The notes: generated by a model not told the origin, from the sequence alone. A DNA stretch of 64,000 nucleotides from Acidimicrobiia bacterium (GCA_035468285.1 DATISY010000067.1:836-64835), one strand, 5' to 3'; shown: positions 1-64,000, counted from the stretch's first letter. Numbers and translations: made by a program.

Positions 1-332
1 CCACCGACCCGGTCGTCGGGTACCACGGGGGGCACAGCACGTTCACGCAGCTCCCGGTGCTGGACGTCCCGACGAGTGTCGCCGCCTGGGCGGCGCGGGA
101 CCGGTGTGCCGCGAAGCCGACGAAGCACCGGGTGACCCCGCACGTGGAGCTGACCGACTACACGGGGTGTCGGGCGGGCACCGCGGTCGAGCTCTACTCC
201 GTGGTCGGCGGCGGGCACACCTGGCCGGGCGCGATCGATGTCCCGTCACTCGGGCCGACGACGCACGAGATCGACGCCACCGATCTCATCTTGGCGTTCT
301 TCGCCCGGCACGCCCGCCCCGGCGTCACGTAG
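1..332 (+). CDS. Esterase, PHB-depolymerase/LpqC-like family, C-terminal fragment (5' end outside window)
   Basis: Frame is open from nt 3 to the stop at 330-332. The translated tail contains YSVVGGGHTWPG, a GGxHxWPG block I associate with polyhydroxybutyrate-depolymerase-type esterases. Confidence 0.5.
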   Translation, partial: TDPVVGYHGGHSTFTQLPVLDVPTSVAAWAARDRCAAKPTKHRVTPHVELTDYTGCRAGTAVELYSVVGGGHTWPGAIDVPSLGPTTHEIDATDLILAFFARHARPGVT

Positions 333-362
333 CACGGGTCGAGCGCCTCCGGCGCCCGGGCG

Positions 363-1772
363 TCACTCCGTCGCGGCCCCGGCCGGCTCGGATTGGCCGT
401 TGCCGACCCAGACGGTCTTGACGTTGCAGAACGCGCGGATTCCGTGCGCCGAGAGCTCCCGCCCGTATCCGGAGGTCTTGACACCACCGAAGGGGAGCTC
501 GGGATAGGACGTGGTCATGCCGTTGATGAACACCGCGCCGGCGTCGAGGTCGCGGATGAACCGGTTCTGCTCGGCAGGGTCGGTGGTCCAGGCGTTCGAG
601 CCGAGCCCGTAGTCCGTGGCGTTGGCGAGGGTGATGGCGGCGTCGAGGTCAGGGACCCGGTAGAGCTGCGCGACCGGCCCGAACACCTCCTCGTGGTACA
701 TGCGCATCTCCGGGGTGATCCCGGTGATGACGGTGGGGGGGTAGTACCAGCCCGGGCCGGGTGGGCGCTCCCCGCCGCAGCGCACGGTGGCGCCGTGCTC
801 GACGGCGTCGCGGACGAGGTCCTCGACGTCGGTGCGGCCCTGCTCCGTGGCGAGGGGCCCGATGTCGGTCCGGTCGTCCATCGGGTCACCGACGCGCAGC
901 GCAGCCATCTGGTCGACGAACCGCTGCTCGAACTGGTCAGCCACCGCGTCGTGGACGATGAACCGCTTGGCGGAGATGCAGCTCTGCCCGTTGTTCTGGG
1001 TCCGCGAGGTCGTCGCGACCTCGGCGGCACGGTCGAGGTGCGCGGATGGCATCACGATGAACGCGTCGCTGCCCCCGAGCTCGAGGACGGTCGGTTTGAT
1101 CTCGCTCCCGGCGATCGCGGCGACGGAGCGTCCCGCGGGGGCGCTCCCGGTGAGGGTCGCGGCGACGACGCGGCCGTCGCGCAGGACCCGCTCGACCTGG
1201 TCGGATCGGATGAGCAGCGTCTGGAACGCTCCGTCCGGGAAGCCCGCCTCGGTGAACAGGTCCTGCATGAAGAGCGCGGTCTGGGGGACGTTCGAGGCGT
1301 GCTTGAGGAGCCCGACGTTGCCGGCCATCAACGCCGGCGCCGCGAAGCGCATGGCCTGCCAGAGCGGGAAGTTCCACGGCATCACCGCGAGGACGGGGCC
1401 GAGCGGCTGGTAGCGGGCGTAGGCGTGCTGCGCGTCGACGGCGTCGGCGTCGGCGGGCTCGTCGGCGAGGAACGTCTCGGCGTGCTCCGCGTAGAAGCGG
1501 CACGCGGTGGCGCACTTCGCGGTCTCGGCCTTGGCCGCGGTGAACGTCTTGCCCATCTCGGTGGTCATGACGCCAGCGACTTCGTCGCGGTCCCGGTCGA
1601 GGATCGCGGCTGCCTGGACCATCCACGCGGCGCGGTCCGCGAAGCTGGTCGACCGGAACTGGACGAATGCCCGCTGCGCCTGTTCGAGCCGGTCGTCGAC
1701 CTCACGGTCCGACAGGGCGTCGAACGTCTTGACAGTCTCGCCTGTCGCAGGATTGATCGTCGCGATCGCCAT
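363..1772 (-). CDS. NAD(P)+-dependent aldehyde dehydrogenase (succinate-semialdehyde dehydrogenase-like)
   Basis: 469 aa. ALDH hallmarks are present: PWNFP, catalytic-Glu block LELGGSD, catalytic-Cys block NNGQSCISAKR, and C-terminal PFGGVKTSGYGRE. Confidence 0.9.
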   Translation of the reverse strand: MAIATINPATGETVKTFDALSDREVDDRLEQAQRAFVQFRSTSFADRAAWMVQAAAILDRDRDEVAGVMTTEMGKTFTAAKAETAKCATACRFYAEHAETFLADEPADADAVDAQHAYARYQPLGPVLAVMPWNFPLWQAMRFAAPALMAGNVGLLKHASNVPQTALFMQDLFTEAGFPDGAFQTLLIRSDQVERVLRDGRVVAATLTGSAPAGRSVAAIAGSEIKPTVLELGGSDAFIVMPSAHLDRAAEVATTSRTQNNGQSCISAKRFIVHDAVADQFEQRFVDQMAALRVGDPMDDRTDIGPLATEQGRTDVEDLVRDAVEHGATVRCGGERPPGPGWYYPPTVITGITPEMRMYHEEVFGPVAQLYRVPDLDAAITLANATDYGLGSNAWTTDPAEQNRFIRDLDAGAVFINGMTTSYPELPFGGVKTSGYGRELSAHGIRAFCNVKTVWVGNGQSEPAGAATE

Positions 1773-1969
1773 CGATGCTCCTCGCGTCGGGCCGAGTCTC
1801 TTCTTGAGTCTTGCCCGCCACGGTCGGGGCGGAACCCGACCGACCCGCGGCCAGGCTGGGGAGCGCCGGGGTGAGGCGGGGTGGGTTGGCGGCGCAGCCC
1901 GTGGGGTACAGGAGCGGCACGGCTGGGTTGTCGAAGGGACGGCCCGGCGTCACGAACGAAGGAGATCCG

Positions 1970-2143
1970 ATGGCGACCGCACGGAATCAGGCTCGGAACA
2001 CCTCGCAGTCCGCCAAGGGCAAGGTCAAGGAGACCGCCGGGCGAGCGACGGGGAACCGCAAGCTGCAGGCCAAGGGCACCACCGACCAGGCCAAGGCCAA
2101 GGTCAAGAAGACCGGCGAGAAGGTCAAGAGCAAGCTGCGATAG
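1970..2143 (+). CDS. CsbD family stress-response protein
   Basis: 57 aa starting at ATG 1970, preceded by GAAGGAG. Lys/Gly-rich repeats (KGKVKETAG...GKTTDQAKAKVKKTGEKVK) are typical of CsbD/YjbJ. The 53 upstream codons of the 110-aa track ORF have no support. Confidence 0.8.
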   Translation: MATARNQARNTSQSAKGKVKETAGRATGNRKLQAKGTTDQAKAKVKKTGEKVKSKLR

Positions 2144-2181
2144 GACGCCGAGCCCGTCGCGGCCGACGCGCCGGGACGGGC

Positions 2182-3291
2182 TTAGCGGCCGAAGCCGTAG
2201 AGCCGCTGGCTGTTGCCGGCCAGGATGAGCTGACGCTCGGTGGGTGGGACCCCGGAGAACGCGGCTTGGATCGTCCGCCACGACTCGGGCCAGTCGGCGC
2301 TGATGTGGGGATAGTCGTTCGACCACAGGATCCGCTCGACACCGACATGGGCGCGGTTCTGGATGCCGAACGTGTCGGTCATGAACCCGAAGTGGAAGTG
2401 GCGTTCGATGTACTCGCTCGGGTTCGCGGCGAGACCGAAGCGGCTCACCGGGTCGAGCCGGTGGTAGTTGTTGTCGATCTGCTCCTTCGCGTAGGGCACC
2501 CAGCCGAAGTCGACCTCGGCGAAGACGACGTCGAGGTCGGGGAAGCGGTCGAAGATCCCCGAGAAGATCATCTCGATCATCCGGTTCGGGGCGTCGAAGA
2601 ACCGGCCGTAGCCGGGCAGCTTGGCGCTGTGCGCCGTCGGCATCCGCGCCGCGAGGCTCACATGGATGCCGAGCGGGACCTGGCGCTCGGCGAGGCGGCC
2701 CCACACCTTGTCGTCGGTCGCGTCGGGTTGCAGCGACCCGTTCGGGTAGGTGCCCATGACGACGCCTCGCATCCCGGGCCGGTCGAGGACGCGGTCGATC
2801 TCCGCCACGGCAGGTTCCGCGCCCCAGTTCGGGAGCATGGCGAGCCCACCGAAGCGCTCCGGGGCGTACTCGACGTACTCCGCGATCCAGTCGTTGTACG
2901 CCGCGACCATCGCCGCCCGGTACTCCGGGTCCGGGTTGGCGAACACGGCTTGCGCGAGCCGCGGCGTGGGGTAGAGGACTTCGGCGTCGACGCGGTCGCG
3001 GTCCATCTCGGTGAGGCGCGCCGCGGGGTCGTGGCCCCCACGACGGATGTCCTCGAAGCGGACCCAGCCCTGCATCGCCTCCGGCTCGAGGCCGGCGCAG
3101 GCGTTCATCCCGAAGTTGATCGGGTCGGTGACCCCTTCGATGACCCAGGCGTCACCTTCGTCGAAGTGCTCGATGCGGGGAGCGCGGTCCCGGAACGCGG
3201 CCGGGACCCGGCCGGTCCAAAGGTCCGGGGGCTCGTTGACATGGCTGTCGGCTGAGATGAGCCGGTAGTGGCGTCCTGGTGCTGTCGTCAC
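2182..3291 (-). CDS. Amidohydrolase family 2 (ACMSD-like metal-dependent hydrolase/decarboxylase)
   Basis: 369 aa from GTG 3291. Begins ISADSHVNEPPDLW and ends ILWSNDYPH..., the typical start and end blocks of amidohydrolase_2. The 721-aa track ORF is a run-on that overlaps the opposite-strand aldolase gene. Confidence 0.85.
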   Translation of the reverse strand: MTTAPGRHYRLISADSHVNEPPDLWTGRVPAAFRDRAPRIEHFDEGDAWVIEGVTDPINFGMNACAGLEPEAMQGWVRFEDIRRGGHDPAARLTEMDRDRVDAEVLYPTPRLAQAVFANPDPEYRAAMVAAYNDWIAEYVEYAPERFGGLAMLPNWGAEPAVAEIDRVLDRPGMRGVVMGTYPNGSLQPDATDDKVWGRLAERQVPLGIHVSLAARMPTAHSAKLPGYGRFFDAPNRMIEMIFSGIFDRFPDLDVVFAEVDFGWVPYAKEQIDNNYHRLDPVSRFGLAANPSEYIERHFHFGFMTDTFGIQNRAHVGVERILWSNDYPHISADWPESWRTIQAAFSGVPPTERQLILAGNSQRLYGFGR

Positions 3292-3360
3292 GGGCCGTCC
3301 CCGGTTGGCGGTCGAGGCGAGTGATCGTACCTGGATGGTCCGTAGACTCCCGCCGGCCCC

Positions 3361-4287
3361 ATGGACGACACCAGCCGCCGTGCGTCGAGCACGTTCGTGA
3401 TCTCCATCACGCCGTTCACCGCCGACGGTGCGCTCGACGAGGCTGGGCTGCGGGCCCATCTGGGTCGCCTCGCCGCGGCGGGGATCGGCGTCTACCTCGC
3501 GGGGAGCGGCAGCGGTGAGGGCTACACCCTCGACACCGGCGAGGTGGAGCGCGTCCTGGCCGTCGGCGCCGAGGTCCTCGGCGGGCGGGTCCCGGTCCGG
3601 GCGATGGGCGTCGAGCCGCGCACCGCGGCGCAGATGGTCGAGATGGCCCGGGTCGCGGCCCGGTCGGGGGTCGAGGCGATGCAGCTCTACTCGCTCGATC
3701 AGGGGCACGGGAACCGGCCGACGCGGGCCGAGCTCGACCGGTACCTCCGCACCGTGCTCGACGCGGCGACGCTGCCGGTGGTGCTGTCGACGCACCAGAG
3801 CGTCGGGTACCTCCTCGCCCCGGACCTGATCGGTGCCCTGCTCGACGACTACGACCAGGTGATCGGCGTCAACTGCTCGACACTCGACGTGTCGTACCTG
3901 CTGCGCGTCATCGAGGCGGTCGACGAGCGCGCCGACGTGCACGTCGGTGGCCCGCTGCACGCCCTCACCTGCCTCGCGCTCGGGGGCCAGGGGTACCTGA
4001 GCTCGGACGGGAACCTCGCCCCCCGCTTGTGTGTGTCGGTCATCGACGCGTACCGGTCCGGGGACCTCGCCGCGTGTCATGCGGCGTTCCGGACCGTCAT
4101 GCGGCTGTTCGCCGCGACACGCGACGCGGGCGGTGTCGCCGCGACGAAAGCCGCGCTCGACCTGCTCGGCCTGCCGGGGGGTCCACCACGGCCACCGCGT
4201 CTGCCCCTCGACGCGCCGGGCCGGGAACGGGTCCAGCGCACCATCGTCGAGGCCCTGGCTTTGGCCGAGCGCGAACACCTGACCTGA
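3361..4287 (+). CDS. Dihydrodipicolinate synthase/N-acetylneuraminate lyase family aldolase
   Basis: 308 aa. N-terminal ITPFTADGALDEAGLRAHL and GVYLAGSGSGEG blocks fit the DapA-like class I aldolase family. Divergent from the amidohydrolase gene. Confidence 0.8.
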   Translation: MDDTSRRASSTFVISITPFTADGALDEAGLRAHLGRLAAAGIGVYLAGSGSGEGYTLDTGEVERVLAVGAEVLGGRVPVRAMGVEPRTAAQMVEMARVAARSGVEAMQLYSLDQGHGNRPTRAELDRYLRTVLDAATLPVVLSTHQSVGYLLAPDLIGALLDDYDQVIGVNCSTLDVSYLLRVIEAVDERADVHVGGPLHALTCLALGGQGYLSSDGNLAPRLCVSVIDAYRSGDLAACHAAFRTVMRLFAATRDAGGVAATKAALDLLGLPGGPPRPPRLPLDAPGRERVQRTIVEALALAEREHLT

Positions 4288-4343
4288 CCACACCTGACCG
4301 CGCGCCGCGTGTGGCGACGCGCGGTCAGGCAGGCGGGCGGGTG

Positions 4344-4718
4344 TCACATGTTGCCGTCACCGTCGTTCGGCCCACCGAAGTTGTCGCCGTCGTGGTCGCC
4401 GCCCCCGTTCTGAGGGATCGGGTTCGGCGGCGGAGGCGGTGCCATAGCCGGCGGGGGTGGCGGCGTGAACCGGCGCGGCGGAGGCGGCGGTGGGGACGGT
4501 GGCGGTGGCAGTGGTGGGGGAGGGGGTTGCGTCGTCGGCGGTGGAGGCGGCAGTGTCGTCGTGGTCGTCGTCGGCATCGTCGTGGTCGTGGCGGCCACAC
4601 GGACTTGGGGACGGCTCGAGGTCGAGCCCGACGAGGCCCACACCGCACCGGCCCCAGCGACGATGACCACTGCGGTCGCCACGCCGATGAGCCGGGTCCG
4701 CGTCGAGATGGAACGCAT
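4344..4718 (-). CDS. Proline-rich secreted or membrane-anchored protein
   Basis: 124 aa from ATG 4718, with a GGAGAAGGA RBS upstream. N-terminal hydrophobic anchor (LIGVATAVVIVAGAGAVWA), then a Thr run, poly-Pro tracts and a Gly/Asp/Asn-rich C-terminus. Low complexity, no family recognised. Confidence 0.5.
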   Translation of the reverse strand: MRSISTRTRLIGVATAVVIVAGAGAVWASSGSTSSRPQVRVAATTTTMPTTTTTTLPPPPPTTQPPPPPLPPPPSPPPPPPRRFTPPPPPAMAPPPPPNPIPQNGGGDHDGDNFGGPNDGDGNM

Positions 4719-5045
4719 CAGGGATTCCTTCTCCTTTGGTTGGTGGAGTGCTTCCCCGGCGCTCGACGGTCCTACGGATGAGCGCGTCCCGCGGATTGCG
4801 CGCAACACCGGGCCCGGGACGGGCCCTGGCGGTAACATGGGCTTGTGATCGGTACCGGCCAGTGCGCGCGCGGCGCAGGAACCAAGGAGGTGAGGCGGAT
4901 GCGACGACGAAGCGAACCCCCGAGTCCCAGCCGTCGTCCCGCCTGCTGCCGGTCACTGCTGCCCTAGTCGCCTCCTCGCGACGGCGGCCCCGGCGGCGCG
5001 GGCTCGATCTGCTCGCCCTGCCCGCCGGAGACCCCGGAGGCCCCC

Positions 5046-6383
5046 ATGGCCCGCCGTCCACCCTTCCCCAGCCCTGCCGCGCTGCGGTCCCGTCGCGACC
5101 GCCGCACCGAACGGCTCCTCGCCAACCGCGCCGTCCTCGACGCGCTGACCTCGGTGGCAGGTCTGGTCGGGCGGCCCGTGCGGATCACCGGCGGCGCCGA
5201 GGTCGGCCGCCTCGTCGACCTCGTCGCCCGATGGGACGGCGAGCCCTACCCGCCCATCACCGGCCTCATGGTCAAGGTCGGTCGTCGCCTCGCGTTCGTC
5301 CCGAGCGAGCAGATGGCCGACCTGGGCCGGACCGAGGTCACGCTCCGGTCCGCCACGTTCAGCCTGCGCGACTTCGAGCGCCGCCCCGGCGAAGTCCTGC
5401 TGAACGGTGACGTCCTCGACCATCAGCTCGTCGACGTCGACGGGGTCCGCGTCGTGCGCGCCTCGGACCTCTACCTCGCCCGAGTCGCCGATGGATGGCG
5501 CCTCGTCGGCGTCGACGTCGGCTTCCCGTCGCTGCTGCGCCGCCTCGGGCCCCGCCGGTGGCGGGCGCGCCCGACACCGGAACGGGTGATCGACTGGGCC
5601 GCGATCCAGCCCTTCGGGGTCGACCCCGGCCCGTTACGCCTCCAAGGCGAGAACCAGACGTTGGCCCGGCTCCGGCCGGGCGAGCTCGCCGACCTCCTCG
5701 AGGAGCTGGGTCGACCCGAGCGGACCGAGCTCCTCGAGCGGCTCGGCCCCGACTCCGCGGCCGACGCGCTCGAGGAGATGGAAGCCGACGAGCTGCGCAC
5801 CCTGCTCCGTGACCTGCCGCGGCAACGGGCGGCGGAGCTGATCGGCGCGATGGAGCCCGACGAGGCCGCCGACGCGCTGCGGGACCTCGACCCCGACGAG
5901 CTCGACGAGGTCCTCACCGCGATGAAGCCGACGGTGGCGATGAAGCTGCGCCCGCTGCTCGCCTACCCGGAGAGCAGCGCCGGCGGGCTCATGACCACCC
6001 GGCTCCTCCTCGCGCACCGCCGGGACCGGGTCCGCGCCGTCCGGGAGCGGCTCCCTGCCGCGACCGACGAGCGCGGCGACCTCGACGGGGTCGTGGTCGT
6101 CGACGACGGCGGCCGGCTCCTCGACGACCTGCGCCTCGTCGACCTGCTCCTCGCCGGCGACGACGACGTCCTCGAGGAGCTCGTCGAGTCGTCAGAGCCG
6201 GTCACGGTCCACAGCGACGCGCCGCTCGACGAGGTCGTCGACCGGCTCATCGACTCGCGTCGCACGTCGGTGATCGTCACCGACGACGACCACCACCCCA
6301 TCGGTCGCATCCTCGCCGACGACGTCATCGACGCCCTCGTCCCGGCCCGCGGTCGTCACCGCGTCCATGTCCGCTTCCCATGA
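5046..6383 (+). CDS. Soluble PRC-barrel / MgtE N-terminal domain / CBS-pair protein (no MgtE membrane domain)
   Basis: 445 aa with GGAGG 5 nt upstream. Acidic helical MgtE_N-like region (ELADLLEELGRPERTELLERLGPDSAADALEEMEADE...AAELIGAMEPDEAADALRDLDPDELDEVL), followed by a CBS-like pair. No hydrophobic segments. Confidence 0.8.
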   Translation: MARRPPFPSPAALRSRRDRRTERLLANRAVLDALTSVAGLVGRPVRITGGAEVGRLVDLVARWDGEPYPPITGLMVKVGRRLAFVPSEQMADLGRTEVTLRSATFSLRDFERRPGEVLLNGDVLDHQLVDVDGVRVVRASDLYLARVADGWRLVGVDVGFPSLLRRLGPRRWRARPTPERVIDWAAIQPFGVDPGPLRLQGENQTLARLRPGELADLLEELGRPERTELLERLGPDSAADALEEMEADELRTLLRDLPRQRAAELIGAMEPDEAADALRDLDPDELDEVLTAMKPTVAMKLRPLLAYPESSAGGLMTTRLLLAHRRDRVRAVRERLPAATDERGDLDGVVVVDDGGRLLDDLRLVDLLLAGDDDVLEELVESSEPVTVHSDAPLDEVVDRLIDSRRTSVIVTDDDHHPIGRILADDVIDALVPARGRHRVHVRFP

Positions 6384-7636
6384 ACCGGCCCTTCCCCCGG
6401 ATGGCGCCCCGGCGCCGGGCCGTCTGGCTCTTCGCCGCCCTGGGGCCGGGTGTCATCGCCGCGAACGCCGGCAACGACGCGGGTGGGATCGCGACGTACG
6501 CGTCGGCGGGCTCCCAGTTCGTCTACCGGATGCTGTTCCTGATGGTCCTGGTCACGGTGGCGCTCGTCGTCGTCCAGGAGATGTCGGCCCGGCTCGGCGC
6601 GTACACCGGGGAGGGCCTCGTCTCGCTGATCCGGGAGCAGTTCTCGCTCCGGACCGCGACCGTCGCCGTCGTCTGCCTCGTCGTCGCGAACCTCGGGCTC
6701 GTCGTGTCAGAGTTCGCCGGGATCGGCGCCGCGTTCGAGATCTTCGGGGTGTCTCGCTACATCGCGGTGCCGTTGGCCGCGGTCGGGATCTGGGCCGTCG
6801 TGGTCCTCGGCTCCTACCGGTACGCGGAACGGGTGTTCCTGCTGCTGTCGGTGGCGTTCCTCGCGTACCCGATCTCGCTGTTCCTCGGACACCCCGACTG
6901 GGGCCAAGTCGCGACGAACACCTTGTGGCCGCACTTCCTGGCCAGCCACGACTTCATCGTCCTCGCGGTCGCGCTCGTCGGCACCACCATCACCCCGTAC
7001 ATGCAGCTGTACCAGGCGGCCGCGGTCGTCGACCGCGGCATCGGGCCCGACGACTACCCCCGGGAACGGCTCGACAGCGTCGGCGGGGCGATCTTCGCCA
7101 ACCTCATCAGCATGTGCATCATCATCGCCACCGCGGCCGCGATCGGCGGGACCGGCGCGCTCACGTCGGCCGACCAAGCGGCCCGGGCCCTCGAGCCCGT
7201 CGCCGGAGCGAGCGCGGCGATGCTCTTCGCCGTCGGGCTGCTCGGCGCGTCGGCTCTCGCCGCGGCGGTGGTGCCGCTCTCGACGGCGTACGCGCTGGCC
7301 GAGGCGGTCGGGGCGGAACGGTCGGTGTCGCGGCACTTCCGTGAGGCGAAGCTGTTCCTCGGGCTCTTCACCGGCCAGGTCGTGCTCGGCGCCGCGGTGG
7401 CGCTGATCCCCGGGAACCTGATCAACCTGCTCCTCAACACCCAGATCCTGAACGGGCTGATCACCCCGGTGATCCTGGTGTTCATCCTCATCCTCGCCAA
7501 TCGGCGCACGGTGCTCGGCGACGCGGTGAACTCGCCCCGGTTCCGGGCCGTCGCGACGATCTCGGTGATCGGCGTCAGCGTGCTGGCGACCGTGGTCGTC
7601 GCCCAGACCGTCGGCGGTTGGCTCGGGATGGCCTAG
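6380..7636 (+). CDS. Nramp (SLC11)-related transporter with non-canonical metal-site motifs (NRMT-like)
   Basis: 418 aa, about 11 hydrophobic segments. The start overlaps the upstream stop (ATGA). TM1 reads GNDAGGIATY where Nramp has DPGN. TM6 reads GTTITPYMQLY where Nramp has GAxxMPHNLYLH. Confidence 0.85.
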   Translation: MNRPFPRMAPRRRAVWLFAALGPGVIAANAGNDAGGIATYASAGSQFVYRMLFLMVLVTVALVVVQEMSARLGAYTGEGLVSLIREQFSLRTATVAVVCLVVANLGLVVSEFAGIGAAFEIFGVSRYIAVPLAAVGIWAVVVLGSYRYAERVFLLLSVAFLAYPISLFLGHPDWGQVATNTLWPHFLASHDFIVLAVALVGTTITPYMQLYQAAAVVDRGIGPDDYPRERLDSVGGAIFANLISMCIIIATAAAIGGTGALTSADQAARALEPVAGASAAMLFAVGLLGASALAAAVVPLSTAYALAEAVGAERSVSRHFREAKLFLGLFTGQVVLGAAVALIPGNLINLLLNTQILNGLITPVILVFILILANRRTVLGDAVNSPRFRAVATISVIGVSVLATVVVAQTVGGWLGMA

Positions 7637-7733
7637 CGGCGCCGGCCAGGGATCGGCGTCCCGTCCGGGCGGACAGGACGCGAACCACGGGCGGGCGGCC
7701 CGGAACTCGTCGCGGCCCACCCGCGGGGCGACG

Positions 7734-9353
7734 CTAGACCGAGGCGGCGGACCGGAGCGTGAAACCCCGGTAGTCGGCGGCGGCGACCTCGTGGCAGATC
7801 CGGTCGTAGAGCGGCAAACCACCGATGTAGGGCATGAACACCCGCGGCTTGCCGGGCACGTTCGCACCCATGTACCAGGACGCTGCGGTCGGGAAGAGGG
7901 TCTTGTTGGCGACCTGGTTGACGTGGTCGACCCAGTCGTCCTCGGCTTCCTCGGTCGCCTCGATCGACGTGACACCGCGGTCCCGGACGGCGGCGATGCA
8001 GTCCGCGATCCAGTCGACGTGCTGCTCGATCGCGACGAGCATGTTGACGAGCACCGACGGGCTGCCCGGCCCGGTGACCAGGAACAGGTTGGGGAACCCG
8101 GCGACGGCGAGACCGAGGTACGTGCGCGGCCCGGCGGCCCACTTGTCCCGCAGCGAGATGCCGTCCGCGTTGACGATGTCGGGGGCGAGGAGCGGGCCGG
8201 TCATGGCGTCGAAGCCGGTGGCGCACACGAGGACATCGAGGGAATACTCGTCGGCCTCGGTGCGGACGCCGTGCGGGACGATCTCGACGATCGGCGTCGC
8301 GCGGACGTCGACCAGGGTGACGTTGTCCCGGTTGAACGTGGCGTAGTAGTCGGTGTCGAGACAGGGTCGCTTCGTGCCCAGTGGATGGTTGCGGGGCGTG
8401 AGCCGCTCCGCGATGTCTGGGTCGGCGACCACGTCACGGATCCGGTCGCGCACGAACTGGGCGGCGGTGTCATTGGCGTCCCGGTTCACGAGGAGGTCGT
8501 TGAACGCCGCGACCATCCCGTAGAGGGTCCCCGATTCCCACGCCGCCCGGTACTTCTCCTCGCGGACCGTGTCGTCGACGGCGAGCGCCGACTCCTCGGG
8601 GAGGGGCACGACGACCCCGGCACGCGACGCGCGCATCGCGTCGCGGTGCTCCCGGGCCCGGGCCTTGCGCGCCGTGATCGCGTCGGGGTCGAGCGGCGCG
8701 TTCCTCGCTGGCATGGTGAAGTTCGGGGTCCGCTGGAACACGGTGACGTGCGCGGCTTCCCGGGCGATGACCGGGATCGACTGGATGCCCGACGACCCGG
8801 TGCCGATCACCCCGACCCGCTGACCGGCGAGGTCGACACCGCCGTGCGGCCAGCGGCTGGTGTAGAGGATCGGGCCCGCGAACGTGTCGATGCCGGGGAT
8901 CTCGGGCTGCTTCGGCGCCGAGAGGCAGCCCGTCGCCATCACGCAGAACTGCGCGGACACGTGATGTCCCCGGTCCGTGCTGACCTGCCACCGCTGCGCA
9001 GGCTCGTCCCACGTCGCGGCGGTCACCCGGGTCTCGAACGCGATGTCGCGGCGCAGATCGAACCGGTCCGCGACGTGCTCCGCGTACCGCAGGATCTCCG
9101 GCTGGGTGGCGTACCGCTCCGACCAGGTCCACTCCTGTTCCAGCTCGGGTGAGAACGAGTAGGAGTAGTCCATCGACTCGACGTCGCAGCGCGCCCCTGG
9201 GTAGCGGTTCCACCACCACGTTCCGCCCACGTCCGCCGCGGCCTCGAAACCCTGCAGCGTCAGGCCGAGCTGGCGCAGCCGCTGGTGCGCGTACAGCCCG
9301 GCGAACCCGGCGCCGACGACGACCGCGTCGACCTCGCGATGCGAATCCGTCAT
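7734..9353 (-). CDS. Flavin-dependent Baeyer-Villiger (cyclohexanone-type) monooxygenase
   Basis: 539 aa from ATG 9353 (MTDSHREVDAVVVGAGFAGL). FAD GxGxxG motif, BVMO fingerprint-like FAGPILYTSRWPH, and a second Rossmann motif VGVIGTGSSG. The 109 upstream codons of the track ORF are Arg/Pro junk. Confidence 0.9.
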   Translation of the reverse strand: MTDSHREVDAVVVGAGFAGLYAHQRLRQLGLTLQGFEAAADVGGTWWWNRYPGARCDVESMDYSYSFSPELEQEWTWSERYATQPEILRYAEHVADRFDLRRDIAFETRVTAATWDEPAQRWQVSTDRGHHVSAQFCVMATGCLSAPKQPEIPGIDTFAGPILYTSRWPHGGVDLAGQRVGVIGTGSSGIQSIPVIAREAAHVTVFQRTPNFTMPARNAPLDPDAITARKARAREHRDAMRASRAGVVVPLPEESALAVDDTVREEKYRAAWESGTLYGMVAAFNDLLVNRDANDTAAQFVRDRIRDVVADPDIAERLTPRNHPLGTKRPCLDTDYYATFNRDNVTLVDVRATPIVEIVPHGVRTEADEYSLDVLVCATGFDAMTGPLLAPDIVNADGISLRDKWAAGPRTYLGLAVAGFPNLFLVTGPGSPSVLVNMLVAIEQHVDWIADCIAAVRDRGVTSIEATEEAEDDWVDHVNQVANKTLFPTAASWYMGANVPGKPRVFMPYIGGLPLYDRICHEVAAADYRGFTLRSAASV

Positions 9354-9702
9354 GGGCGCATTGTCACACGCGCTGCCCGGCCCGCGCCGGGGGCCCCGGT
9401 TGAGCGTGCTGGGCGTACGCTGACGGCACGACGAGGGGCGCGTCGGTGCCCGCGGGGGACCGGGCCAGGGCCCGATGATCGACCTGATCGGGTGTCGGTG
9501 TCGCGGTGGGGATCGACGGGCGGATCCGGGCGACGACGCCGCGGGCGTCGCAGGTCGCGGTGGCACGGCTCGGCGGCGCGGTCGGCCTCGTGGTCGGCCT
9601 GGGGTCGCTGGTGTGGGGCGCGACCGTCCCCTGATCCGCTCGATCCGCTTCCCAGGGTGCGGACCGGCCCCGCGCCGCACGGGTTGCCCGTAGCCTGCGG
9701 GG

Positions 9703-11256
9703 ATGGAGGCGCGCCGGTTTCCCCGCGACGCGGTCGCGACCGCGCACTACCTCGCCTCCGCGTCGGGTCTCGCGGTGCTGGCCGAGGGTGGGAACGCGGT
9801 TGACGCCGCGGTCGCGGCGAACCTGACTCTGGGGGTCGTGACCCCGTACGCGTGCGGGTATGGGGGTGACCTGTTCGCGGTGGTGTGGGACGGTGCGCTG
9901 CACGGCTACCTCGGCTCTGGACGTTCCCCAGCGGAGGCGTCACGCGACGACGTCGCCGACCGGGCCGGCGCGGCGCACATGCCGGTGTTTGGGGCCGACA
10001 CGGTCACCGTCCCGGGTGGTGTCGCCGGGTGGTTCGACCTCCTTGCCCGTTGGGGGACCCGCGACTTCGGGTCGCTGGCACGGGACGCGATCGCGTACGC
10101 CCGGGATGGGTTCGAGGTCAGCGCGGGTGCAGCGACGGTGTTCGCGGAAGGGGGGCGTCTGTACCGGGAGGAGGACCCGACCTTCGCGGCGTGGCGGCGC
10201 CTGTATGCCGACGTCGGCCCGGGCACCTGGTTGCGTCAGCCGTCGCTGGCCCGGACCTTGGAGCGCATCGCGGCCGACGGGCCCGACGCTTACTACAAGG
10301 GCCCGATCGGGGACGCCATCGTCGCGACGCTCGCCGAGCACGGCAGCGCGATGCGCCGGGGGGACCTCGCCACGCACGCGGGGGAGTGGACCGCGCCGCT
10401 GCGAGCCCCGTACCGCGACGTCGAGATCGTCGAGTTGCCACCCCCCACCCAAGGGGTCACCGCGCTCGAGGCGCTCCGCATCCTCGACGGGCTCCCACGC
10501 CGCGACGACCCCGTCGACCGGGAACACGTCAAGATCGAGGCGCTCAAGCAGGCGCTCGCCGACCGGGACCGGTACGTCACCGACCCCGAGCACATGCCGC
10601 GCGCCGCGACCGAGCTCCTCACCGATGGGTGGATCGAGTCGCGGCGGCGGGTGCTGCGCCTCGACCGGGCCGTCGACCCCGACGCCGCCGTCCCCCAGCC
10701 GGGGGGTACCACCTATCTGTGCGTCGCGGACCGCGACGGGCTCCTGGTCAGCCTCATCCAGTCGAACTTCACGTCGTTCGGCTCCGGGGTGCACGTCCCC
10801 GAGTGGGGGATCAACCTCAACAACCGGGGGTTCTCGTTCTCGCTCGATCCGGACCGGCCGAACGTGTTCGCGCCCGGGAAACGGCCGATGCACACCCTCA
10901 TCCCGGCGATGGCGCTTCGGGACGGGGCCCCGTGGCTGGTGTTCGGCAGCATGGGCGGCGACGCGCAAGCCGCGGTGCACGTCCAGCTGCTCGCTCACCT
11001 CGTCGACCGCGGGGCGGATCCGGCGGATGCGCTCGTCGCGCCGCGCTGGCGGGTCGACCCCGGGACGTGGCGGGTCCACGCCGAGCGGCGGTTCCCCGGC
11101 GAGCTGCTCGAAGGGCTGCGGGCCCGCGGGCACACGGTCGAGGTGACCCGGAACTTCGACACCGGGATGGGTCACGCGCACGTCATCCGGCTCAACGCGC
11201 CCGGGTACGCCGCCGCGGCGGACCCGCGCTCGGAAGGCGCCGCGCTCGGGCGTTGA
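9703..11256 (+). CDS. ggt: Gamma-glutamyltransferase family protein
   Basis: 517 aa. The autoprocessing/nucleophile region PQPGGTTYLCVADRDG and the downstream GSMGG block are typical of GGT/Ntn hydrolases. Confidence 0.85.
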   Translation: MEARRFPRDAVATAHYLASASGLAVLAEGGNAVDAAVAANLTLGVVTPYACGYGGDLFAVVWDGALHGYLGSGRSPAEASRDDVADRAGAAHMPVFGADTVTVPGGVAGWFDLLARWGTRDFGSLARDAIAYARDGFEVSAGAATVFAEGGRLYREEDPTFAAWRRLYADVGPGTWLRQPSLARTLERIAADGPDAYYKGPIGDAIVATLAEHGSAMRRGDLATHAGEWTAPLRAPYRDVEIVELPPPTQGVTALEALRILDGLPRRDDPVDREHVKIEALKQALADRDRYVTDPEHMPRAATELLTDGWIESRRRVLRLDRAVDPDAAVPQPGGTTYLCVADRDGLLVSLIQSNFTSFGSGVHVPEWGINLNNRGFSFSLDPDRPNVFAPGKRPMHTLIPAMALRDGAPWLVFGSMGGDAQAAVHVQLLAHLVDRGADPADALVAPRWRVDPGTWRVHAERRFPGELLEGLRARGHTVEVTRNFDTGMGHAHVIRLNAPGYAAAADPRSEGAALGR

Positions 11257-11291
11257 GACCCGGCGCGTGCGACCCCCGGTACGATTCCCTC

Positions 11292-12185
11292 ATGGAACCG
11301 GTCAAATCGGTCGACGACGTGCGCGACGCGCTGGCTGCGCACGACTACCTGGCCGACGACGGGCTCGCCACCGCGGTGTTCCTGGCGTTGCGCCTCGAGC
11401 GGCCGCTGCTCCTCGAGGGCGAGGCGGGGGTCGGCAAGACCGAGCTGGCCAAGGTCCTGGCCCGCTGGACGGGCGGCGAGCTGATCCGGTTGCAGTGCTA
11501 CGAGGGGATCGACGCGGCCCAGGCCGTCTACGAATGGGACTACTCCCGGCAGCTCCTGCACCTGCGCGCCGCGGAGGCGAGCGGCGGCCCGATCTCGGAG
11601 GACGAGCTCTACTCCGAGCGGTTCCTCGTCCGTCGCCCGCTGCTGCGGGCCATCGCCTACGAAGGCGCGCAACCCCCGGTGCTGCTGGTCGATGAGGTTG
11701 ACCGGGCCGACGACGAGTTCGAGGCGTTCCTGCTCGAGATCCTCGCCGACTACGCCATCACCATCCCCGAGCTCGGCACGTTCCACGCTGCCCGGCCCCC
11801 GGTCGTCGTCGTCACGTCGAACCGGACCCGCGACGTCCACGACGCCTTGAAGCGCCGCTGCCTCTACCACTGGATCGACCATCCCGACTTCGAACGCGAG
11901 CTCGCCATCCTCCGGGTGCGGGCCCCCGGCGTCGGTGAGGCGCTCGCCCGCCAGGTCGCGGCCGCGGTCGCGGCGCTGCGCGACCTCGACCTCTACAAGC
12001 CGCCCGGTGTCGCCGAGACCATCGACTGGGCCCAGGCCGTCGCCGCGCTCGGCGCCACCCTCCTCGACGAGGAGACCGTCGCCGTCACGCTCGGCACCGT
12101 CCTCAAGTACCGCGAGGACCAGCAACGCGCCGTCAGCCACGGGCTCACCACCCTCATCACCGCCCCCGTCTCCGACGATGCCTGA
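11292..12185 (+). CDS. MoxR-like AAA+ ATPase (CoxD-like)
   Basis: 297 aa from ATG 11292. Walker A LLEGEAGVGKTE, Walker B VLLVDEVDRA, and the conserved ALKRRCLYHWIDHP block of the MoxR/CoxD subfamily. Confidence 0.9.
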   Translation: MEPVKSVDDVRDALAAHDYLADDGLATAVFLALRLERPLLLEGEAGVGKTELAKVLARWTGGELIRLQCYEGIDAAQAVYEWDYSRQLLHLRAAEASGGPISEDELYSERFLVRRPLLRAIAYEGAQPPVLLVDEVDRADDEFEAFLLEILADYAITIPELGTFHAARPPVVVVTSNRTRDVHDALKRRCLYHWIDHPDFERELAILRVRAPGVGEALARQVAAAVAALRDLDLYKPPGVAETIDWAQAVAALGATLLDEETVAVTLGTVLKYREDQQRAVSHGLTTLITAPVSDDA

Positions 12186-13302
12186 CCCTGCCGACGCCGA
12201 CCGGCTCGTCGTCGCGTTCGCCCGGGTGCTGCGCCGCGCCGGGCTCGACGTCCCCGTCGGCGCCACCGTGACCCTCGGCGAGGCGTTCGCCGCCGTCGGG
12301 CTCGAGCAGCGCGACGCCCTCTACTGGGCCGGCCGGGCCGTCGTGCTGCGCCGCCGCGAAGACGGGCCCGTCTACGACGCCGCGTTCCGGGCGTTCTGGG
12401 ACGCCGAGCCCCCCACCGCCGTCCCGGCACCGGACTCGACGGAGACGATCACGATCGGGCTCGACGACGACGCCGGGCCCGACACCGACGCGCCTGACGA
12501 ACCCGACGACGGGGGCGACGACGTCCAGCTGCGGGTCCGGTGGAGCCCCGCCGAGCTGCTCCGCCACCGCGACTTCGCCGCGTGCAGCCCCGCCGAGCTC
12601 GACGAGGCTCGGCGGCTCATCGCCGACCTGCGCATCGTCGGCGCCCGCCGCCGGTCCCGTCGCCACCGGGCCACGCACCGCGACCGGGGCCGACCCGACC
12701 TGCGCCGCACCGTCCGCCGCGCCCTCGGCGCGGGTGGGGAGCCGGCCCGGCGAGCGTTCCGCGCACCGACCGACCGGCCCCGCCGCCTCGTGCTCCTCTG
12801 CGACGTCAGCGGCTCCATGGAGCCCTACGCCCGCGCCTTCCTCCGGTTCCTCCACACCGCGGTCGTGGCCGGCACCCGCGTCGAGGCGTTCGCCGTCGGG
12901 ACCCGCGTGACCCGCCTCACCCGGGAGCTGTCGTCCCGTGACCCCGATGAGGCGCTGCGCGCCGCCGCGGCGCGTGTCACCGACTGGTCCGGCGGCACCC
13001 GCCTCGGCGACGGGCTCCGCACCTTCAATGACCGGTGGGGGATCCGGGGGGTCGCCCGCGGCGCGGTCGTCGTCGTCCTCTCCGACGGGTGGGACCGTGG
13101 TGACCCCGACCTCCTCGGCGAGCAGATGGCCCGCCTCCATCGGGTCGCGCACCGGGTGGTGTGGGTCAACCCGCTCAAGGCCACCGCCGACTACGCGCCC
13201 CTGGCCCGGGGCATGGCCGCGGCGCTGCCCCACGTCGACGAGTTCGTCACCGGCCACTCCATCGCCGCCCTCGAAGACCTCGTCGGCGTCCTGGCCCGAT
13301 GA
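12178..13302 (+). CDS. VWA domain-containing protein (CoxE-like)
   Basis: 374 aa. The start overlaps the MoxR stop by 8 nt. MIDAS-like LLCDVSGSM motif and C-terminal VVWVNPL block are typical of CoxE-type VWA partners of MoxR ATPases. Confidence 0.85.
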   Translation: MPDPADADRLVVAFARVLRRAGLDVPVGATVTLGEAFAAVGLEQRDALYWAGRAVVLRRREDGPVYDAAFRAFWDAEPPTAVPAPDSTETITIGLDDDAGPDTDAPDEPDDGGDDVQLRVRWSPAELLRHRDFAACSPAELDEARRLIADLRIVGARRRSRRHRATHRDRGRPDLRRTVRRALGAGGEPARRAFRAPTDRPRRLVLLCDVSGSMEPYARAFLRFLHTAVVAGTRVEAFAVGTRVTRLTRELSSRDPDEALRAAAARVTDWSGGTRLGDGLRTFNDRWGIRGVARGAVVVVLSDGWDRGDPDLLGEQMARLHRVAHRVVWVNPLKATADYAPLARGMAAALPHVDEFVTGHSIAALEDLVGVLAR

Positions 13303-13314
13303 TCGGCCGGTGAC

Positions 13315-13635
13315 GTGATGCGCGACCTCCTCGACGACATCGACCGGTGGCGCGACGCGGGCCACCGCGTCGCGGTCGCCCGCGTCGTCGGACTCGACGG
13401 GTCCGGGCCCCGCGACCCCGGCGCGGCGATGGCCGTCAGCGATTCCGGGGAGGTCGCCGGCTCCGTCTCCGGCGGCTGCGTCGAGGGCGCGGTCGTGACC
13501 GAGGCCCTCGCGGTCCTCGCCGGGGAACGGCCCCGCGGGGTGGTGACGTTCGGCTACTCCGACGACGACGCGTTCGCTGTCGGCCTGACCTGCGGCGGGA
13601 CGATCCACGTGTTCGTCGAACCGCTCGACTGGTGA
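13315..13635 (+). CDS. XdhC/CoxI family protein, N-terminal-domain-only
   Basis: 106 aa. VARVVGLDGSGPRDPGAAMAV...GSVSGGCVEG matches the XdhC_CoxI N-domain signature (GS.SGGC.E). Confidence 0.8.
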   Translation: MMRDLLDDIDRWRDAGHRVAVARVVGLDGSGPRDPGAAMAVSDSGEVAGSVSGGCVEGAVVTEALAVLAGERPRGVVTFGYSDDDAFAVGLTCGGTIHVFVEPLDW

Positions 13636-14444
13636 CCGTGCCCGCGGGCGCGACGCCCGTCTACGACGCATTGGACGCCGCGCTGCGCGCCGACCAGCCC
13701 GTCGCGCTCGCCGCGGTCACCGACGGGGTCGGCCTCGGCCGCAAGCTCCTCGTCCGGCCCGGCGGCCCCCCCGTCGGTTCCCTCGGTCACGGCGACCTGG
13801 ACCGGGTCGTCGCCCGCGACGCGCTCGGCGCGCTCGAGGCGGGCGCCACCGTGACCCGCCACTACGGGCCCCACGGCGAAGCCCGCGAAGACACCGTGAC
13901 CGTGTTCATCGAGTCGTTCGCTCCCGCGCCCCGGATGGTGATCTTCGGGGCGGTCGACTTCACTGCGTCGTTGGCACGCGCCGCGAAGCTGCTCGGCTAC
14001 CACGTCACCGTCTGCGATGCCCGGGCGGTGTTCGCCACCCGGGCCCGGTTCCCGATGGCCGACGCGGTCGTCTGCGAGTGGCCCAACCGGTACTTGGAGG
14101 AGCACGGCCAGGAGCTCGGGCCCCGCGACGCGGTGTGCGTGCTGACCCACGACGCCAAGTTCGACGTGCCGGCGATCGTCGCCGCGCTCGGCACCCGGGT
14201 CGGGTACCTCGGCGCGATGGGGAGCCGTCGCACCCACGCCGAGCGGGTCGAGCGGCTCCGCGAGGCCGGTGTCGACGACGCCGGCCTGGACCGGCTCCGC
14301 GCCCCGATCGGCCTGGACCTCGGCGCCCGCACTCCCGAGGAGACCGCAGTGGCGATCTGCGCCGAGATCATCGCCACGCGCACCGGGCGGCAGGCCCCGT
14401 CGCTGCGCGACACGGCCGGGCCGATCCACGGCGACCGCGCCTGA
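13632..14444 (+). CDS. XdhC family molybdoenzyme maturation protein (N-domain plus Rossmann-like C-domain)
   Basis: 270 aa from GTG 13632 (GTGA overlap with the preceding stop). Central PRMVIFGAVDFTASLARAAKLLGYHVTVCDAR and C-terminal LRAPIGLDLGARTPEETAVAICAEI are typical XdhC_C blocks. Confidence 0.85.
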   Translation: MTVPAGATPVYDALDAALRADQPVALAAVTDGVGLGRKLLVRPGGPPVGSLGHGDLDRVVARDALGALEAGATVTRHYGPHGEAREDTVTVFIESFAPAPRMVIFGAVDFTASLARAAKLLGYHVTVCDARAVFATRARFPMADAVVCEWPNRYLEEHGQELGPRDAVCVLTHDAKFDVPAIVAALGTRVGYLGAMGSRRTHAERVERLREAGVDDAGLDRLRAPIGLDLGARTPEETAVAICAEIIATRTGRQAPSLRDTAGPIHGDRA

Positions 14445-14470
14445 CCGGAGCCGCAACGGGAGGGGGAGCG

Positions 14471-15205
14471 ATGGATCTGGGAATCACGGGACGGCGGGCC
14501 GCCGTCGCGGGCGCGTCGGCGGGTCTGGGCCGGGCGTGCGCCGAGGCGCTCGCCGCCGAGGGCGTGCAGGTCGCGATCTGTGGCCGGGACCAGGGTCGCC
14601 TCGACGAGGTCGCCGCCGCCTCGGGGGTGATCCCGATCGTGGCCGACGTGTCCCAACCCGACGGGGCCCGGCACTTCGTCGCGGCGGCACGCGCCGCGCT
14701 GGGCGGGATCGACATCCTGATCCCGAACTCGGGCGGACCCCATCCTGGCGGGTTCGCCGACATCACCGACATGGACGACTACGAGCGGGCGTTCGAGCTG
14801 AACGCGCTCTCCGCGATCGTCATGTGCCACGAGGCCGTCCCCGCGATGCGGGAGCAACGGTGGGGGAGAGTGGTCGCGATCACGTCCATCGCGGTGCGGC
14901 AGCCGATCCCGTCGCTGATCCTGTCCAACACCGCCCGGGCCGCGACGACCGGGTTCCTGAAGACGCTCGCCGGCGCGGTCGTCGCCGACGGGGTGACGGT
15001 CAACTCGCTGCAACCCGGGATCCACGACACCGACCGGATCCGTCAGCTCTCCGGCGGGAACGCCGCCGCGGGTCAGCCGTCGGGGACGATCGGGGACCCC
15101 GCCGACTTCGGGGCGGTGTGCACGTTCCTGTGCTCGGAGCACGCCCGGTTCATCACCGGCGCCGCGATCCCGGTCGATGGTGGCGCGTACGCCGGGCTGC
15201 AGTGA
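14471..15205 (+). CDS. SDR family oxidoreductase
   Basis: 244 aa with GGGGGAG RBS. AVAGASAGLGRA cofactor motif, NSGG, and C-terminal FITGAAIPVDGG are typical of classical short-chain dehydrogenases. Confidence 0.9.
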   Translation: MDLGITGRRAAVAGASAGLGRACAEALAAEGVQVAICGRDQGRLDEVAAASGVIPIVADVSQPDGARHFVAAARAALGGIDILIPNSGGPHPGGFADITDMDDYERAFELNALSAIVMCHEAVPAMREQRWGRVVAITSIAVRQPIPSLILSNTARAATTGFLKTLAGAVVADGVTVNSLQPGIHDTDRIRQLSGGNAAAGQPSGTIGDPADFGAVCTFLCSEHARFITGAAIPVDGGAYAGLQ

Positions 15206-15209
15206 CCCC

Positions 15210-15509
15210 ATGATCCGTCACGTGGTCTGTCTCACCTGGAGCGTCGACGCCACCCCGGCTGACGTCGAGGCCGTCCGGGCCGGGCTCGTCGCACTCCCGG
15301 GCCAGATCCCCGAGATCCGGTCCTACGCAGTCGGGTCGGACCTGTCCGTCGTGGACGGGAACGCTGACTTCGCGATCGTGGCCGACTTCGACGACGTCGC
15401 CGCGTGGCGCCGCTACCAAGAGCATCCCGCGCACCAGGCCGTCCTGACCGAGCGGATCCGGCCGATCCTGGCCTCCCGGGCCGCGGTGCAGCACGAGCTC
15501 CGGGCCTAG
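15210..15509 (+). CDS. Dabb (stress-responsive alpha/beta barrel) family protein
   Basis: 99 aa from ATG 15210. MIRHVVCLTW...IPEIRSYAVGSDL...DFAIVADFDD...YQEHPAHQAV fits the Dabb domain pattern. Confidence 0.8.
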   Translation: MIRHVVCLTWSVDATPADVEAVRAGLVALPGQIPEIRSYAVGSDLSVVDGNADFAIVADFDDVAAWRRYQEHPAHQAVLTERIRPILASRAAVQHELRA

Positions 15510-15543
15510 CCGGCGCGGGGAGGCCCTCGCGTACGCTGGGAGC

Positions 15544-16134
15544 GTGCCCACTCGGCGAATCGTGACGCTCCCGAACGCGATCTCCGTGGGACGGTTGGCG
15601 TGCGCGCCGGTGTTCTGCTGGCTGCTCTTCGACGGGCACCGCCTCGCGGCGTTCGTGCTCCTGGGTGCGCTCGGCGCCACCGACTGGGTCGACGGGTGGA
15701 TCGCCCGCCACTTCGACCAGGGCAGCGAGCTCGGCAAGGTCCTGGACCCGGTCGCGGACCGGATCCTGCTCGTCACGGCCGCGGTGGCGCTCCTCCTCGA
15801 CGGGACCGTCCCCGCGGTCGTCGGTGTGCTCGTGCTGGTCCGTGAGGGCCTCGTCGCCGCCGCGACGCTCGGGCTCGCCGCCGCCGGGGCCCGTCGCATC
15901 GAGGTGCAGTGGGTCGGGAAGGCCGGGACGCTGGCGCTCATGTTCGCCCTGCCCGGCTTCCTCCTCATCGACGTCGTGGGCGCCGGGACCGCACAGGACG
16001 TGATCCGCCCCCTGACGTGGCTCGCCACCGTCGGTGGGCTCGTTCTCAGCTACTACGCGCTCGTGGCGTACGTGCCGTTGGCCCGCGCCGCGCTGCACGA
16101 GGGCCGCGAGGCCCGGGCGGGGGTGCCGGCATGA
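15544..16134 (+). CDS. CDP-alcohol phosphatidyltransferase (PgsA2/cardiolipin-synthase-like by synteny)
   Basis: 196 aa from a GTG start. Signature D(x2)DG(x2)AR(x8)G(x3)D(x3)D is present as ATDWVDGWIARHFDQGSELGKVLDPVADR. Multiple TM segments. Its position upstream of gcvH mirrors Rv1822 in M. tuberculosis. Confidence 0.85.
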   Translation: MPTRRIVTLPNAISVGRLACAPVFCWLLFDGHRLAAFVLLGALGATDWVDGWIARHFDQGSELGKVLDPVADRILLVTAAVALLLDGTVPAVVGVLVLVREGLVAAATLGLAAAGARRIEVQWVGKAGTLALMFALPGFLLIDVVGAGTAQDVIRPLTWLATVGGLVLSYYALVAYVPLARAALHEGREARAGVPA

Positions 16135-18617
16135 AAGCCGTGATCCTCGCCGGTGGGGAAGGGACGCGGCTCCGTCCCCTCACGAGCAACCAGGCGAAAC
16201 CGATGATGCCGCTGGTCAACAAGCCGATGATGGAGCACATCGTCGGGTTGCTCGGCCAGCACGGCTTCGACGACGTCGTCGTCACCGTCGCGTACCTCGC
16301 CAACCAGATCCGCACCTACTTCGGGGACGGCTCCGACTACGGGCTCCGGATGCGCTACGCCACCGACGAGGAGCCGCTCGGCACCGCCGGGTCGGTGCGC
16401 AACGCCGCCGCGGAGCTCGACGACACCTTCCTCGTCATCTCGGGTGACGTGCTCACCGACATCGACCTCACCACGTTCGTGAAGGCACACCGCGACAGCG
16501 GCGCGATCGCGTCGATCGCGTTGAAGCGGGTCGAGAACCCCCTCGAGTTCGGGATCGTCATCACCCGCCCCGACGGGAGCATCGAGCGGTTCCTCGAGAA
16601 GCCGTCCTGGGGCCAGGTGTTCTCCGACACGATCAACACCGGCATCTACGTCCTCGAGCCGGCGATCTTCGACAGCATCCCCGAGGGTGAGGTCGTCGAC
16701 TTCTCCGGCGACGTGTTCCCCGCCGTCCTCGAGGAAGGCCAGCCGCTCCACGGTCACATCGCCGACGGCTACTGGGAGGACGTCGGCACCATCGAGGCGT
16801 ACCTCCGGGCCCACGCCGACGTCCTCGACGGCCGCGTCCAGGTCGACATCGGCGGGTTCGAGTTCCGCGACGGGGTCTGGCTCGGCGAGGGCGCGGAGAT
16901 CGACCCGAACACCCAGGTCGACGGGCCCGTCGTCATCGGTGACAACTGCCGCATCGAAGCCGGCGCGCACCTCGCCGAGTACACCGTCCTCGGCGCCGAC
17001 GTCGTCGTCAAACCCGACGCGTCGATCGTGCGCACCGTTCTCCACGACCACGTCTACGTCGGGCGCGCCGCGCAGCTGCGCGGCGCCGTCGTCGGCCGCA
17101 ACAGCGACCTGCGCGAACACGTCCGCCTCGACGAGGGCGTCGTCGTCGGCGACGAGTGCTTCATCGGCCGGCAGGCGGTGATCAGCCCCGGCGTCAAGGT
17201 GTACCCGTTCAAGACGGTCGAGGCCGACGCGGTCGTCAACTCGTCCATCGTGTGGGAGACCCGCGGGGTCCGTACCCTGTTCGGCGCCCACGGCGTCCGC
17301 GGGCTCGCCAACGTCGACGTCACCCCCGAGATGGCCGTCCGGGTCGCGATGGCGTACGGCACCTCGCTGAAGCGAGGCTCGTTCGTCACCGCCAGCCGCG
17401 ACACCAGCCGCGCCGCCCGGGCCCTCAAACGGGCGGTGATCGGGGGCCTGAACCTCGCCGGGATCACCGTCGAGGACGTCGAGCTCACCACCGTCCCCCT
17501 CACCCGGTTCCAGGTTCGCAACAGCCACGCCCTCGGCGGCATCTCCGTCCGTCTGGTCCCCGGCGACCCCGACAGCGTCGAGCTGCGCTTCTTCGACTCC
17601 GACGGGCGTGACATCGACGCCGGCGCGCAACGCAAGATCGAGCGGCTCCTCCACCGCGAGGACTACCGGCGTGCCTTCGCGGGCGACATCGGCGAGATCG
17701 TGTTCCCGCCCCGCGCCATCGAGTTCTACACCGCGGCGCTGGAACGGTCGGTCGACGCGGCCCGGCTGCGGGAACGGCCCTTCAAGGTCGTGCTCGACTA
17801 CTCGTTCGGGGCCGCGTCGATCATCATGCCCACCGTCCTCGCCAAGCTCGGCGCCGAGGTCCTCGCGGTCAACCCGTTCGCGAGCACCGCCGCCGGGACC
17901 GCGACCGAGCCGGCCGAGCAGCAGGACCGGGTGGGGGAGCTCGTCCGGGCCTCGGGCAGCCACCTCGGGATGGTCGTCGACGCGTCCGGGGAGATCGCCA
18001 CCATCGTCGACGACGACGGGCACGTCCTCACCAACACCGAGGCGCTCCTCACCCTCGTGACACTCGTCGTCGACGCGCACCCCGGCGCGGCGGTCGCGGT
18101 GCCCGTCTCGACCACCCGCGAGGTCGCACGCATCGTCGAAGCCGCCGGAGGGAACGTCGTGTGGACCAAGCTTGCCGACTCGCACCTCATGGAGGTCGCG
18201 TCGGGTGAGGGCATCGCGTTCGCCGCGTCGAGCGACGGCGGCTACATCTGGCCCGACTTCCTCCCCGCGTACGACGCCGCGAGCACCCTGGCCCGGGTGC
18301 TCGACCTGCTCGCCGAGACCGGCCGGACCTTGTCGTCCATCGTGCGGGGTCTGCCGCGCATCCACCTGATCCACGAGACGGTCCCCACCCCGTGGGAGCG
18401 CAAAGGCCAGATCATGCGCGAGCTCGTCGAGCACCCCCCGCCGGGCGACGTCGTCCTCATCGACGGGGTCAAGGTCGTCCAACCGACCGGGTGGGTGCTC
18501 GTCTCCCCCGACCCCGAAGACCCGATCATGCACGTCTGGGCCGAAGGTGACTCCGACGCCGAGGCCCGCCAGCTCGCGCAAGAGCGCGTCCGGGCCGTCC
18601 GCCAGGCCCTCCGCTAG
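16131..18617 (+). CDS. Fusion protein: sugar-1-phosphate nucleotidyltransferase + left-handed beta-helix + phosphohexomutase (ManC/ManB-like)
   Basis: 828 aa with ATGA overlap to the upstream gene. N-terminus MKAVILAGGEGTRLRPLT (NTP-transferase), hexapeptide repeats in the middle, and a C-terminal half with alpha-D-phosphohexomutase domain order (GVRG...; GMVVDASGE...). Confidence 0.85.
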   Translation: MKAVILAGGEGTRLRPLTSNQAKPMMPLVNKPMMEHIVGLLGQHGFDDVVVTVAYLANQIRTYFGDGSDYGLRMRYATDEEPLGTAGSVRNAAAELDDTFLVISGDVLTDIDLTTFVKAHRDSGAIASIALKRVENPLEFGIVITRPDGSIERFLEKPSWGQVFSDTINTGIYVLEPAIFDSIPEGEVVDFSGDVFPAVLEEGQPLHGHIADGYWEDVGTIEAYLRAHADVLDGRVQVDIGGFEFRDGVWLGEGAEIDPNTQVDGPVVIGDNCRIEAGAHLAEYTVLGADVVVKPDASIVRTVLHDHVYVGRAAQLRGAVVGRNSDLREHVRLDEGVVVGDECFIGRQAVISPGVKVYPFKTVEADAVVNSSIVWETRGVRTLFGAHGVRGLANVDVTPEMAVRVAMAYGTSLKRGSFVTASRDTSRAARALKRAVIGGLNLAGITVEDVELTTVPLTRFQVRNSHALGGISVRLVPGDPDSVELRFFDSDGRDIDAGAQRKIERLLHREDYRRAFAGDIGEIVFPPRAIEFYTAALERSVDAARLRERPFKVVLDYSFGAASIIMPTVLAKLGAEVLAVNPFASTAAGTATEPAEQQDRVGELVRASGSHLGMVVDASGEIATIVDDDGHVLTNTEALLTLVTLVVDAHPGAAVAVPVSTTREVARIVEAAGGNVVWTKLADSHLMEVASGEGIAFAASSDGGYIWPDFLPAYDAASTLARVLDLLAETGRTLSSIVRGLPRIHLIHETVPTPWERKGQIMRELVEHPPPGDVVLIDGVKVVQPTGWVLVSPDPEDPIMHVWAEGDSDAEARQLAQERVRAVRQALR

Positions 18618-18674
18618 GGTCCAGCGCCACCGTCACCGCGCCGGCCGGGACGTTCGAGGCGGGAAGGAGGTCGC

Positions 18675-19058
18675 GTGCAGTACCCCGACGACCGCAGATA
18701 CAGCCGTGAGCACGAGTGGGTGTCGCTCGACGGTGACACCGCCCGTGTCGGGATCACCGACTACGCCCAGGACGCGCTCGGCGACGTCGTCTACGTCCAG
18801 TTGCCCGACGTCGGCCTCGAGGTCGTGGCCAACGCCAGCTGCGCCGAAGTCGAGTCCACCAAGTCGGTGTCCGAGGTCTACTCGCCGGTGTCGGGACAGG
18901 TCACGGCGCGGAACGAGGCGCTCAACGACACCCCCGAGCTCCTCAACCAGGACCCGTACGGTGCCGGCTGGATCTTCGCCATGACGCTCGCCGACCCCGC
19001 CGAGCTCGACGCGCTCATGGACGCCGCCGCCTACCAGCACTTCGTCGAGGAGGGCTGA
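18675..19058 (+). CDS. gcvH: Glycine cleavage system H protein
   Basis: 127 aa. YSREHEWV, GITDYAQDALGDVVYV and the lipoyl-lysine block EVESTKSVSEVYSPVSG. Confidence 0.95.
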   Translation: MQYPDDRRYSREHEWVSLDGDTARVGITDYAQDALGDVVYVQLPDVGLEVVANASCAEVESTKSVSEVYSPVSGQVTARNEALNDTPELLNQDPYGAGWIFAMTLADPAELDALMDAAAYQHFVEEG

Positions 19059-19103
19059 GCCGCCGGGGTCGTTGATGACCCGCGGGGCCGTCGGTACCCT
19101 CGG

Positions 19104-19586
19104 GTGATGCAATGCCTGCGGTGCGGCCACGAGAACGAGGCAGGCGCGAACTTCTGCTCGTCGTGTGGCGCCACGCTCGGTGACGCCGACGAGACCACCG
19201 CGTCGCTGGCCCTCCTCGAGGACCGCCAGGAGCTGATCGAGGAGCTCGGGCCCCTCCTCGACGACGTCCCCAGGGACCTCGGGATCCTCGTCGTCCGGCG
19301 GGGCCCGAACGCCGGGAGCACCTTCGGGCTCGACGCGGCCACGACCAGCATCGGGCGGCACCCCGACTCCGACCTGTTCCTCGACGACGTCACCGTCTCG
19401 CGCCGTCACGCCCTCATCCGCCGCACCCCCGGCGGGTACACCATCAGCGACGTCGGGTCGCTGAACGGCACGTACGTGCGCGGCGAGCGGATCGACGCGA
19501 CCGAGCTCACCGACATGTCCGACGTGCAGATCGGCCGGTTCGTGCTCACCTTCCTGCTCGGCGGGCGTGCCGAGGCGAGCGCCTAA
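19104..19586 (+). CDS. FHA domain protein with N-terminal zinc-ribbon (GarA/OdhI position)
   Basis: 160 aa. CLRCGHEN...CSSCG zinc ribbon, then an FHA core (IGRHPDSDLFLDDVTVSRRHA...SLNGTYV). Sits directly after gcvH, like garA (Rv1827). Confidence 0.85.
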   Translation: MMQCLRCGHENEAGANFCSSCGATLGDADETTASLALLEDRQELIEELGPLLDDVPRDLGILVVRRGPNAGSTFGLDAATTSIGRHPDSDLFLDDVTVSRRHALIRRTPGGYTISDVGSLNGTYVRGERIDATELTDMSDVQIGRFVLTFLLGGRAEASA

Positions 19587-19588
19587 GC

Positions 19589-20416
19589 GTGCCGGAGCAA
19601 ACCGGCAGCCACCTCTCGATCGGGGAGGTCCTCGCCCACCTCCAGGACGAGTTCCCCGACGTCACCGTCTCCAAGATCCGGTTCCTCGAGAGCCAGGGGC
19701 TCATCGACCCCGAGCGGACCCCGTCGGGGTACCGGCGGTTCTACGGCACCGACCTCGAACGGCTCCGCTGGATCCTCTACCAGCAACGCGAGCACTTCTT
19801 GCCGCTGCGCGTGATCAAGGAACGCCTCGACGAGTTCGGCGCGGCGGGCGCACCCCCTCTCGAGGCATCCAACGGGGACCGGCCTTCCCGTCCCGTCCCC
19901 GAGCTGCCACCCCGGCAGGCGCCGATGACCGTCACGCGCCGTGACGACCTCGACGTCGCGCCGCTCACCCTTCCCCTCGACGGGCTCGATCCCGAGCTCG
20001 GGACCGTCCACCCGAGCGACGACGAGCCCACCACGAGCGGGCTGACCCGCGCCGAGCTCCTCCGCGAATCCGGGTTGGGCAGCCAGGCGCTCGACGAGCT
20101 CGAGTCGTACGGGCTCCTCGCGCCCATCGCGGGCCGCGGGGAAGCCGCGCTGTACGACGACGAGGGCCTCGATCTCGCCCAGGTCGGCGCGGCGTACTAC
20201 TCGCGGGGGGTCACGGCCCGGCACCTGCGCATGTACCAGCACTTCGCGGAACGCGAGGCGCTGCTGTTCGCGCAGGTGCTGCTCCCGTACCGACGCCAGC
20301 GCAACCCCACGGCGCGGGCCCGCCTCCAAGACGAGCTCGAGGAGCTGGCCCGGCTCGCGAGCCGGCTCCGCACCGCGATGCTGCGGCAGGCGCTGCGCGG
20401 CACGCTCCGGGAGTGA
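19589..20416 (+). CDS. MerR family transcriptional regulator (Rv1828-like)
   Basis: 275 aa from a GTG start. N-terminal MerR HTH (LSIGEVLAHLQDEFPDVTVSKIRFLESQGLIDPERTPSGYRRFY) and a conserved C-terminal domain. Confidence 0.85.
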   Translation: MPEQTGSHLSIGEVLAHLQDEFPDVTVSKIRFLESQGLIDPERTPSGYRRFYGTDLERLRWILYQQREHFLPLRVIKERLDEFGAAGAPPLEASNGDRPSRPVPELPPRQAPMTVTRRDDLDVAPLTLPLDGLDPELGTVHPSDDEPTTSGLTRAELLRESGLGSQALDELESYGLLAPIAGRGEAALYDDEGLDLAQVGAAYYSRGVTARHLRMYQHFAEREALLFAQVLLPYRRQRNPTARARLQDELEELARLASRLRTAMLRQALRGTLRE

Positions 20417-21006
20417 CCGCCCCGCCCCGGGTCCTCCTCGACCAGGCCGCCCTGCGCGGCCGGGTCGGCGAGCTCGCGGCCCGCATCGCCGCCGACCATC
20501 CCGACGGGGTGGTGCTCGTCGGTGTCCTGAAAGGCGCGCTGATCTTCCTCGCCGACCTCGCCCGCGCACTCGCCCGTCACGACGGGCTCGACGTCACGAT
20601 CGACTTCCTCGCCATCTCCCGGTACGCGCCCGACAGCGGGCGCGTGAAGATCCTCGAAGACCTCGCGGTCGACGTAACCGGGCGGGACGTCGTCCTCGTC
20701 GAAGACCTCGTCGACACCGGTCTCACCCTCGCGTACCTGCTCGGCCATGTGCGCGAGCGCGACCCGCGCCGCGTCGCGGTGTGCGCGCTCCTCGACCGGG
20801 CCGAGCGGCGCATCGTGCCGCTCGAGCTGCGCTACGTCGGGATCGAAGTGCCCGGCGACGCGTTCCTGATCGGGTACGGGCTGCACTACGAGGAGCGGTA
20901 CCGGAACCTCCCGGTGGTCGTCACCGCCGACCGGGGCGCGCTCGCCGAGAACCCCGACGCGTACCTGGGCCTCTACGCCGAACCGCCCCGGTGGGGCGCG
21001 CCGTGA
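20413..21006 (+). CDS. hpt: Hypoxanthine phosphoribosyltransferase
   Basis: 197 aa with a 4-nt overlap to the upstream stop. PRPP-binding motif VVLVEDLVDTGLTL, and VGVLKGALIFLADL / FLIGYGLHYEERYRNLP blocks. Confidence 0.9.
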   Translation: MTAPPRVLLDQAALRGRVGELAARIAADHPDGVVLVGVLKGALIFLADLARALARHDGLDVTIDFLAISRYAPDSGRVKILEDLAVDVTGRDVVLVEDLVDTGLTLAYLLGHVRERDPRRVAVCALLDRAERRIVPLELRYVGIEVPGDAFLIGYGLHYEERYRNLPVVVTADRGALAENPDAYLGLYAEPPRWGAP

Positions 21007-21016
21007 CCCGCGCCGC

Positions 21017-21058
21017 GCCCGAAAACGGCCCGAGCGTGCCGGTTCGGCCCGTTTTCGG
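21017..21058 (+). terminator. GC-rich hairpin immediately after hpt (possible intrinsic terminator)
   Basis: CCCGAAAACGG (21017-21027) pairs perfectly with CCGTTTTCGGG (21048-21058). This is an 11-bp stem, extendable by 2 bp, starting 11 nt after the hpt stop. The T-run lies inside the 3' arm rather than after it. Confidence 0.45.
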
Positions 21059-21126
21059 GACACCGGATCCGCGGACGCCGATGGTAGGGTCGCAGTGCTC
21101 GGGGTGATGATCGAAAGGCGCCGCCA

Positions 21127-21615
21127 GTGATCCAGATGTCGCTGGTGGGGGTCCGGGTCGAGGTCCCCACGAACCAGCCCATCGTGCTCCTCAGGGAAGA
21201 GGATGGGCAGCGGTACCTGCCGATCTTCATCGGGAACCCCGAAGCCACCGCGATCGTCTACGCGCTGCAGGGCATGGACACGCCCCGGCCGATGACGCAC
21301 GACCTCTTCAAGACCGTCCTCGACGAGATGGCCGTCCGGCTCCAGCGGGTCGTCATCACCGAGCTCCACGACGGCACCTTCTACGCCGAGATCGAGCTCG
21401 GTGGCGACGCCGAGGTGCGCCGCATCTCGTCGCGGCCCTCCGACGCCCTCGCCCTCGCCGCCCGGTACCCCGACGCGGTCCCGATCTTCGCCGACGAGGC
21501 CGTCCTCGACGAGGCCGGTGTCCTCTTCGACCACGACGAGGAAGACGAGGCCGAGATCGAGGAGTTCCGGGAGTTCCTCGACCAGGTCCATCCCGAGGAC
21601 TTCGCCTCCGAATAG
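21127..21615 (+). CDS. Bifunctional nuclease family protein (DUF151, Rv1829-like)
   Basis: 162 aa. VRVEVPTNQPIVLLRE...RYLPIFIGNPEATAI...RPMTHDL...ELHDGTFYA fits the DUF151/BFN domain, followed by an acidic tail. Confidence 0.85.
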   Translation: MIQMSLVGVRVEVPTNQPIVLLREEDGQRYLPIFIGNPEATAIVYALQGMDTPRPMTHDLFKTVLDEMAVRLQRVVITELHDGTFYAEIELGGDAEVRRISSRPSDALALAARYPDAVPIFADEAVLDEAGVLFDHDEEDEAEIEEFREFLDQVHPEDFASE

Positions 21616-21751
21616 CGGGGTGTCCGTCCCGGGCCCGGGCTGCCCTGGGCCCAGCGTGGCCCCCAGACGGCCTGGGGCGACGTTGACGGGCCTCAGGACG
21701 CCAGGTACGGTCACAGAGGCGTAACTACGTCGGTGTGACTCAGGAGGCAGC

Positions 21752-22294
21752 GTGGCCGGACGGTCGGGGAGCGGGGGCAAGCAGGCCCGCGTGGTGACGG
21801 GCACGCTGGATGAGGCGCTGGGCGCCGAGACCGGGTTCAGCGGACCGCAGGTGTGCGCCGTCGTCGGCATCTCCTACCGCCAGCTCGACTACTGGGCCCG
21901 CACCGAGCTGGTTCGACCCTCCCTCGCCGACGCGCACGGCAGCGGCACCCAACGCCGCTACTCGTACCGTGACCTCGTTCGCCTCAAGGTCATCAAGAGC
22001 CTCCTCGACGCCGGCGTGAAGCTCCAGACCGCCCGCCGTGCCATCGAGTACCTCCGCGAGGACGGCGGCGACTGGGAGACCGCCAGCCTCGTCCTCGACG
22101 GCACCGACTCCGTGCTCGCCCGCGACGGCGACGCCCTCGTCGACCTCGTGCGCCGCGGTCAGGGCGTCCTCAACATCGTTCCCCTCGGACACGTCGTCGA
22201 CGAGCTCGACGCCCGCATCCTCGCGCTCGCCCCGACCGACGAGCCCGACGCTTCGCCCGCTCGACCCGAGCGCGGAGCAGCGCAGGGGGGTTGA
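21752..22294 (+). CDS. MerR family transcriptional regulator (Rv1830-like)
   Basis: 180 aa. HTH VCAVVGISYRQLDYWARTELVRPS...GSGTQRRYSYRDLVRLKVIKSLLDAGV. The start codon is uncertain; an internal start is possible. Confidence 0.8.
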   Translation: MAGRSGSGGKQARVVTGTLDEALGAETGFSGPQVCAVVGISYRQLDYWARTELVRPSLADAHGSGTQRRYSYRDLVRLKVIKSLLDAGVKLQTARRAIEYLREDGGDWETASLVLDGTDSVLARDGDALVDLVRRGQGVLNIVPLGHVVDELDARILALAPTDEPDASPARPERGAAQGG

Positions 22295-22728
22295 CCATCG
22301 GCGAATCGCTCCCGCACGAGCAGACGCGCTTCGCGCACAACTCCGAGCGTCAGTTCGCCAAGTTGCTCGACTTCTACGGCATCGTGTGGGAGTACGAGCC
22401 GCGCACCTTCACCCTCGAACGCAACCGTGACGGCGCCACCGTCCAGGCGTTCACCCCCGACTTCTACCTCCCGGCGTACGACCTCTACATCGAGATCACC
22501 ACGCTGAACCAGAAGCTCGTCACGAAGAAGAACAAGAAAGCGCGCCGTCTCCGCGAGCTCTTCCCCGACGTGCAGATCAAGGTCCTCTACCAGCGCGACT
22601 ACTTGAACCTCCTCGTCAAGTACGGCCTCGAGCCCCCCTCCCAGCTCGGCGACACGGCACTCGACACCACCGTCCGCCTCGACCTGCGCCCCGACCCCGC
22701 GCCGAACCGGGAAGCCGAGACCGCCTGA
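22291..22728 (+). CDS. Hypothetical protein, possible PD-(D/E)XK nuclease-fold
   Basis: 145 aa from a TTG start overlapping the MerR stop by 4 nt. Contains SERQFAKLLDFYGIVWEYEP...FTPDFYLP...DLYIEIT...K, resembling a D...(D/E)xK restriction-endonuclease-like core. No family recognised with certainty. Confidence 0.55.
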   Translation: MTIGESLPHEQTRFAHNSERQFAKLLDFYGIVWEYEPRTFTLERNRDGATVQAFTPDFYLPAYDLYIEITTLNQKLVTKKNKKARRLRELFPDVQIKVLYQRDYLNLLVKYGLEPPSQLGDTALDTTVRLDLRPDPAPNREAETA

Positions 22729-22750
22729 GCCCCGCGTAGGCTCCGCCGCG

Positions 22751-23839
22751 ATGGCCGACGCCACGCACCACAGCCCCCTCGAAGCCGAGCATCAAGCCCT
22801 CGGGGCCCGCTTCGCGCCCTTCGGTGGGTGGGACATGCCGCTCCAGTACTCGAGTGTCCTCGAGGAGCACCGCGCTTGCCGCACCGACGCCGTCATGTTC
22901 GACGTCTCCCACCTCGGCTCCGTCCGTGTCAACGGACCGGGCGCGCGCGACGCCCTGCAGTGGGCCTTCACGAACGACCTCGACCGCGTCACGCCCGGCC
23001 GGGCCCAGTACACGCACCTCCTCGACCCCGACGACGCGCATGTCGTCGACGACATCATCGTCTGGTGGACCGACGACGACTCGTTCCTCGTCATGCCCAA
23101 CGCGTCCAACACCGACGGCGTCACCACCGCCCTCGCCGAGGCTGCCGCGCGGGTCAGCGCTCCGAGCGAGGCCGACGACATCACCGCGTCCCGCGCGGTC
23201 ATCGCCGTCCAGGGTCCCCACGCCCGCGAGAAGCTCGCGAACGTCGCAGCCGACGCCGCGCACGTGGCCCGCTTCGACGTGCGCGCCGTGCACGACGCCT
23301 TCGACGGGTACACCGCGGGCACCGGCTACACCGGCGAGGACGGCGTCGAGCTCCACGTTCCCGCCGCCGACGCGCCGGCCGTCTGGCGCGCGCTGCTCGC
23401 CGCCGGGATCCAACCTGCCGGGCTCGGCGCCCGAGACACGCTGCGCCTGGAGGCCGCCTACCCGCTCCACGGCCACGAGCTCGGTCCCGGCATCACCCCG
23501 CTCCAGGCCGGGCTGGGCTGGGTCGTCCGCTTCGACAAGGGCGAGTTCCGCGGCCGAGCGCCGCTCCTCGCCGAGAAGGAACACGGCATCAGCCGTCGGC
23601 TGCGGGGCCTGCTCGCTTCCGACCGCCAGATCCCACGCGCTGACTGCGCGGTGCTCGTCGACGCCACGCCAGTGGGGGAGGTGACGAGCGGCAACTTCTC
23701 ACCCACGCTCGGCCGCGGGATCGCGCTCGCCTTCCTTCCGCCCGACACCGAGATCGCCAGCCCCGTCGAGATCGCGGTGCGCGGCCGCCGGGTCGCCGCC
23801 GAGGTCGTCAGGACCCCCTTCGTCCCGCACCGCGCATGA
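22751..23839 (+). CDS. gcvT: Glycine cleavage system aminomethyltransferase T
   Basis: 362 aa. HQALGARFAPFGGWDMPLQY, AVMFDVSHLG, GYTGEDGVEL, ARDTLRLEA and SGNFSPTLG blocks. Confidence 0.95.
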   Translation: MADATHHSPLEAEHQALGARFAPFGGWDMPLQYSSVLEEHRACRTDAVMFDVSHLGSVRVNGPGARDALQWAFTNDLDRVTPGRAQYTHLLDPDDAHVVDDIIVWWTDDDSFLVMPNASNTDGVTTALAEAAARVSAPSEADDITASRAVIAVQGPHAREKLANVAADAAHVARFDVRAVHDAFDGYTAGTGYTGEDGVELHVPAADAPAVWRALLAAGIQPAGLGARDTLRLEAAYPLHGHELGPGITPLQAGLGWVVRFDKGEFRGRAPLLAEKEHGISRRLRGLLASDRQIPRADCAVLVDATPVGEVTSGNFSPTLGRGIALAFLPPDTEIASPVEIAVRGRRVAAEVVRTPFVPHRA

Positions 23840-23941
23840 GCCGGCATCCCACGGGCCGACCCGCCGAGCCCGAGCCGCCAAACCCGTACCAGGCTCGCGG
23901 AGCCGCCACGACGGTCTCGGGGCCACGACGACGAAGGCCGC

Positions 23942-24343
23942 GTGATGGATGCCCGTGAGCAGACCGTCGCGCGCATGCTCGCCGCCGCCGCACCGTTCGT
24001 GACGCCCCCCGAACACATCGTCGTGATCGTCCCCGCCGGCGCGTTCGGCACGGAAGCCGAAGCAACCTGGCGTCCCTTCCAGAGCGGGAAGGGGAAGAAC
24101 TACCTCGCCGTCGCAACCGACCAGCGCCTGCTCCTGCTCCGCACGAACCGAACCGGGTTCAGCGCCACCGGTTCCGTCACCGTGGACGCGCCCTTGGCGG
24201 GCGTGTCCGCGGTCCGACGGCGGCCGGGACGCCTCGTCAACCGTCTCGACCTCACGGTCGGGGACGTCCCGCGCCACCTCTACGTGGCCCCGCCGTGGTC
24301 GGCCGAGCTGGCCGGCCTGGTCGAGGCACTGACGACCGGCTGA
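23942..24343 (+). CDS. Hypothetical protein (bacterial PH-domain-like)
   Basis: 133 aa. The pattern ...YLAVATDQRLLLLR...VTVDAPLAGVSAV...LDLTVGD resembles bPH/YokE-like folds. Weak assignment. Confidence 0.45.
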   Translation: MMDAREQTVARMLAAAAPFVTPPEHIVVIVPAGAFGTEAEATWRPFQSGKGKNYLAVATDQRLLLLRTNRTGFSATGSVTVDAPLAGVSAVRRRPGRLVNRLDLTVGDVPRHLYVAPPWSAELAGLVEALTTG

Positions 24344-24394
24344 GCGTGAGGCGCAGCGCACTCGGGCGCTACGCTGCCGCGACAGCCGTCGACC

Positions 24395-24585
24395 CTGGGC
24401 GGGAGAGCCCTCGCCCACCCGGGCGGGGCGCCGAAGGAGCAACCACTCCCGGAACCTCTCAGGCCCATGAACCGTCCGGGCGAGGCCACGCTGGAGAGCA
24501 GGCGGGAAGCCATCTCGTCTCACCGAAGGGGAAAGTCGGTCCGCCGGCGAATCTCTCAGGTCCACTGACAGCGCGGGAGCGACGG
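24395..24585 (+). promoter_or_regulatory. Tandem glycine riboswitch (two aptamers) in the gcvP leader
   Basis: Aptamer 1: GGGAGAG...CGCCGAAGGAGCAA...CTCTCAGG (about 24398-24465). Aptamer 2: CTGGAGAG...CACCGAAGGGGAAA...CTCTCAGG...GACAG (about 24490-24572). Both carry the conserved GGAGAG / ACCGAAGGrGcAA / CTCTCAGG cores. It ends about 70 nt before the gcvP ATG. Confidence 0.85.
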
Positions 24586-24653
24586 GCCGGTCAGGGCCCG
24601 AGCGACCGAACGCGACCCGGGTCCCGGGCCGCCCGCCGGACGGAGAGACCCCC

Positions 24654-27509
24654 ATGACGCTGCGAGACCTCGACGCATCGTTCGTGCGACGTCACGTCGG
24701 CCCCGACGCCACGGAGCAGGCGGCGATGCTGGAGCTGCTCGGTCTCACGTCGCTCGACGAGCTCGCCGACCGGGCGGTCCCCGCCGCGCTCCGCGACCGG
24801 GACGCGCTCGAGCTGCCCGCCGCCGGCACCGAGACAGCGGTCCTCGAGGAGCTGCGCGGCCTCGCGGGGCGCAACGAGGTCCTCGTCTCCCTCATCGGCG
24901 GCGGGTACGCCGACACGATCACGCCACCGGTGATCCAGCGCAACGTGCTCGAGAACCCGGCCTGGTACACGGCGGACACGCCGTACCAGCCGGAGATCTC
25001 CCAGGGCCGCCTCGAAGCGGTCTTGAACTTCCAGACGATGGTGAGCGACCTCACCGGGATGGAGCTCGCCAACGCGTCGCTGCTCGACGAGTCCACCGCG
25101 GCGGCGGAGGCCATGACCCTGTGCCACCGGGTCCACCCGAAGGCCGGCAACACGTTCGTCGTCGACGCCGACTGCCATCCGCAGACCATCGCGGTCGTCC
25201 AGACCCGGGCGGAAGCCCTCGGGCTCGAGGTGCTCGTCGCCCCGGCTGACGACGTCGCCGCCGAGGACGTGTTCGGCGTCCTCCTCCAGGAGCCCGGCAC
25301 CAGCGGCCGCGTGTCGGACCGGCGGGCGCTCATCGCCGACTGGCATGCCCGGGGCGCGCTCGTCGCCGTCGCCACCGACCTGCTGGCGTGCGCGCTGGTC
25401 GTCCCGCCGGGGGAGCAGGGCGCCGACGTCGTCGTCGGTTCCTCGCAACGCTTCGGTGTCCCCCTCGGCTTCGGTGGACCCCACGCCGCGTTCCTCGCCA
25501 CCCGCGACGAGTACAAGCGGAGCCTCCCGGGCCGCCTCGTCGGTGTCTCGGTCGACGCCGGGGGCCGGCGGGCGCTGCGCCTGGCGCTCCAGACCCGGGA
25601 GCAGCACATCCGCCGGGAGCGCGCCACGAGCAACATCTGCACCGCGCAGGTGCTCCTGGCCGTGATCGCCGGCCTGTACGCGGTGTACCACGGGCCCGAC
25701 GGGATCCGTCGCATCGCCCGCCGCGTGCACCGCCTCGCCGCGATCCTGGCCGCCGGGCTCCGCGAGGGCGGTATCGACGTCGTCCACGACGACTGCTTCG
25801 ACACGCTGACCGTACAGACCCCCGGTCGCGCCGAGGCGGTCACGGCACGGGCCCGGGAGCGGGGGATCAACCTGCGGACCGTCGACACCGACACGCTCAG
25901 GATCGCCCTCGACGAGACGACCACCCCGGCGATCGTGGAGCAGGTCTGGGCCAGCTTCGATGTCACCGCGAGCGTCGCCGACCTCGACGCCTCGACATCC
26001 GACGCGCTCCCCGAGGCGTTGACTCGCACCACGGCGTACCTGACACATCCGGTGTTCCACCAGCACCAGTCCGAGACGGAGCTGCTCCGCTACCTGCGGC
26101 GCCTCTCGGACCGGGACCTGGCGCTCGACCGGACGATGATCCCGCTCGGGTCGTGCACCATGAAGCTGAACGCGACCACCGAGATGCTGCCGATCACCTG
26201 GCCCGAGTTCGCCCGGCTCCACCCGTTCGCGCCGCTCGGGCAGGCCGCCGGGTACGTCGAGCTGTTCACAGACCTCGAGCGCTGGCTGGCCGAGATCACC
26301 GGGTACGACGCGGTGTCGCTCCAGCCGAACGCCGGGTCCCAGGGTGAGCTCGCCGGGCTGCTCGCCATCCGCGCCTACCACCGCGACCATGGTGCCGAGC
26401 AGCGCGACGTGTGCCTGATCCCCGCGTCCGCCCACGGCACCAACGCGGCGAGCGCCACGATGGCCGGCATGCGCGTCATCGTCGTCGCCTGCGACGACGA
26501 CGGGAACGTCGATCTCGACGACCTCAAAGCGAAAGCCAACCAGCACGCCGACCAGCTCGCTGCGCTCATGGTCACGTACCCGTCGACGCACGGGGTGTTC
26601 GAGGCGAACATCCGTGACGTGTGCGCGGTCGTCCACGAGCACGGCGGCCAGGTGTACCTCGACGGCGCGAACCTGAACGCCCTCGTCGGGCTCGCCCGCC
26701 CCGGCAGATTCGGCGCCGACGTGTCGCACCTCAACCTGCACAAGACGTTCTGCATCCCCCACGGTGGGGGAGGGCCGGGGGTCGGGCCGGTCGCGGTGCG
26801 CGCCCACCTCGCCCCCTACCTGCCGAACCACCCGCTGGAGCCCGCCGCGGGACCCGCGACCGGCGTCGGGCCGATCAGCGAAGCCCCCTGGGGCTCGGCG
26901 GGGATCCTGCCCATCTCCTGGGCGTACGTGCGGCTCATGGGCCCCGACGGGCTGCGGACCGCGTCGCTCGTCGCGATCCTCAACGCCAACTACGTGGCGC
27001 GGCGCCTCGCGTCGCACTACCCGGTCCTCTACACCGGCCCCGACGGGCTCGTCGCGCACGAGTGCATCCTGGACCTGCGCCCGATCACCCAGGCGACGGG
27101 CGTCACCGCCGAAGACGTCGCGAAGCGGTTGATCGACTACGGGTTCCACGCGCCGACGATGTCGTTCCCGGTCGCAGGGACGCTGATGGTCGAGCCGACT
27201 GAATCCGAGTCCCAGCACGAGCTCGACCGGTTCTGCGACGCGATGACCGCCATCCGCGACGAGATCCGCTCGGTGGAGCGAGGGGAGTGGACCCTCGACG
27301 ACAGCCCGCTTCGCCACGCCCCGCACCCCGCGGCTGACCTGCTCTCGACCGACTGGCCGCACCCGTACGAGCGGGAGCGCGCCGCGTACCCCCGGCCCGA
27401 GCTACGGGGCGACAAGTACTGGCCGCCGGTGAGCCGCATCGACAACGCGTACGGCGACCGCAACGTCGTGTGCTCCTGCCCGCCGCTCGAGGACTACGTG
27501 GGGGAGTGA
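24654..27509 (+). CDS. gcvP: Glycine dehydrogenase (decarboxylating), single-chain P protein
   Basis: 951 aa. FVRRHVGP start, [11 protein letters not shown], and the PLP-lysine region [16 protein letters not shown]. Confidence 0.95.
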
Positions 27510-27553
27510 GGGTCACCCGCTCGGCACGGCACCGGTCGTAGGCTCACGCGTCG

Positions 27554-28183
27554 ATGACCGAACGCTGGGGTGGCGAACCGACCGAACCGGTGCCCGGCTA
27601 CGGCCGGGGCTCCGAGGGGTACGGCAACCAGCCGGGCGGCGAGCCCACCCAGATGCTGCCCCCGAACCGGCGCCCCGCCGGTCCCGGCGGTCCCGGCGAC
27701 CCCGAAGCGCAACGGCGCCGCCGAGCCTGGCTGATCGCCGGCGCCATCCTCGCCGTCCTCATAATCGTCGTGCTCGTCGTGCTCCTCATCACGAGCGGCT
27801 CGGGTGGGAACTCGAGCAACGCGGTGAACATCAGCTCGTTCAACGTGCCGAGCACCGTGGCGTGCTCCGGCCCGACGACCATCGGCGTGTCCTGGAGCAC
27901 GAGCAACGCGAACGAGGTCGTCCTCTCGATCGACGGCGCCGGCCCCTACAAGACCTACAACGGGACCAGCGGCGCGGACACCGTCCCGTTCCCCTGCAAC
28001 GGCCAGCCCCACCGGTACACGATCACCGCCAAGAGCAACAGCGGCGGTCAGGCCACCCAGACCCAGACGGTCACGCAGCTCACGGCGCCGACGACGACGC
28101 AGAAGCCCACGCCGACGACCCAGCCGCCCCCACCGACCACGACCACCTCACCGCCGCCGCCCACCACGACACCCACAACCTGA
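27554..28183 (+). CDS. Membrane-anchored protein with extracytoplasmic beta-rich domain and Thr/Pro-rich tail
   Basis: 209 aa. Disordered Gly/Pro N-terminus, one TM (WLIAGAILAVLIIVVLVVLLI), an about 90-aa domain with two Cys, then TTQKPTPTTQPPPPTTTTSPPPPTTTPTT. No family recognised. Confidence 0.55.
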   Translation: MTERWGGEPTEPVPGYGRGSEGYGNQPGGEPTQMLPPNRRPAGPGGPGDPEAQRRRRAWLIAGAILAVLIIVVLVVLLITSGSGGNSSNAVNISSFNVPSTVACSGPTTIGVSWSTSNANEVVLSIDGAGPYKTYNGTSGADTVPFPCNGQPHRYTITAKSNSGGQATQTQTVTQLTAPTTTQKPTPTTQPPPPTTTTSPPPPTTTPTT

Positions 28184-28361
28184 CCGACCGGAGCGCAGCC
28201 GCGCCGCCCGACTTCGGGAGCGCTACCTACCGGGGACGCTCGGGACTCACTCGGTCGTCTCCGACGAGCCTCGTGAGGCTGCCCGATACGCTGCGCCGGC
28301 GCTCGGCCCCTGGGTGTTGCTCAGCGCTCGTGGCGCGTGCGCGCCCGCATGAGGAGGGCCC

Positions 28362-28805
28362 ATGTCGACGGAAGACAACAAGGCGATCGTGCGCCGGGCG
28401 TACCTCGATGGCCTCAACCATCGCGATCTCGGCGTCGTCGACGAGGTCTTCGACGTCGACTACGTCGTGCACTACCCCCACACCGGACCGGTCAAGGGGG
28501 TCGAGAAGGCCAAGGAGTTCCTCACCCAGTTCCTGACCGCCTTCCCCGACTGCGTGTTCACCATCGAGGACCAGGTGGCCGAGGACGACAAAGTCGTCAC
28601 CCGCTGGTCGTGCCGGGGGACCCACCTGGGGGAGTGGCACGGCCTGCCGGGCAGCGCGGACCCCACGGTCCCCCCGAGCGGGAGGCCGGTGGCGTTCGGC
28701 GCCACCGACATCTACCTGATCCGGGACGGCAAGATCGTCGAGGAGTGGAACACGCTGGAGCAGCTCGACGTCCTGTCCCAGATCGGCGCCCTGCCGGGCA
28801 CGTAA
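28362..28805 (+). CDS. SnoaL-like ester cyclase family protein
   Basis: 147 aa with a GAGGAGGG RBS. NKAIVRRAYLDGLNHRDLGVVDEVF..DYVVH...FPD..FTIED..AEDDKVVTRW..RGTH.GE is the classic ester-cyclase/SnoaL pattern. Confidence 0.85.
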   Translation: MSTEDNKAIVRRAYLDGLNHRDLGVVDEVFDVDYVVHYPHTGPVKGVEKAKEFLTQFLTAFPDCVFTIEDQVAEDDKVVTRWSCRGTHLGEWHGLPGSADPTVPPSGRPVAFGATDIYLIRDGKIVEEWNTLEQLDVLSQIGALPGT

Positions 28806-29057
28806 GGGGAGCAGCCGATCCGGGCCCTGGATCCGGCCCCAGGTCTCGTACCTGGCTCTAGTTGACATAACGGGGATTATCGGCAAGTTCTGAAGCGGAG
28901 ATCCGCACCGAGCCCCAGAACCCCTGTTTGCCCCGGATCCTCAAGGAACGCCCCCGAATCGCCGATGCCTCTTAAGGCTGGGAGGCGGACCGGACGAAGG
29001 TCCGCGTCCCCCGCCGTGCGCTGCTTGACCGATGGCAGCAACGAAGGGGTCCGGATC

Positions 29058-29555
29058 ATGCGAAGACACCGCAGGCTGGCTGCCAGTGGCGTCATCGCGA
29101 CGGCGGCCGTCTTCACCGCCCTGACGATCTCGCCGGCGTTGGCCGCTCCGCCCAGCCACACCGGCGCCTCGCGCACGGTCACCCCGATCGTCGAGTGCAC
29201 CACCAAGCGCAACGGGATATACCACTCCGTCTTCGGCTTCCGGAACACCGGACCGGCGACCGTCATCGCGGTCGGGAGCCAGAACCGGTTCACGCCCGGC
29301 AACCCCGACCGGGGCCAGCCGACCACGTTCGCCCCCGGCGTCCACATCAACGTCTTCCAGGCCGACACTTCGGCGACGTTGGCCTGGACGCTGGACGGTC
29401 AGCAGGTCCGGTCCCCGGGCATCACCTGCCAGTCCGACCCCGCCTCGAGCTCCCTCGCCGGGTGGGGCCCGATCGGCGCCCTCGTCATCGTGACCGGTCT
29501 CCTCGGCTCGCTGCTGTTCTGGCGGAGCCGCCGTCTGCGGGTGCGCAACTCGTGA
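29058..29555 (+). CDS. Secreted protein with C-terminal TM helix plus Arg-rich tail (candidate exosortase cargo)
   Basis: 165 aa from ATG 29058. Signal peptide MRRHRRLAASGVIATAAVFTALTISPALA/AP, an about 100-aa two-Cys beta-rich domain, then SDPASSSLAGWGPIGALVIVTGLLGSLLFWRSRRLRVRNS. The stop overlaps the GT2 start. Confidence 0.7.
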   Translation: MRRHRRLAASGVIATAAVFTALTISPALAAPPSHTGASRTVTPIVECTTKRNGIYHSVFGFRNTGPATVIAVGSQNRFTPGNPDRGQPTTFAPGVHINVFQADTSATLAWTLDGQQVRSPGITCQSDPASSSLAGWGPIGALVIVTGLLGSLLFWRSRRLRVRNS

Positions 29556-30988
29556 CCGTCGAGGCCCCCGTGCTGGGCGCCGTGCAGCCCCCGGTCGTCG
29601 CCCCACCCATCGCCGCGCCGGTCTCGCCCGCGGTCACCGGCGGCCACGACGTCGCGCCCGGCGCCCCCTGGACACTCCTGTTCCTTCTCGGTCTCGGTCT
29701 CGTCCTCGTCGGTCTCGTCGGCGTCCACGAAGCCAGCCTGCTCGTCATCATCTTCCTGACGGTCCTCTTCCTCGTCTTCCTGCTCCGCCACCTCGCCTTC
29801 GCCATGTCTGCGCTGGCGTCAGCACCACGGGACATGCGGACCCGGAGCGGCTTCGACTACGGCTACCACCCGTTCATCACCGTGATGGTCCCGTGCCGCA
29901 ACGAGGAGCTCGTGATCGAGGGTCTCGTCACGACCCTCATGGCACTCGACTACCCCGACGACTCCCACGAGATCTTCGTCATCGACGACGGGTCCGACGA
30001 CCGCACCGGCGTCATCCTCGACGAGCTCAGTGCCCGCTACCCCGTCCTCAAGTGCATCCACCGCCCGCCCGGCTCCGGCGGCGGAAAGTCCGGCGCGCTG
30101 AACACCGCCCTCGCCGTCGCGCGCGGGGACGTCTGCGTCGTCTTCGACGCCGACCACAAGCCTCGAGCCGATGTGCTGCGCCGCCTGGTCCGTCACTTCG
30201 CCGACCCTGCAGTCAGCGCCGTGCAGGGCCGCTGCATCGTCCGCAACTCGAACGAGACCCGCCTCGCCCGCAGCATCGCCGTGGACTACTACTGCGGCTA
30301 CCTCGTCAACGAGTACGGCCGTCAATCGATGTTCGAGCTTCCCGCCTACGGCGGCTCCAACTGCGCGGTGCGCACGAGCTGGTTGCGAGCCTTCGGCGGC
30401 TGGAACGAGCAAACGGTCACCGAAGACACCGACCTGACCCTCCGGCTCGTGCTCGTCGGTCGTACGGTCCGCTTCGACGTCACCGCGATCGACACCGAAG
30501 AGAGCGTCCCGACCTTCCGGCGGTTCTGGCGTCAGCGGTACCGCTGGGCTCGGGGTCACCAGCAGGTGTGGCGCGAGTACCGCCGTTCCGTCTGGTCGTC
30601 GCGCTCGTTGAGCCTGACTCGCAAGCTCGAAACCACGATGTTCCTCCTCGTGTACCACGTGCCCGTGTTCTGCATGCTGGGCCTCGTCCTGGTGACCCTC
30701 CGGGCCGCGGGCGTGCTCACCTGGGGGACGGGCGTCGACCTGACCCCGATCGCGACGCTGCTGTTCCTCGGTCCCCTCCTCGAGCTGGCCTCTGGTCTCA
30801 TCGTGAGCCGCGCCCCCCGGCGCGCCGCGATCGGGATCCTGCTCTTCCTGCCCGGCTTCGTGATCTTCACCTTCGTGTGCACGAAGTCGTGGGTCGATGG
30901 CCTCCTCGGCCGCCGGTACACGTGGGTCAAGACGGCCCGGACGGGATACGGCCAACAGAGCACCGTGGACGTGGAGGTGATCGCGTGA
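29552..30988 (+). CDS. Family 2 glycosyltransferase, processive synthase type (XrtG-associated-like)
   Basis: 478 aa from GTG 29552 (GTGA overlap). N-terminal TMs, then VMVPCRNEE, FVIDDGSDD, GKSGALN, VVFDADH, TEDTD and QRYRWARG (QxxRW), then 4 or more C-terminal TMs. Confidence 0.9.
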   Translation: MTVEAPVLGAVQPPVVAPPIAAPVSPAVTGGHDVAPGAPWTLLFLLGLGLVLVGLVGVHEASLLVIIFLTVLFLVFLLRHLAFAMSALASAPRDMRTRSGFDYGYHPFITVMVPCRNEELVIEGLVTTLMALDYPDDSHEIFVIDDGSDDRTGVILDELSARYPVLKCIHRPPGSGGGKSGALNTALAVARGDVCVVFDADHKPRADVLRRLVRHFADPAVSAVQGRCIVRNSNETRLARSIAVDYYCGYLVNEYGRQSMFELPAYGGSNCAVRTSWLRAFGGWNEQTVTEDTDLTLRLVLVGRTVRFDVTAIDTEESVPTFRRFWRQRYRWARGHQQVWREYRRSVWSSRSLSLTRKLETTMFLLVYHVPVFCMLGLVLVTLRAAGVLTWGTGVDLTPIATLLFLGPLLELASGLIVSRAPRRAAIGILLFLPGFVIFTFVCTKSWVDGLLGRRYTWVKTARTGYGQQSTVDVEVIA

Positions 30989-31515
30989 ACCGGCAAGGAT
31001 TCGCCGTCCTGGGTCGGCTCGCGATCGCTTTCGGCGCCACCGTCGTCGCCTTCTGGCTCCTGATCGACCCGTGGCGCAACGTCGAGGCGTCGACCATCGC
31101 GCTGCTGTTCCGCAGCGCGGGCGCCCGGGGCGCCAGCCAGGCGTTCGGCAACCAGATCCTGGTCATCCCCAACCACTCGGCACCGTTCTTGGCCACGATC
31201 AGCCCGTCGTGCTCCGCGCTCGCCGCCCTCCTCGCGTTCGCGGCCATCGCCGGGTTCGTGGTGCGCGGGGACCGGCAACGACGGCTCATGGCGTTCCTCG
31301 CCGCCGCGGCCCTCATCCTCATCTGCAACTTCATCCGGATCGGTCTCTCGGTCTTCGTCGGGATCCACACCAACGCGCAGGGTCTGACCGTGTTCCACGA
31401 CTGGATCGGGACCGCGTTCGGGATCCTCTACGTCCTCGGAGGCTTCACCTTGTTCCTCTGGGTCCTGCTGCCCAGCAACCGGACACTCCTAAAGGAATAC
31501 GCCCATGAAAGCTGA
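30985..31515 (+). CDS. Exosortase/archaeosortase family protein, short form (XrtG-like)
   Basis: 176 aa from GTG 30985 (GTGA overlap). Polytopic. Candidate catalytic Cys in ISPSCSALAAL, Arg in ICNFIRIGL and His in VFHDWIGTAFG, in the order and spacing I associate with the exosortase core (CSG...NxxRI...H). Confidence 0.65.
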   Translation: MNRQGFAVLGRLAIAFGATVVAFWLLIDPWRNVEASTIALLFRSAGARGASQAFGNQILVIPNHSAPFLATISPSCSALAALLAFAAIAGFVVRGDRQRRLMAFLAAAALILICNFIRIGLSVFVGIHTNAQGLTVFHDWIGTAFGILYVLGGFTLFLWVLLPSNRTLLKEYAHES

Positions 31516-32152
31516 CACACAGCTCATACTGGTCGCTGCGGGAGCGGCCGCGATCCTGCTGGCGATCGTGTGGCGGTTCCTCGCCCGCGCCCGCCAGATC
31601 CACCGGCTGGAGCGCGCCCTCCGCGGCGACGGGCAGCCCGCCGAGCGGGCCCGCGCCGGGAACACCATCGTCGAGCTCGGGCTGGCCCGGGCGTCCAAGT
31701 CGGTCCTCCAGATGATGCCCAAGGAGCCCGACGACCGGGTCCGCCTCTCGGTGGCCCTCGCTGTCGCCCGACGCCAATGGGAACCGACCCGCGCGAAGCG
31801 GGTCGTGCAGGTACGCGCCTGGGCGAGCGAGGAGCTCGAGCAGCACGGCCGTCCGGTGCGTGAGTTCGGACCGGCCGTCACCCGCCTGGCCGACATGGGC
31901 GGCCCCCGGAACCCCAACCCCCCGCGGCGTCCCAACGGCGCGAACGTCCAACCTGAGGCCCCCACCGCCCCGACCCCGGTCGCGACCCTCGACCCGAGCC
32001 CGGAGCCAGGCACCAACGCCGACGGCAACGGCAACGGGAACGGGAACGGGGCCGACATCATCTACCGGCCCGAGGCGGCCCCGACCCGGGCCCGCAACCA
32101 GGACGGCGCCATCCGCTGGGTCGCGCCGACCGGTAGCGAGCGGACCGACTGA
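31505..32152 (+). CDS. Hypothetical N-terminally anchored protein with disordered Pro/Asn/Gly-rich C-terminus
   Basis: 215 aa, overlapping the upstream gene by 11 nt. One TM (LILVAAGAAAILLAIVW), a helical region, then PRNPNPPRRPNGAN...DGNGNGNGNG. No family recognised. Confidence 0.5.
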   Translation: MKADTQLILVAAGAAAILLAIVWRFLARARQIHRLERALRGDGQPAERARAGNTIVELGLARASKSVLQMMPKEPDDRVRLSVALAVARRQWEPTRAKRVVQVRAWASEELEQHGRPVREFGPAVTRLADMGGPRNPNPPRRPNGANVQPEAPTAPTPVATLDPSPEPGTNADGNGNGNGNGADIIYRPEAAPTRARNQDGAIRWVAPTGSERTD

Positions 32153-33084
32153 TGACCCGGGTCCTCGTCACCGGCGCCGGCGGCGCCGCGGGCGTCGCGG
32201 TCATCCGCGCCCTCGCCCAGGCCGGGCACCACACCATCGCCGTCGACGCCGACGAACGCGCCGCGGGGCTCTGCCTCGCGACCGACGGCCGCGTCATCCC
32301 CCCCGCCAGCGACGCCGCCTTCGGCGACGCGCTCACCCGCGTTGTCGAAGAGACGGGACCCGAGGTCCTGATCGGCACGGTGAGCGAGGAGATCGCCGCG
32401 CTGCACGACCTCCGCGACCGCCTCGCCGACGCCGGGGTCGCGACGTGGCTCCCCCCTGCCGACGCCGTCGCGGTGTGCATCGACAAGTGGAAGTTCGCCC
32501 GGGTCCTGCGCGACGCCGGCATCCCCAGCCCCGTCACGGCGCTGGGCAACAGCCACGACGTCCCCGGCCCCTGGGTCGTGAAGCCCAGGTTCGGGCGGGG
32601 CTCGCGCGATGTGTACCGCGTCGACGACCCGATGGAGCTCGCCTGGGCGTGCCGACGCACTCCCGAGCCCATCGTCCAGACCCGCGCCACCGGCCGCGAG
32701 TTCACCGCCGACGTGCTCGTCGCCCACACCGGACAAATCGCGGCGTGCGTACCCCGGTGGCGGGTCGAGACGAAGGCAGGGATCAGCACGAAGGGTGAGA
32801 CCTTCACCGACGCGGCCATCGACGACGTGGTCGCCCGAACGGTCGAGGCCGTGGGCCTGCGTGGCGTGTCGAACCTGCAGGGGTTCCGAGACGACGACGG
32901 GGTCTGTGTGATCGAGGTCAACCCGAGGTTCTCGGGTGGGCTCCCACTCGCGCTCGCGGCCGGCGCCGACCTCGTCGGTCAGATGCTCCGCGGCGCGCTC
33001 GACGAGCCACTCCAGCTGGAGCGCCTTCGGTACCGGGCCGGTGTCCGGATGACCCGCTTCTTCGACGAACGCTTCGACGGCTGA
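32152..33084 (+). CDS. ATP-grasp domain protein (carboxylate-amine ligase-like)
   Basis: 310 aa with a TGATG overlap. Rossmann-like start RVLVTGAGGAAGVAVIRAL, DKWKF, VVKPRFGRGSRDV and VIEVNPRFSGG are typical ATP-grasp blocks. Confidence 0.8.
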   Translation: MTRVLVTGAGGAAGVAVIRALAQAGHHTIAVDADERAAGLCLATDGRVIPPASDAAFGDALTRVVEETGPEVLIGTVSEEIAALHDLRDRLADAGVATWLPPADAVAVCIDKWKFARVLRDAGIPSPVTALGNSHDVPGPWVVKPRFGRGSRDVYRVDDPMELAWACRRTPEPIVQTRATGREFTADVLVAHTGQIAACVPRWRVETKAGISTKGETFTDAAIDDVVARTVEAVGLRGVSNLQGFRDDDGVCVIEVNPRFSGGLPLALAAGADLVGQMLRGALDEPLQLERLRYRAGVRMTRFFDERFDG

Positions 33085-33085
33085 C

Positions 33086-34237
33086 ATGCGCCTCCTCGTC
33101 CCCTTCGGGACCCGCCCCGAGATCGTCAAGCTCGCCCCCGTCGTCGAGGCGCTGCGCGCCGCCGGTCACGAGGTCCACGCCGTCGCGACCGGCCAGCACG
33201 ACGACCCGCGCCTCTCCGACCGGTTCTTCGTCGACCTCGGTCTCGTGCCCGACGAGCGGTGGTCCCTCCCCCACCTCGAGGCGGAACGCGTCGGCGCGCT
33301 GCTCACCAACGCGTACGAGACCATCGACATGCGCCGACCCGACGCCGTCCTCCTGCTGGGCGACACCCACACCGTCCCGCTGTTCGGGCTCGCCGCCCGA
33401 CGTTTCGGGGTCCCCGTCGCGCACCTCGAAGCCGGCCTGCGGTCCTTCAACGAACGCTCGCTCGAGGAGGTCAACCGGCGCACCGTCGCCGCGATGACCT
33501 CGCTGCACCTCGCACCGACCGACCTCGCGGCCGGGTTCCTCGCCGCGGAGGGGATCGACCCGCGCCGGGTGCGGGCGGTCGGCAACCCCATCACGGACAC
33601 GCTGCGTCTCTACGGCCCCAACCGTCGGCCCCCAGACGAGCGCGACGGCGTCGTCGTCACCGCCCACCGAGCCACGAACGTCGACGACCCCGTCCGCCTG
33701 GGCCACCTCGTGGAGCTCATCCGCCGCCTCGCCGTCGAGGTCGGCCCCGTCCGGTTCCCGGTCCACCCCCGGACCCGCTCCCGGCTCGACGCCACCGGCC
33801 AGCTCGCCGACCTCGTCACCGCCCCCGGGGTCGAGCTCCTCGAACCCCTCCCCTACCCCGAGATGCTCGACGCCATCGCCGGCGCCCGGGTCGTCGTCAC
33901 CGACTCCGGGGGCCTCCAAGAAGAGGCCGCGTGGCTGGGCGTCCCGACCGTCGTGCTGCGCACCTCGACGCCCCGGTGGGAGAGCGTCAACGCAGGGATC
34001 GCGGCCCTCGTCGGCCTCGACCCCGACCGGGCCGTCGCGGCCGCGGTGGCGTTCAGCGACCCGGACACGCAGGCCTGGATCGCCGCGGTGCCGTGCCCGT
34101 ACGGGGACGGGTTCGTCAGCCGGCGGGTCGCCGCGCTGCTCCACGACCCCGAGATCCACGCTCTCCTGACCCTCGAGGAGCCCACGCTCCCGGACGGGCC
34201 GGCCCTGCCCCGCAGCGTCACGGTCGGTGCCCGATGA
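33086..34237 (+). CDS. wecB: UDP-N-acetylglucosamine 2-epimerase (non-hydrolysing type)
   Basis: 383 aa. FGTRPEIVKLAPV, GQH, LLLGDTHTV, VAHLEAGLRSF, EEVNRR and VVTDSGGLQEEA blocks. Confidence 0.9.
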   Translation: MRLLVPFGTRPEIVKLAPVVEALRAAGHEVHAVATGQHDDPRLSDRFFVDLGLVPDERWSLPHLEAERVGALLTNAYETIDMRRPDAVLLLGDTHTVPLFGLAARRFGVPVAHLEAGLRSFNERSLEEVNRRTVAAMTSLHLAPTDLAAGFLAAEGIDPRRVRAVGNPITDTLRLYGPNRRPPDERDGVVVTAHRATNVDDPVRLGHLVELIRRLAVEVGPVRFPVHPRTRSRLDATGQLADLVTAPGVELLEPLPYPEMLDAIAGARVVVTDSGGLQEEAAWLGVPTVVLRTSTPRWESVNAGIAALVGLDPDRAVAAAVAFSDPDTQAWIAAVPCPYGDGFVSRRVAALLHDPEIHALLTLEEPTLPDGPALPRSVTVGAR

Positions 34238-34947
34238 TCGCCGCGGTGCTCTTCGACCTCGACGACACCCTCTATGACCAGCGCCAGTTCCTGGACGGCG
34301 CCTGGCGGGCCGTCGCGGCCCGGGCCGCCCTCGACGGCGTGGACCCCGACGAGTTCGAGTCTGCGCTCCGCGACCTCGCCACCCACGGCAGCGACCGGGG
34401 CCACATCATCGACCTGGCCCTCGCCCAGGTGGGTGCGCCGTCCGTCGCGGTACCCGACCTCGTCGCGCAGTTCCGGCGGCACCGACCCGAGCGGCTCGAG
34501 CCCTACCCCGGTGTGCTCGACGCCCTCACCGGGCTGCAGCGACGCGTGCCGCTCGGTCTCATCTCCGACGGCGACCCGGTCATCCAGCGCGCCAAGCTCG
34601 ACGCGCTCGGCGTCGAGCGGTTCTTCACCAGCGTCGTGTTCAGCGACGAGCACGGCCGCGCGCACCGCAAACCCGATCCCCTCCCGTTCCGACGCGCGCT
34701 CACCGAGCTCGGGGTCGACGCCCGCGACGCCGTCTACATCGGTGACCGCCCGGCGAAGGACGTCGTCGGCCCGGTCGGGGTCGGGATGCGCGCCATCCGG
34801 GTCCAGACCGGCGAGTGGCGTGCCGAGCCCGACGACCCGCGCGCGTGGGCGTCGGTGCCCACCGTCGTCGACGCCGTCACCCTGGTCCGCCGCGCACTCC
34901 CCTGGGTCGCGACGGTCGACGAGCCCGCCAGCGCGGCACATCGCTAG
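34234..34947 (+). CDS. HAD family hydrolase
   Basis: 237 aa with an ATGA overlap. Motif I LFDLDDTLYD, motif II LGLISDG, and motif III/IV KPDP...YIGDRP.KDV. Confidence 0.85.
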   Translation: MIAAVLFDLDDTLYDQRQFLDGAWRAVAARAALDGVDPDEFESALRDLATHGSDRGHIIDLALAQVGAPSVAVPDLVAQFRRHRPERLEPYPGVLDALTGLQRRVPLGLISDGDPVIQRAKLDALGVERFFTSVVFSDEHGRAHRKPDPLPFRRALTELGVDARDAVYIGDRPAKDVVGPVGVGMRAIRVQTGEWRAEPDDPRAWASVPTVVDAVTLVRRALPWVATVDEPASAAHR

Positions 34948-34977
34948 CGGCGCCGCCAGGTTGGCGTCCCGCGCTCG

Positions 34978-35784
34978 TCAGAGCCGGATGAGGACGCGGT
35001 ACCGGTAGCGCTCGCGGTAGCCCATGCGCGCGTAGGTCGATTCGCCGAACGGGGATGCCTCCAGCGTGAGGAGCTGCGCGCCCCGAGCGAAGGCTTCGTT
35101 CGTGACGGCGCGGGTGACGACATCGCCCAGGCCGCGGCCCCGGGCCGCGTCGGCGCACGCGACCCAGCCCACGTACCCGTCCGGCTCAGGGCCGAACAGG
35201 ACGGCGAGCGCGCCGGCGACGACGACGCCGTCGAGCTCGGCGACCGCGACGACGCAGTCGGAGCCGAGCAGGACGTCGGGGGTGTCGACCGGTGTGCGGG
35301 TCGCTGCTTCGGGGACGCCCAGATGGGTGAACGCCTGCCCGGCGACGGCTGCGTACGCGGCGACGTCAGCGGGGAGCTCAGCCAGCCGGACGGTGATCCC
35401 CTCGGGCGGGGTGCGTGGCTCGAGTGGCTGCTCGCACACCATCTCGGGGGTCTGGGCCCACTCCTGGAAGCCACGCGGCGTGAGTCGCTCGTGGAGGTCG
35501 TCGTCGGCGCCGACCCGGGCGAAGACGCACCCGGTCTTGCCGTGCCGGTCGAGGAACGCGGTCAGGGTGTCGACCCACGCGTCCGCCGGCAGCGAGCTCG
35601 CCGAGCGGACCGCGGAGCGGGTGCTCGGGAAGTCGATGGAGCCGGCCACCGCGACGACGCCACCGTCGTCGAGGAGCTCGCTGCCGGGATCGAGCCGGGC
35701 CTGGAAACGCGTGAAGGCGCACAGGTTGTCGTGGGCCCGGTCGTCGATGGTGGGGGGCTCGCCGGCGGGTGACGCGACGCTCAC
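34978..35784 (-). CDS. GNAT family N-acetyltransferase (two-lobed)
   Basis: 268 aa from GTG 35784 (GTGA overlap with the NUDIX stop). The C-terminal lobe has the acetyl-CoA motif ARGRGLGDVVTRAV. Confidence 0.7.
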   Translation of the reverse strand: MSVASPAGEPPTIDDRAHDNLCAFTRFQARLDPGSELLDDGGVVAVAGSIDFPSTRSAVRSASSLPADAWVDTLTAFLDRHGKTGCVFARVGADDDLHERLTPRGFQEWAQTPEMVCEQPLEPRTPPEGITVRLAELPADVAAYAAVAGQAFTHLGVPEAATRTPVDTPDVLLGSDCVVAVAELDGVVVAGALAVLFGPEPDGYVGWVACADAARGRGLGDVVTRAVTNEAFARGAQLLTLEASPFGESTYARMGYRERYRYRVLIRL

Positions 35785-36215
35785 GAGTCCGTCGGGGGTG
35801 TCGGGAGGCGGTGGAGGTCGGTGAGGACGTCGACGGCCTCGAGGAAGTCGACGAGGCCGGCGACGAGCCGGTAGCTGCCGAGGTCGGGGATCGGGACCCA
35901 CGCGGCCTCAGCGGCGTCGTCACCGGCCCGGACGGGGGCATCGGGGTCGAGGACCGTGACCCGGAAGTCGAGGATGACGAAGTGCCGGTCGTCGTCGAAC
36001 CGTTCGACCCAGCCGAGGAGCTCGTCGACGACGACGTCGAGGCCGGTCTCCTCGAGGACCTCGCGCACGACCGCGGCTTCGACAGGCTCCCCCGCCGCGA
36101 CGCGGCCACCGGGGACGGACCACTCCCCCGCCGCCGGCCCGTGCCCGCGGCGGACGAGGAGAAGCCGGTCGTCGCTCACCGCGACACCGCCGACGGCGAG
36201 TTCAGGACCGTTCAC
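35781..36215 (-). CDS. NUDIX hydrolase
   Basis: 144 aa. Nudix box GGRVAAGEPVEAAVVREVLEETG. Confidence 0.85.
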   Translation of the reverse strand: MNGPELAVGGVAVSDDRLLLVRRGHGPAAGEWSVPGGRVAAGEPVEAAVVREVLEETGLDVVVDELLGWVERFDDDRHFVILDFRVTVLDPDAPVRAGDDAAEAAWVPIPDLGSYRLVAGLVDFLEAVDVLTDLHRLPTPPTDS

Positions 36216-36691
36216 CGGTCGTCGTCTCGGATGGGGTGGTGCATGACGAGGAGCCGGGCGACGAAGCCCTGCTCCTCGAAGAAGTTCTTCGTCGCCCGAT
36301 GCCCCGGCAAGGCGAGCGTGTCGACACCGACGCAGCGACGCTCCGTCGCGAACGCGAGGAGCGCCTCGGTCATCGCTTCCCCGACGCTGACCGACCGCGC
36401 CTCGGGCTCGACGAACAGCTCGGTGATCCGACCGAGCAGCTCGTTCGTGGAAAGGACCTCGACCTCGAGGACACCGAACCCGACGATCACGTCATCGATG
36501 AGGCCGACCACGACGCGGATGTCGGGGTGCGTGAGCAGCGCAGCGAAGGTCGCTTCGAGGGGTTCGGGTCGGGCGTCGCGGGCCGCCAAGAGCGCACCGC
36601 CGCGCATCGGGACGAGCTCGTCGCGCAGCTCCCGGGCGAGCGCGGCGACACGGGGCAGGTCGCCACGCTCGGCGGGCCGGCAGCGTTCCAC
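36212..36691 (-). CDS. GNAT family N-acetyltransferase
   Basis: 159 aa. ELFVEPEARSVSVGEAMTEALLAFA fits the GNAT motif A region. 4-nt overlap with the NUDIX gene. Confidence 0.75.
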   Translation of the reverse strand: MERCRPAERGDLPRVAALARELRDELVPMRGGALLAARDARPEPLEATFAALLTHPDIRVVVGLIDDVIVGFGVLEVEVLSTNELLGRITELFVEPEARSVSVGEAMTEALLAFATERRCVGVDTLALPGHRATKNFFEEQGFVARLLVMHHPIRDDDR

Positions 36692-36700
36692 CGGCGAGGC

Positions 36701-37261
36701 TCAGGCGACCGGGTGGTTGAGCTGCTCGATCTTGCCGAGCACCGTGTTCCGGGCCCGGTGCTCGGTCTCGTACGCCCGGATGGCGTCGAGCTCGGCGCGG
36801 GACAAGCCGTCGAGGTGCTCGACGACTTGGGAGGCGGACAGCTCGTCATAGTCGGGGATGGCGAGGTGGCGGCCGTTCCCCGCGGCGCCCGTCGCGGGTG
36901 GCGGGCTCGCCGTGTCCCGCACCGGGCCCGTCGCCGGGGGCGCCGTGCCCGTCGGGTTGCCGAGCAGCGTGTTGAGCGCGTTGATGGCCGTCTCGGCCTG
37001 CTCCCGGACCCTCGTGATCCCGTCGGTGACGATCCGGGTCACATGGGGGCCGCCGTGGTTCGTGGCGAACTCGCCGACGGCGCGGGCCTGACCGAGCTGA
37101 CCGCCGACCGACTTGCGCTGCTCGTCGACGACCGACCGGCCCCTGGCGACGAAGAGCTTCACGAACGACGGTGCGGTGTCACGGAGGTAGAGGGCGAACC
37201 CGAGCGGCCCGTAGACGAGGAGCTCGAGAGCCTTGTCGGTGGCGTCATGGTCGTCAGGCAC
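36701..37261 (-). CDS. Hypothetical protein (helical N-domain, Pro-rich linker, helical C-terminal module)
   Basis: 186 aa, overlapping the lnt stop by 8 nt. The C-terminus IPDYDELSASQVVEHLDGLSRAELDAIRAYE resembles short Rho_N/SAP-like helical modules. No confident family. Confidence 0.55.
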   Translation of the reverse strand: MPDDHDATDKALELLVYGPLGFALYLRDTAPSFVKLFVARGRSVVDEQRKSVGGQLGQARAVGEFATNHGGPHVTRIVTDGITRVREQAETAINALNTLLGNPTGTAPPATGPVRDTASPPPATGAAGNGRHLAIPDYDELSASQVVEHLDGLSRAELDAIRAYETEHRARNTVLGKIEQLNHPVA

Positions 37262-38873
37262 CGGGTGCTCCTTCGGCTCGGTGACGTGCCGGCGAGTCTA
37301 CGGGGACGTCCCGCCGGGACCGTCGCCCAGCGACGAACGCCACGGCGAGGAGCGCCACCGCGGAGCCGACGAGGACCCACTCACCGAAGCGGACGAACGG
37401 GGTCTCACCGGTGGTGGTCAGCAACGTCCCCGTCGTGAGGGCGCTCGTGAACAGGCCGGTGCTCTGCTGGACCGAGCCGTCGGCGTCGATGACCGCGGTC
37501 TCGCCGGAGAGCGCGGCGTGGAGCACGGGGCGGCCCGTCTCCGCGGCGCGCATCTGGCCCGTCGCGACGTGCGTCGCGGCGATACCGGACCGGCCGTAGG
37601 ACCGGTCGCTGGTGCTCACGACGATCGCTTGGGCGCCGTCACGGACGAAGCCTCGAACCAGGGGCGCGTACGCCGACTCGTAGCAGATCACGGTCCCGAA
37701 CGGTCGCCCCGCGGCGTGGAACAGGACGCGGCGGTTCCCGGCGGTGAAGTCGTAGGGGATCTGGCGGAGGTCGCTGATGAACGTGAGCTGGCGGCGCAGC
37801 GGGACGTACTCCCCGAACGGGACGAGGTGCTGCTTGGCGTACACGCCGAGGAGGCGCCCGTCGGGCCCGTACGCGAGGTTCGCGTTGTACAGGAGGCCGT
37901 TGGGGGCCCGGTAGCGGGCGTTGACCAGCACCACCGCGCCGTGCTTCGCCGCCAGGTCGACGATGCGCTGCCGGAGCGGCGGGAGCTCCTCGGGGTCGTA
38001 GTCGAGCGCGGACTCGGGGAACACGATCAGGTCGTAGTGGCCCTGCAACCGGTCGGCGAGCGCGAAGTGCGCGTTGGTGAGGTCCTGATCGGCGATCTGG
38101 ATCGGGCTGCTCGGCCCTTCCTGCTGGTCGCCCTGGAGGAGCGCGAAGTGGAGCCGGCCCGTCGTGCGGGGCTGGTAGCGGGTGACGTCAGCGACCGCGG
38201 CGAGCGCCAGGAGCCCGACGAGCCCGGCCGCGGCGAGCGTGAGGGGACGCGGGACGGCCGGCCGGGACGCGACGAGCGCGTCGAGGACGAACCCGTTGAA
38301 CGCGACGACGACGAACGTCACGAGCGCGACACCACCGAAGCTGGCGAGCGCGCGGGCCGCCCCGATGTTGTGGAGCGCGATGCCGGTCTCGCCCCACGCC
38401 AACCCGCCGAGGGGCCAGCGGCCCCGGAGCGACTCGAAGAACACCCACACCGCGGCGGTGAGGAACGGGCTGCGGATCCCCCGCCGTGCGAACGCGGCGA
38501 CGAGCGCGCCGGTCGCGGCGTAGTAGCAGGCCGCCGCGACGATGAGGGAGACGGTCCCGGTGTAGCCGGTGTTGGTGAGCCCGGCCATCAGGACACCGAG
38601 GAACGCCAGCGCGAACACGAAGCTGTCGCGGGCCGCGCTGAGGGGGGTCGCGTCGCGCCAGGCCCACAGGAGCGGGACGAGCGCGACGAGCGCGAGCGGC
38701 CCGAGGTCGGCCGGCGGGTACGCGAGGGCGAGGAGCACCCCCGACACCACGGCGGCGAGGAGCCGCAGCTGGGTGCGGCGCCGGGCCGCCGGCGCAGGGA
38801 CGCTCAGGCGCAGTCGCGGCAGAGCATCCGCTCCTCGTCGGCTAGCTGGTTGCGGGGCAGGACGAGGAAGCAT
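37254..38873 (-). CDS. lnt: Apolipoprotein N-acyltransferase
   Basis: 539 aa. N-terminal polytopic region (LLALAYPPADLGPLALVALVPLLWA...), then a CN-hydrolase domain (LIVFPESAL...VLVNARY...ICYES). The start is uncertain: ATG 38873 overlaps the upstream DUF4193 gene by 70 nt. Confidence 0.85.
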   Translation of the reverse strand: MLPRPAPQPASRRGADALPRLRLSVPAPAARRRTQLRLLAAVVSGVLLALAYPPADLGPLALVALVPLLWAWRDATPLSAARDSFVFALAFLGVLMAGLTNTGYTGTVSLIVAAACYYAATGALVAAFARRGIRSPFLTAAVWVFFESLRGRWPLGGLAWGETGIALHNIGAARALASFGGVALVTFVVVAFNGFVLDALVASRPAVPRPLTLAAAGLVGLLALAAVADVTRYQPRTTGRLHFALLQGDQQEGPSSPIQIADQDLTNAHFALADRLQGHYDLIVFPESALDYDPEELPPLRQRIVDLAAKHGAVVLVNARYRAPNGLLYNANLAYGPDGRLLGVYAKQHLVPFGEYVPLRRQLTFISDLRQIPYDFTAGNRRVLFHAAGRPFGTVICYESAYAPLVRGFVRDGAQAIVVSTSDRSYGRSGIAATHVATGQMRAAETGRPVLHAALSGETAVIDADGSVQQSTGLFTSALTTGTLLTTTGETPFVRFGEWVLVGSAVALLAVAFVAGRRSRRDVPVDSPARHRAEGAPGA

Positions 38874-39301
38874 GACGAGCAGAGGAACTCGCCGGGGCGG
38901 CGGGGCACGATCTTGGCGGGCGCTTCGCCGGGCTCGACGTCCACCTCCTCTTCCTCGACCTCTTCCTCTTCGTCCTCGAGAGTGGCGCTGGCGGTGCGCT
39001 CCTGCAGGAGCGCGTCGAGTGGCGCCTCGACATCGTCGGGGTGCAGCTCCTCGTCGAGGTCGATGACGTCCTCGTCCTCTTCGCCTTCACCCGCGACGAC
39101 GACCGCCGCCGCGACGGGCACGGCCGGCTCAGCCGGGATCTCACCGTCGACGACTTCCACGACCGCGGGAAGGTCGGCGTCGTCCGCGAGGTCGGGGTCG
39201 AGGTCGTCGTTGAGCGCGTCGTCTTCCTCCTCGAGCTCCTCTTCGTCGAGGTCGTCGCCGAGCTCGGCGTCGTCTTCCTCCTCGAACTCTTCGTCGGTCA
39301 T
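38804..39301 (-). CDS. DUF4193 family protein (acidic N-terminus, C-terminal Cys4 module)
   Basis: 165 aa from ATG 39301. About 120 aa of Asp/Glu-rich sequence, then IVPRRPGEFLCSSCFLVLPRNQLADEERMLCRDCA, the conserved DUF4193 end. Confidence 0.8.
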   Translation of the reverse strand: MTDEEFEEEDDAELGDDLDEEELEEEDDALNDDLDPDLADDADLPAVVEVVDGEIPAEPAVPVAAAVVVAGEGEEDEDVIDLDEELHPDDVEAPLDALLQERTASATLEDEEEEVEEEEVDVEPGEAPAKIVPRRPGEFLCSSCFLVLPRNQLADEERMLCRDCA

Positions 39302-39470
39302 GTTCGCTCCAGCGGCCGGATTGGAGTGCTGCACAGTCGCGAACCACGCGCCGGCCGCCTCATCGGGGCCGGAGCATACGCCTGCGCCCCGGCGGCACAG
39401 GGAACGCGCGCGACGCCGCGTCCATTCCCGGTCCGGGGACCGCCACGGGCGGCCCGGCAGGTGTGGTGGA

Positions 39471-39559
39471 GGGCCCAGGAGACCGTTGGGGCCACTGGTT
39501 GGCCCGGTCTGCCCGGCAGACGGGTTATCGCAGCGTTCTCTACTTGATCTCCTGGGCCC
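39471..39559. repeat. 89-nt GC-rich element closed by an 11-bp perfect inverted repeat
   Basis: GGGCCCAGGAG (39471-39481) is the exact reverse complement of CTCCTGGGCCC (39549-39559). Internal hairpins: GGGCC-ACTGGTT-GGCCC and GTCTG-CCCGG-CAGAC. It lies in a 431-nt non-coding gap. Confidence 0.6.
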
Positions 39560-39732
39560 CCCTGGCCCCTGTGCTGTCCCCCCCTCCGGTCCGCGCGCTA
39601 CCGGAAATCACGACCAAGAAAGGCGGTCAGGGACGCATGTAGTACGCCCGACGGGAGGGGCGGCTGTCAAGCGCCGGGTGTGGCCCCTGACCTGCCCAAT
39701 CACGCGTCGGAGCAGGTCAGCGACCCGAGAAC

Positions 39733-41334
39733 TTACCGGCGGGCGGCGCGGCGGACCTCGGCGGCTCGTTCCGAGCCGAGGCGCTCCAAGTCGTAGGTCT
39801 GGTGGTCGACGTGGCGCATCGCCGCGGCGATCGCGGGGTGGCCGGCCTGCTCGGCGATGAGGCGGTGCATCTCCTGCGCGACCTGCCGGTATGCAGGATG
39901 ACCCTGGGGTGAGGACCGCAGCTCGAGGAGGTGCATCGCCTCCCGGGCGTTGAACTGCATCACGAACCGGACGCGGTAGGCGAGCGCCACCGCGTAGGCG
40001 GCCTCGTCGGGCACGAAGCGCTCCAGGTCCTCGTAGAGGGTCGCGGCGCGTTCCATCGCCGCGTCGAACCGGTCGGTGAGGCCCGCGTCGGCGATCGCCT
40101 CGGGGGTCTCGTAGCCGTGCCACGGCGTGAGGGGCTGCCACTCGATGGTGAGCATCCGGTGCCGTTGCAGGTCCCGGAAGGCCCCGTAGTCGGCGAGGAC
40201 ATCGAAGCGGTAGTCGGTGCGCTCGAACGCGCGTCCGGGCTTGTGGCGACGGTTCTCCCGGTCCCCCACGTAGGCCGCGAGGAGCGCGTGCCGCTCGTCG
40301 GCGCCGAGGCGACGGACCCGCGACAGCAGCTGATCGTCGGGCAGCGTCGACTGCGGGTAGCAGATCGCTGCGAGGACCTTGTCCTCGCCTTCGGGGTCGA
40401 AGTCCGTGAGCATCACCGACGGGCGCGGCTCGGGGACCTCGTCCTCGAGGATGCGCTCCACCAGCGCCGCGGTGTCGGCACGCGTCTCCGCCAGGTACGC
40501 GCTCCACGCCCCACCCCGCTCCGGGCGGTCGACCCGGGTCAGGAACGACGGGATGACCTTGCGGAGCTCCTCGAGCATCATCGCCGCGTAGGCCCCCGCC
40601 TCGGGAAGCGGATGGGACCGCATCCGCAGCAGCAGCGCCTCGAACGCCTGCCCGGTGCCGTAGATCCCGACGTTCGACAGCGTCGCCGCAGGCAGGATGC
40701 CCCGCGCCGCGTCGCACGCCTTCGCCTTCAACGACTGCTTGTACACGAAGTCCGAGTCGCCCGACTCCTTCGGGTACCGCTCCTTGGCCCAGTCGCCCAG
40801 CACCGGGAGACACGCCGCGTAATCGTCGAACGCGGCGTCGAGATCGGCGATGAACCGCAACCCGAGCGCCGACTCGAGAATGTCGGGGGGGCGGTGGTAC
40901 CGGTAGCGGCCCGCGAGCCGCGCCGTGTACGGGATGTACCGGGTCGACTGCTCGAGGTACGCCATGAGGCGACCCCACTCGAGGATCTTCGTCAGCACGT
41001 TGGAGGCCTGCTCGCAGGCCAGGTGCACCCCGCCGAGCTGCGCGACGGAGTCGTCGCCGTACTCGAGGAACACCCGGTCGTAGAGCTCCTCGGCGCGGGT
41101 CAGCCCGACGCTCGCGTCGACGGTGAGGTCGCCGGTGAGGTCGAGGTCGCCGACGAACTCGTCGAGGAAGAGCCGCCGGAGGCTCTTCGGGCTGCGCGAG
41201 TACCGGGCGAACAGGGCGCCCTTGACGACCTCGGGGAGGTTCACGAGCGCGAACACGGGGCGGTCCAGGTTCGTCACGTACGGGCGCAGCACCGCCTGCT
41301 CGTCGGGGGTGAACTCCTCAGCGACGTACTGCAT
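39733..41334 (-). CDS. ThyX-like (FAD-dependent thymidylate synthase family) protein, double length
   Basis: 533 aa from ATG 41334 (MQYVAEEF...). The ThyX-type RHR signature is present once (FRDLQRHRMLT) in the C-terminal half. The N-terminal half has VKGALFARYSRS. The 165 upstream codons of the track ORF are Arg/Pro junk. Confidence 0.7.
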   Translation of the reverse strand: MQYVAEEFTPDEQAVLRPYVTNLDRPVFALVNLPEVVKGALFARYSRSPKSLRRLFLDEFVGDLDLTGDLTVDASVGLTRAEELYDRVFLEYGDDSVAQLGGVHLACEQASNVLTKILEWGRLMAYLEQSTRYIPYTARLAGRYRYHRPPDILESALGLRFIADLDAAFDDYAACLPVLGDWAKERYPKESGDSDFVYKQSLKAKACDAARGILPAATLSNVGIYGTGQAFEALLLRMRSHPLPEAGAYAAMMLEELRKVIPSFLTRVDRPERGGAWSAYLAETRADTAALVERILEDEVPEPRPSVMLTDFDPEGEDKVLAAICYPQSTLPDDQLLSRVRRLGADERHALLAAYVGDRENRRHKPGRAFERTDYRFDVLADYGAFRDLQRHRMLTIEWQPLTPWHGYETPEAIADAGLTDRFDAAMERAATLYEDLERFVPDEAAYAVALAYRVRFVMQFNAREAMHLLELRSSPQGHPAYRQVAQEMHRLIAEQAGHPAIAAAMRHVDHQTYDLERLGSERAAEVRRAARR

Positions 41335-41494
41335 GCTCGGTCCCGCTTCGGCGATCCCGGCGTGGCCGGCGGCCATGGAGGAGCGATCGTACCGACGGCC
41401 CCCCAACCCCCCGCGGATGAGGTACTTCGCGCCGTATGGGCGATTCTCGCGGTCCCCTCGTCGTGGGGCGGGGGCATGGGGCGGCACGCGGAGG

Positions 41495-42142
41495 TCAGAC
41501 GAGGAGGACGAACGCGGGGCTGCGGACCGTGACGTCGAGGGCAGCCCGGCGGGCCCCGGCGGTCCCGTCGACCTCCACCGGCGCCGGGGCGGCCCAGCGG
41601 ACGTCGGCCTGGCGGCCCCGGGCGGTCGTGATGCGGGGGTGCGGGAGGTGCCCGCCCCCGGGGAGGCGGCGGCGCATCCCGGCCCGCTCCCCCGCCCGGA
41701 GGGCGTACACCTGGACCTCCAGGCGCCCGTCTCCGGGGTGGCCCCGGGGCACCAGGTCAGCGCCCCGCCGGAACTGGCCGTTGGCGACCACGACGGTCGT
41801 GGCGGGCCCCTCGTGGACCAGCCGGCCATCCACCCGGACGGTGACCGGGTGCGCCCGCGACCACGGCTGGAGCCGGTCGGGGGGGACGCCGGCGACGACC
41901 ATGTTGACCGCCAGCCCGAGGTCGCCGACGTCGAGGGCGTCGAGGGGAAGGTCGGTGACGCCCGGCGCGGCGGCCGTGAGCCCGACGGCGCGGGCGAGCT
42001 CGCAGCGCTCGTCGGGCGCGAACCGCAGCCGGGCGCCCCGGTGCGCGGCCGCCAGCGCGGCGAGGTCGTGGTCGCTCCCGGCGCCGGTCGCGTCGGGTGG
42101 CCCTCCGGCGGGCTCCCCCCACGGGTCCCCGGGGCGGATCAC
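41495..42142 (-). CDS. Hypothetical protein, weak similarity to the C-terminal (accessory) domain of DAG/lipid kinases
   Basis: 215 aa from a GTG start with GTGA overlap to the helY stop. VVVANGQFRRGADLVPRGHPGDGRLEVQVY resembles the YegS/DAGK C-domain. No N-terminal catalytic GGDG motif seen. Confidence 0.45.
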   Translation of the reverse strand: MIRPGDPWGEPAGGPPDATGAGSDHDLAALAAAHRGARLRFAPDERCELARAVGLTAAAPGVTDLPLDALDVGDLGLAVNMVVAGVPPDRLQPWSRAHPVTVRVDGRLVHEGPATTVVVANGQFRRGADLVPRGHPGDGRLEVQVYALRAGERAGMRRRLPGGGHLPHPRITTARGRQADVRWAAPAPVEVDGTAGARRAALDVTVRSPAFVLLV

Positions 42143-44769
42143 GGCACCGCGCTCGCCGCCGCGACGACACCCCGGAACGCTGCGTCGGCCGCGGCGCGGG
42201 CCGCGTCACGCGTCGCCGGGTCGGGCGCGACATCGGCCACCTGGCGCAGCAGGTCGATGCACTGCTTCACGTTGCGGACGAAGTCACCGCCGGCGAGCTC
42301 CTCGTCATCTAGGACCGTGGCGAGCGTTTCGCCGAGCACCCACTCGTAGAGGTACGGCGTGAACCCCGGATCGGGCGGACGGGTCTCGGGGAGGCGGGCG
42401 TCGTCCTCGGCTTTGACGAGCGTCTGCCACAACGACTCGAGCTCCCGGGCCCGCTCCGCGACGCGCCGGGTCGGCCAGCGCAGCGGCGGCGCGGACGCGT
42501 CGTCCGAGCCGCGCCGCTCGTACGTGAAGCACGACACGACGGCGGCGACCTCGGCGGCGGTCAACCCGTCGAGGCGGCCCTCGCGGATGGTCTCGGCCAG
42601 CAGCAGGTCGGTCTCGGTGTAGAGGCGGGCCAGGATCGCGCCGGGCGGGGTGAGCGACCAGCCGTCGACGTACCCCCAGGATTCGAGGAGGCCGAGGACC
42701 CGGTCGAACTGGCGGGCGAGGCTCTCGCTGCGCCCCTGGACCCGTCGTTCGAGGCGGGCGATGTCGCGCTCGAGCCGCTCGACGCTCGCTGCCGCCCGCA
42801 GCCGGGACTCCCGGGCCGGGTCACCGGCGACGGGGTGCGCGGCGACCGCGGCCTCGAGGTCCCCGACCACCTCCGACGGCTTGTCCCGCGCCGGGTCCCG
42901 GACCTTGGCCCGGCGGAGCCGGAACGCGGTCTCCCGCCGGAAGTTGGGGTTCTTCGGGGCGTACGGCGAGGGCAGCTCGATGTGACCCAGGGGCCGCGGC
43001 GGTGCGGTGAAGTCGTCGGCCGTCACCCGCACGAGCGACTTGCCGGTGGTCAGGGCCAGCAGCCGGGGGTGGCCGCCCCGCCGGCCGTCGTGGGCGAGGA
43101 CGACGACACGTCCCCCGCGTCCCCCGACCCACACGATGTCGCCCGGCCGGACCCGCTCCAACGCGGCCGAGACCTGCGACGCCGCGCCCCGCCCGCGGCG
43201 AGCCGCGTCGAGCCGCGAGACGAGGGTGCGGTACTCATCGATGTCACCGGCCGCGCTGCGGGCCCGGTCCAGCTGACGGGCGAGCTGTTCGCGGCTGCGT
43301 TCCAGCTGCCGTTCGAGCGCCACGACGTCCCGGTCGGCGCGGTACTGCGCGAACGACAGGTTCAGCAGATGGTGCGCGTCTTCGGCCGAGTAGCGGTGCA
43401 CGAGGTTGACCGTCATGTTGTAGGTGGGACGAAACGACGACGTGAGCGCGTCGGTGCGTCGCGCCGCGAGGCTCGCCGCCTGGTCGAACGTGACGTACGG
43501 GTTCCAGCACACCACCGCGTAGCCGACCTCGTCGATGCCGCGCCGCCCGGCCCGGCCGGTGAGCTGGGTGTACTCCCCCGGGGTGAGGAACTCGTGGCGC
43601 TCACCGGTGAACTTCGTCAGCTTCTCGATCATCACCGACCGGGCCGGCATGTTGATCCCCAGCGCGAGCGTCTCGGTCGCGTACACGACCTTCACCAGCC
43701 CCGCCGCGAACGCCTCCTCGACTGCCTCCTTCATCGGCGGGACGAGCCCGGCGTGGTGCGCGGCGATCCCCGCGCTGAGTCCGTCGAGCCAGGCGTCGAC
43801 CCCCAGGACCGCCAGGTCGTCCTCCGCGAGGTCGGTGAGGTGCCGCTCGGCGATACCTCGGATGGTGTCTCGCTCCGCCCGGGTGGTGAGCCGCACCCGC
43901 GCCGCCCGGCACTGCTCCACGGCCTGCTCACAACCCTTGCGGCTGAACACGAACACGATCGCCGGCAGCATGGCGTCGTCCGCGAGACGGTCGAGGCTCT
44001 CGACCCGGCCCGGCGCGACCAGCCGGCTCCGGGCCCGTCCCGTCGCCCCCCGGGTCCCGCCCCGCCCCTGGCGGCGGTCGAGGCGCGCCGCGTCAGGGTT
44101 CGGTCGCAGGTCCTCCCCGTCACCGTCCCCGACGAACGTGGGGAGCAGATGGAGCGTGTCGACACCCCGCTCCCCCACCAGGTACCGGTTCCGCAACGCC
44201 ACCGGGCGACGCTCCTCGATGATCGCCGTCGTCGCGCCCCGCACCGTCGCGATCCAGTCAGCGAACTCCTCCGCGTTCGAGACCGTCGCCGACAAGCAGA
44301 CCAGGTCCACCGTCGGCGCGAGATGCACGATGACCTCTTCCCACACCGCGCCCCGGTACCGGTCCTGCAGGTAGTGGACCTCGTCGAGGACGACGTAGCG
44401 CAACCCGTCCAACGCCGGTGACGCCCCGTAGATCATGTTGCGCAGCACCTCGGTCGTCATGACCACGACCGGTGCGTCACCGTTGATCGAGTTGTCCCCC
44501 GTGAGCAGCCCGACCGTGGCCGTGCCGTGCACCCGGCGCAGGTCGGCGAACTTCTGGTTCGAGAGCGCCTTGAGCGGCGTCGTGTAGAACACCTTGCCGC
44601 CCAACGCACGGGCCCGGTCGACGGCGTACTCGGCCACGATCGTCTTCCCCGACCCCGTCGGCGCGGCCACGAGCACCGACTGGCCGGCGTCGATCGCGTC
44701 GAGGGCCCGCCGCTGGAAGTCGTCGAGCGTGAACCCGAGCGCCGCCTCGAACTCGGCGCGCCCGCCCAC
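42139..44769 (-). CDS. helY: Ski2-like DEAD/DEAH-box helicase
   Basis: 876 aa. Walker A APTGSGKT, DEVH box (VVLDEVHYL), SAT, HHAGL, TETLALGINMPAR, and a C-terminal DSHCT-like region. Position next to tatC as in M. tuberculosis Rv2092c. Confidence 0.9.
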   Translation of the reverse strand: MGGRAEFEAALGFTLDDFQRRALDAIDAGQSVLVAAPTGSGKTIVAEYAVDRARALGGKVFYTTPLKALSNQKFADLRRVHGTATVGLLTGDNSINGDAPVVVMTTEVLRNMIYGASPALDGLRYVVLDEVHYLQDRYRGAVWEEVIVHLAPTVDLVCLSATVSNAEEFADWIATVRGATTAIIEERRPVALRNRYLVGERGVDTLHLLPTFVGDGDGEDLRPNPDAARLDRRQGRGGTRGATGRARSRLVAPGRVESLDRLADDAMLPAIVFVFSRKGCEQAVEQCRAARVRLTTRAERDTIRGIAERHLTDLAEDDLAVLGVDAWLDGLSAGIAAHHAGLVPPMKEAVEEAFAAGLVKVVYATETLALGINMPARSVMIEKLTKFTGERHEFLTPGEYTQLTGRAGRRGIDEVGYAVVCWNPYVTFDQAASLAARRTDALTSSFRPTYNMTVNLVHRYSAEDAHHLLNLSFAQYRADRDVVALERQLERSREQLARQLDRARSAAGDIDEYRTLVSRLDAARRGRGAASQVSAALERVRPGDIVWVGGRGGRVVVLAHDGRRGGHPRLLALTTGKSLVRVTADDFTAPPRPLGHIELPSPYAPKNPNFRRETAFRLRRAKVRDPARDKPSEVVGDLEAAVAAHPVAGDPARESRLRAAASVERLERDIARLERRVQGRSESLARQFDRVLGLLESWGYVDGWSLTPPGAILARLYTETDLLLAETIREGRLDGLTAAEVAAVVSCFTYERRGSDDASAPPLRWPTRRVAERARELESLWQTLVKAEDDARLPETRPPDPGFTPYLYEWVLGETLATVLDDEELAGGDFVRNVKQCIDLLRQVADVAPDPATRDAARAAADAAFRGVVAAASAVP

Positions 44770-45002
44770 TACGTGCTGCTCGGCGTCGAACCCGTCGTGG
44801 AGGTGGCCGCCGTCGAAGGTGTCGTGGGACTCGACGTCGGGATCGGCGCCGGCGACGGGGTCGAGGAGCTGCTCGGATGCGGCCCGAGCACCCAGACCAT
44901 CACCACGGTGAACAGCAGCACCGCGGCGACAGCCGCCGCGGCGATCGCGACTTCCCGACGGTCCCGGGGGGGACGGTACGTGCGGCGCTTGTCCGGGCTC
45001 AT
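44769..45002 (-). CDS. Small membrane protein (basic N-terminus, one TM, Ser/Thr/Pro tail)
   Basis: 77 aa. Its ATG overlaps the tatC stop (ATGA) and its TAG shares a base with the helY GTG. TM AIAAAAVAAVLLFTVVMVWVL. Supported by coupling only. Confidence 0.45.
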   Translation of the reverse strand: MSPDKRRTYRPPRDRREVAIAAAAVAAVLLFTVVMVWVLGPHPSSSSTPSPAPIPTSSPTTPSTAATSTTGSTPSST

Positions 45003-45727
45003 CGCTTCATGATCCGACCGAGGATGATGCTCCCCTCATAGAAGAGACACATCGGGATCGCCATGAAGAACAGAGAGTACGGGTCCTGGCTGGGGGTGAT
45101 GATCGCCGCGAAGGCGAAGATCCCCACGATCGCATAGCGGCGCCGCTTCCGGAGCCCCTTCGTCGTGATGACCCGGGCGAGGAGGAGGAACACCAGCACC
45201 ACGGGGAACTCGAACGCCAACCCGAACGCGAGGATCATCAACAAGACGAGGGTGAGGTACCGGTCCGCGGTGAGCAGCGGCTGGAGCTCGGTGCCCCCCG
45301 CTTTGAGGAGGAAATCCAACGCCTTCGGCAGGATCAGCATCGCGACCGTGCCCCCGGCGGCGAACAGCGCCAACGAGCTCAGGATGAACGGGACGGCGTA
45401 ACGCTTCTCCCGTTTGCTCAATCCCGGGGTGATGAAGCGCCACAGCTGCCAGAGCCACACCGGCAACGCCAACAGGATCCCGGAGTAGGTGGCGACCTTC
45501 AGGCGGGTGACGAACGCGTCGAGCGGCCCGGTGAAGATGAACGCGTTCTTCTTTCCGTGGGTGACGTCCTTGTAGTAGTGGAGGAAGAACCGGATGATGT
45601 CGGGCGCGAACCAGTACGCCAGCGACGCGGTGAACACGATCGCGAAGATCGAGATGAGGATCCGTCGACGCAGCTCGGCGAGATGCTCGATGACCGTCAT
45701 CCGGCCATCGGCGGCTTTCGGGGTCAC
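44999..45727 (-). CDS. tatC: Twin-arginine translocase subunit TatC
   Basis: 242 aa. MTVIEHLAELRRRI, six TM segments, and conserved PGL.K.EKR and FEFPVV blocks. Confidence 0.95.
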   Translation of the reverse strand: MTPKAADGRMTVIEHLAELRRRILISIFAIVFTASLAYWFAPDIIRFFLHYYKDVTHGKKNAFIFTGPLDAFVTRLKVATYSGILLALPVWLWQLWRFITPGLSKREKRYAVPFILSSLALFAAGGTVAMLILPKALDFLLKAGGTELQPLLTADRYLTLVLLMILAFGLAFEFPVVLVFLLLARVITTKGLRKRRRYAIVGIFAFAAIITPSQDPYSLFFMAIPMCLFYEGSIILGRIMKR

Positions 45728-45730
45728 GTC

Positions 45731-45895
45731 CTACGCCGACCCCGCACCGGGCCGGAGACGACCCCCGTCCCCGCCACCCGTCCGGGTCGAGGCCCGGTTC
45801 AACGCCGGGCGGGCCGGTTCGAGCCGTCGCCGGGACGCCCCCCCGATCAGGGCCGTCACCCACAGCACCAGGATCTCGGCCGGGCCGACCGACAC
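45731..45895 (-). CDS. tatA: Divergent TatA/E-like small membrane protein
   Basis: 54 aa, below the ORF-track cutoff. GTG 45895 is preceded by AAGGGAG 6 nt upstream, and the stop is 3 nt before the tatC start. Translation: VSVGPAEILVLWVTALIGGASRRRLEPARPALNRASTRTGGGDGGRLRPGAGSA. TM plus Gly hinge are in the expected place, but the amphipathic helix is atypical. Confidence 0.5.
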   Translation of the reverse strand: MSVGPAEILVLWVTALIGGASRRRLEPARPALNRASTRTGGGDGGRLRPGAGSA

Positions 45896-45971
45896 GGACG
45901 CTCCCTTCGCGCGAGGCCGACCGGCATCGTACCGGCGCCCCTGACCACGACCCTTTTCGGGCCGGTGGCAC

Positions 45972-46325
45972 TCAGCTCGGGGTCGAGTTGGTGTCCCCCA
46001 ACAACGCGGCGAGCTCTTGGCTCCACTCCTCGTCGCGGCTCAACAGCAGATGGAAGTCGAGCAGGTCGTCGACCGTGAACCCCGGCGCGTCCGGCCGGCC
46101 CTGGACCTCGTCGGGAAACCGCCACTCCACCCGCTCCACCCCGGCCGAGACCAGGAGATCACACACCGCGATGCTGGCCTCATGATGGACCGCCGAGCCG
46201 CACTGGTCGCAGCGGAAGCAGTATCCGCCTGACCCGTCGTCGGTGCAGACCCGCACGGTGACATCCGGTGCCCCCAGGCGCACGACCCCGCACCCCGGGC
46301 AGTCCGCCTTGATCATGATGGCCAT
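45972..46325 (-). CDS. Hypothetical Cys4 zinc-ribbon protein
   Basis: 117 aa from ATG 46325 with a GGAGGG RBS. CPGCG...CFRCDQCG pattern. The 98 upstream codons of the track ORF are unsupported. Confidence 0.55.
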   Translation of the reverse strand: MAIMIKADCPGCGVVRLGAPDVTVRVCTDDGSGGYCFRCDQCGSAVHHEASIAVCDLLVSAGVERVEWRFPDEVQGRPDAPGFTVDDLLDFHLLLSRDEEWSQELAALLGDTNSTPS

Positions 46326-46346
46326 ATCCCTCCATCGGCAGGCCGG

Positions 46347-47090
46347 ATGGGCCCCTTGAGGCCCCCCGATCGGCCAGGATTCAGGGCTGTGGCGCCCATC
46401 ACCTTCGCTCATCGGGGAGCCCGGCTCCTCCACCCCGAGAACACGATCCCGGCGTTCCAGGCGGCCCTGCAGGCCGGCGCGGGGGGTCTGGAGACCGACG
46501 CCTGGCTGAGCGCCGACCACGAGGTCGTCCTCACCCACGACGTCCGGGTCGGGGGTCCCCTGTTCGGGCTGTGGAAGCTGCGGGTGGCGCACACCAGCGC
46601 GGAACGCCTCGCCCGGCACGGCGTCCCCCGCCTCGCCACGCTGCTCGCCGAGCTGGGCTGTGACTACGACCTCTCCATCGACGTCAAGGACCCCGCCGCG
46701 GCGCAGCCGATCATCGACCTCACCCGCGCCGCGGGCGATCCCGCCCGCACGTGGCTGTGCTCACCGGACCTCGAGCAGCTCCGCGCCCTCCGGCCCGACG
46801 CCACCGACGTGCGGCTGGTGCACTCGGCGCCCCGTCGCCGGCTCCCCGATTCGCTCGAGCGGCACGCGGCGGACCTCGCCGCGGCCGGCGTCGACGCCAT
46901 GAACCTCCGTCACGCGGAGTGGACCAAAGGTCTCGTCGCGCTCTTCCACCGGTTCGACCGGCGCGCCTTCGCGTGGGACGTGCAAGAGGTGCGTCACCTG
47001 CGGGCGATGCTCGCCATCGGGATCGACGCGGTGTACTGCGACCACGTCGACCGCATGGTCGCGACCGTCGCCGAATGGGACCCGACCTAG
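46347..47090 (+). CDS. Glycerophosphodiester phosphodiesterase family protein
   Basis: 247 aa. FAHRGA...ENT..AF..A...GA..LE.D..L..D...V..HD is the GDPD signature. Confidence 0.85.
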   Translation: MGPLRPPDRPGFRAVAPITFAHRGARLLHPENTIPAFQAALQAGAGGLETDAWLSADHEVVLTHDVRVGGPLFGLWKLRVAHTSAERLARHGVPRLATLLAELGCDYDLSIDVKDPAAAQPIIDLTRAAGDPARTWLCSPDLEQLRALRPDATDVRLVHSAPRRRLPDSLERHAADLAAAGVDAMNLRHAEWTKGLVALFHRFDRRAFAWDVQEVRHLRAMLAIGIDAVYCDHVDRMVATVAEWDPT

Positions 47091-47108
47091 CTGTCGATCA
47101 ACGGGTCG

Positions 47109-47933
47109 TTACAGGAACGAGAGGTTGCTGAGCGGCCAGATCCGCACGAACACGCGACCGACGATCGACGACTCGGTGATCGGCCCGAACGTCCGGGCGT
47201 CCTTGGACTGGTTGCGGTTGTCGCCGAGCACGAACACCCGGCCTTTCGGGACCACACACCCAGGCTCCCTCGTGGCGGGTGTCCCGCAACCCGGCGGGAC
47301 GTCCGAGCCTTCCGGCCCGGTCGACGCGCGCGCCGGCAGATACGGCTCGTGGAGTCGCCGCCCGTTGATGTAGATGTCGTAGGTGTCGCCGTCCTTGCGC
47401 TCGGTGACCGTCTCCCCCGGGAGGCCGATCACCCGCTTGACCAGATCCTGGATCCCCGCGGTGCGCTCCCCCGGCGGGGCCTTGAACACGACGATGTCGC
47501 CCCGACGCACGTCGTGGAAGTCGTAGCTCAGCTTGTTCACGAGCACCCGGTCACCGATGTTCAGCGTCGGTTCCATCGACGCCGACGGGATGTAGAACGC
47601 CTGGAAGAGGAACGTCTTGATCACGAACGCGATGAGGAGCGCCGCGACGATCAGGACCACCCACTCGACGATCAGGCGCTTGGTGCGATCCCGCCGGGAC
47701 GGGGTCGCGGCCGGGCCGCCGACGTCACCGCTGCCGGCACCGTTGCCGCCACCCCCGGCGGGGCCGGCCGGCACCGTGGAGTCGACGTGATCACCGGGGT
47801 CGAGGAGCGTCGTCTCGTGGCCGCTGGGCCGCGCGTCAGGATCCGGCTGCCCGGTCGGCGTCACGAGGTCGGCCCCACGAGCCCATCCTCGCACGCCGCG
47901 AGGCCAGAACCGCCGTCGGCCCTCATCGGCCAT
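47109..47933 (-). CDS. lepB: Signal peptidase I
   Basis: 274 aa. TM anchor, then catalytic Ser box IPSASMEPTL, GDIVVFK, Lys box VKRVIGLPGE and VLGDNRNQSKDAR. Confidence 0.9.
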   Translation of the reverse strand: MADEGRRRFWPRGVRGWARGADLVTPTGQPDPDARPSGHETTLLDPGDHVDSTVPAGPAGGGGNGAGSGDVGGPAATPSRRDRTKRLIVEWVVLIVAALLIAFVIKTFLFQAFYIPSASMEPTLNIGDRVLVNKLSYDFHDVRRGDIVVFKAPPGERTAGIQDLVKRVIGLPGETVTERKDGDTYDIYINGRRLHEPYLPARASTGPEGSDVPPGCGTPATREPGCVVPKGRVFVLGDNRNQSKDARTFGPITESSIVGRVFVRIWPLSNLSFL

Positions 47934-48867
47934 AACGAGCCAGGACCCGTCGGGCGGCGTCCGCCCGAGCCGCCCGGGCCGCGGGAGGACCCACCACCGT
48001 CGCCGAGGGCCCTAGGCGCAGCAGCAGCCGCTCGAGGAACGCCGCGCCGCTCACCGCGAGGACGACGTCCCATCCCCCATCGGCACGCGGTTTCGCGTCT
48101 TCGGTCGGGAGGTTCTCGGCGACCCAGGCGGCGTCGGGACGCAGGCGGAGCCGAACCCGTGGGTCACTCGGGTCGGGCCGGTAGACGAGGTCCACGAGGT
48201 CGTCGTCGCCCGCGGAGGGGTGCGGCGGCGCCGGCTCGCCCGTCGACCGGACGGCCCGGACCCGGTCGACACGGAACAGCCGCTCCCCGTCCGCCCGGTG
48301 GCAGTACGCGGCCAGGTACCAGGCACCGAGGGCGTGGAAGACCCGGAGGGGGTCCACGACGCGCGTCGTCATCTCGTCGCGGGCGAAGGAGTAGTAGTCG
48401 ATCTCGAGCTGCTCCCCCGCCGCGGTCGCGTCGGTCAGGCGGTCGAGGAAGTTGCTGCCGCCCACGTCGATGCTGAGCGCTCCCCGGGCCCCGAGGGCGG
48501 CCTCGAGCTTGTCGAGCGCGGTGGCCAATGGGCCACGCGGGTCCGAGCCGGGCACGGCGAGCAGCGCCCGGCCGGCGGCGAGGAGCGCGACGCCTTCGCT
48601 CGGGGTGAGTCGCAACGGCCGCTCGAAGTACTCGGCCAGCCGGATGCTGACCGCCCCGTCGTCGCCGACCCACACGTCGATGAGCCGGTCCGCGGTGTAC
48701 GGCGGCAAGCCGCACATGGGGAGCAGCGCGAGGTCCGATTCGAGCTCCGATTCGCGGACGTCGAACCGGTGCGCGAGGTCGCTGATGGTCACGCCGGGAT
48801 GGGTGAGGATCCACGGGATCAGCGCCAGGATGCGCCGCAACCGGGAACCCGCAACGGGCGGGGTCAT
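47923..48867 (-). CDS. pafC: HTH/WYL-domain transcriptional regulator PafC
   Basis: 314 aa. RLRRILALIPWILTHPGVTISDLAHRF HTH, then a WYL-type domain (ALGAWYLAAYCH). Last gene of the pafA-pafB-pafC string. Confidence 0.85.
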   Translation of the reverse strand: MTPPVAGSRLRRILALIPWILTHPGVTISDLAHRFDVRESELESDLALLPMCGLPPYTADRLIDVWVGDDGAVSIRLAEYFERPLRLTPSEGVALLAAGRALLAVPGSDPRGPLATALDKLEAALGARGALSIDVGGSNFLDRLTDATAAGEQLEIDYYSFARDEMTTRVVDPLRVFHALGAWYLAAYCHRADGERLFRVDRVRAVRSTGEPAPPHPSAGDDDLVDLVYRPDPSDPRVRLRLRPDAAWVAENLPTEDAKPRADGGWDVVLAVSGAAFLERLLLRLGPSATVVGPPAARAARADAARRVLARYGR

Positions 48868-49832
48868 GCGGGCGTCCCCGCCACGGCACGCAGCCAGTCG
48901 ATCAGGTCGCTGCGCAGATCCGGGGGCGCGAGCACCTCGGCGTGCTCGAGCAGCCCGACGACGAACGCCCGGAACGCCTCCCGGTTCACGACTGCCAGCT
49001 GCACCACGACCGCGCCGTCCTCTCGACGCGCCACGACCGCGTTGTCACCGAGCTCGTCGACCACCCACGCCGCCCGGGCCGCGTCGACGAGGACGCGCGC
49101 CTCCACCGGCCGGTCGTCGCCATAGGTCATCGGGTCCGAGCGCAGCCCCTCGCTCGGGTCGAACCCCGCGGGCGGCTCGAACGCCCCGTCCGGCCCCGAC
49201 CGTGACGGGCCGTCGAACCGGTCGATCCGGAACGCCCGGGGAGCGTCCTTGTCCTGATCGCGTCCGACGACGTACCAGTGGCCGAACCGGTGCACGACCC
49301 CGTACGGCTCCAACCGGCGCTCGTCGCCGCGGTACTCGAACTCAACGACCCGGCGGCGCGCCACCGCGTCGAAGAGCTCCGCCAACCCGTCTGTGACGGC
49401 CAACGCCGCGAGCGCCGGTGCGCCCGTCCCTTCGACGCCGCCGAGCTTGCGGAGCCCTTCCTGGGCCTCACCGCCGTCGAGGCGCACCGCGGTGACCGCG
49501 ACGTGCAACGCGGCCCGCTCCTCGGCGCTCAGCCCCGGATCGGGGAGGTAGTAGTCCTCAGGGCGGATCCGGTACCCGATCTCGGTCGAGAAACCCTCGA
49601 TCGCCGACGTCAGGATCGGCACACCCAGATCCCGCAACGTCTCCTTGTCCCGGGAGAACGCGCGCCGCCGCGCCACCTTGTCCTCGGGATAGGACGGCTC
49701 CAGTCGGGCTGCGATCTCCTCGAGCGTCAACGGCCGCCGCGTGTCGAGCAGCGTCGCGGTCAGGTTCACGAGCCGTTCGAGCCGCTCACTCACCGCCCGA
49801 CCCCCCGACCACTCGCGCGGCCCCATTGACAA
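48864..49832 (-). CDS. pafB: HTH/WYL-domain transcriptional regulator PafB
   Basis: 322 aa. ERLERLVNLTATLLDTRRPLTLEEIA HTH, then a WYL-type domain (RFGHWYVVGRD). 4-nt overlap with pafC. Confidence 0.85.
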   Translation of the reverse strand: MSMGPREWSGGRAVSERLERLVNLTATLLDTRRPLTLEEIAARLEPSYPEDKVARRRAFSRDKETLRDLGVPILTSAIEGFSTEIGYRIRPEDYYLPDPGLSAEERAALHVAVTAVRLDGGEAQEGLRKLGGVEGTGAPALAALAVTDGLAELFDAVARRRVVEFEYRGDERRLEPYGVVHRFGHWYVVGRDQDKDAPRAFRIDRFDGPSRSGPDGAFEPPAGFDPSEGLRSDPMTYGDDRPVEARVLVDAARAAWVVDELGDNAVVARREDGAVVVQLAVVNREAFRAFVVGLLEHAEVLAPPDLRSDLIDWLRAVAGTPA

Positions 49833-49886
49833 TCAGACGCCGAGACACCAGCCGGCCCGGTGCCATGACCACGCCGCGCGTCACCG

Positions 49887-51245
49887 CTACAGCGAGGCGA
49901 TCAGACGCTCGACGCGCTCGTCACGCGCCTTGAACGGGTCCTTGCACAGCACCGTCCGCTGCGCCTGATCGTTGAGCTTCAGGTGCACCCAGTCGACCGT
50001 GTAGTCACGCTTGCGTTCCTTCGCCCGCTTGATGAACGAGCCGCGCAGGCGCGCCCGGGTCGTCTGCGGCGGGGTCGACACCGCGATATCGATGTCCGCG
50101 TCGGTCGCGGTGCGGTCCACCTGACCGCGCCGCTCCAACAGGTAGTAGAGCGAACGGGCTCGCGTCACGTCGTGGTACGCCAGGTCGACCAACGCCACCT
50201 TCGGGTGCGTCAATGGCAGGTCGTGCCGCTCCCGGTACGCCTCGAGCAGGTGGTACTTCACCACCCAGTCGATCTCGGTGCGGAGCTTCAACGGGTCGTT
50301 CTCGAGGTGGGTCATGACGTGCTCCCACATGTCGAGCGCACGCTGCTCGAGCGGGCTCAACCCCCGCTTCTTCGCGAACCGCATCGCCCGGTTCAGGTAC
50401 TCGGCCTGGACCTCGACCGCCGAGAGCTCCCGACCGTTGGCCAGGCGGACCCGCCGCCGGCACGTCATGTCGTGGCTGATCTCCCGGATCGCCCGGATGG
50501 GGTTCTCCAACGTGAGGTCCCGCCATGGGCTCGGGTCCTCCTCGAGCATCCGCAGCAGGATCGACGACGTCCCGACCTTCAGGAACGTCGTGTACTCGCT
50601 CATGTTCGAGTCCCCGACGATCACGTGGAGCCGCCGGAACCGCTCGGCGTCCGCGTGGGGCTCGTCCCGGGTGTTGATGATCGGCCGGGACCGGGTCGTC
50701 GCGCTCGAGACGCCTTCCCAGATGTGCTCGGCCCGTTGGCTGATGCAGTACATCGCGCCCCGGGCCGTCTGGAGGACCTTCCCCGCGCCGGCGTAGACCT
50801 GGCGGGTCACGAGGAACGGGATCAGCACGTCGGTGAACTTGGTGAAGTCGCCTTCGCGCTCGACGAGGTAGTTCTCGTGGCACCCGTAGGAGTTCCCGGC
50901 GGAGTCGGTGTTGTTCTTGAAGAGGAACACCTCACCGCGGATGCCCTCCTCCCGCAGCCGCTGCTCGGCGCTGCGGACGAGGCCCTCGAGGATCCGCTCC
51001 CCGGCCTTGTCGTGCACGACGAGGTCGGCGATCGAGTCGCACTCGGGCGTCGCGTACTCGGGGTGGCTCCCGACGTCGAGGTAGAGGCGGGCACCGTTCT
51101 CGAGGAACACGTTGCTCGACCGGCCCCACGACACGACGCGCCGGAAGAGGTAGCGCGCCACTTCGTCAGGACTCAACCGTCGTTGACCCCGCAAGGTGCA
51201 GGTAACGCCGTACTCGTTCTCGAGCCCGAAGATCCGACGTTCCAC
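49887..51245 (-). CDS. pafA: Pup--protein ligase PafA
   Basis: 452 aa. [14 protein letters not shown] start, [30 protein letters not shown]. Lacks the extra loop present in the Dop paralog. Confidence 0.95.
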
Positions 51246-51317
51246 GACGTCGAGCGTACCGGGGCCGGCGTCGCCTTCCGCGCCCCCAAACGTGGGGCCT
51301 TTGGGCGGATCAGGCGG

Positions 51318-51869
51318 TCAGCCGCCGGTCACCCTGACGACGTTCTTGCAGAGCTTTTCCTTCTGGAAGGCGTTGATCAGGGTCTGGTCCGTGATCTTGC
51401 TGAAGGGGTCGCTCAGCTTCGTAGGCAGCGTGGCGACCGACCCGGCGAACTTACCGGGGCCGGCGACGGACGGGTCTGCCTGCAACGTGGCGAGCGCCTG
51501 CGTGAGGGACTTATCGAGCTCATTGGCGTTCGTGACGAGCAGCTTCCCGATCTTCTGTCCGTTCGAGATGTCCGGGTACGCGGCGGCCAGCTTGGCCTCG
51601 TCGGCCTTGAGGCTCGCCAGCAGCGTCGTGGTCGGGGCGGCAGCCCCGGTCTTGTATCCGGCGACGTCGGTCGTGTCGAGGCCACCGATCGCGGTCGCGA
51701 ACGTCCCGATGTCGTTCTCCAGCTGGGTGTAGGTCCCGCAGACTGTCTTGGCGTACTTCGCCGGAGACTGCTTCTTGGGCTTCGGGGAAGCGACCGCCAC
51801 GCCGGCCATGCTCACGACGAGCGCGGTGGTGGTGAGCGCGATGCAACCCCCACGAATGAATGCCCTCAT
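51318..51869 (-). CDS. Secreted hypothetical protein
   Basis: 183 aa from ATG 51869. Signal peptide MRAFIRGGCIALTTTALVVSMAGVAVA/SP. Lys/Ala/Thr-rich helical protein with two further Cys. Locally lower GC than its neighbours. Confidence 0.55.
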   Translation of the reverse strand: MRAFIRGGCIALTTTALVVSMAGVAVASPKPKKQSPAKYAKTVCGTYTQLENDIGTFATAIGGLDTTDVAGYKTGAAAPTTTLLASLKADEAKLAAAYPDISNGQKIGKLLVTNANELDKSLTQALATLQADPSVAGPGKFAGSVATLPTKLSDPFSKITDQTLINAFQKEKLCKNVVRVTGG

Positions 51870-51994
51870 GCTGCTGCCCCTCAGTCGACGTCGAACTGCT
51901 TGGTGTTCTAGCAAGCCGGCCAGTCACGGAGGGTGAGTAGGGGCTACTCATTTCGACCGCGAGCAATTCTGGAGGCCGGCCGTAGGCTGACGGT

Positions 51995-52342
51995 GTGGTG
52001 CCCATGCGCCCCCTGACGTGGGTCAGCGGCTCGTTCTCCGCCCACCTGCTGGCCGCCCGACTGCACGCGGAAGGAATCGACGTGCAGCTGCGCGGCGCGC
52101 TTCACAGCCCGTACGGGCTGACGATGGGTGAAATGGCCCGCGTCGACGTCTATGTCCCGGCCGACCAGCTCGACGACGCGCGCCTTGTCATGCTCGCCAC
52201 CGAGGTCGATCAGGTCTTGGCGCCTCCTCGGGAGTGGGGCGGCGACGAGGCCGTCAGGGCCCGACACCGCTGGCCGCTGTGGGTGGCGCTGGGGCTTCTC
52301 GTGCTCGTCAGCCTGTCGCCGCTCTTGCGGTTGCTGCGGTAG
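51995..52342 (+). CDS. Hypothetical protein (DUF2007-like N-domain plus C-terminal TM)
   Basis: 115 aa. AHLLAARLHAEGIDVQL...VYVPADQLDDARLVM resembles the small 'putative signal transducing' DUF2007 fold. C-terminal TM WPLWVALGLLVLVSLSPLL. The start could instead be ATG 52004. Confidence 0.45.
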   Translation: MVPMRPLTWVSGSFSAHLLAARLHAEGIDVQLRGALHSPYGLTMGEMARVDVYVPADQLDDARLVMLATEVDQVLAPPREWGGDEAVRARHRWPLWVALGLLVLVSLSPLLRLLR

Positions 52343-52343
52343 C

Positions 52344-53024
52344 TCAGCCGAGGAGCGATTCGAGCTCGGCGCCCTTCACCCGGTGAAACGCCCGTCGGGT
52401 CTTGCGCCGGTCGAGGAGCGCGACCTCGAGCTGCTTCGCGGTCAAGGGGCCCGCGTCGCTCGCGGCGAGGACCTCGGCGCCCAGCCGGACCGCCGCGGCT
52501 TCGTCCAGATCCGCCGAGTACCGCTCCTGCAACGCGGTGCTGATCGCCTCCGCCTGCCCACCGAGGACCGTATAGCCCTCTTTGTCGTTCACGACACCGT
52601 CGTAGAGGATCTGGAACAGCTCGTCGTCGTCGGGCTCGGCACCGACCTGCGCGACGAGGATTTCCACCTCGTAGGGCTTGAGCTCGTGGGTGAACACCTG
52701 GCCGAGTGTCTGCGCGTACGCGTTCGCCAACGATCGGGCGTTCACGTCCTCACGGGCGAACGAGTAGCCCTTCACGTCGGCCTGGCGGACCCCGGCGATG
52801 CGCAACATTTCGAACTCGTTGTACTTCCCGACCCCCGCGAACGCGATGCGGTCGTAGATCTCGCTGATCTTGTACAAGGTCCGGGACGGGTTCTCCGCGA
52901 CCAGCACGACGCCCTCGACGACGCTCATCGCGATCAGGCTGCGACCCCGAGCGATCCCCTTCCGGGCGTAGTCGGCCCGGTCCTTCATCATCTGCTCGGG
53001 CGGCACGTAGAAAGGCATCGTCAT
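52344..53024 (-). CDS. prcA: 20S proteasome alpha subunit
   Basis: 226 aa. MTMPFYVPPEQMMKDRADYARKGIARGRS start, typical of actinobacterial PrcA. 4-nt overlap with prcB. Confidence 0.95.
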   Translation of the reverse strand: MTMPFYVPPEQMMKDRADYARKGIARGRSLIAMSVVEGVVLVAENPSRTLYKISEIYDRIAFAGVGKYNEFEMLRIAGVRQADVKGYSFAREDVNARSLANAYAQTLGQVFTHELKPYEVEILVAQVGAEPDDDELFQILYDGVVNDKEGYTVLGGQAEAISTALQERYSADLDEAAAVRLGAEVLAASDAGPLTAKQLEVALLDRRKTRRAFHRVKGAELESLLG

Positions 53025-53827
53025 AAGCCCGCGCCCTCCTCCCGCCCACCGATGAGCGCGTCGGCTCGTCGCGCGACTTCGTCGTCGTCGACGGCGAGGT
53101 ACCCCGAGGCGTTGATGACCGCGACCGTCGGAAAGATGCGCCGAACCAGGTCGGGACCGCCGGTCGCTGCATCCTCGTCCGCCGCCGCGAAGAGAGCCCG
53201 GAGCGCGAGGTCGACGGTCTCATCCCGAGTCATGTCCAAACGCCACTGCGTCTTGATCCAGTTCCGTGCGTGCACGCCACCCGAACCCTGGGTCTGGAAG
53301 TCGATGTCCTCGTACTTCCCGCCTGTGACGTCGAAGCTGAACACGCGACCCACGCCGCGGCGGTCGTCGAACCCCGCGAAGAGGGGCACGACGACCAGTC
53401 CCTGCATCGCGGCGGGCAGGTTGGCACGGACCAGCTGGCTGAGCTGGTTCGCCTTCCCCTCGAGCGACAAGATCTCACCCTCGATCTTCTCGTAATGCTC
53501 GAGCTGGGTCTGGAAGAGGCGCACGAGATCGACCGCCGGTCCCGCCGCGCCCGCGATGGCCACCCCCGAGCTGTCGTCGGCCGGGAACACCTTCTCGATC
53601 CGCCGGCTCGCGATCATCATCCCCGCCGTGGCCCGGCGGTCCCCCGCCATGACCACCCCATCGACGTAGCGGATCGCGAGCACCGTCGTCCCGTGCGGGA
53701 CGATCTGGTCACTCGACAGCGCCGGCGCTGGGCTCGGGTCAGGGCTCACACGACGCAGCAGTTCACTGAACGACGCTCCCGGGTCAGCGCCAGGCGAGAA
53801 GAACGGTAGTGGCGCCTCCGTCGGCAT
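53021..53827 (-). CDS. prcB: 20S proteasome beta subunit (with propeptide)
   Basis: 268 aa. Propeptide followed by the processing site HG/TTVLAIRYVDGVVMAGDRRAT (Thr-1 nucleophile). Confidence 0.95.
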   Translation of the reverse strand: MPTEAPLPFFSPGADPGASFSELLRRVSPDPSPAPALSSDQIVPHGTTVLAIRYVDGVVMAGDRRATAGMMIASRRIEKVFPADDSSGVAIAGAAGPAVDLVRLFQTQLEHYEKIEGEILSLEGKANQLSQLVRANLPAAMQGLVVVPLFAGFDDRRGVGRVFSFDVTGGKYEDIDFQTQGSGGVHARNWIKTQWRLDMTRDETVDLALRALFAAADEDAATGGPDLVRRIFPTVAVINASGYLAVDDDEVARRADALIGGREEGAGL

Positions 53828-54009
53828 CGATTTCGCAGCCTACACGGGGCCCTGTCGCCCACTCGCGTTGACGCACAACATCGGCGACGCAAAATGGCAC
53901 GATCGCGCCGCAACGAGGCTCGACGGTCGGTACCAGCAGCCCCCGGGATGTGCGCGCGGACAGCATGCGGGGGCTTGACCGCCCGCCGAGGTGCGTGCAG
54001 CGTGGCGGC

Positions 54010-54549
54010 ATGGCCAGCTCGGACACAGACGCCACCCGCTCGCGTCGCGAGGCTCCACCAGAGCTGCGCGTCGCGAGACCTGATGAGTCGACACCCGCCG
54101 ACGAGATGACCATGCTCCGAGCGTGGCTCAGCCACCTTCGCGAGAGCGCCATCTTCAAGCTCGAAGACCTTGATGACGAGCAGCTGCGCTGGACCCCAAC
54201 CCCAACCGCCAACGCCCTCGGCACGATCGTCGTGCACCTCGGCTACGCGGAACGCCTCTGGGTCCGGGCCGTCTTCGCCGGGGAACAGATGGACATGGGA
54301 TGGCGTGCCCACATGTTCGATCTTCCGTCCGGCTGGTCGGTCGACGAGGTCGTCGCCTTCTACCGAAACGAGACCGCGGCGGCTGACGCCGTGCTCCACG
54401 CGGCGCGATCACTCGACGCGCCATCGGCCGGAAAGATCCGTCCCACGACACTCCGCTGGGTAGTGATCCACCTCATCGAGGAGACCGCCCGGCACGTAGG
54501 CCATATGGACATCACCCGAGAGCTCCTCGACGGTCGCACCGGTCGCTGA
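54010..54549 (+). CDS. DinB family (DUF664/mycothiol-transferase-like) protein
   Basis: 179 aa from ATG 54010. LRWTPTPTANALGTIVVHLGYAER...VVIHLIEETARHVGHMDITREL carries the DinB-fold His triad pattern. Confidence 0.8.
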   Translation: MASSDTDATRSRREAPPELRVARPDESTPADEMTMLRAWLSHLRESAIFKLEDLDDEQLRWTPTPTANALGTIVVHLGYAERLWVRAVFAGEQMDMGWRAHMFDLPSGWSVDEVVAFYRNETAAADAVLHAARSLDAPSAGKIRPTTLRWVVIHLIEETARHVGHMDITRELLDGRTGR

Positions 54550-54597
54550 CCGACACACCGCTTGCCCTGCACCTTCAGGCTGCCTGGGTAGCGCTCG

Positions 54598-55245
54598 TCA
54601 CGCGGGAGGATCGTCGAGGCCAATCGCCCGGGGAGCTCCGCGGCTGGCGACGCTAGGATCGTTGCCATTTCCTACGAGTTCGTACACCAGCCCGACCATG
54701 AGCTCACGTTCGGCTGCGTCCATCTCGAGCGCGTCGCCACCTCTCGCGAGATAGACGATGGCGTCGGCGAAACGGAAGATGTCCTCGCGGAACTGCCCCA
54801 TTCCGGCGTTGCAGCGGAAGCACAGAAGGCCGCGCACGACGCCCGTCTTGTGGTTGTGGTCCACATGCAACGACCTCCCTTTCGACGGGAGTCGTTTGCA
54901 CAGCGCGCAGCGGCCTTCCTGGTGGGCCAGCATCACCTCGTAGTCCTCAGCGCTGAGACCGAACACGCGCCGCAAGCGGGCGTCACGGTCGATCGGAGCG
55001 CGGCGCGGGCGGGCTGCCTCGCGAATGGCCTTGACCCGTTCCGGGTTCGCCCGCTGCCACGCGTGTACCCGACCGATGACGTGCTCGCGATTCTGCGAGT
55101 ACCACTGCTTGGCGCGTGTTGCGAAGCAGGACTTGCAGTCGCTGCGATAGCCGTCTCGCCCGGTCTTTCCCGATAGAAGGCGCTCAGTGGCTTGAGCTCT
55201 CCACACTTGGTGCAGCGCTTCACTCTGGGACTGTACGAACCCCAT
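54598..55245 (-). CDS. Recombination endonuclease VII family (HNH-like) nuclease; N-terminal zinc-ribbon half is in another frame (apparent frameshift)
   Basis: 215-aa ORF with the catalytic block LHVDHNHKTGVVRGLLCFRCNAGMG. The expected N-terminal KRCTKCGELKPLSAFYR lies in the overlapping frame (ORF 54933-55310). The frames join at the GGG run at 55169-55171. Confidence 0.8.
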   Translation of the reverse strand: MGFVQSQSEALHQVWRAQATERLLSGKTGRDGYRSDCKSCFATRAKQWYSQNREHVIGRVHAWQRANPERVKAIREAARPRRAPIDRDARLRRVFGLSAEDYEVMLAHQEGRCALCKRLPSKGRSLHVDHNHKTGVVRGLLCFRCNAGMGQFREDIFRFADAIVYLARGGDALEMDAAERELMVGLVYELVGNGNDPSVASRGAPRAIGLDDPPA

Positions 55246-55287
55246 GTGACACTGAGCAGTGGCGTCCGCAGGAAACGGACAAAAGGC

Positions 55288-55482
55288 CTATTCCCCACCT
55301 TTCTGGACATACGATTTTACGAAATCCTCAGCATTTTCCTCCAGGACTTCGTCGATTTCGTCCAGAAGGTCGTCGAGTTCGCCCTTGAGCTTCTCGCCGC
55401 GTTCGGTGGATGCGGGGAGCTCTTCGGTCTCTTCGACTCGTTCTTTGGGCGCCGGGCGTTGCCGGCGCTGCTGTTCGGCCAT
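55288..55482 (-). CDS. pup: Prokaryotic ubiquitin-like protein Pup (C-terminal GGE)
   Basis: 64 aa from ATG 55482 with a GGAGGG RBS: MAEQQRRQRPAPKERVEETEELPASTERGEKLKGELDDLLDEIDEVLEENAEDFVKSYVQKGGE. It is the last 64 codons of an otherwise spurious 567-aa track ORF. Confidence 0.95.
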   Translation of the reverse strand: MAEQQRRQRPAPKERVEETEELPASTERGEKLKGELDDLLDEIDEVLEENAEDFVKSYVQKGGE

Positions 55483-55505
55483 GGGTCTGCCCTCCGGTCG
55501 CCAGG

Positions 55506-57008
55506 TTAGGACGTTAGGCGGGCGACGAGCTCTGCGGGGGTGTTCACGGTGTCGAACAACGGTCCGACGTGGGCTCTCGTTCCCCGGAGGGGCTCCATCA
55601 TGGGGATCCGTTTGAGCGGGTCGCCGCCGATGTCGAGGATGAGGCTGTCCCAGTTGGCGGCGACGACGGACTCGGGCCAGCGGGCGAGGCACGTCCCGCG
55701 GAAGTAGGCGCGGGTCGAGCCGGGCGGTTCGGTGATGGCGTTGCGGACGTCGGCTTCGTCGACGAGCCGTTCGACTTTCCCGGCACGGACGAGGCGTTCG
55801 TAGAGGGACCGTTCGGGTCGCACGTCGTGGTACTGGAGGTCGAGGAGCGAGAGCTTCGGGTCGTCCCACGACAGGGCGTCGCGTTCGAGGTAGGCCTCGA
55901 GGAGGCCGAGCTTGGTGACCCAGTCGAGCTGCCCGTCGAGGGACCGGGGGTCGCGCTCGAGGGCGCTGAGCACGGATTCCCAGCGGCTGAGGACCTCGTC
56001 GCCGACGGATTCGCCGCAGGCGGCGAGGCCGGTTTCGTCGGCGTACTTCTGGGCGAGGCGGAGAAACTCCCACTGGAGCTCGACCGCGGTCATGCGGGAG
56101 CCGTCGGCGAGCTCGATCGTGGCCCGACAGGTCGGGTCGTGTGAGACGGTCCGCATGGCGGCTACGGGTCCGGCGAGGGACCATTCCTTGCGGGTGCCGC
56201 TGGCGGCGTCGATGAAGTCGTCCTCGATCATGGCGAGGATGACGGCGGTGGCGCCGACCTTGAGGAAGGTGGCGACCTCGCAGAGGTTGGCATCGCCGGC
56301 GATGACGTGGAGGCGCCGGTAGAGCTGGGGGTCGGCGTGGGGCTCGTCGCGGGTGTTGACGATCGGGCGTTTTAGAGTCGTCTCGAGGCCGACTTCCTCC
56401 TCGAAGAAGTCGGCCCGTTGGCTGATCTGGTACGGGACGGGCGCTGCTCCGTTCTCGGAGCCGACCTTGCCGGCGCCGGTGAAGACCTGGCGGGTCGCGA
56501 ACCACGGGAGCAGATGCCGGACGAGGGTGGCGAAGGGCACGGCCCGGTCGACGAGGTAGTTCTCGTGACAGCCGTAGGAGTTGCCCTTGCCGTCGGAGTT
56601 GTTCTTGTAGACCACGATCGACTGTCCGGGCTCGAGCACCCGCGACGCAGCCTGCATGGAGCGGGCGAGGACGCGCTCGCCTGCCTTGTCGGCGAGGACG
56701 AGCTCGAGTGCGTCGGCGCACTCGGGGGTGGAGTACTCGGGGTGGGCGTGGTCGACGTAGTAACGCGCGCCGTTGGTGAGGACGGTGTTGACGAGGTGGG
56801 TCTCGATCTCGGGGGCTTGGGTGCCCTCGCGGGCGTACCCGCGGGCGTCTCGGCCCGGGGATTCGTCGTCGAAGTCCCACCCGACCTTGCGCTGCTCGAC
56901 GTAGCTGTTGATGAGGACCGAGGAGGCGAGGACGGGGTTGGGGTCGGGGGCGCCTCGCAGCACCACCCCGTATTCGGTCTCGGTCCCGCACACTTTCGGG
57001 ACGGCCAC
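55506..57008 (-). CDS. dop: Depupylase/deamidase Dop
   Basis: 500 aa. GTETEYGV start, [29 protein letters not shown], plus the extra Dop-type loop relative to PafA. Located immediately upstream of pup. Confidence 0.95.
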   Translation of the reverse strand: MAVPKVCGTETEYGVVLRGAPDPNPVLASSVLINSYVEQRKVGWDFDDESPGRDARGYAREGTQAPEIETHLVNTVLTNGARYYVDHAHPEYSTPECADALELVLADKAGERVLARSMQAASRVLEPGQSIVVYKNNSDGKGNSYGCHENYLVDRAVPFATLVRHLLPWFATRQVFTGAGKVGSENGAAPVPYQISQRADFFEEEVGLETTLKRPIVNTRDEPHADPQLYRRLHVIAGDANLCEVATFLKVGATAVILAMIEDDFIDAASGTRKEWSLAGPVAAMRTVSHDPTCRATIELADGSRMTAVELQWEFLRLAQKYADETGLAACGESVGDEVLSRWESVLSALERDPRSLDGQLDWVTKLGLLEAYLERDALSWDDPKLSLLDLQYHDVRPERSLYERLVRAGKVERLVDEADVRNAITEPPGSTRAYFRGTCLARWPESVVAANWDSLILDIGGDPLKRIPMMEPLRGTRAHVGPLFDTVNTPAELVARLTS

Positions 57009-57063
57009 AGAGCCAGCCTACTGGCGGGTGTTCCCTACCCTGACCCCGCGCCGGGGGCGTCCG

Positions 57064-58818
57064 TCAGAGGTACTGGCCGGTGGTGACGCGCTCGATCTGT
57101 CGTCCACCGGTGGACGCGTCACCCTCGGAGAGAAGGGTGCGGACGAAGACGATGCGTTCGCCCTTCTTCCCGGAGATCTTGGCCCAGTCGTCGGGGTTGG
57201 TCGTGTTCGGGAGGTCTTCGTGCTCGCGGAACTCTTGCTTGATCGACGCGATGAGGTCGTCGGTGCAGATCCCGCGTACGCCACCGTCGATCTGACGTTT
57301 GATGGAGAGCTTCTTGGCGCGTCGGACGATGTTCTCGATCATGGCGCCCGAGGCGAAGTCCTTGAAGAACAGGATCTCTTTGTCGCCGTTCTGGTAGGTG
57401 ACTTCGAGGAAGCGGTTGTCGTCGTCGTTGGCGTACATGTGGTCGACGGCGGCGGCGATCATCTCGGGCACGGCGGCGGCGGCGGTGCCGTGGGTCTGTG
57501 CTTCGCTCTCCGCGATGGGGATCGCGGCGGTGAGGTACCGGGTGAAGATCTGGCGGGCGCTGGTCTCGTCGGGGCGTTCGATCTTGATCTTCACGTCGAG
57601 GCGGCCGGGGCGCAGGATGGCGGGGTCGATGAGGTCCTCGCGGTTGGAGGCGCCGATGACGATGACGTTCTTGAGGCTCTCGACACCGTCGATCTCCGCG
57701 AGGAGCTGCGGGACGATGGTGCTCTCGATGTCGGAGGAGATCCCGGTCCCGCGCGTCCGGAACAGGGAGTCCATCTCGTCGAAGAACACGATGACGGGAA
57801 CACCCTCTTCGGATTTCTCCCGGGCGCGTTGGAAGATCAGGCGGATCTGGCGTTCGGTCTCGCCGACGTACTTGTTGAGGAGCTCGGGGCCTTTGATGTT
57901 GAGGAAGTAGGAGCGGGTGCCGGAGTTGCCGGTCTTCTCCGCGACGCGTTTGGCGAGCGAGTTCGCGACTGCTTTCGCGATGAGGGTCTTGCCGCAGCCC
58001 GGCGGGCCGTAGAGCAGGATCCCCTTGGGGGGTTGGAGCTGGTGCTCGAAGAACAGGTCGGCGTAGAGGTAGGGCAGCTCGACGGCGTCGCGGATCTGCT
58101 CGATCTGGTCGTCGAGGCCACCGACGTCGTCGTAGCTGACGTCGGGGACTTCCTCGAGGACGAGCTCTTCGACTTCGGGGCGCGGGAGCCGCTCGACGAC
58201 GAGGCCGGACCGGGTGTCGAACAGGAGGTGGTCGCCGGCGCGGATCTTCTCGCCGACGAGGATGCCGGCGAGCTCGCACACGCGTTCCTCGTCGGCGCGG
58301 CCCACGACGAGGACGCGTCGCTTGTCTTCGAGGACCTCCTTGAGGACGACGACCTCGCCGGCGACTTCGAGGCCGCGGGCCAGGACCACGTTCAGGGACT
58401 CGTTGAGGGCGACCTCTTGGCCCCGTTCGAGGGATTCGACGTCGACCTCGGGGTGGACCGAGACGCGCATCTTGCGGCCGGCGGTGAAGATGTCGACGGT
58501 GGCGTCGTCGTTGGCGCCGAGGAACGTCCCGTATGCGGAGGGGGGCATGGTGAGCTTCTCGACCTCTTCGCGGAGGGCGGCGATGTGCTCGCGGGCCTCG
58601 CGGAGTGTCGCGGAGAGGCGTTCGTTCTGGGAGACGGCCTGGGCCAGCTGGCCCTTGGTCTCGAGGAGACGTTCCTCGAGGGTGCGGACCCGCTTGGGGG
58701 CGTCTTGGAGCCGGCGTCGGAGGACGACGACCTCTTCCTCCAGCGCCTTGACCTGTGACTGGAGCTCTCCGACTTGGCGCTCGTACTCAGCGAGGCGCCG
58801 CTCGTGCTCCGGGGCCAC
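57064..58818 (-). CDS. mpa: Proteasome-associated AAA+ ATPase Mpa/ARC
   Basis: 584 aa. N-terminal coiled coil, OB region, Walker A GPPGCGKT, Walker [11 protein letters not shown], and C-terminal ...TTGQYL proteasome-docking motif. Confidence 0.95.
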
Positions 58819-59015
58819 GTGCCACCTCCTCCCGGGTGCTCAGCAAAACCGGGCTGCGCGCGGACACTACACGGATGATTTCAGCGCACCGGGGCATAGT
58901 GGGGCCACCAAATTTTCCTTGCCTCGGCTTGAGAAATAGAGGGGGGTCCGGTAGCGTTGTCAGTCCGCGGACCGCAATTGTGGCGGTCCTGCGAGCGGAT
59001 CGAGGAGTTGACGAC

Positions 59016-59252
59016 ATGAAGGTCTGGATCGATCAGGACCTCTGCACGGGGGACGGTCTCTGCGAGGAGATCGCGCCTGACGTGTTCACGTTGCTCGACG
59101 ACGGCCTCGCGTACGTGAAGGAAGGCCCGAAGGTGTTCAGCGAGCCGGGGGGCGCCGAGGGTCTGGCCGCGGTTCCCGGTGGCCAGGAAGAGGCGGTCAT
59201 CGAAGCCGCCGAGGAATGCCCTGGCGAGTGCATCTTCATCGAGGTCGACTGA
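59016..59252 (+). CDS. Single-cluster ferredoxin
   Basis: 78 aa from ATG 59016 with a GAGGAG RBS. CTGDGLC...ECPGEC cysteine pattern, typical of small actinobacterial 3Fe-4S/4Fe-4S ferredoxins. Confidence 0.85.
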   Translation: MKVWIDQDLCTGDGLCEEIAPDVFTLLDDGLAYVKEGPKVFSEPGGAEGLAAVPGGQEEAVIEAAEECPGECIFIEVD

Positions 59253-59370
59253 CCCGTCGCTCCCCTGGTCTGGGTCGTTCCGGCCGGGAGAGGGTCTGAG
59301 CATCGAGGCGGCCAGTCCGGTGGTTTCGGCGCGCCCGGCTCGAGCTGAATGGTCGCGGTGTCGCCTCGGG

Positions 59371-60546
59371 CTAGCCGTTGACGCAGTCGGCGGTGTTGAC
59401 GGGCTGTGTCCCGCCGCCGGCCTCGACCGGGTGGAGGACGGCGTCGACCTCGTCGGTGGCGAGGGCGTACGCGGTCGAGGAGGCGCCGGGGTCGACGGCG
59501 AACGCGACGCCGGCGACCCGGCCGCTGGTGTCGACGAGCGGTCCTCCGGAGTTGCCGGGGAAGAGCTTGGCGGCGAGGACGAGGACGTCCCGTTGGGTTG
59601 GCGCGGACCGGTAGATGTCGGTGCCCTGGGCGACGATGCGCTGCGCGACGCGCGCGGGGGCCTGCGATTCGGGGCCGCCTCCGGGGTAGCCGAAGACCCC
59701 GCCGGTCTCATCGATCTGGGCGTCGACGATGGGGAGCGGGGCGCCGGTGAGGCCTCGGACTCGGAGGACGGCGAGGTCGCGGGTCGGGTCGAACGCGACG
59801 ACGACCGCGTCGAGGCGCCCTTGGGTCGGGCTGGTGACGGTGGTGGTCCGTTCGCCGGCGACGACGTGGGCGTTGGTGACGACGAGCTCGTTGGCGGCGA
59901 CGAACCCGCTCCCCTGCTGGATGGTGTCGCAGGCTTGCCCTTCGACTTTCACGACGGAGAGCGAGATCCGGTTGCTGACCGCGAGGGGGACGCCTTGCCC
60001 GGGGGGTGATCCGACGTCGGACGAGGTGAGTTGGCGGAACACCTCGGGGAAGGGTGCGTCGCCGACGAGGCGCCCGAGGGTGGAGAGCGACGAGGGTGGG
60101 TTCGGCGCGAGCCGGTCGATCTGGCGGACGATCGCCGAGCCGCGCACGGCGCGGGCGGTCCAGCCGGGGGCGTTCGCGAGGCCGGGGATGAGGAGCCAGA
60201 CGACGACGAGGACGCCGAGGACGCCGGTGACGCCGCCGGCGACGCGGTCGGCGATGCGGATCCCGCCGGTCGCGGGGAGGTGGCGGCGGGCCACGCTGCC
60301 GATCGCGATTCCGAGGCTCTGGCCGATGACCGCGACCAGGAGGAGGAACGCGAGCGACGCGAGGAGCCGGGTGCGGGGCGTCGAGCCTTGCAGGGCGCGG
60401 GCGATGTCGTCGACGAACTCGACACCGATGACGAGCCCGGCGGCGAGTCCGGCCCACGAGAGCGCGCGGGCGGCGAGACCGAAGCGGTAGCCGGTGTATC
60501 CCGCGAGCCCGATCGCGAGGATCAGCAGGAGGTCGAGGACATTCAC
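59371..60546 (-). CDS. marP: MarP-like membrane serine protease (CvpA-type TM domain plus trypsin-like domain)
   Basis: 391 aa from GTG 60546 (GTGA overlap with the trmI stop). Four TMs, then a chymotrypsin fold with TNAHVV (His), RDLAVL (Asp) and GNSGGPL (Ser). Confidence 0.85.
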   Translation of the reverse strand: MNVLDLLLILAIGLAGYTGYRFGLAARALSWAGLAAGLVIGVEFVDDIARALQGSTPRTRLLASLAFLLLVAVIGQSLGIAIGSVARRHLPATGGIRIADRVAGGVTGVLGVLVVVWLLIPGLANAPGWTARAVRGSAIVRQIDRLAPNPPSSLSTLGRLVGDAPFPEVFRQLTSSDVGSPPGQGVPLAVSNRISLSVVKVEGQACDTIQQGSGFVAANELVVTNAHVVAGERTTTVTSPTQGRLDAVVVAFDPTRDLAVLRVRGLTGAPLPIVDAQIDETGGVFGYPGGGPESQAPARVAQRIVAQGTDIYRSAPTQRDVLVLAAKLFPGNSGGPLVDTSGRVAGVAFAVDPGASSTAYALATDEVDAVLHPVEAGGGTQPVNTADCVNG

Positions 60547-61325
60547 CCCGTCGGACCGAGGAGCCGGGCGTGGGTGAGGAACCCGGTGTGCGCGACCATC
60601 CGGTGGTCGGGGCGGACGGATTGGCCGTCGACGTGCCAGCCCCGTTGGAGGATCTCGAGGGATTGCGCCATCCCGAACGGTGATTCGGCGAGCTCCTCGC
60701 GGAGCCGCGCGACTTGGCCGATCGTGGGGAGGTACGCGAGGAGGATCCCGCCGGGGCGCAGCGCGGCGACGGCGTGCTTCACGACGCGCCACGGTTCGGG
60801 GAGGTCGAGGACGATGCGGTCGAGGTGGTCGTCGTCGATCCCGTCGTAGGTGTCGCGCACCTCGACGTCGAGGGGAAGGTCGGGTCCGAGGAGGCCTTCG
60901 ACGTTGCGGCGGGCCCGGGCGGCGAAGTCGTCGCGGAGTTCGTAGCCGGTGACGTGCCCGGTGGGTCCGACGGCGCGGAGCAGGACCATGGTGAGCGCGC
61001 CGGACCCGATTCCGGACTCGAGGATGCGGGCCCCGGGGTAGATGTCGGCGAGCATCAGGATGGGCCCGAGGTCCTTCGGGTAGATGACTTGGGCGCCGCG
61101 GGGCATCTCGAGGATGTACTCGGCGAGGGTGGGGCGCACCGCGGTGAGGCGGGCGCCGAGCGTCGTGCGGACGGTGGCGCCTTCGTCGTGGCCGATGAGG
61201 TCGTCGTGGCGGAGGACGCCGGCGTGGGAGTGGAACTCGCCGCCGGGTTGGAGGGTGATGAGGTGGCGGCGTCGTTTGGAGTCGACGAGGAGGACCCGGT
61301 CACCGGCGGTGAACTCGCTGGTCAT
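60543..61325 (-). CDS. trmI: tRNA (adenine58-N1)-methyltransferase
   Basis: 260 aa from ATG 61325. FTAGDRVLL...H.G...H..LIG, SAM motif ILESGIGSGALT, and LDLPEPW. Rv2118c-like and in the same neighbourhood as in M. tuberculosis. Confidence 0.9.
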   Translation of the reverse strand: MTSEFTAGDRVLLVDSKRRRHLITLQPGGEFHSHAGVLRHDDLIGHDEGATVRTTLGARLTAVRPTLAEYILEMPRGAQVIYPKDLGPILMLADIYPGARILESGIGSGALTMVLLRAVGPTGHVTGYELRDDFAARARRNVEGLLGPDLPLDVEVRDTYDGIDDDHLDRIVLDLPEPWRVVKHAVAALRPGGILLAYLPTIGQVARLREELAESPFGMAQSLEILQRGWHVDGQSVRPDHRMVAHTGFLTHARLLGPTG

Positions 61326-62236
61326 GGTGGGCTCGTGGCGCGGTGACGGAGGCGGCAGAAGGCGCAGATGTCCGTGGTGGTGGGTGCGCCGCATTCGGCG
61401 CAGGTGCCGAGCGTGGCGCCGGTTTCGTCGCGGTTGGGGTCGTCGGCGAAGCGGTCGTGGGCGTGGTCGAGGAAGCCGTGGAAGAACGCGGCTTTGGAGC
61501 CGGGTGAGCGTTGCTCGAGGGTGTTGAGGACGTCCTTGTAGTGGAGGTGGCGGTTGCCGGCGGCCATGGGGCACTCGTCGACCTGGTAGTCGATGCCGCG
61601 GATGACGCAGTAGGCGGCGGTCTCGCGTTCGCCGAGCCGGACGAGGGGTTTGATGCGGCGGGCGAAGCCGGTGGCGGCGGGGAGGACGGGGTGTTGGCGG
61701 GCGAGGTACTCGGTTTCCCAGCGGAGCACGTTGCCGAGGAGGACGGCGGCTTCGTCGTCGAGGTTGTGGCCGGTGGCGACGGTGTCGTAGCCGTGGTCGA
61801 GCGCGAACCGGTTCAGGAGGTGTCGTTTGGAGAGGCCGCAGGCGCCGCAGGGGCTGCGGTGGGTGGCGGCGGCTGCGGTGGGGATGGTGAAGCCCTGGTG
61901 GGTGGCGAGGTCGATCTCGTGGAGGGTGACGTTGCGGGGGGTGGCGTAGGCGCGGGCGTGGTCGAGGGAGTCGTCGGAGTAGTCGCCGATGCCGAGTCCG
62001 AGGTAGACGGCGTCGGGTTGGTAGTCGAGGTCGATGAGGAGGTCCCAGAGGGCGAGCGAGTCCTTGCCGCCGGAGACGGCGACGACGACGCGGTCGCCGG
62101 GGCGGATCATGTCGTGGTCGTGGAGGGCGCGTCGGACCTGCTCGCGGCAGTGGGTGAGGAAATGGTCGGGGCAGAACGCGGCGTTGTGGCGGCGGACATC
62201 GATGACGGCGGGGCCGCGACACACGCGGCATTTCAT
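61322..62236 (-). CDS. TtuA/Ncs6-like PP-loop tRNA 2-thiolation ATPase
   Basis: 304 aa. N-terminal CxxC...CxxH finger (CRVCRG...CPDH), PP-loop SGGKDS, Fe-S cysteines CGACG and DECP, and a C-terminal CxxC...CxxC finger (CAECG...CAFC). Confidence 0.85.
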   Translation of the reverse strand: MKCRVCRGPAVIDVRRHNAAFCPDHFLTHCREQVRRALHDHDMIRPGDRVVVAVSGGKDSLALWDLLIDLDYQPDAVYLGLGIGDYSDDSLDHARAYATPRNVTLHEIDLATHQGFTIPTAAAATHRSPCGACGLSKRHLLNRFALDHGYDTVATGHNLDDEAAVLLGNVLRWETEYLARQHPVLPAATGFARRIKPLVRLGERETAAYCVIRGIDYQVDECPMAAGNRHLHYKDVLNTLEQRSPGSKAAFFHGFLDHAHDRFADDPNRDETGATLGTCAECGAPTTTDICAFCRLRHRATSPP

Positions 62237-62442
62237 CGTCGGGGGTCCTGACCGCCGGAGATGACGGGGCGGATCTCGACGGGGGTGTCGTCGTCGAGCT
62301 TGGCGTCGCGGGCGACGAGCTCGTCGCCGGCGATGACGAGCACGGATTCGGGGTTGAGCTCGAGGCGCTGGAGGAGGGCGGTGACGGTGATCGGGCCGTC
62401 GATCTCGAGCTCTCGGCGCGGGTTGCGGAGCAGGACTCTCAT
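62233..62442 (-). CDS. ThiS/MoaD-family beta-grasp sulfur-carrier-like protein with GG followed by a 5-residue tail
   Basis: 69 aa from ATG 62442: MRVLLRNPRRELEIDGPITVTALLQRLELNPESVLVIAGDELVARDAKLDDDTPVEIRPVISGGQDPRR. ATGA overlap with the TtuA-like gene. Confidence 0.7.
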   Translation of the reverse strand: MRVLLRNPRRELEIDGPITVTALLQRLELNPESVLVIAGDELVARDAKLDDDTPVEIRPVISGGQDPRR

Positions 62443-62479
62443 CGAGCGTCCAAGGGTACCGGTGGGTTCCGCCGGTACC

Positions 62480-62686
62480 TCAGCGTGCGGGTGGGGGGAC
62501 GGCGCGGATCTCGACGGCGTCGCCTGTCTTGAGCTCGAGGGAGGCGGTGATCTCCTTCTCGCGGAGGAGATGGTGCGCGGCGCGGAGCGCGGTGGCGGTG
62601 ACGCCGACCACGAGCCAGGTGCTGGACCCTTCGAGGATGCCGCGGCGGAGGCCGGTGCGGGCGAGGCGGCCGATGAGGCGGCCCAT
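62480..62686 (-). CDS. Small hypothetical membrane protein
   Basis: 68 aa from ATG 62686 (MGRLIGRLARTGLRRGILEGSSTWLVVGVTATAL...). The stop of the upstream small ORF is 2 nt away. Weak support. Confidence 0.4.
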   Translation of the reverse strand: MGRLIGRLARTGLRRGILEGSSTWLVVGVTATALRAAHHLLREKEITASLELKTGDAVEIRAVPPPAR

Positions 62687-62687
62687 G

Positions 62688-62921
62688 TCAGATGCGGCGG
62701 ATCTCGACGACGGTGCGGCGCTTGCGGCCGCGGCGTCGTCCGAGGAGGTAGGCGATCGCGAGGAGGACGAGGACACCGACGATCCCGCCGGCGAGGCCGG
62801 CGCCGCGGGCGGCGTCGGCGCCGGCTTCGGTGCCGTGTTGGATCTGGCGGAGCTTGGCTTCGATGTCGTCGCGGGTGATGCGCCGGTCGGTGTCGATGGT
62901 GGGCATCGGATCGCTCCTCAT
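62688..62921 (-). CDS. Small membrane protein (helical N-terminus, one TM, Arg-rich end)
   Basis: 77 aa with a 4-nt overlap to the upstream gene. TM LAGGIVGVLVLLAIAYLLG followed by RRRGRKRR. Confidence 0.45.
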   Translation of the reverse strand: MRSDPMPTIDTDRRITRDDIEAKLRQIQHGTEAGADAARGAGLAGGIVGVLVLLAIAYLLGRRRGRKRRTVVEIRRI

Positions 62922-63262
62922 GCTCGGGCGCGGCGGACGCCGCGCGCCTTCCAGGTCGCTGCGCCGCCGGCGAGGAGGACGACGAACACGATTCCGTAGG
63001 GGGCCCAGGACCAGTCGCCGTGGAAGGTGCTGCCGGTCTCGGTTTGGAGGAGGCGGAGGACACCGACGGCGAGGAGGACGACACCGAGGCCGAGGAGGAG
63101 CGCGCCGGCGAGCCCGAAGAGGATGTAGCGGCCGAGGTTCTTGATCGGGACGATCGTCTCTTGGCGGACGTAGGCGACGATGAGGTCGCGCAGCTCGAGG
63201 ACGAGCTGTGGGAGGCCCGGGGTGGGTTCGTTGGTGGTGGACGAGGCGGTGTCGTCGGTCAT
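62918..63262 (-). CDS. Two-TM membrane protein, actinobacterial Holin-X (phage_holin_3_6)-like
   Basis: 114 aa. LRDLIVAYVRQETIVPIK followed by two TMs (YILFGLAGALLLGLGVVLLAVGVL; YGIVFVVLLAGGAATW). Resembles the putative Holin-X family. Function unproven. Confidence 0.5.
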   Translation of the reverse strand: MTDDTASSTTNEPTPGLPQLVLELRDLIVAYVRQETIVPIKNLGRYILFGLAGALLLGLGVVLLAVGVLRLLQTETGSTFHGDWSWAPYGIVFVVLLAGGAATWKARGVRRARA

Positions 63263-63317
63263 CGCGGCGGAGTCTATGGGGCGGTCGGCGTGCCGGCCGG
63301 GTGTGATGCCGGTGGGG

Positions 63318-64000
63318 TCAGCGCATCACGCCGACGTGACCGAGGGAGTAGCGGCCGGGTTGGGGCCAGACGGCGACGCCGTGGGGTTCGCGGCCGACGG
63401 GGATGATGCGGACGGCACCGGTCTTGGTGTTGAACTCGTAGACGACGTTGTCGAAGCGGCCGCTGACCCAGAGTTGGGTGCCGTCGGCGGTGATGCCGCC
63501 CATGTCGGGGCTGCCACCGCCGGGGATGGGCCAGGTGGCGACGATGCGGTTGGTGGCGAAGTCGAGGACACTGACGCTGCCGGGGCCGTGGCCGGGTCCG
63601 ACGTTTTGGGTGACGTTGCCGCGGTTGGCGACGTACATCTTGGTGGTGTCGCGGCTGATGATGAGGCCGTGGGCGCCGACGGCGGTGGGGATGAAGCCGG
63701 TTTGGGTGAAGGTGGTGCCGTCGACGGTCCAGAGTCCGCCGCGGTTGAGGTCGGCGACGTAGAAGGTCTTGCCGTCGGGTCCGATGCGGACGTCTTGGGG
63801 GACGGCGTCGGGGGCGAGTTGGAGGTAGCCGAGGACGAGGTGGTGGACGACGTCGACTTTGGCGAGGCCGCGTTGGAACTCGCAGGAGATGATGAGGTAG
63901 GTGCCGTCGATGGAGAAGTCGGCGTGGTTGTTGCCGGCGCAGTTGTCGAGGGGCAGTGACTGCTGGAGGGCGAAGGTGTGGGGGTCGCGGAAGTCGAGGC
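63318..64000 (-). CDS. YVTN/YncE-like beta-propeller repeat protein, C-terminal part (5' end outside window)
   Basis: The frame stays open from 63318 to the window edge. Repeats of the type ...GPDGKTFYVADLNRGGLWTVD... / ...SRDTTKMYVANRGN...VSVLD... / ...TADGTQLWVSGRFDNVVYEF... Confidence 0.8.
   Translation of the reverse strand, partial: LDFRDPHTFALQQSLPLDNCAGNNHADFSIDGTYLIISCEFQRGLAKVDVVHHLVLGYLQLAPDAVPQDVRIGPDGKTFYVADLNRGGLWTVDGTTFTQTGFIPTAVGAHGLIISRDTTKMYVANRGNVTQNVGPGHGPGSVSVLDFATNRIVATWPIPGGGSPDMGGITADGTQLWVSGRFDNVVYEFNTKTGAVRIIPVGREPHGVAVWPQPGRYSLGHVGVMR

Follow-up and report, generated by a model that had tools for sequence, protein, structure and literature searches.

Comparative genomics showed that the cytoplasmic enzymes closing a seven-gene operon in the 64,000-nt stretch of Acidimicrobiia DNA analysed here (the window) are inherited together with an exosortase and a family-2 glycosyltransferase (GT2), that parts of the set are fused to one another in relatives, and that a PIG-L de-N-acetylase is a recurrent partner. 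We propose that an ATP-grasp ligase, a non-hydrolysing UDP-GlcNAc 2-epimerase (WecB), a HAD hydrolase and a TM/HEAT-like protein form the cytoplasmic arm of an actinobacterial mini-exosortase/GT2 system that would make an N-re-acylated HexN/ManNAc glycan or primer, a reading to which we give about an even chance of being correct. We infer that the chemistry of the module consists of UDP-ManNAc supply and re-acylation of a de-N-acetylated hexosamine.

The operon and its products

All seven genes lie on the + strand. A small secreted cargo protein with a signal-like helix at the N-terminus and, at the C-terminus, a motif, a TM helix and a tail rich in Arg (29058..29555) is followed by a processive, cellulose/chitin/PNAG-synthase-like GT2 of 478 aa with four TM segments (29552..30988), a mini-exosortase of 176 aa (30985..31515), the TM/HEAT-like protein (31505..32152), the ATP-grasp ligase of 310 aa (32152..33084), WecB (33086..34237) and the HAD hydrolase of 237 aa (34234..34947), the last three genes being intact. 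The cargo/GT2 and GT2/exosortase junctions are GTGA overlaps, and the exosortase and TM/HEAT-like genes overlap by 11 nt. The ATG of the ATP-grasp gene at 32152 overlaps the TM/HEAT-like stop by one base (TGATG); its own stop at 33084 is separated by a 1-nt gap from the WecB ATG at 33086, and the HAD ATG at 34234 overlaps the end of WecB (stop at 34237) by 4 nt (ATGA), with the HAD stop at 34947. Translational coupling links the three genes at the end of the operon, those for ATP-grasp, WecB and HAD. A first-pass annotation had placed these three genes at 32152–34947 as the tail of an exosortase operon; both coordinates proved exact on reading the ORFs, the junctions are chained from cargo through HAD, and the three family assignments were borne out by Pfam and NCBIfam scores, with the quoted motifs located in the sequence. 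The three genes it named as the unit are real, but the unit comprises at least four genes, including the HEAT-like adaptor, and in addition a deacetylase whose gene lies apart from the operon in this clade.

The ATP-grasp protein matched ATP-grasp_3 (PF02655) with 64.9 bits against a cut-off of 23.2, and PF15632 was also assigned. Residues K144, E255, N257 and R259 show little or no variation, providing the Lys and E-x-N-x-R elements of the superfamily, and the AF2 model (pLDDT 95.8) matched many ATP-grasp structures with a Foldseek probability of 1.00. The protein is predicted to be cytoplasmic and belongs to the PRK12767 'CPS-like' group, although it fell below the cut-off of every PRK12767 equivalog (best NF009405, 174.5 bits against 390). 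Its closest relative by sequence and fold is PDB 2pn1 of Exiguobacterium, a PRK12767-group protein named 'carbamoylphosphate synthase large subunit (split gene in MJ)' (E 3.9e-17, TM-score 0.84), followed in fold by biotin carboxylase, PurT, PurK and PylC; PDB sequence and fold searches returned generic ATP-grasp neighbours only, none of them functionally informative. A TupA-like identity of the Cj1438C type was also considered, and its Pfam model was not among the nine Pfam families matched at E <= 0.01.

WecB matched Epimerase_2 (PF02350) with 256 bits and reached the TIGR00236 equivalog over residues 1–350 (230.1 bits, cut-off 210.15), while the NeuC model gave 36.4 bits against a cut-off of 235.9. 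The best PDB match was 4neq, but WbpI-type epimerases were close behind (163 vs 180 bits), and since they score nearly as high, the assignment of UDP-GlcNAc as the substrate is provisional. WecB is the sole PF02350 match in the 92%-complete source genome, in which no TagA/WecG family gene was found. The only nucleotide-sugar dehydrogenase of the genome scored 432 bits with TuaD vs 179 with WecC, as expected of a UDP-glucose type, and its gene adjoins an LCP gene on a contig other than that of the operon; no sugar dehydrogenase was found in the operon or its relatives. The HAD protein (PF13419, PF00702) matched HAD_2 with 73.3 bits (cut-off 23.8) and carries all four motifs of a HAD-IA phosphatase (DLDDT, LISDG, KPDP and GDRPAKD); it did not reach the TIGR02253 subfamily (113.9 bits, cut-off 169.75), and its best PDB match was PH1655 (2hoq).

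The mini-exosortase belongs to the exosortase/archaeosortase superfamily by the TIGR04178 signature (44.4 bits, cut-off 23), has four hydrophobic segments and retains Cys76, Asn115, Arg118 and His138, which are invariant among 18 sequences. It lies outside every named Xrt type, scoring 29.4 bits for XrtS (cut-off 145) and 18.5 for XrtR (cut-off 150). The first-pass annotation had called it XrtG, an identity that we reject, with 17.2 bits against the TIGR03110 cut-off of 102.75 and, for the partner GT2, 65.8 bits against the TIGR03111 cut-off of 363.95. The GT2 matches Pfam GT2 families and, with the motifs DDGSDD, DAD199, TED290 and QRYRW328 and its TM segments, has the features of a processive beta-glycan synthase; it fell short of the PgaC_IcaA equivalog (127.4 bits, cut-off 422.3), and its best PDB sequence match was the membrane GT2 6yv7, followed by BcsA. 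The cargo has hydrophobic segments at residues 7–25 and 136–154, from which, together with its sequence, the Arg-rich tail is placed on the cytoplasmic side. Its homologues lie upstream of the GT2 in related loci and differ at the extreme C-terminus in both length and residues, a conserved acidic end being absent.

The TM/HEAT-like protein is a single-pass membrane protein with a TM segment at residues 7–25, five Arg/Lys within the next 21 residues (N-out/C-in), a cytoplasmic helical domain that weakly matches HEAT_2, and a disordered Pro/Asn-rich tail, and we read it as a putative adaptor tethering the ATP-grasp protein to the membrane and the exosortase. TM segments are absent from the ATP-grasp, WecB and HAD proteins. 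The earlier suggestion that the ATP-grasp enzyme ligates cargo and glycan directly is topologically unlikely, because this protein lacks a signal peptide and is located behind a membrane anchor of N-out/C-in orientation.

Conservation and fusion of the operon tail

The full order cargo–GT2–exosortase–HEAT–ATP-grasp–WecB–HAD was kept in 9/9 testable MAG loci, which were found via the exosortase. Among metagenomic ATP-grasp orthologues (>=45% identity), the exosortase gene was upstream in 28/33, WecB was present in 36/41 and HAD in 22/25. Gene calls from a crude GC3-based caller were wrong at several loci (e.g. L093), where tblastn and HMM matches were used. In a quick IQ-TREE run with SH-aLRT support, the orthologues formed one clade (99%), almost confined to exosortase operons. 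In close relatives the whole region is syntenic, including the flanks (gcvP, lnt); distant loci lack the flanks of the window, so that conservation of the block goes beyond local synteny, and with dozens of independent contigs showing the arrangement, it is far more than a chance occurrence. The linkage of the tail to the GT2/exosortase pair claimed in the first-pass annotation is upheld by these counts, as well as by the sole WecB and the failure to find TagA/WecG; because the linkage is kept in relatives, the three genes are not scattered through unrelated contexts, the outcome that it had named as counting against its reading. Exceptions were one locus with the order ATP-grasp–HAD–WecB and no exosortase or GT2 within 10 kb (L093), and three with an ATP-grasp gene lacking the tail (L088, L105 and L112). 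The ATP-grasp–HAD pair also occurs elsewhere, in the glycan clusters L042 and L044. A search of 401 phylum genomes with the exosortase sequence alone matched only the source genome and one relative, and the exosortase part of a profile that included ATP-grasp columns matched the same two genomes only, while an ATP-grasp homologue was present in 29/401, a count that takes in the three unpublished genomes G018, G174 and G226, which enter no other result.

Gene fusions strongly support a physical coupling of the ATP-grasp protein to the exosortase. A HEAT-like/ATP-grasp fusion with the HEAT-like domain N-terminal was present in 13 of 120 homologues and at about 20 loci, and at L087, L108 and L109 the exosortase, HEAT-like and ATP-grasp parts form one ORF, with the HEAT-like domain between the other two. 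This triple fusion was found in at least 24 protein clusters (681–847 aa), nine of them with both PF09721 and ATP-grasp Pfam matches, and in cultured isolates of Actinoplanes (A. lobatus, A. campanulatus, A. capillaceus, A. flavus and A. hulinensis) and Pilimelia (P. terevasa); WP_188122316.1 is an example from an Actinoplanes strain. In the databases these proteins are named only 'ATP-grasp domain-containing protein' or 'carbamoyl-phosphate synthase large subunit', and the exosortase domain has therefore been overlooked. WecB and HAD are fused at three loci (L084, L086 and L098).

The deacetylase partner and the proposed chemistry

A PIG-L de-N-acetylase gene lies directly upstream of the GT2 gene in 15 of the more distant exosortase operons. 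The known substrates of PIG-L enzymes are GlcNAc glycosides, not UDP-GlcNAc. The operon of the window has no deacetylase gene, and an orthologue surrounded by housekeeping genes was located on another contig of the source genome (G000:C14:5010-5729), with 53–55% identity to the operon-linked proteins as compared with <=32% for six other paralogues in the genome. The subfamily occurs in 6/401 phylum genomes, few and related, of which four also carry an ATP-grasp homologue, two with the exosortase operon and two with the PIG-L gene abutting the ATP-grasp gene. In a paralogous sister clade the ATP-grasp gene adjoins a response regulator (RR)–PIG-L fusion, and its partners are RR-PIG-L, a GT2 and a histidine kinase, with no exosortase or cargo. 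This recurrent partner indirectly backs the earlier suggestion that a ManNAc/GlcNAc-derived unit is aminoacylated, which we regard as plausible.

In the sequence of events that we propose, WecB would convert UDP-GlcNAc to UDP-ManNAc for the synthase, and PIG-L would expose a hexosamine amine on the precursor or primer. The ATP-grasp enzyme, which the HEAT-like adaptor would keep next to the exosortase at the membrane, would then activate a carboxylate as an acyl-phosphate and join the acyl group to this amine, and HAD, by analogy, may dephosphorylate a substrate or product. The GT2 would export the resulting N-re-acylated glycan or primer, containing HexN/ManNAc, for use by the exosortase system. 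Several observations count against this scheme: the fold neighbours of the ATP-grasp enzyme are generic, the operon of the window has no deacetylase gene and the PIG-L gene lies among housekeeping genes, PIG-L substrates are known as glycosides, the linkage has exceptions, and the genomes behind the phylogenetic profiles are few and related. A bolder extension, which we consider improbable, is that the tethered ATP-grasp enzyme, PIG-L, WecB and HAD build the exosortase acceptor itself, an acyl- or aminoacyl-hexosamine with a free amine on the GT2 glycan or primer, which would receive the cleaved cargo from the exosortase.

The fusion of the ATP-grasp protein to the exosortase through a HEAT-like domain and the cytoplasmic Arg-rich tail of the cargo would also suit a protein or peptide ligase that acts in the cytoplasm, as RimK, LysX or TTL do, on the C-terminal tail of the cargo or on the cleaved sorting peptide, leaving WecB and HAD to serve the glycan only; that some ATP-grasp enzymes extend the C-termini of proteins is well established. 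However, the sister clade keeps its deacetylase and GT2 partners where exosortase and cargo are absent, the C-terminus of the cargo is variable and without a conserved acidic end, and the nearest fold neighbours of the enzyme are small-molecule ligases, so that C-terminal modification of the cargo is less likely, and we rate it as unlikely overall. We hold a similarly low opinion of a route in which the ATP-grasp enzyme amidates the carboxylate of a glycan uronic acid (e.g. ManNAcA) with a phosphorylated amine and HAD then removes the phosphate. This order of reactions has a precedent on a capsule sugar in Cj1438/Cj1435 (PMC11800379), and the ATP-grasp–HAD pairs of other glycan clusters would fit it, but a TupA-type Pfam match is wanting, neither the operon nor its relatives encode a sugar dehydrogenase, and the lone nucleotide-sugar dehydrogenase of the genome is of the UDP-glucose type, beside an LCP gene on a separate contig. 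Moreover, since the recurrent partner is a deacetylase, a sugar amine is indicated rather than a carboxylate, making the uronamide route less likely.

That the tail belongs to a generic pathway for ManNAc or teichuronic acid of the cell wall, merely adjoining the GT2/exosortase pair, appears very improbable. WecB is a common cell-envelope enzyme, and the synteny of close relatives through gcvP and lnt would be compatible with chance adjacency, yet distant loci with different flanking genes retain the linkage, fusions bind the tail to the exosortase, the ATP-grasp clade hardly occurs outside exosortase operons, and the genome yielded neither WecG/TagA nor a WecC-type dehydrogenase.

Relation to known systems

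De-N-acetylation followed by re-acylation is familiar from PIG-L/LmbE pathways (mycothiol MshB, bacillithiol BshB, and the teicoplanin deacetylase with its acyltransferase), in which PIG-L frees the amine of GlcNAc and a second enzyme acylates it. These pathways resemble our proposal in that order of steps; they differ in that the acylating enzyme is not known to be an ATP-grasp protein and no processive synthase or exosortase is known to take part. In the Campylobacter jejuni HS:2 capsule, the ATP-grasp amidoligase Cj1438C and then the HAD phosphatase Cj1435 act on a glycan sugar (PMC11800379). In both cases the ligase is joined to glycan machinery, Cj1438C by fusion to a GT2 and the present enzyme by fusion or tethering to the exosortase, but Cj1438C is TupA-like and amidates the GlcA carboxylate, whereas the enzyme described here is of the PRK12767/ATP-grasp_3 type, with a PIG-L partner and no uronic-acid route found. 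The XrtG/Firmicu-CTERM system of Firmicutes (TIGR03110 with the GT2 TIGR03111) likewise combines a small Gram-positive exosortase, a neighbouring GT2 and a dedicated, C-terminally tagged cargo. As described for Lactiplantibacillus plantarum, its components are XrtG, two glycosyltransferases and a CTERM protein, with neither ATP-grasp, epimerase and HAD nor a deacetylase (PMC12854382).

In agreement with the first-pass annotation, which had called the pairing unusual, the ATP-grasp/exosortase association looks undescribed: the literature search found the two named together only in an unrelated context, and found no work joining ATP-grasp, 2-epimerase and HAD with polysaccharide amide formation. 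New here are the HEAT–ATP-grasp, exosortase–HEAT–ATP-grasp and WecB–HAD fusions, the PIG-L partner, and the status of WecB as the only such epimerase, with no TagA/WecG and no WecC-type dehydrogenase.

Exosortase systems are known mostly from gene neighbourhoods. A soluble set of epimerase, ATP-dependent ligase, phosphatase and deacetylase that is co-inherited with an exosortase, with frequent fusions, leaves a small number of reactions that can be assayed in the search for the acceptor or glycan chemistry, and the exosortase-fused ATP-grasp proteins of relatives offer a concrete handle on what exosortase cargo is attached to. The cultured Actinoplanes and Pilimelia strains would be hosts for genetics, and if the acceptor reading were true, these operons would spell out the long-sought chemistry of the exosortase acceptor in culturable Actinoplanes.

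Operon layout and linkage of its tail to the exosortase

In the window, which has a G+C content of about 72%, seven plus-strand genes were chained end to end, with start codons that overlap or abut the preceding stop codon and a convergent gene following the last. They code for a small secreted cargo protein (29058-29555); a GT2 enzyme (29552-30988) that has four transmembrane (TM) segments and, like processive synthases, the motifs D, DxD, TED and QRYRW; a mini-exosortase (30985-31515); a single-pass TM/HEAT-like protein, here called the adaptor (31505-32152); an ATP-grasp enzyme (32152-33084; ATP-grasp_3, 64.9 bits); a WecB-type epimerase (33086-34237), which scored 230.1 bits with the equivalog model TIGR00236 (cut-off 210.15); and a HAD hydrolase (34234-34947; HAD_2, 73.3 bits) in which the four HAD motifs are all present. 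Sequence matches firmly place the last three at superfamily level, and reading the gene boundaries returned exactly the outer coordinates that the first-pass annotation had given for the trio. Its label XrtG for the exosortase did not hold, since the protein scored 17 bits against the XrtG model (cut-off 103); only the generic TIGR04178 signature was matched, and none of the NCBIfam models is specific to this enzyme.

Searching species-representative genomes with an alignment of the exosortase retrieved 10 loci from metagenome-assembled genomes (MAGs), and all nine with enough sequence kept the seven genes in unchanged order. A scan of metagenomes with the ATP-grasp alignment yielded 80 loci, in which, at an orthologue threshold of at least 45% identity, the exosortase lay upstream of ATP-grasp in 28 of 33 testable loci and GT2 in 16 of 20, while WecB and HAD lay downstream in 36 of 41 and 22 of 25, respectively. 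These orthologues formed a single well-supported clade. The flanking genes gcvP (upstream) and lnt/thyX (downstream) were common to the window and its close relatives and absent at more distant loci, so the block is conserved beyond synteny. The earlier reading of the three genes as the tail of an operon with the GT2/exosortase pair was thus borne out by both scans, and gene order across relatives shows that the tail is tied to the exosortase.

A check with an exosortase HMM confirmed four true exceptions. In L088, L105 and L112, ATP-grasp was alone or in another context. In L093 (10001-12806), the trio occurred in the swapped order ATP-grasp, HAD, WecB, surrounded by genes for transporters, SnoaL and an M50 peptidase; neither an exosortase nor a GT2 lay within 10 kb, which shows that the trio can stand by itself. 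In one MAG (L055:11225-12083) the ATP-grasp orthologue was split over two overlapping frames, through a frameshift or else through faulty assembly. Among 401 sampled genomes of the phylum, the exosortase family of the window was found only in its own genome (G000) and one same-family relative, and ATP-grasp homologues were found in 29, a count that alone takes in three unpublished genomes.

Gene fusions and predicted topology of the arm

The adaptor formed an N-terminal extension in 13 of the 120 closest ATP-grasp homologues, and at 20 metagenomic loci the HEAT-like and ATP-grasp coding regions lay in one frame with no intervening stop. At L087, L108 and L109 a single open reading frame ran from an exosortase domain through a HEAT-like region to ATP-grasp, and the RQWEP...LRLWARAW-type conserved repeat of the adaptor was present twice in the L109 protein. 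Residues 1 to about 140 of the adaptor were conserved among relatives, and its C-terminal half was rich in Pro and Asn, poorly conserved and marked by a (Gly-Asn)4 run. When a database was searched for longer proteins related to the fused exosortase domain, 24 protein clusters of 681-847 aa were found to carry ATP-grasp Pfam domains; an exosortase Pfam is also on record for nine of them. Among the members are fusion proteins from cultured strains of Pilimelia terevasa and of five Actinoplanes species, which are annotated merely as ATP-grasp or CPS-like and which, when aligned, retained the Cys, Asn, Arg and His of the exosortase. Exosortase-family proteins of 362-518 aa (P0136, P0143, P0144, P0146, P0148, P0149 and P0151), as compared with 176 aa for the enzyme of the window, carried no ATP-grasp Pfam and may represent fusions of an exosortase with the HEAT adaptor or else truncated triple fusions. 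WecB and HAD were themselves fused in three loci.

A basic stretch directly follows the TM segment of the adaptor, and no TM or signal segment was found in the ATP-grasp, WecB and HAD proteins. Taken together, the fusions, the adaptor topology and the lack of such segments in the three enzymes indicate that the whole arm (adaptor, ATP-grasp, WecB and HAD) is cytoplasmic and held at the exosortase.

A deacetylase partner and the proposed chemistry

A gene for a PIG-L (LmbE-type) GlcNAc de-N-acetylase lay directly upstream of GT2 in 15 more distant exosortase operons; the operon of the window's clade has none. On another contig of G000, among the housekeeping genes serA, leuA and leuCD, we found a stand-alone PIG-L gene (L152, C14:5010-5729) whose product is 53-55% identical to PIG-L encoded in the distant operons, as against at most 32% for the six other paralogues of the genome. 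It is 61% identical to a copy in a related genome (G357) that is likewise unlinked to the operon. Its subfamily occurred in only six of the 401 phylum genomes, two with the exosortase operon and two with PIG-L abutting a paralogous ATP-grasp gene.

The loci compared show co-inheritance, fusion and predicted topology of the arm, and we infer its chemistry as follows. WecB would most likely supply UDP-ManNAc solely to this exosortase/GT2 system, since it is the only WecB found in the genome, a genome search found no WecG/TagA transferase, and the sole nucleotide-sugar dehydrogenase, sited away from the operon, belongs to the UDP-glucose type. HAD would remove a phosphate, by analogy with Campylobacter jejuni, in which Cj1438C, an ATP-grasp enzyme, works with a phosphorylated amine whose phosphate is then stripped by the HAD Cj1435 (PMC11800379). 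Given the recurrent deacetylase partner, the ATP-grasp enzyme is argued to couple a carboxylate with the freed hexosamine amine; its fold neighbours are biotin carboxylase, PurT, PurK and PylC, and the nearest structure is 2pn1, itself without known function. That the enzyme uses ATP to join cargo directly to glycan, the alternative raised in the first-pass annotation, is unlikely, since exosortases are thought to react at the outward-facing side of the membrane. Action of the ATP-grasp enzyme on the cytoplasmic tail of the cargo is disfavoured, as this tail is variable and the sister ATP-grasp clade occurs without cargo, and coupling to a hexosamine amine is the reading that we prefer.

ATP-grasp enzymes of the sister clade (36-42% identity) were always preceded by a response-regulator-PIG-L fusion and followed by GT2 and usually a histidine kinase, and no exosortase, WecB or HAD was found beside them. 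This four-gene unit (L121:7473-15910, L136:8835-15479 and L088:8137-14573; also L034, L036 and L119-L142), with a paralogous ATP-grasp at 36-53% identity and usually a kinase of the PAS/CHASE3 kind, is separate from the exosortase operon, is widespread in actinobacteria and looks like a signal-controlled glycan-modification system; we know of no description of it. Remoter ATP-grasp homologues were accompanied by PIG-L or a DegT aminotransferase, a HAD and sugar transferases. Elsewhere in G000, the UDP-glucose 6-dehydrogenase-type gene immediately follows one for an LCP-family glycopolymer transferase (L144, C127:544-4086), a pair that suggests a separate uronic-acid wall polymer.

Relation to known exosortase systems

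Full-text literature searches returned no paper linking exosortases with ATP-grasp enzymes. The XrtG system as described is without such ATP-grasp, epimerase, phosphatase and deacetylase enzymes (PMC12854382). We class the present system as an exosortase and glycan system bearing a tethered arm of ligase, epimerase, phosphatase and deacetylase, for which the fusion and PIG-L results are new in this analysis.
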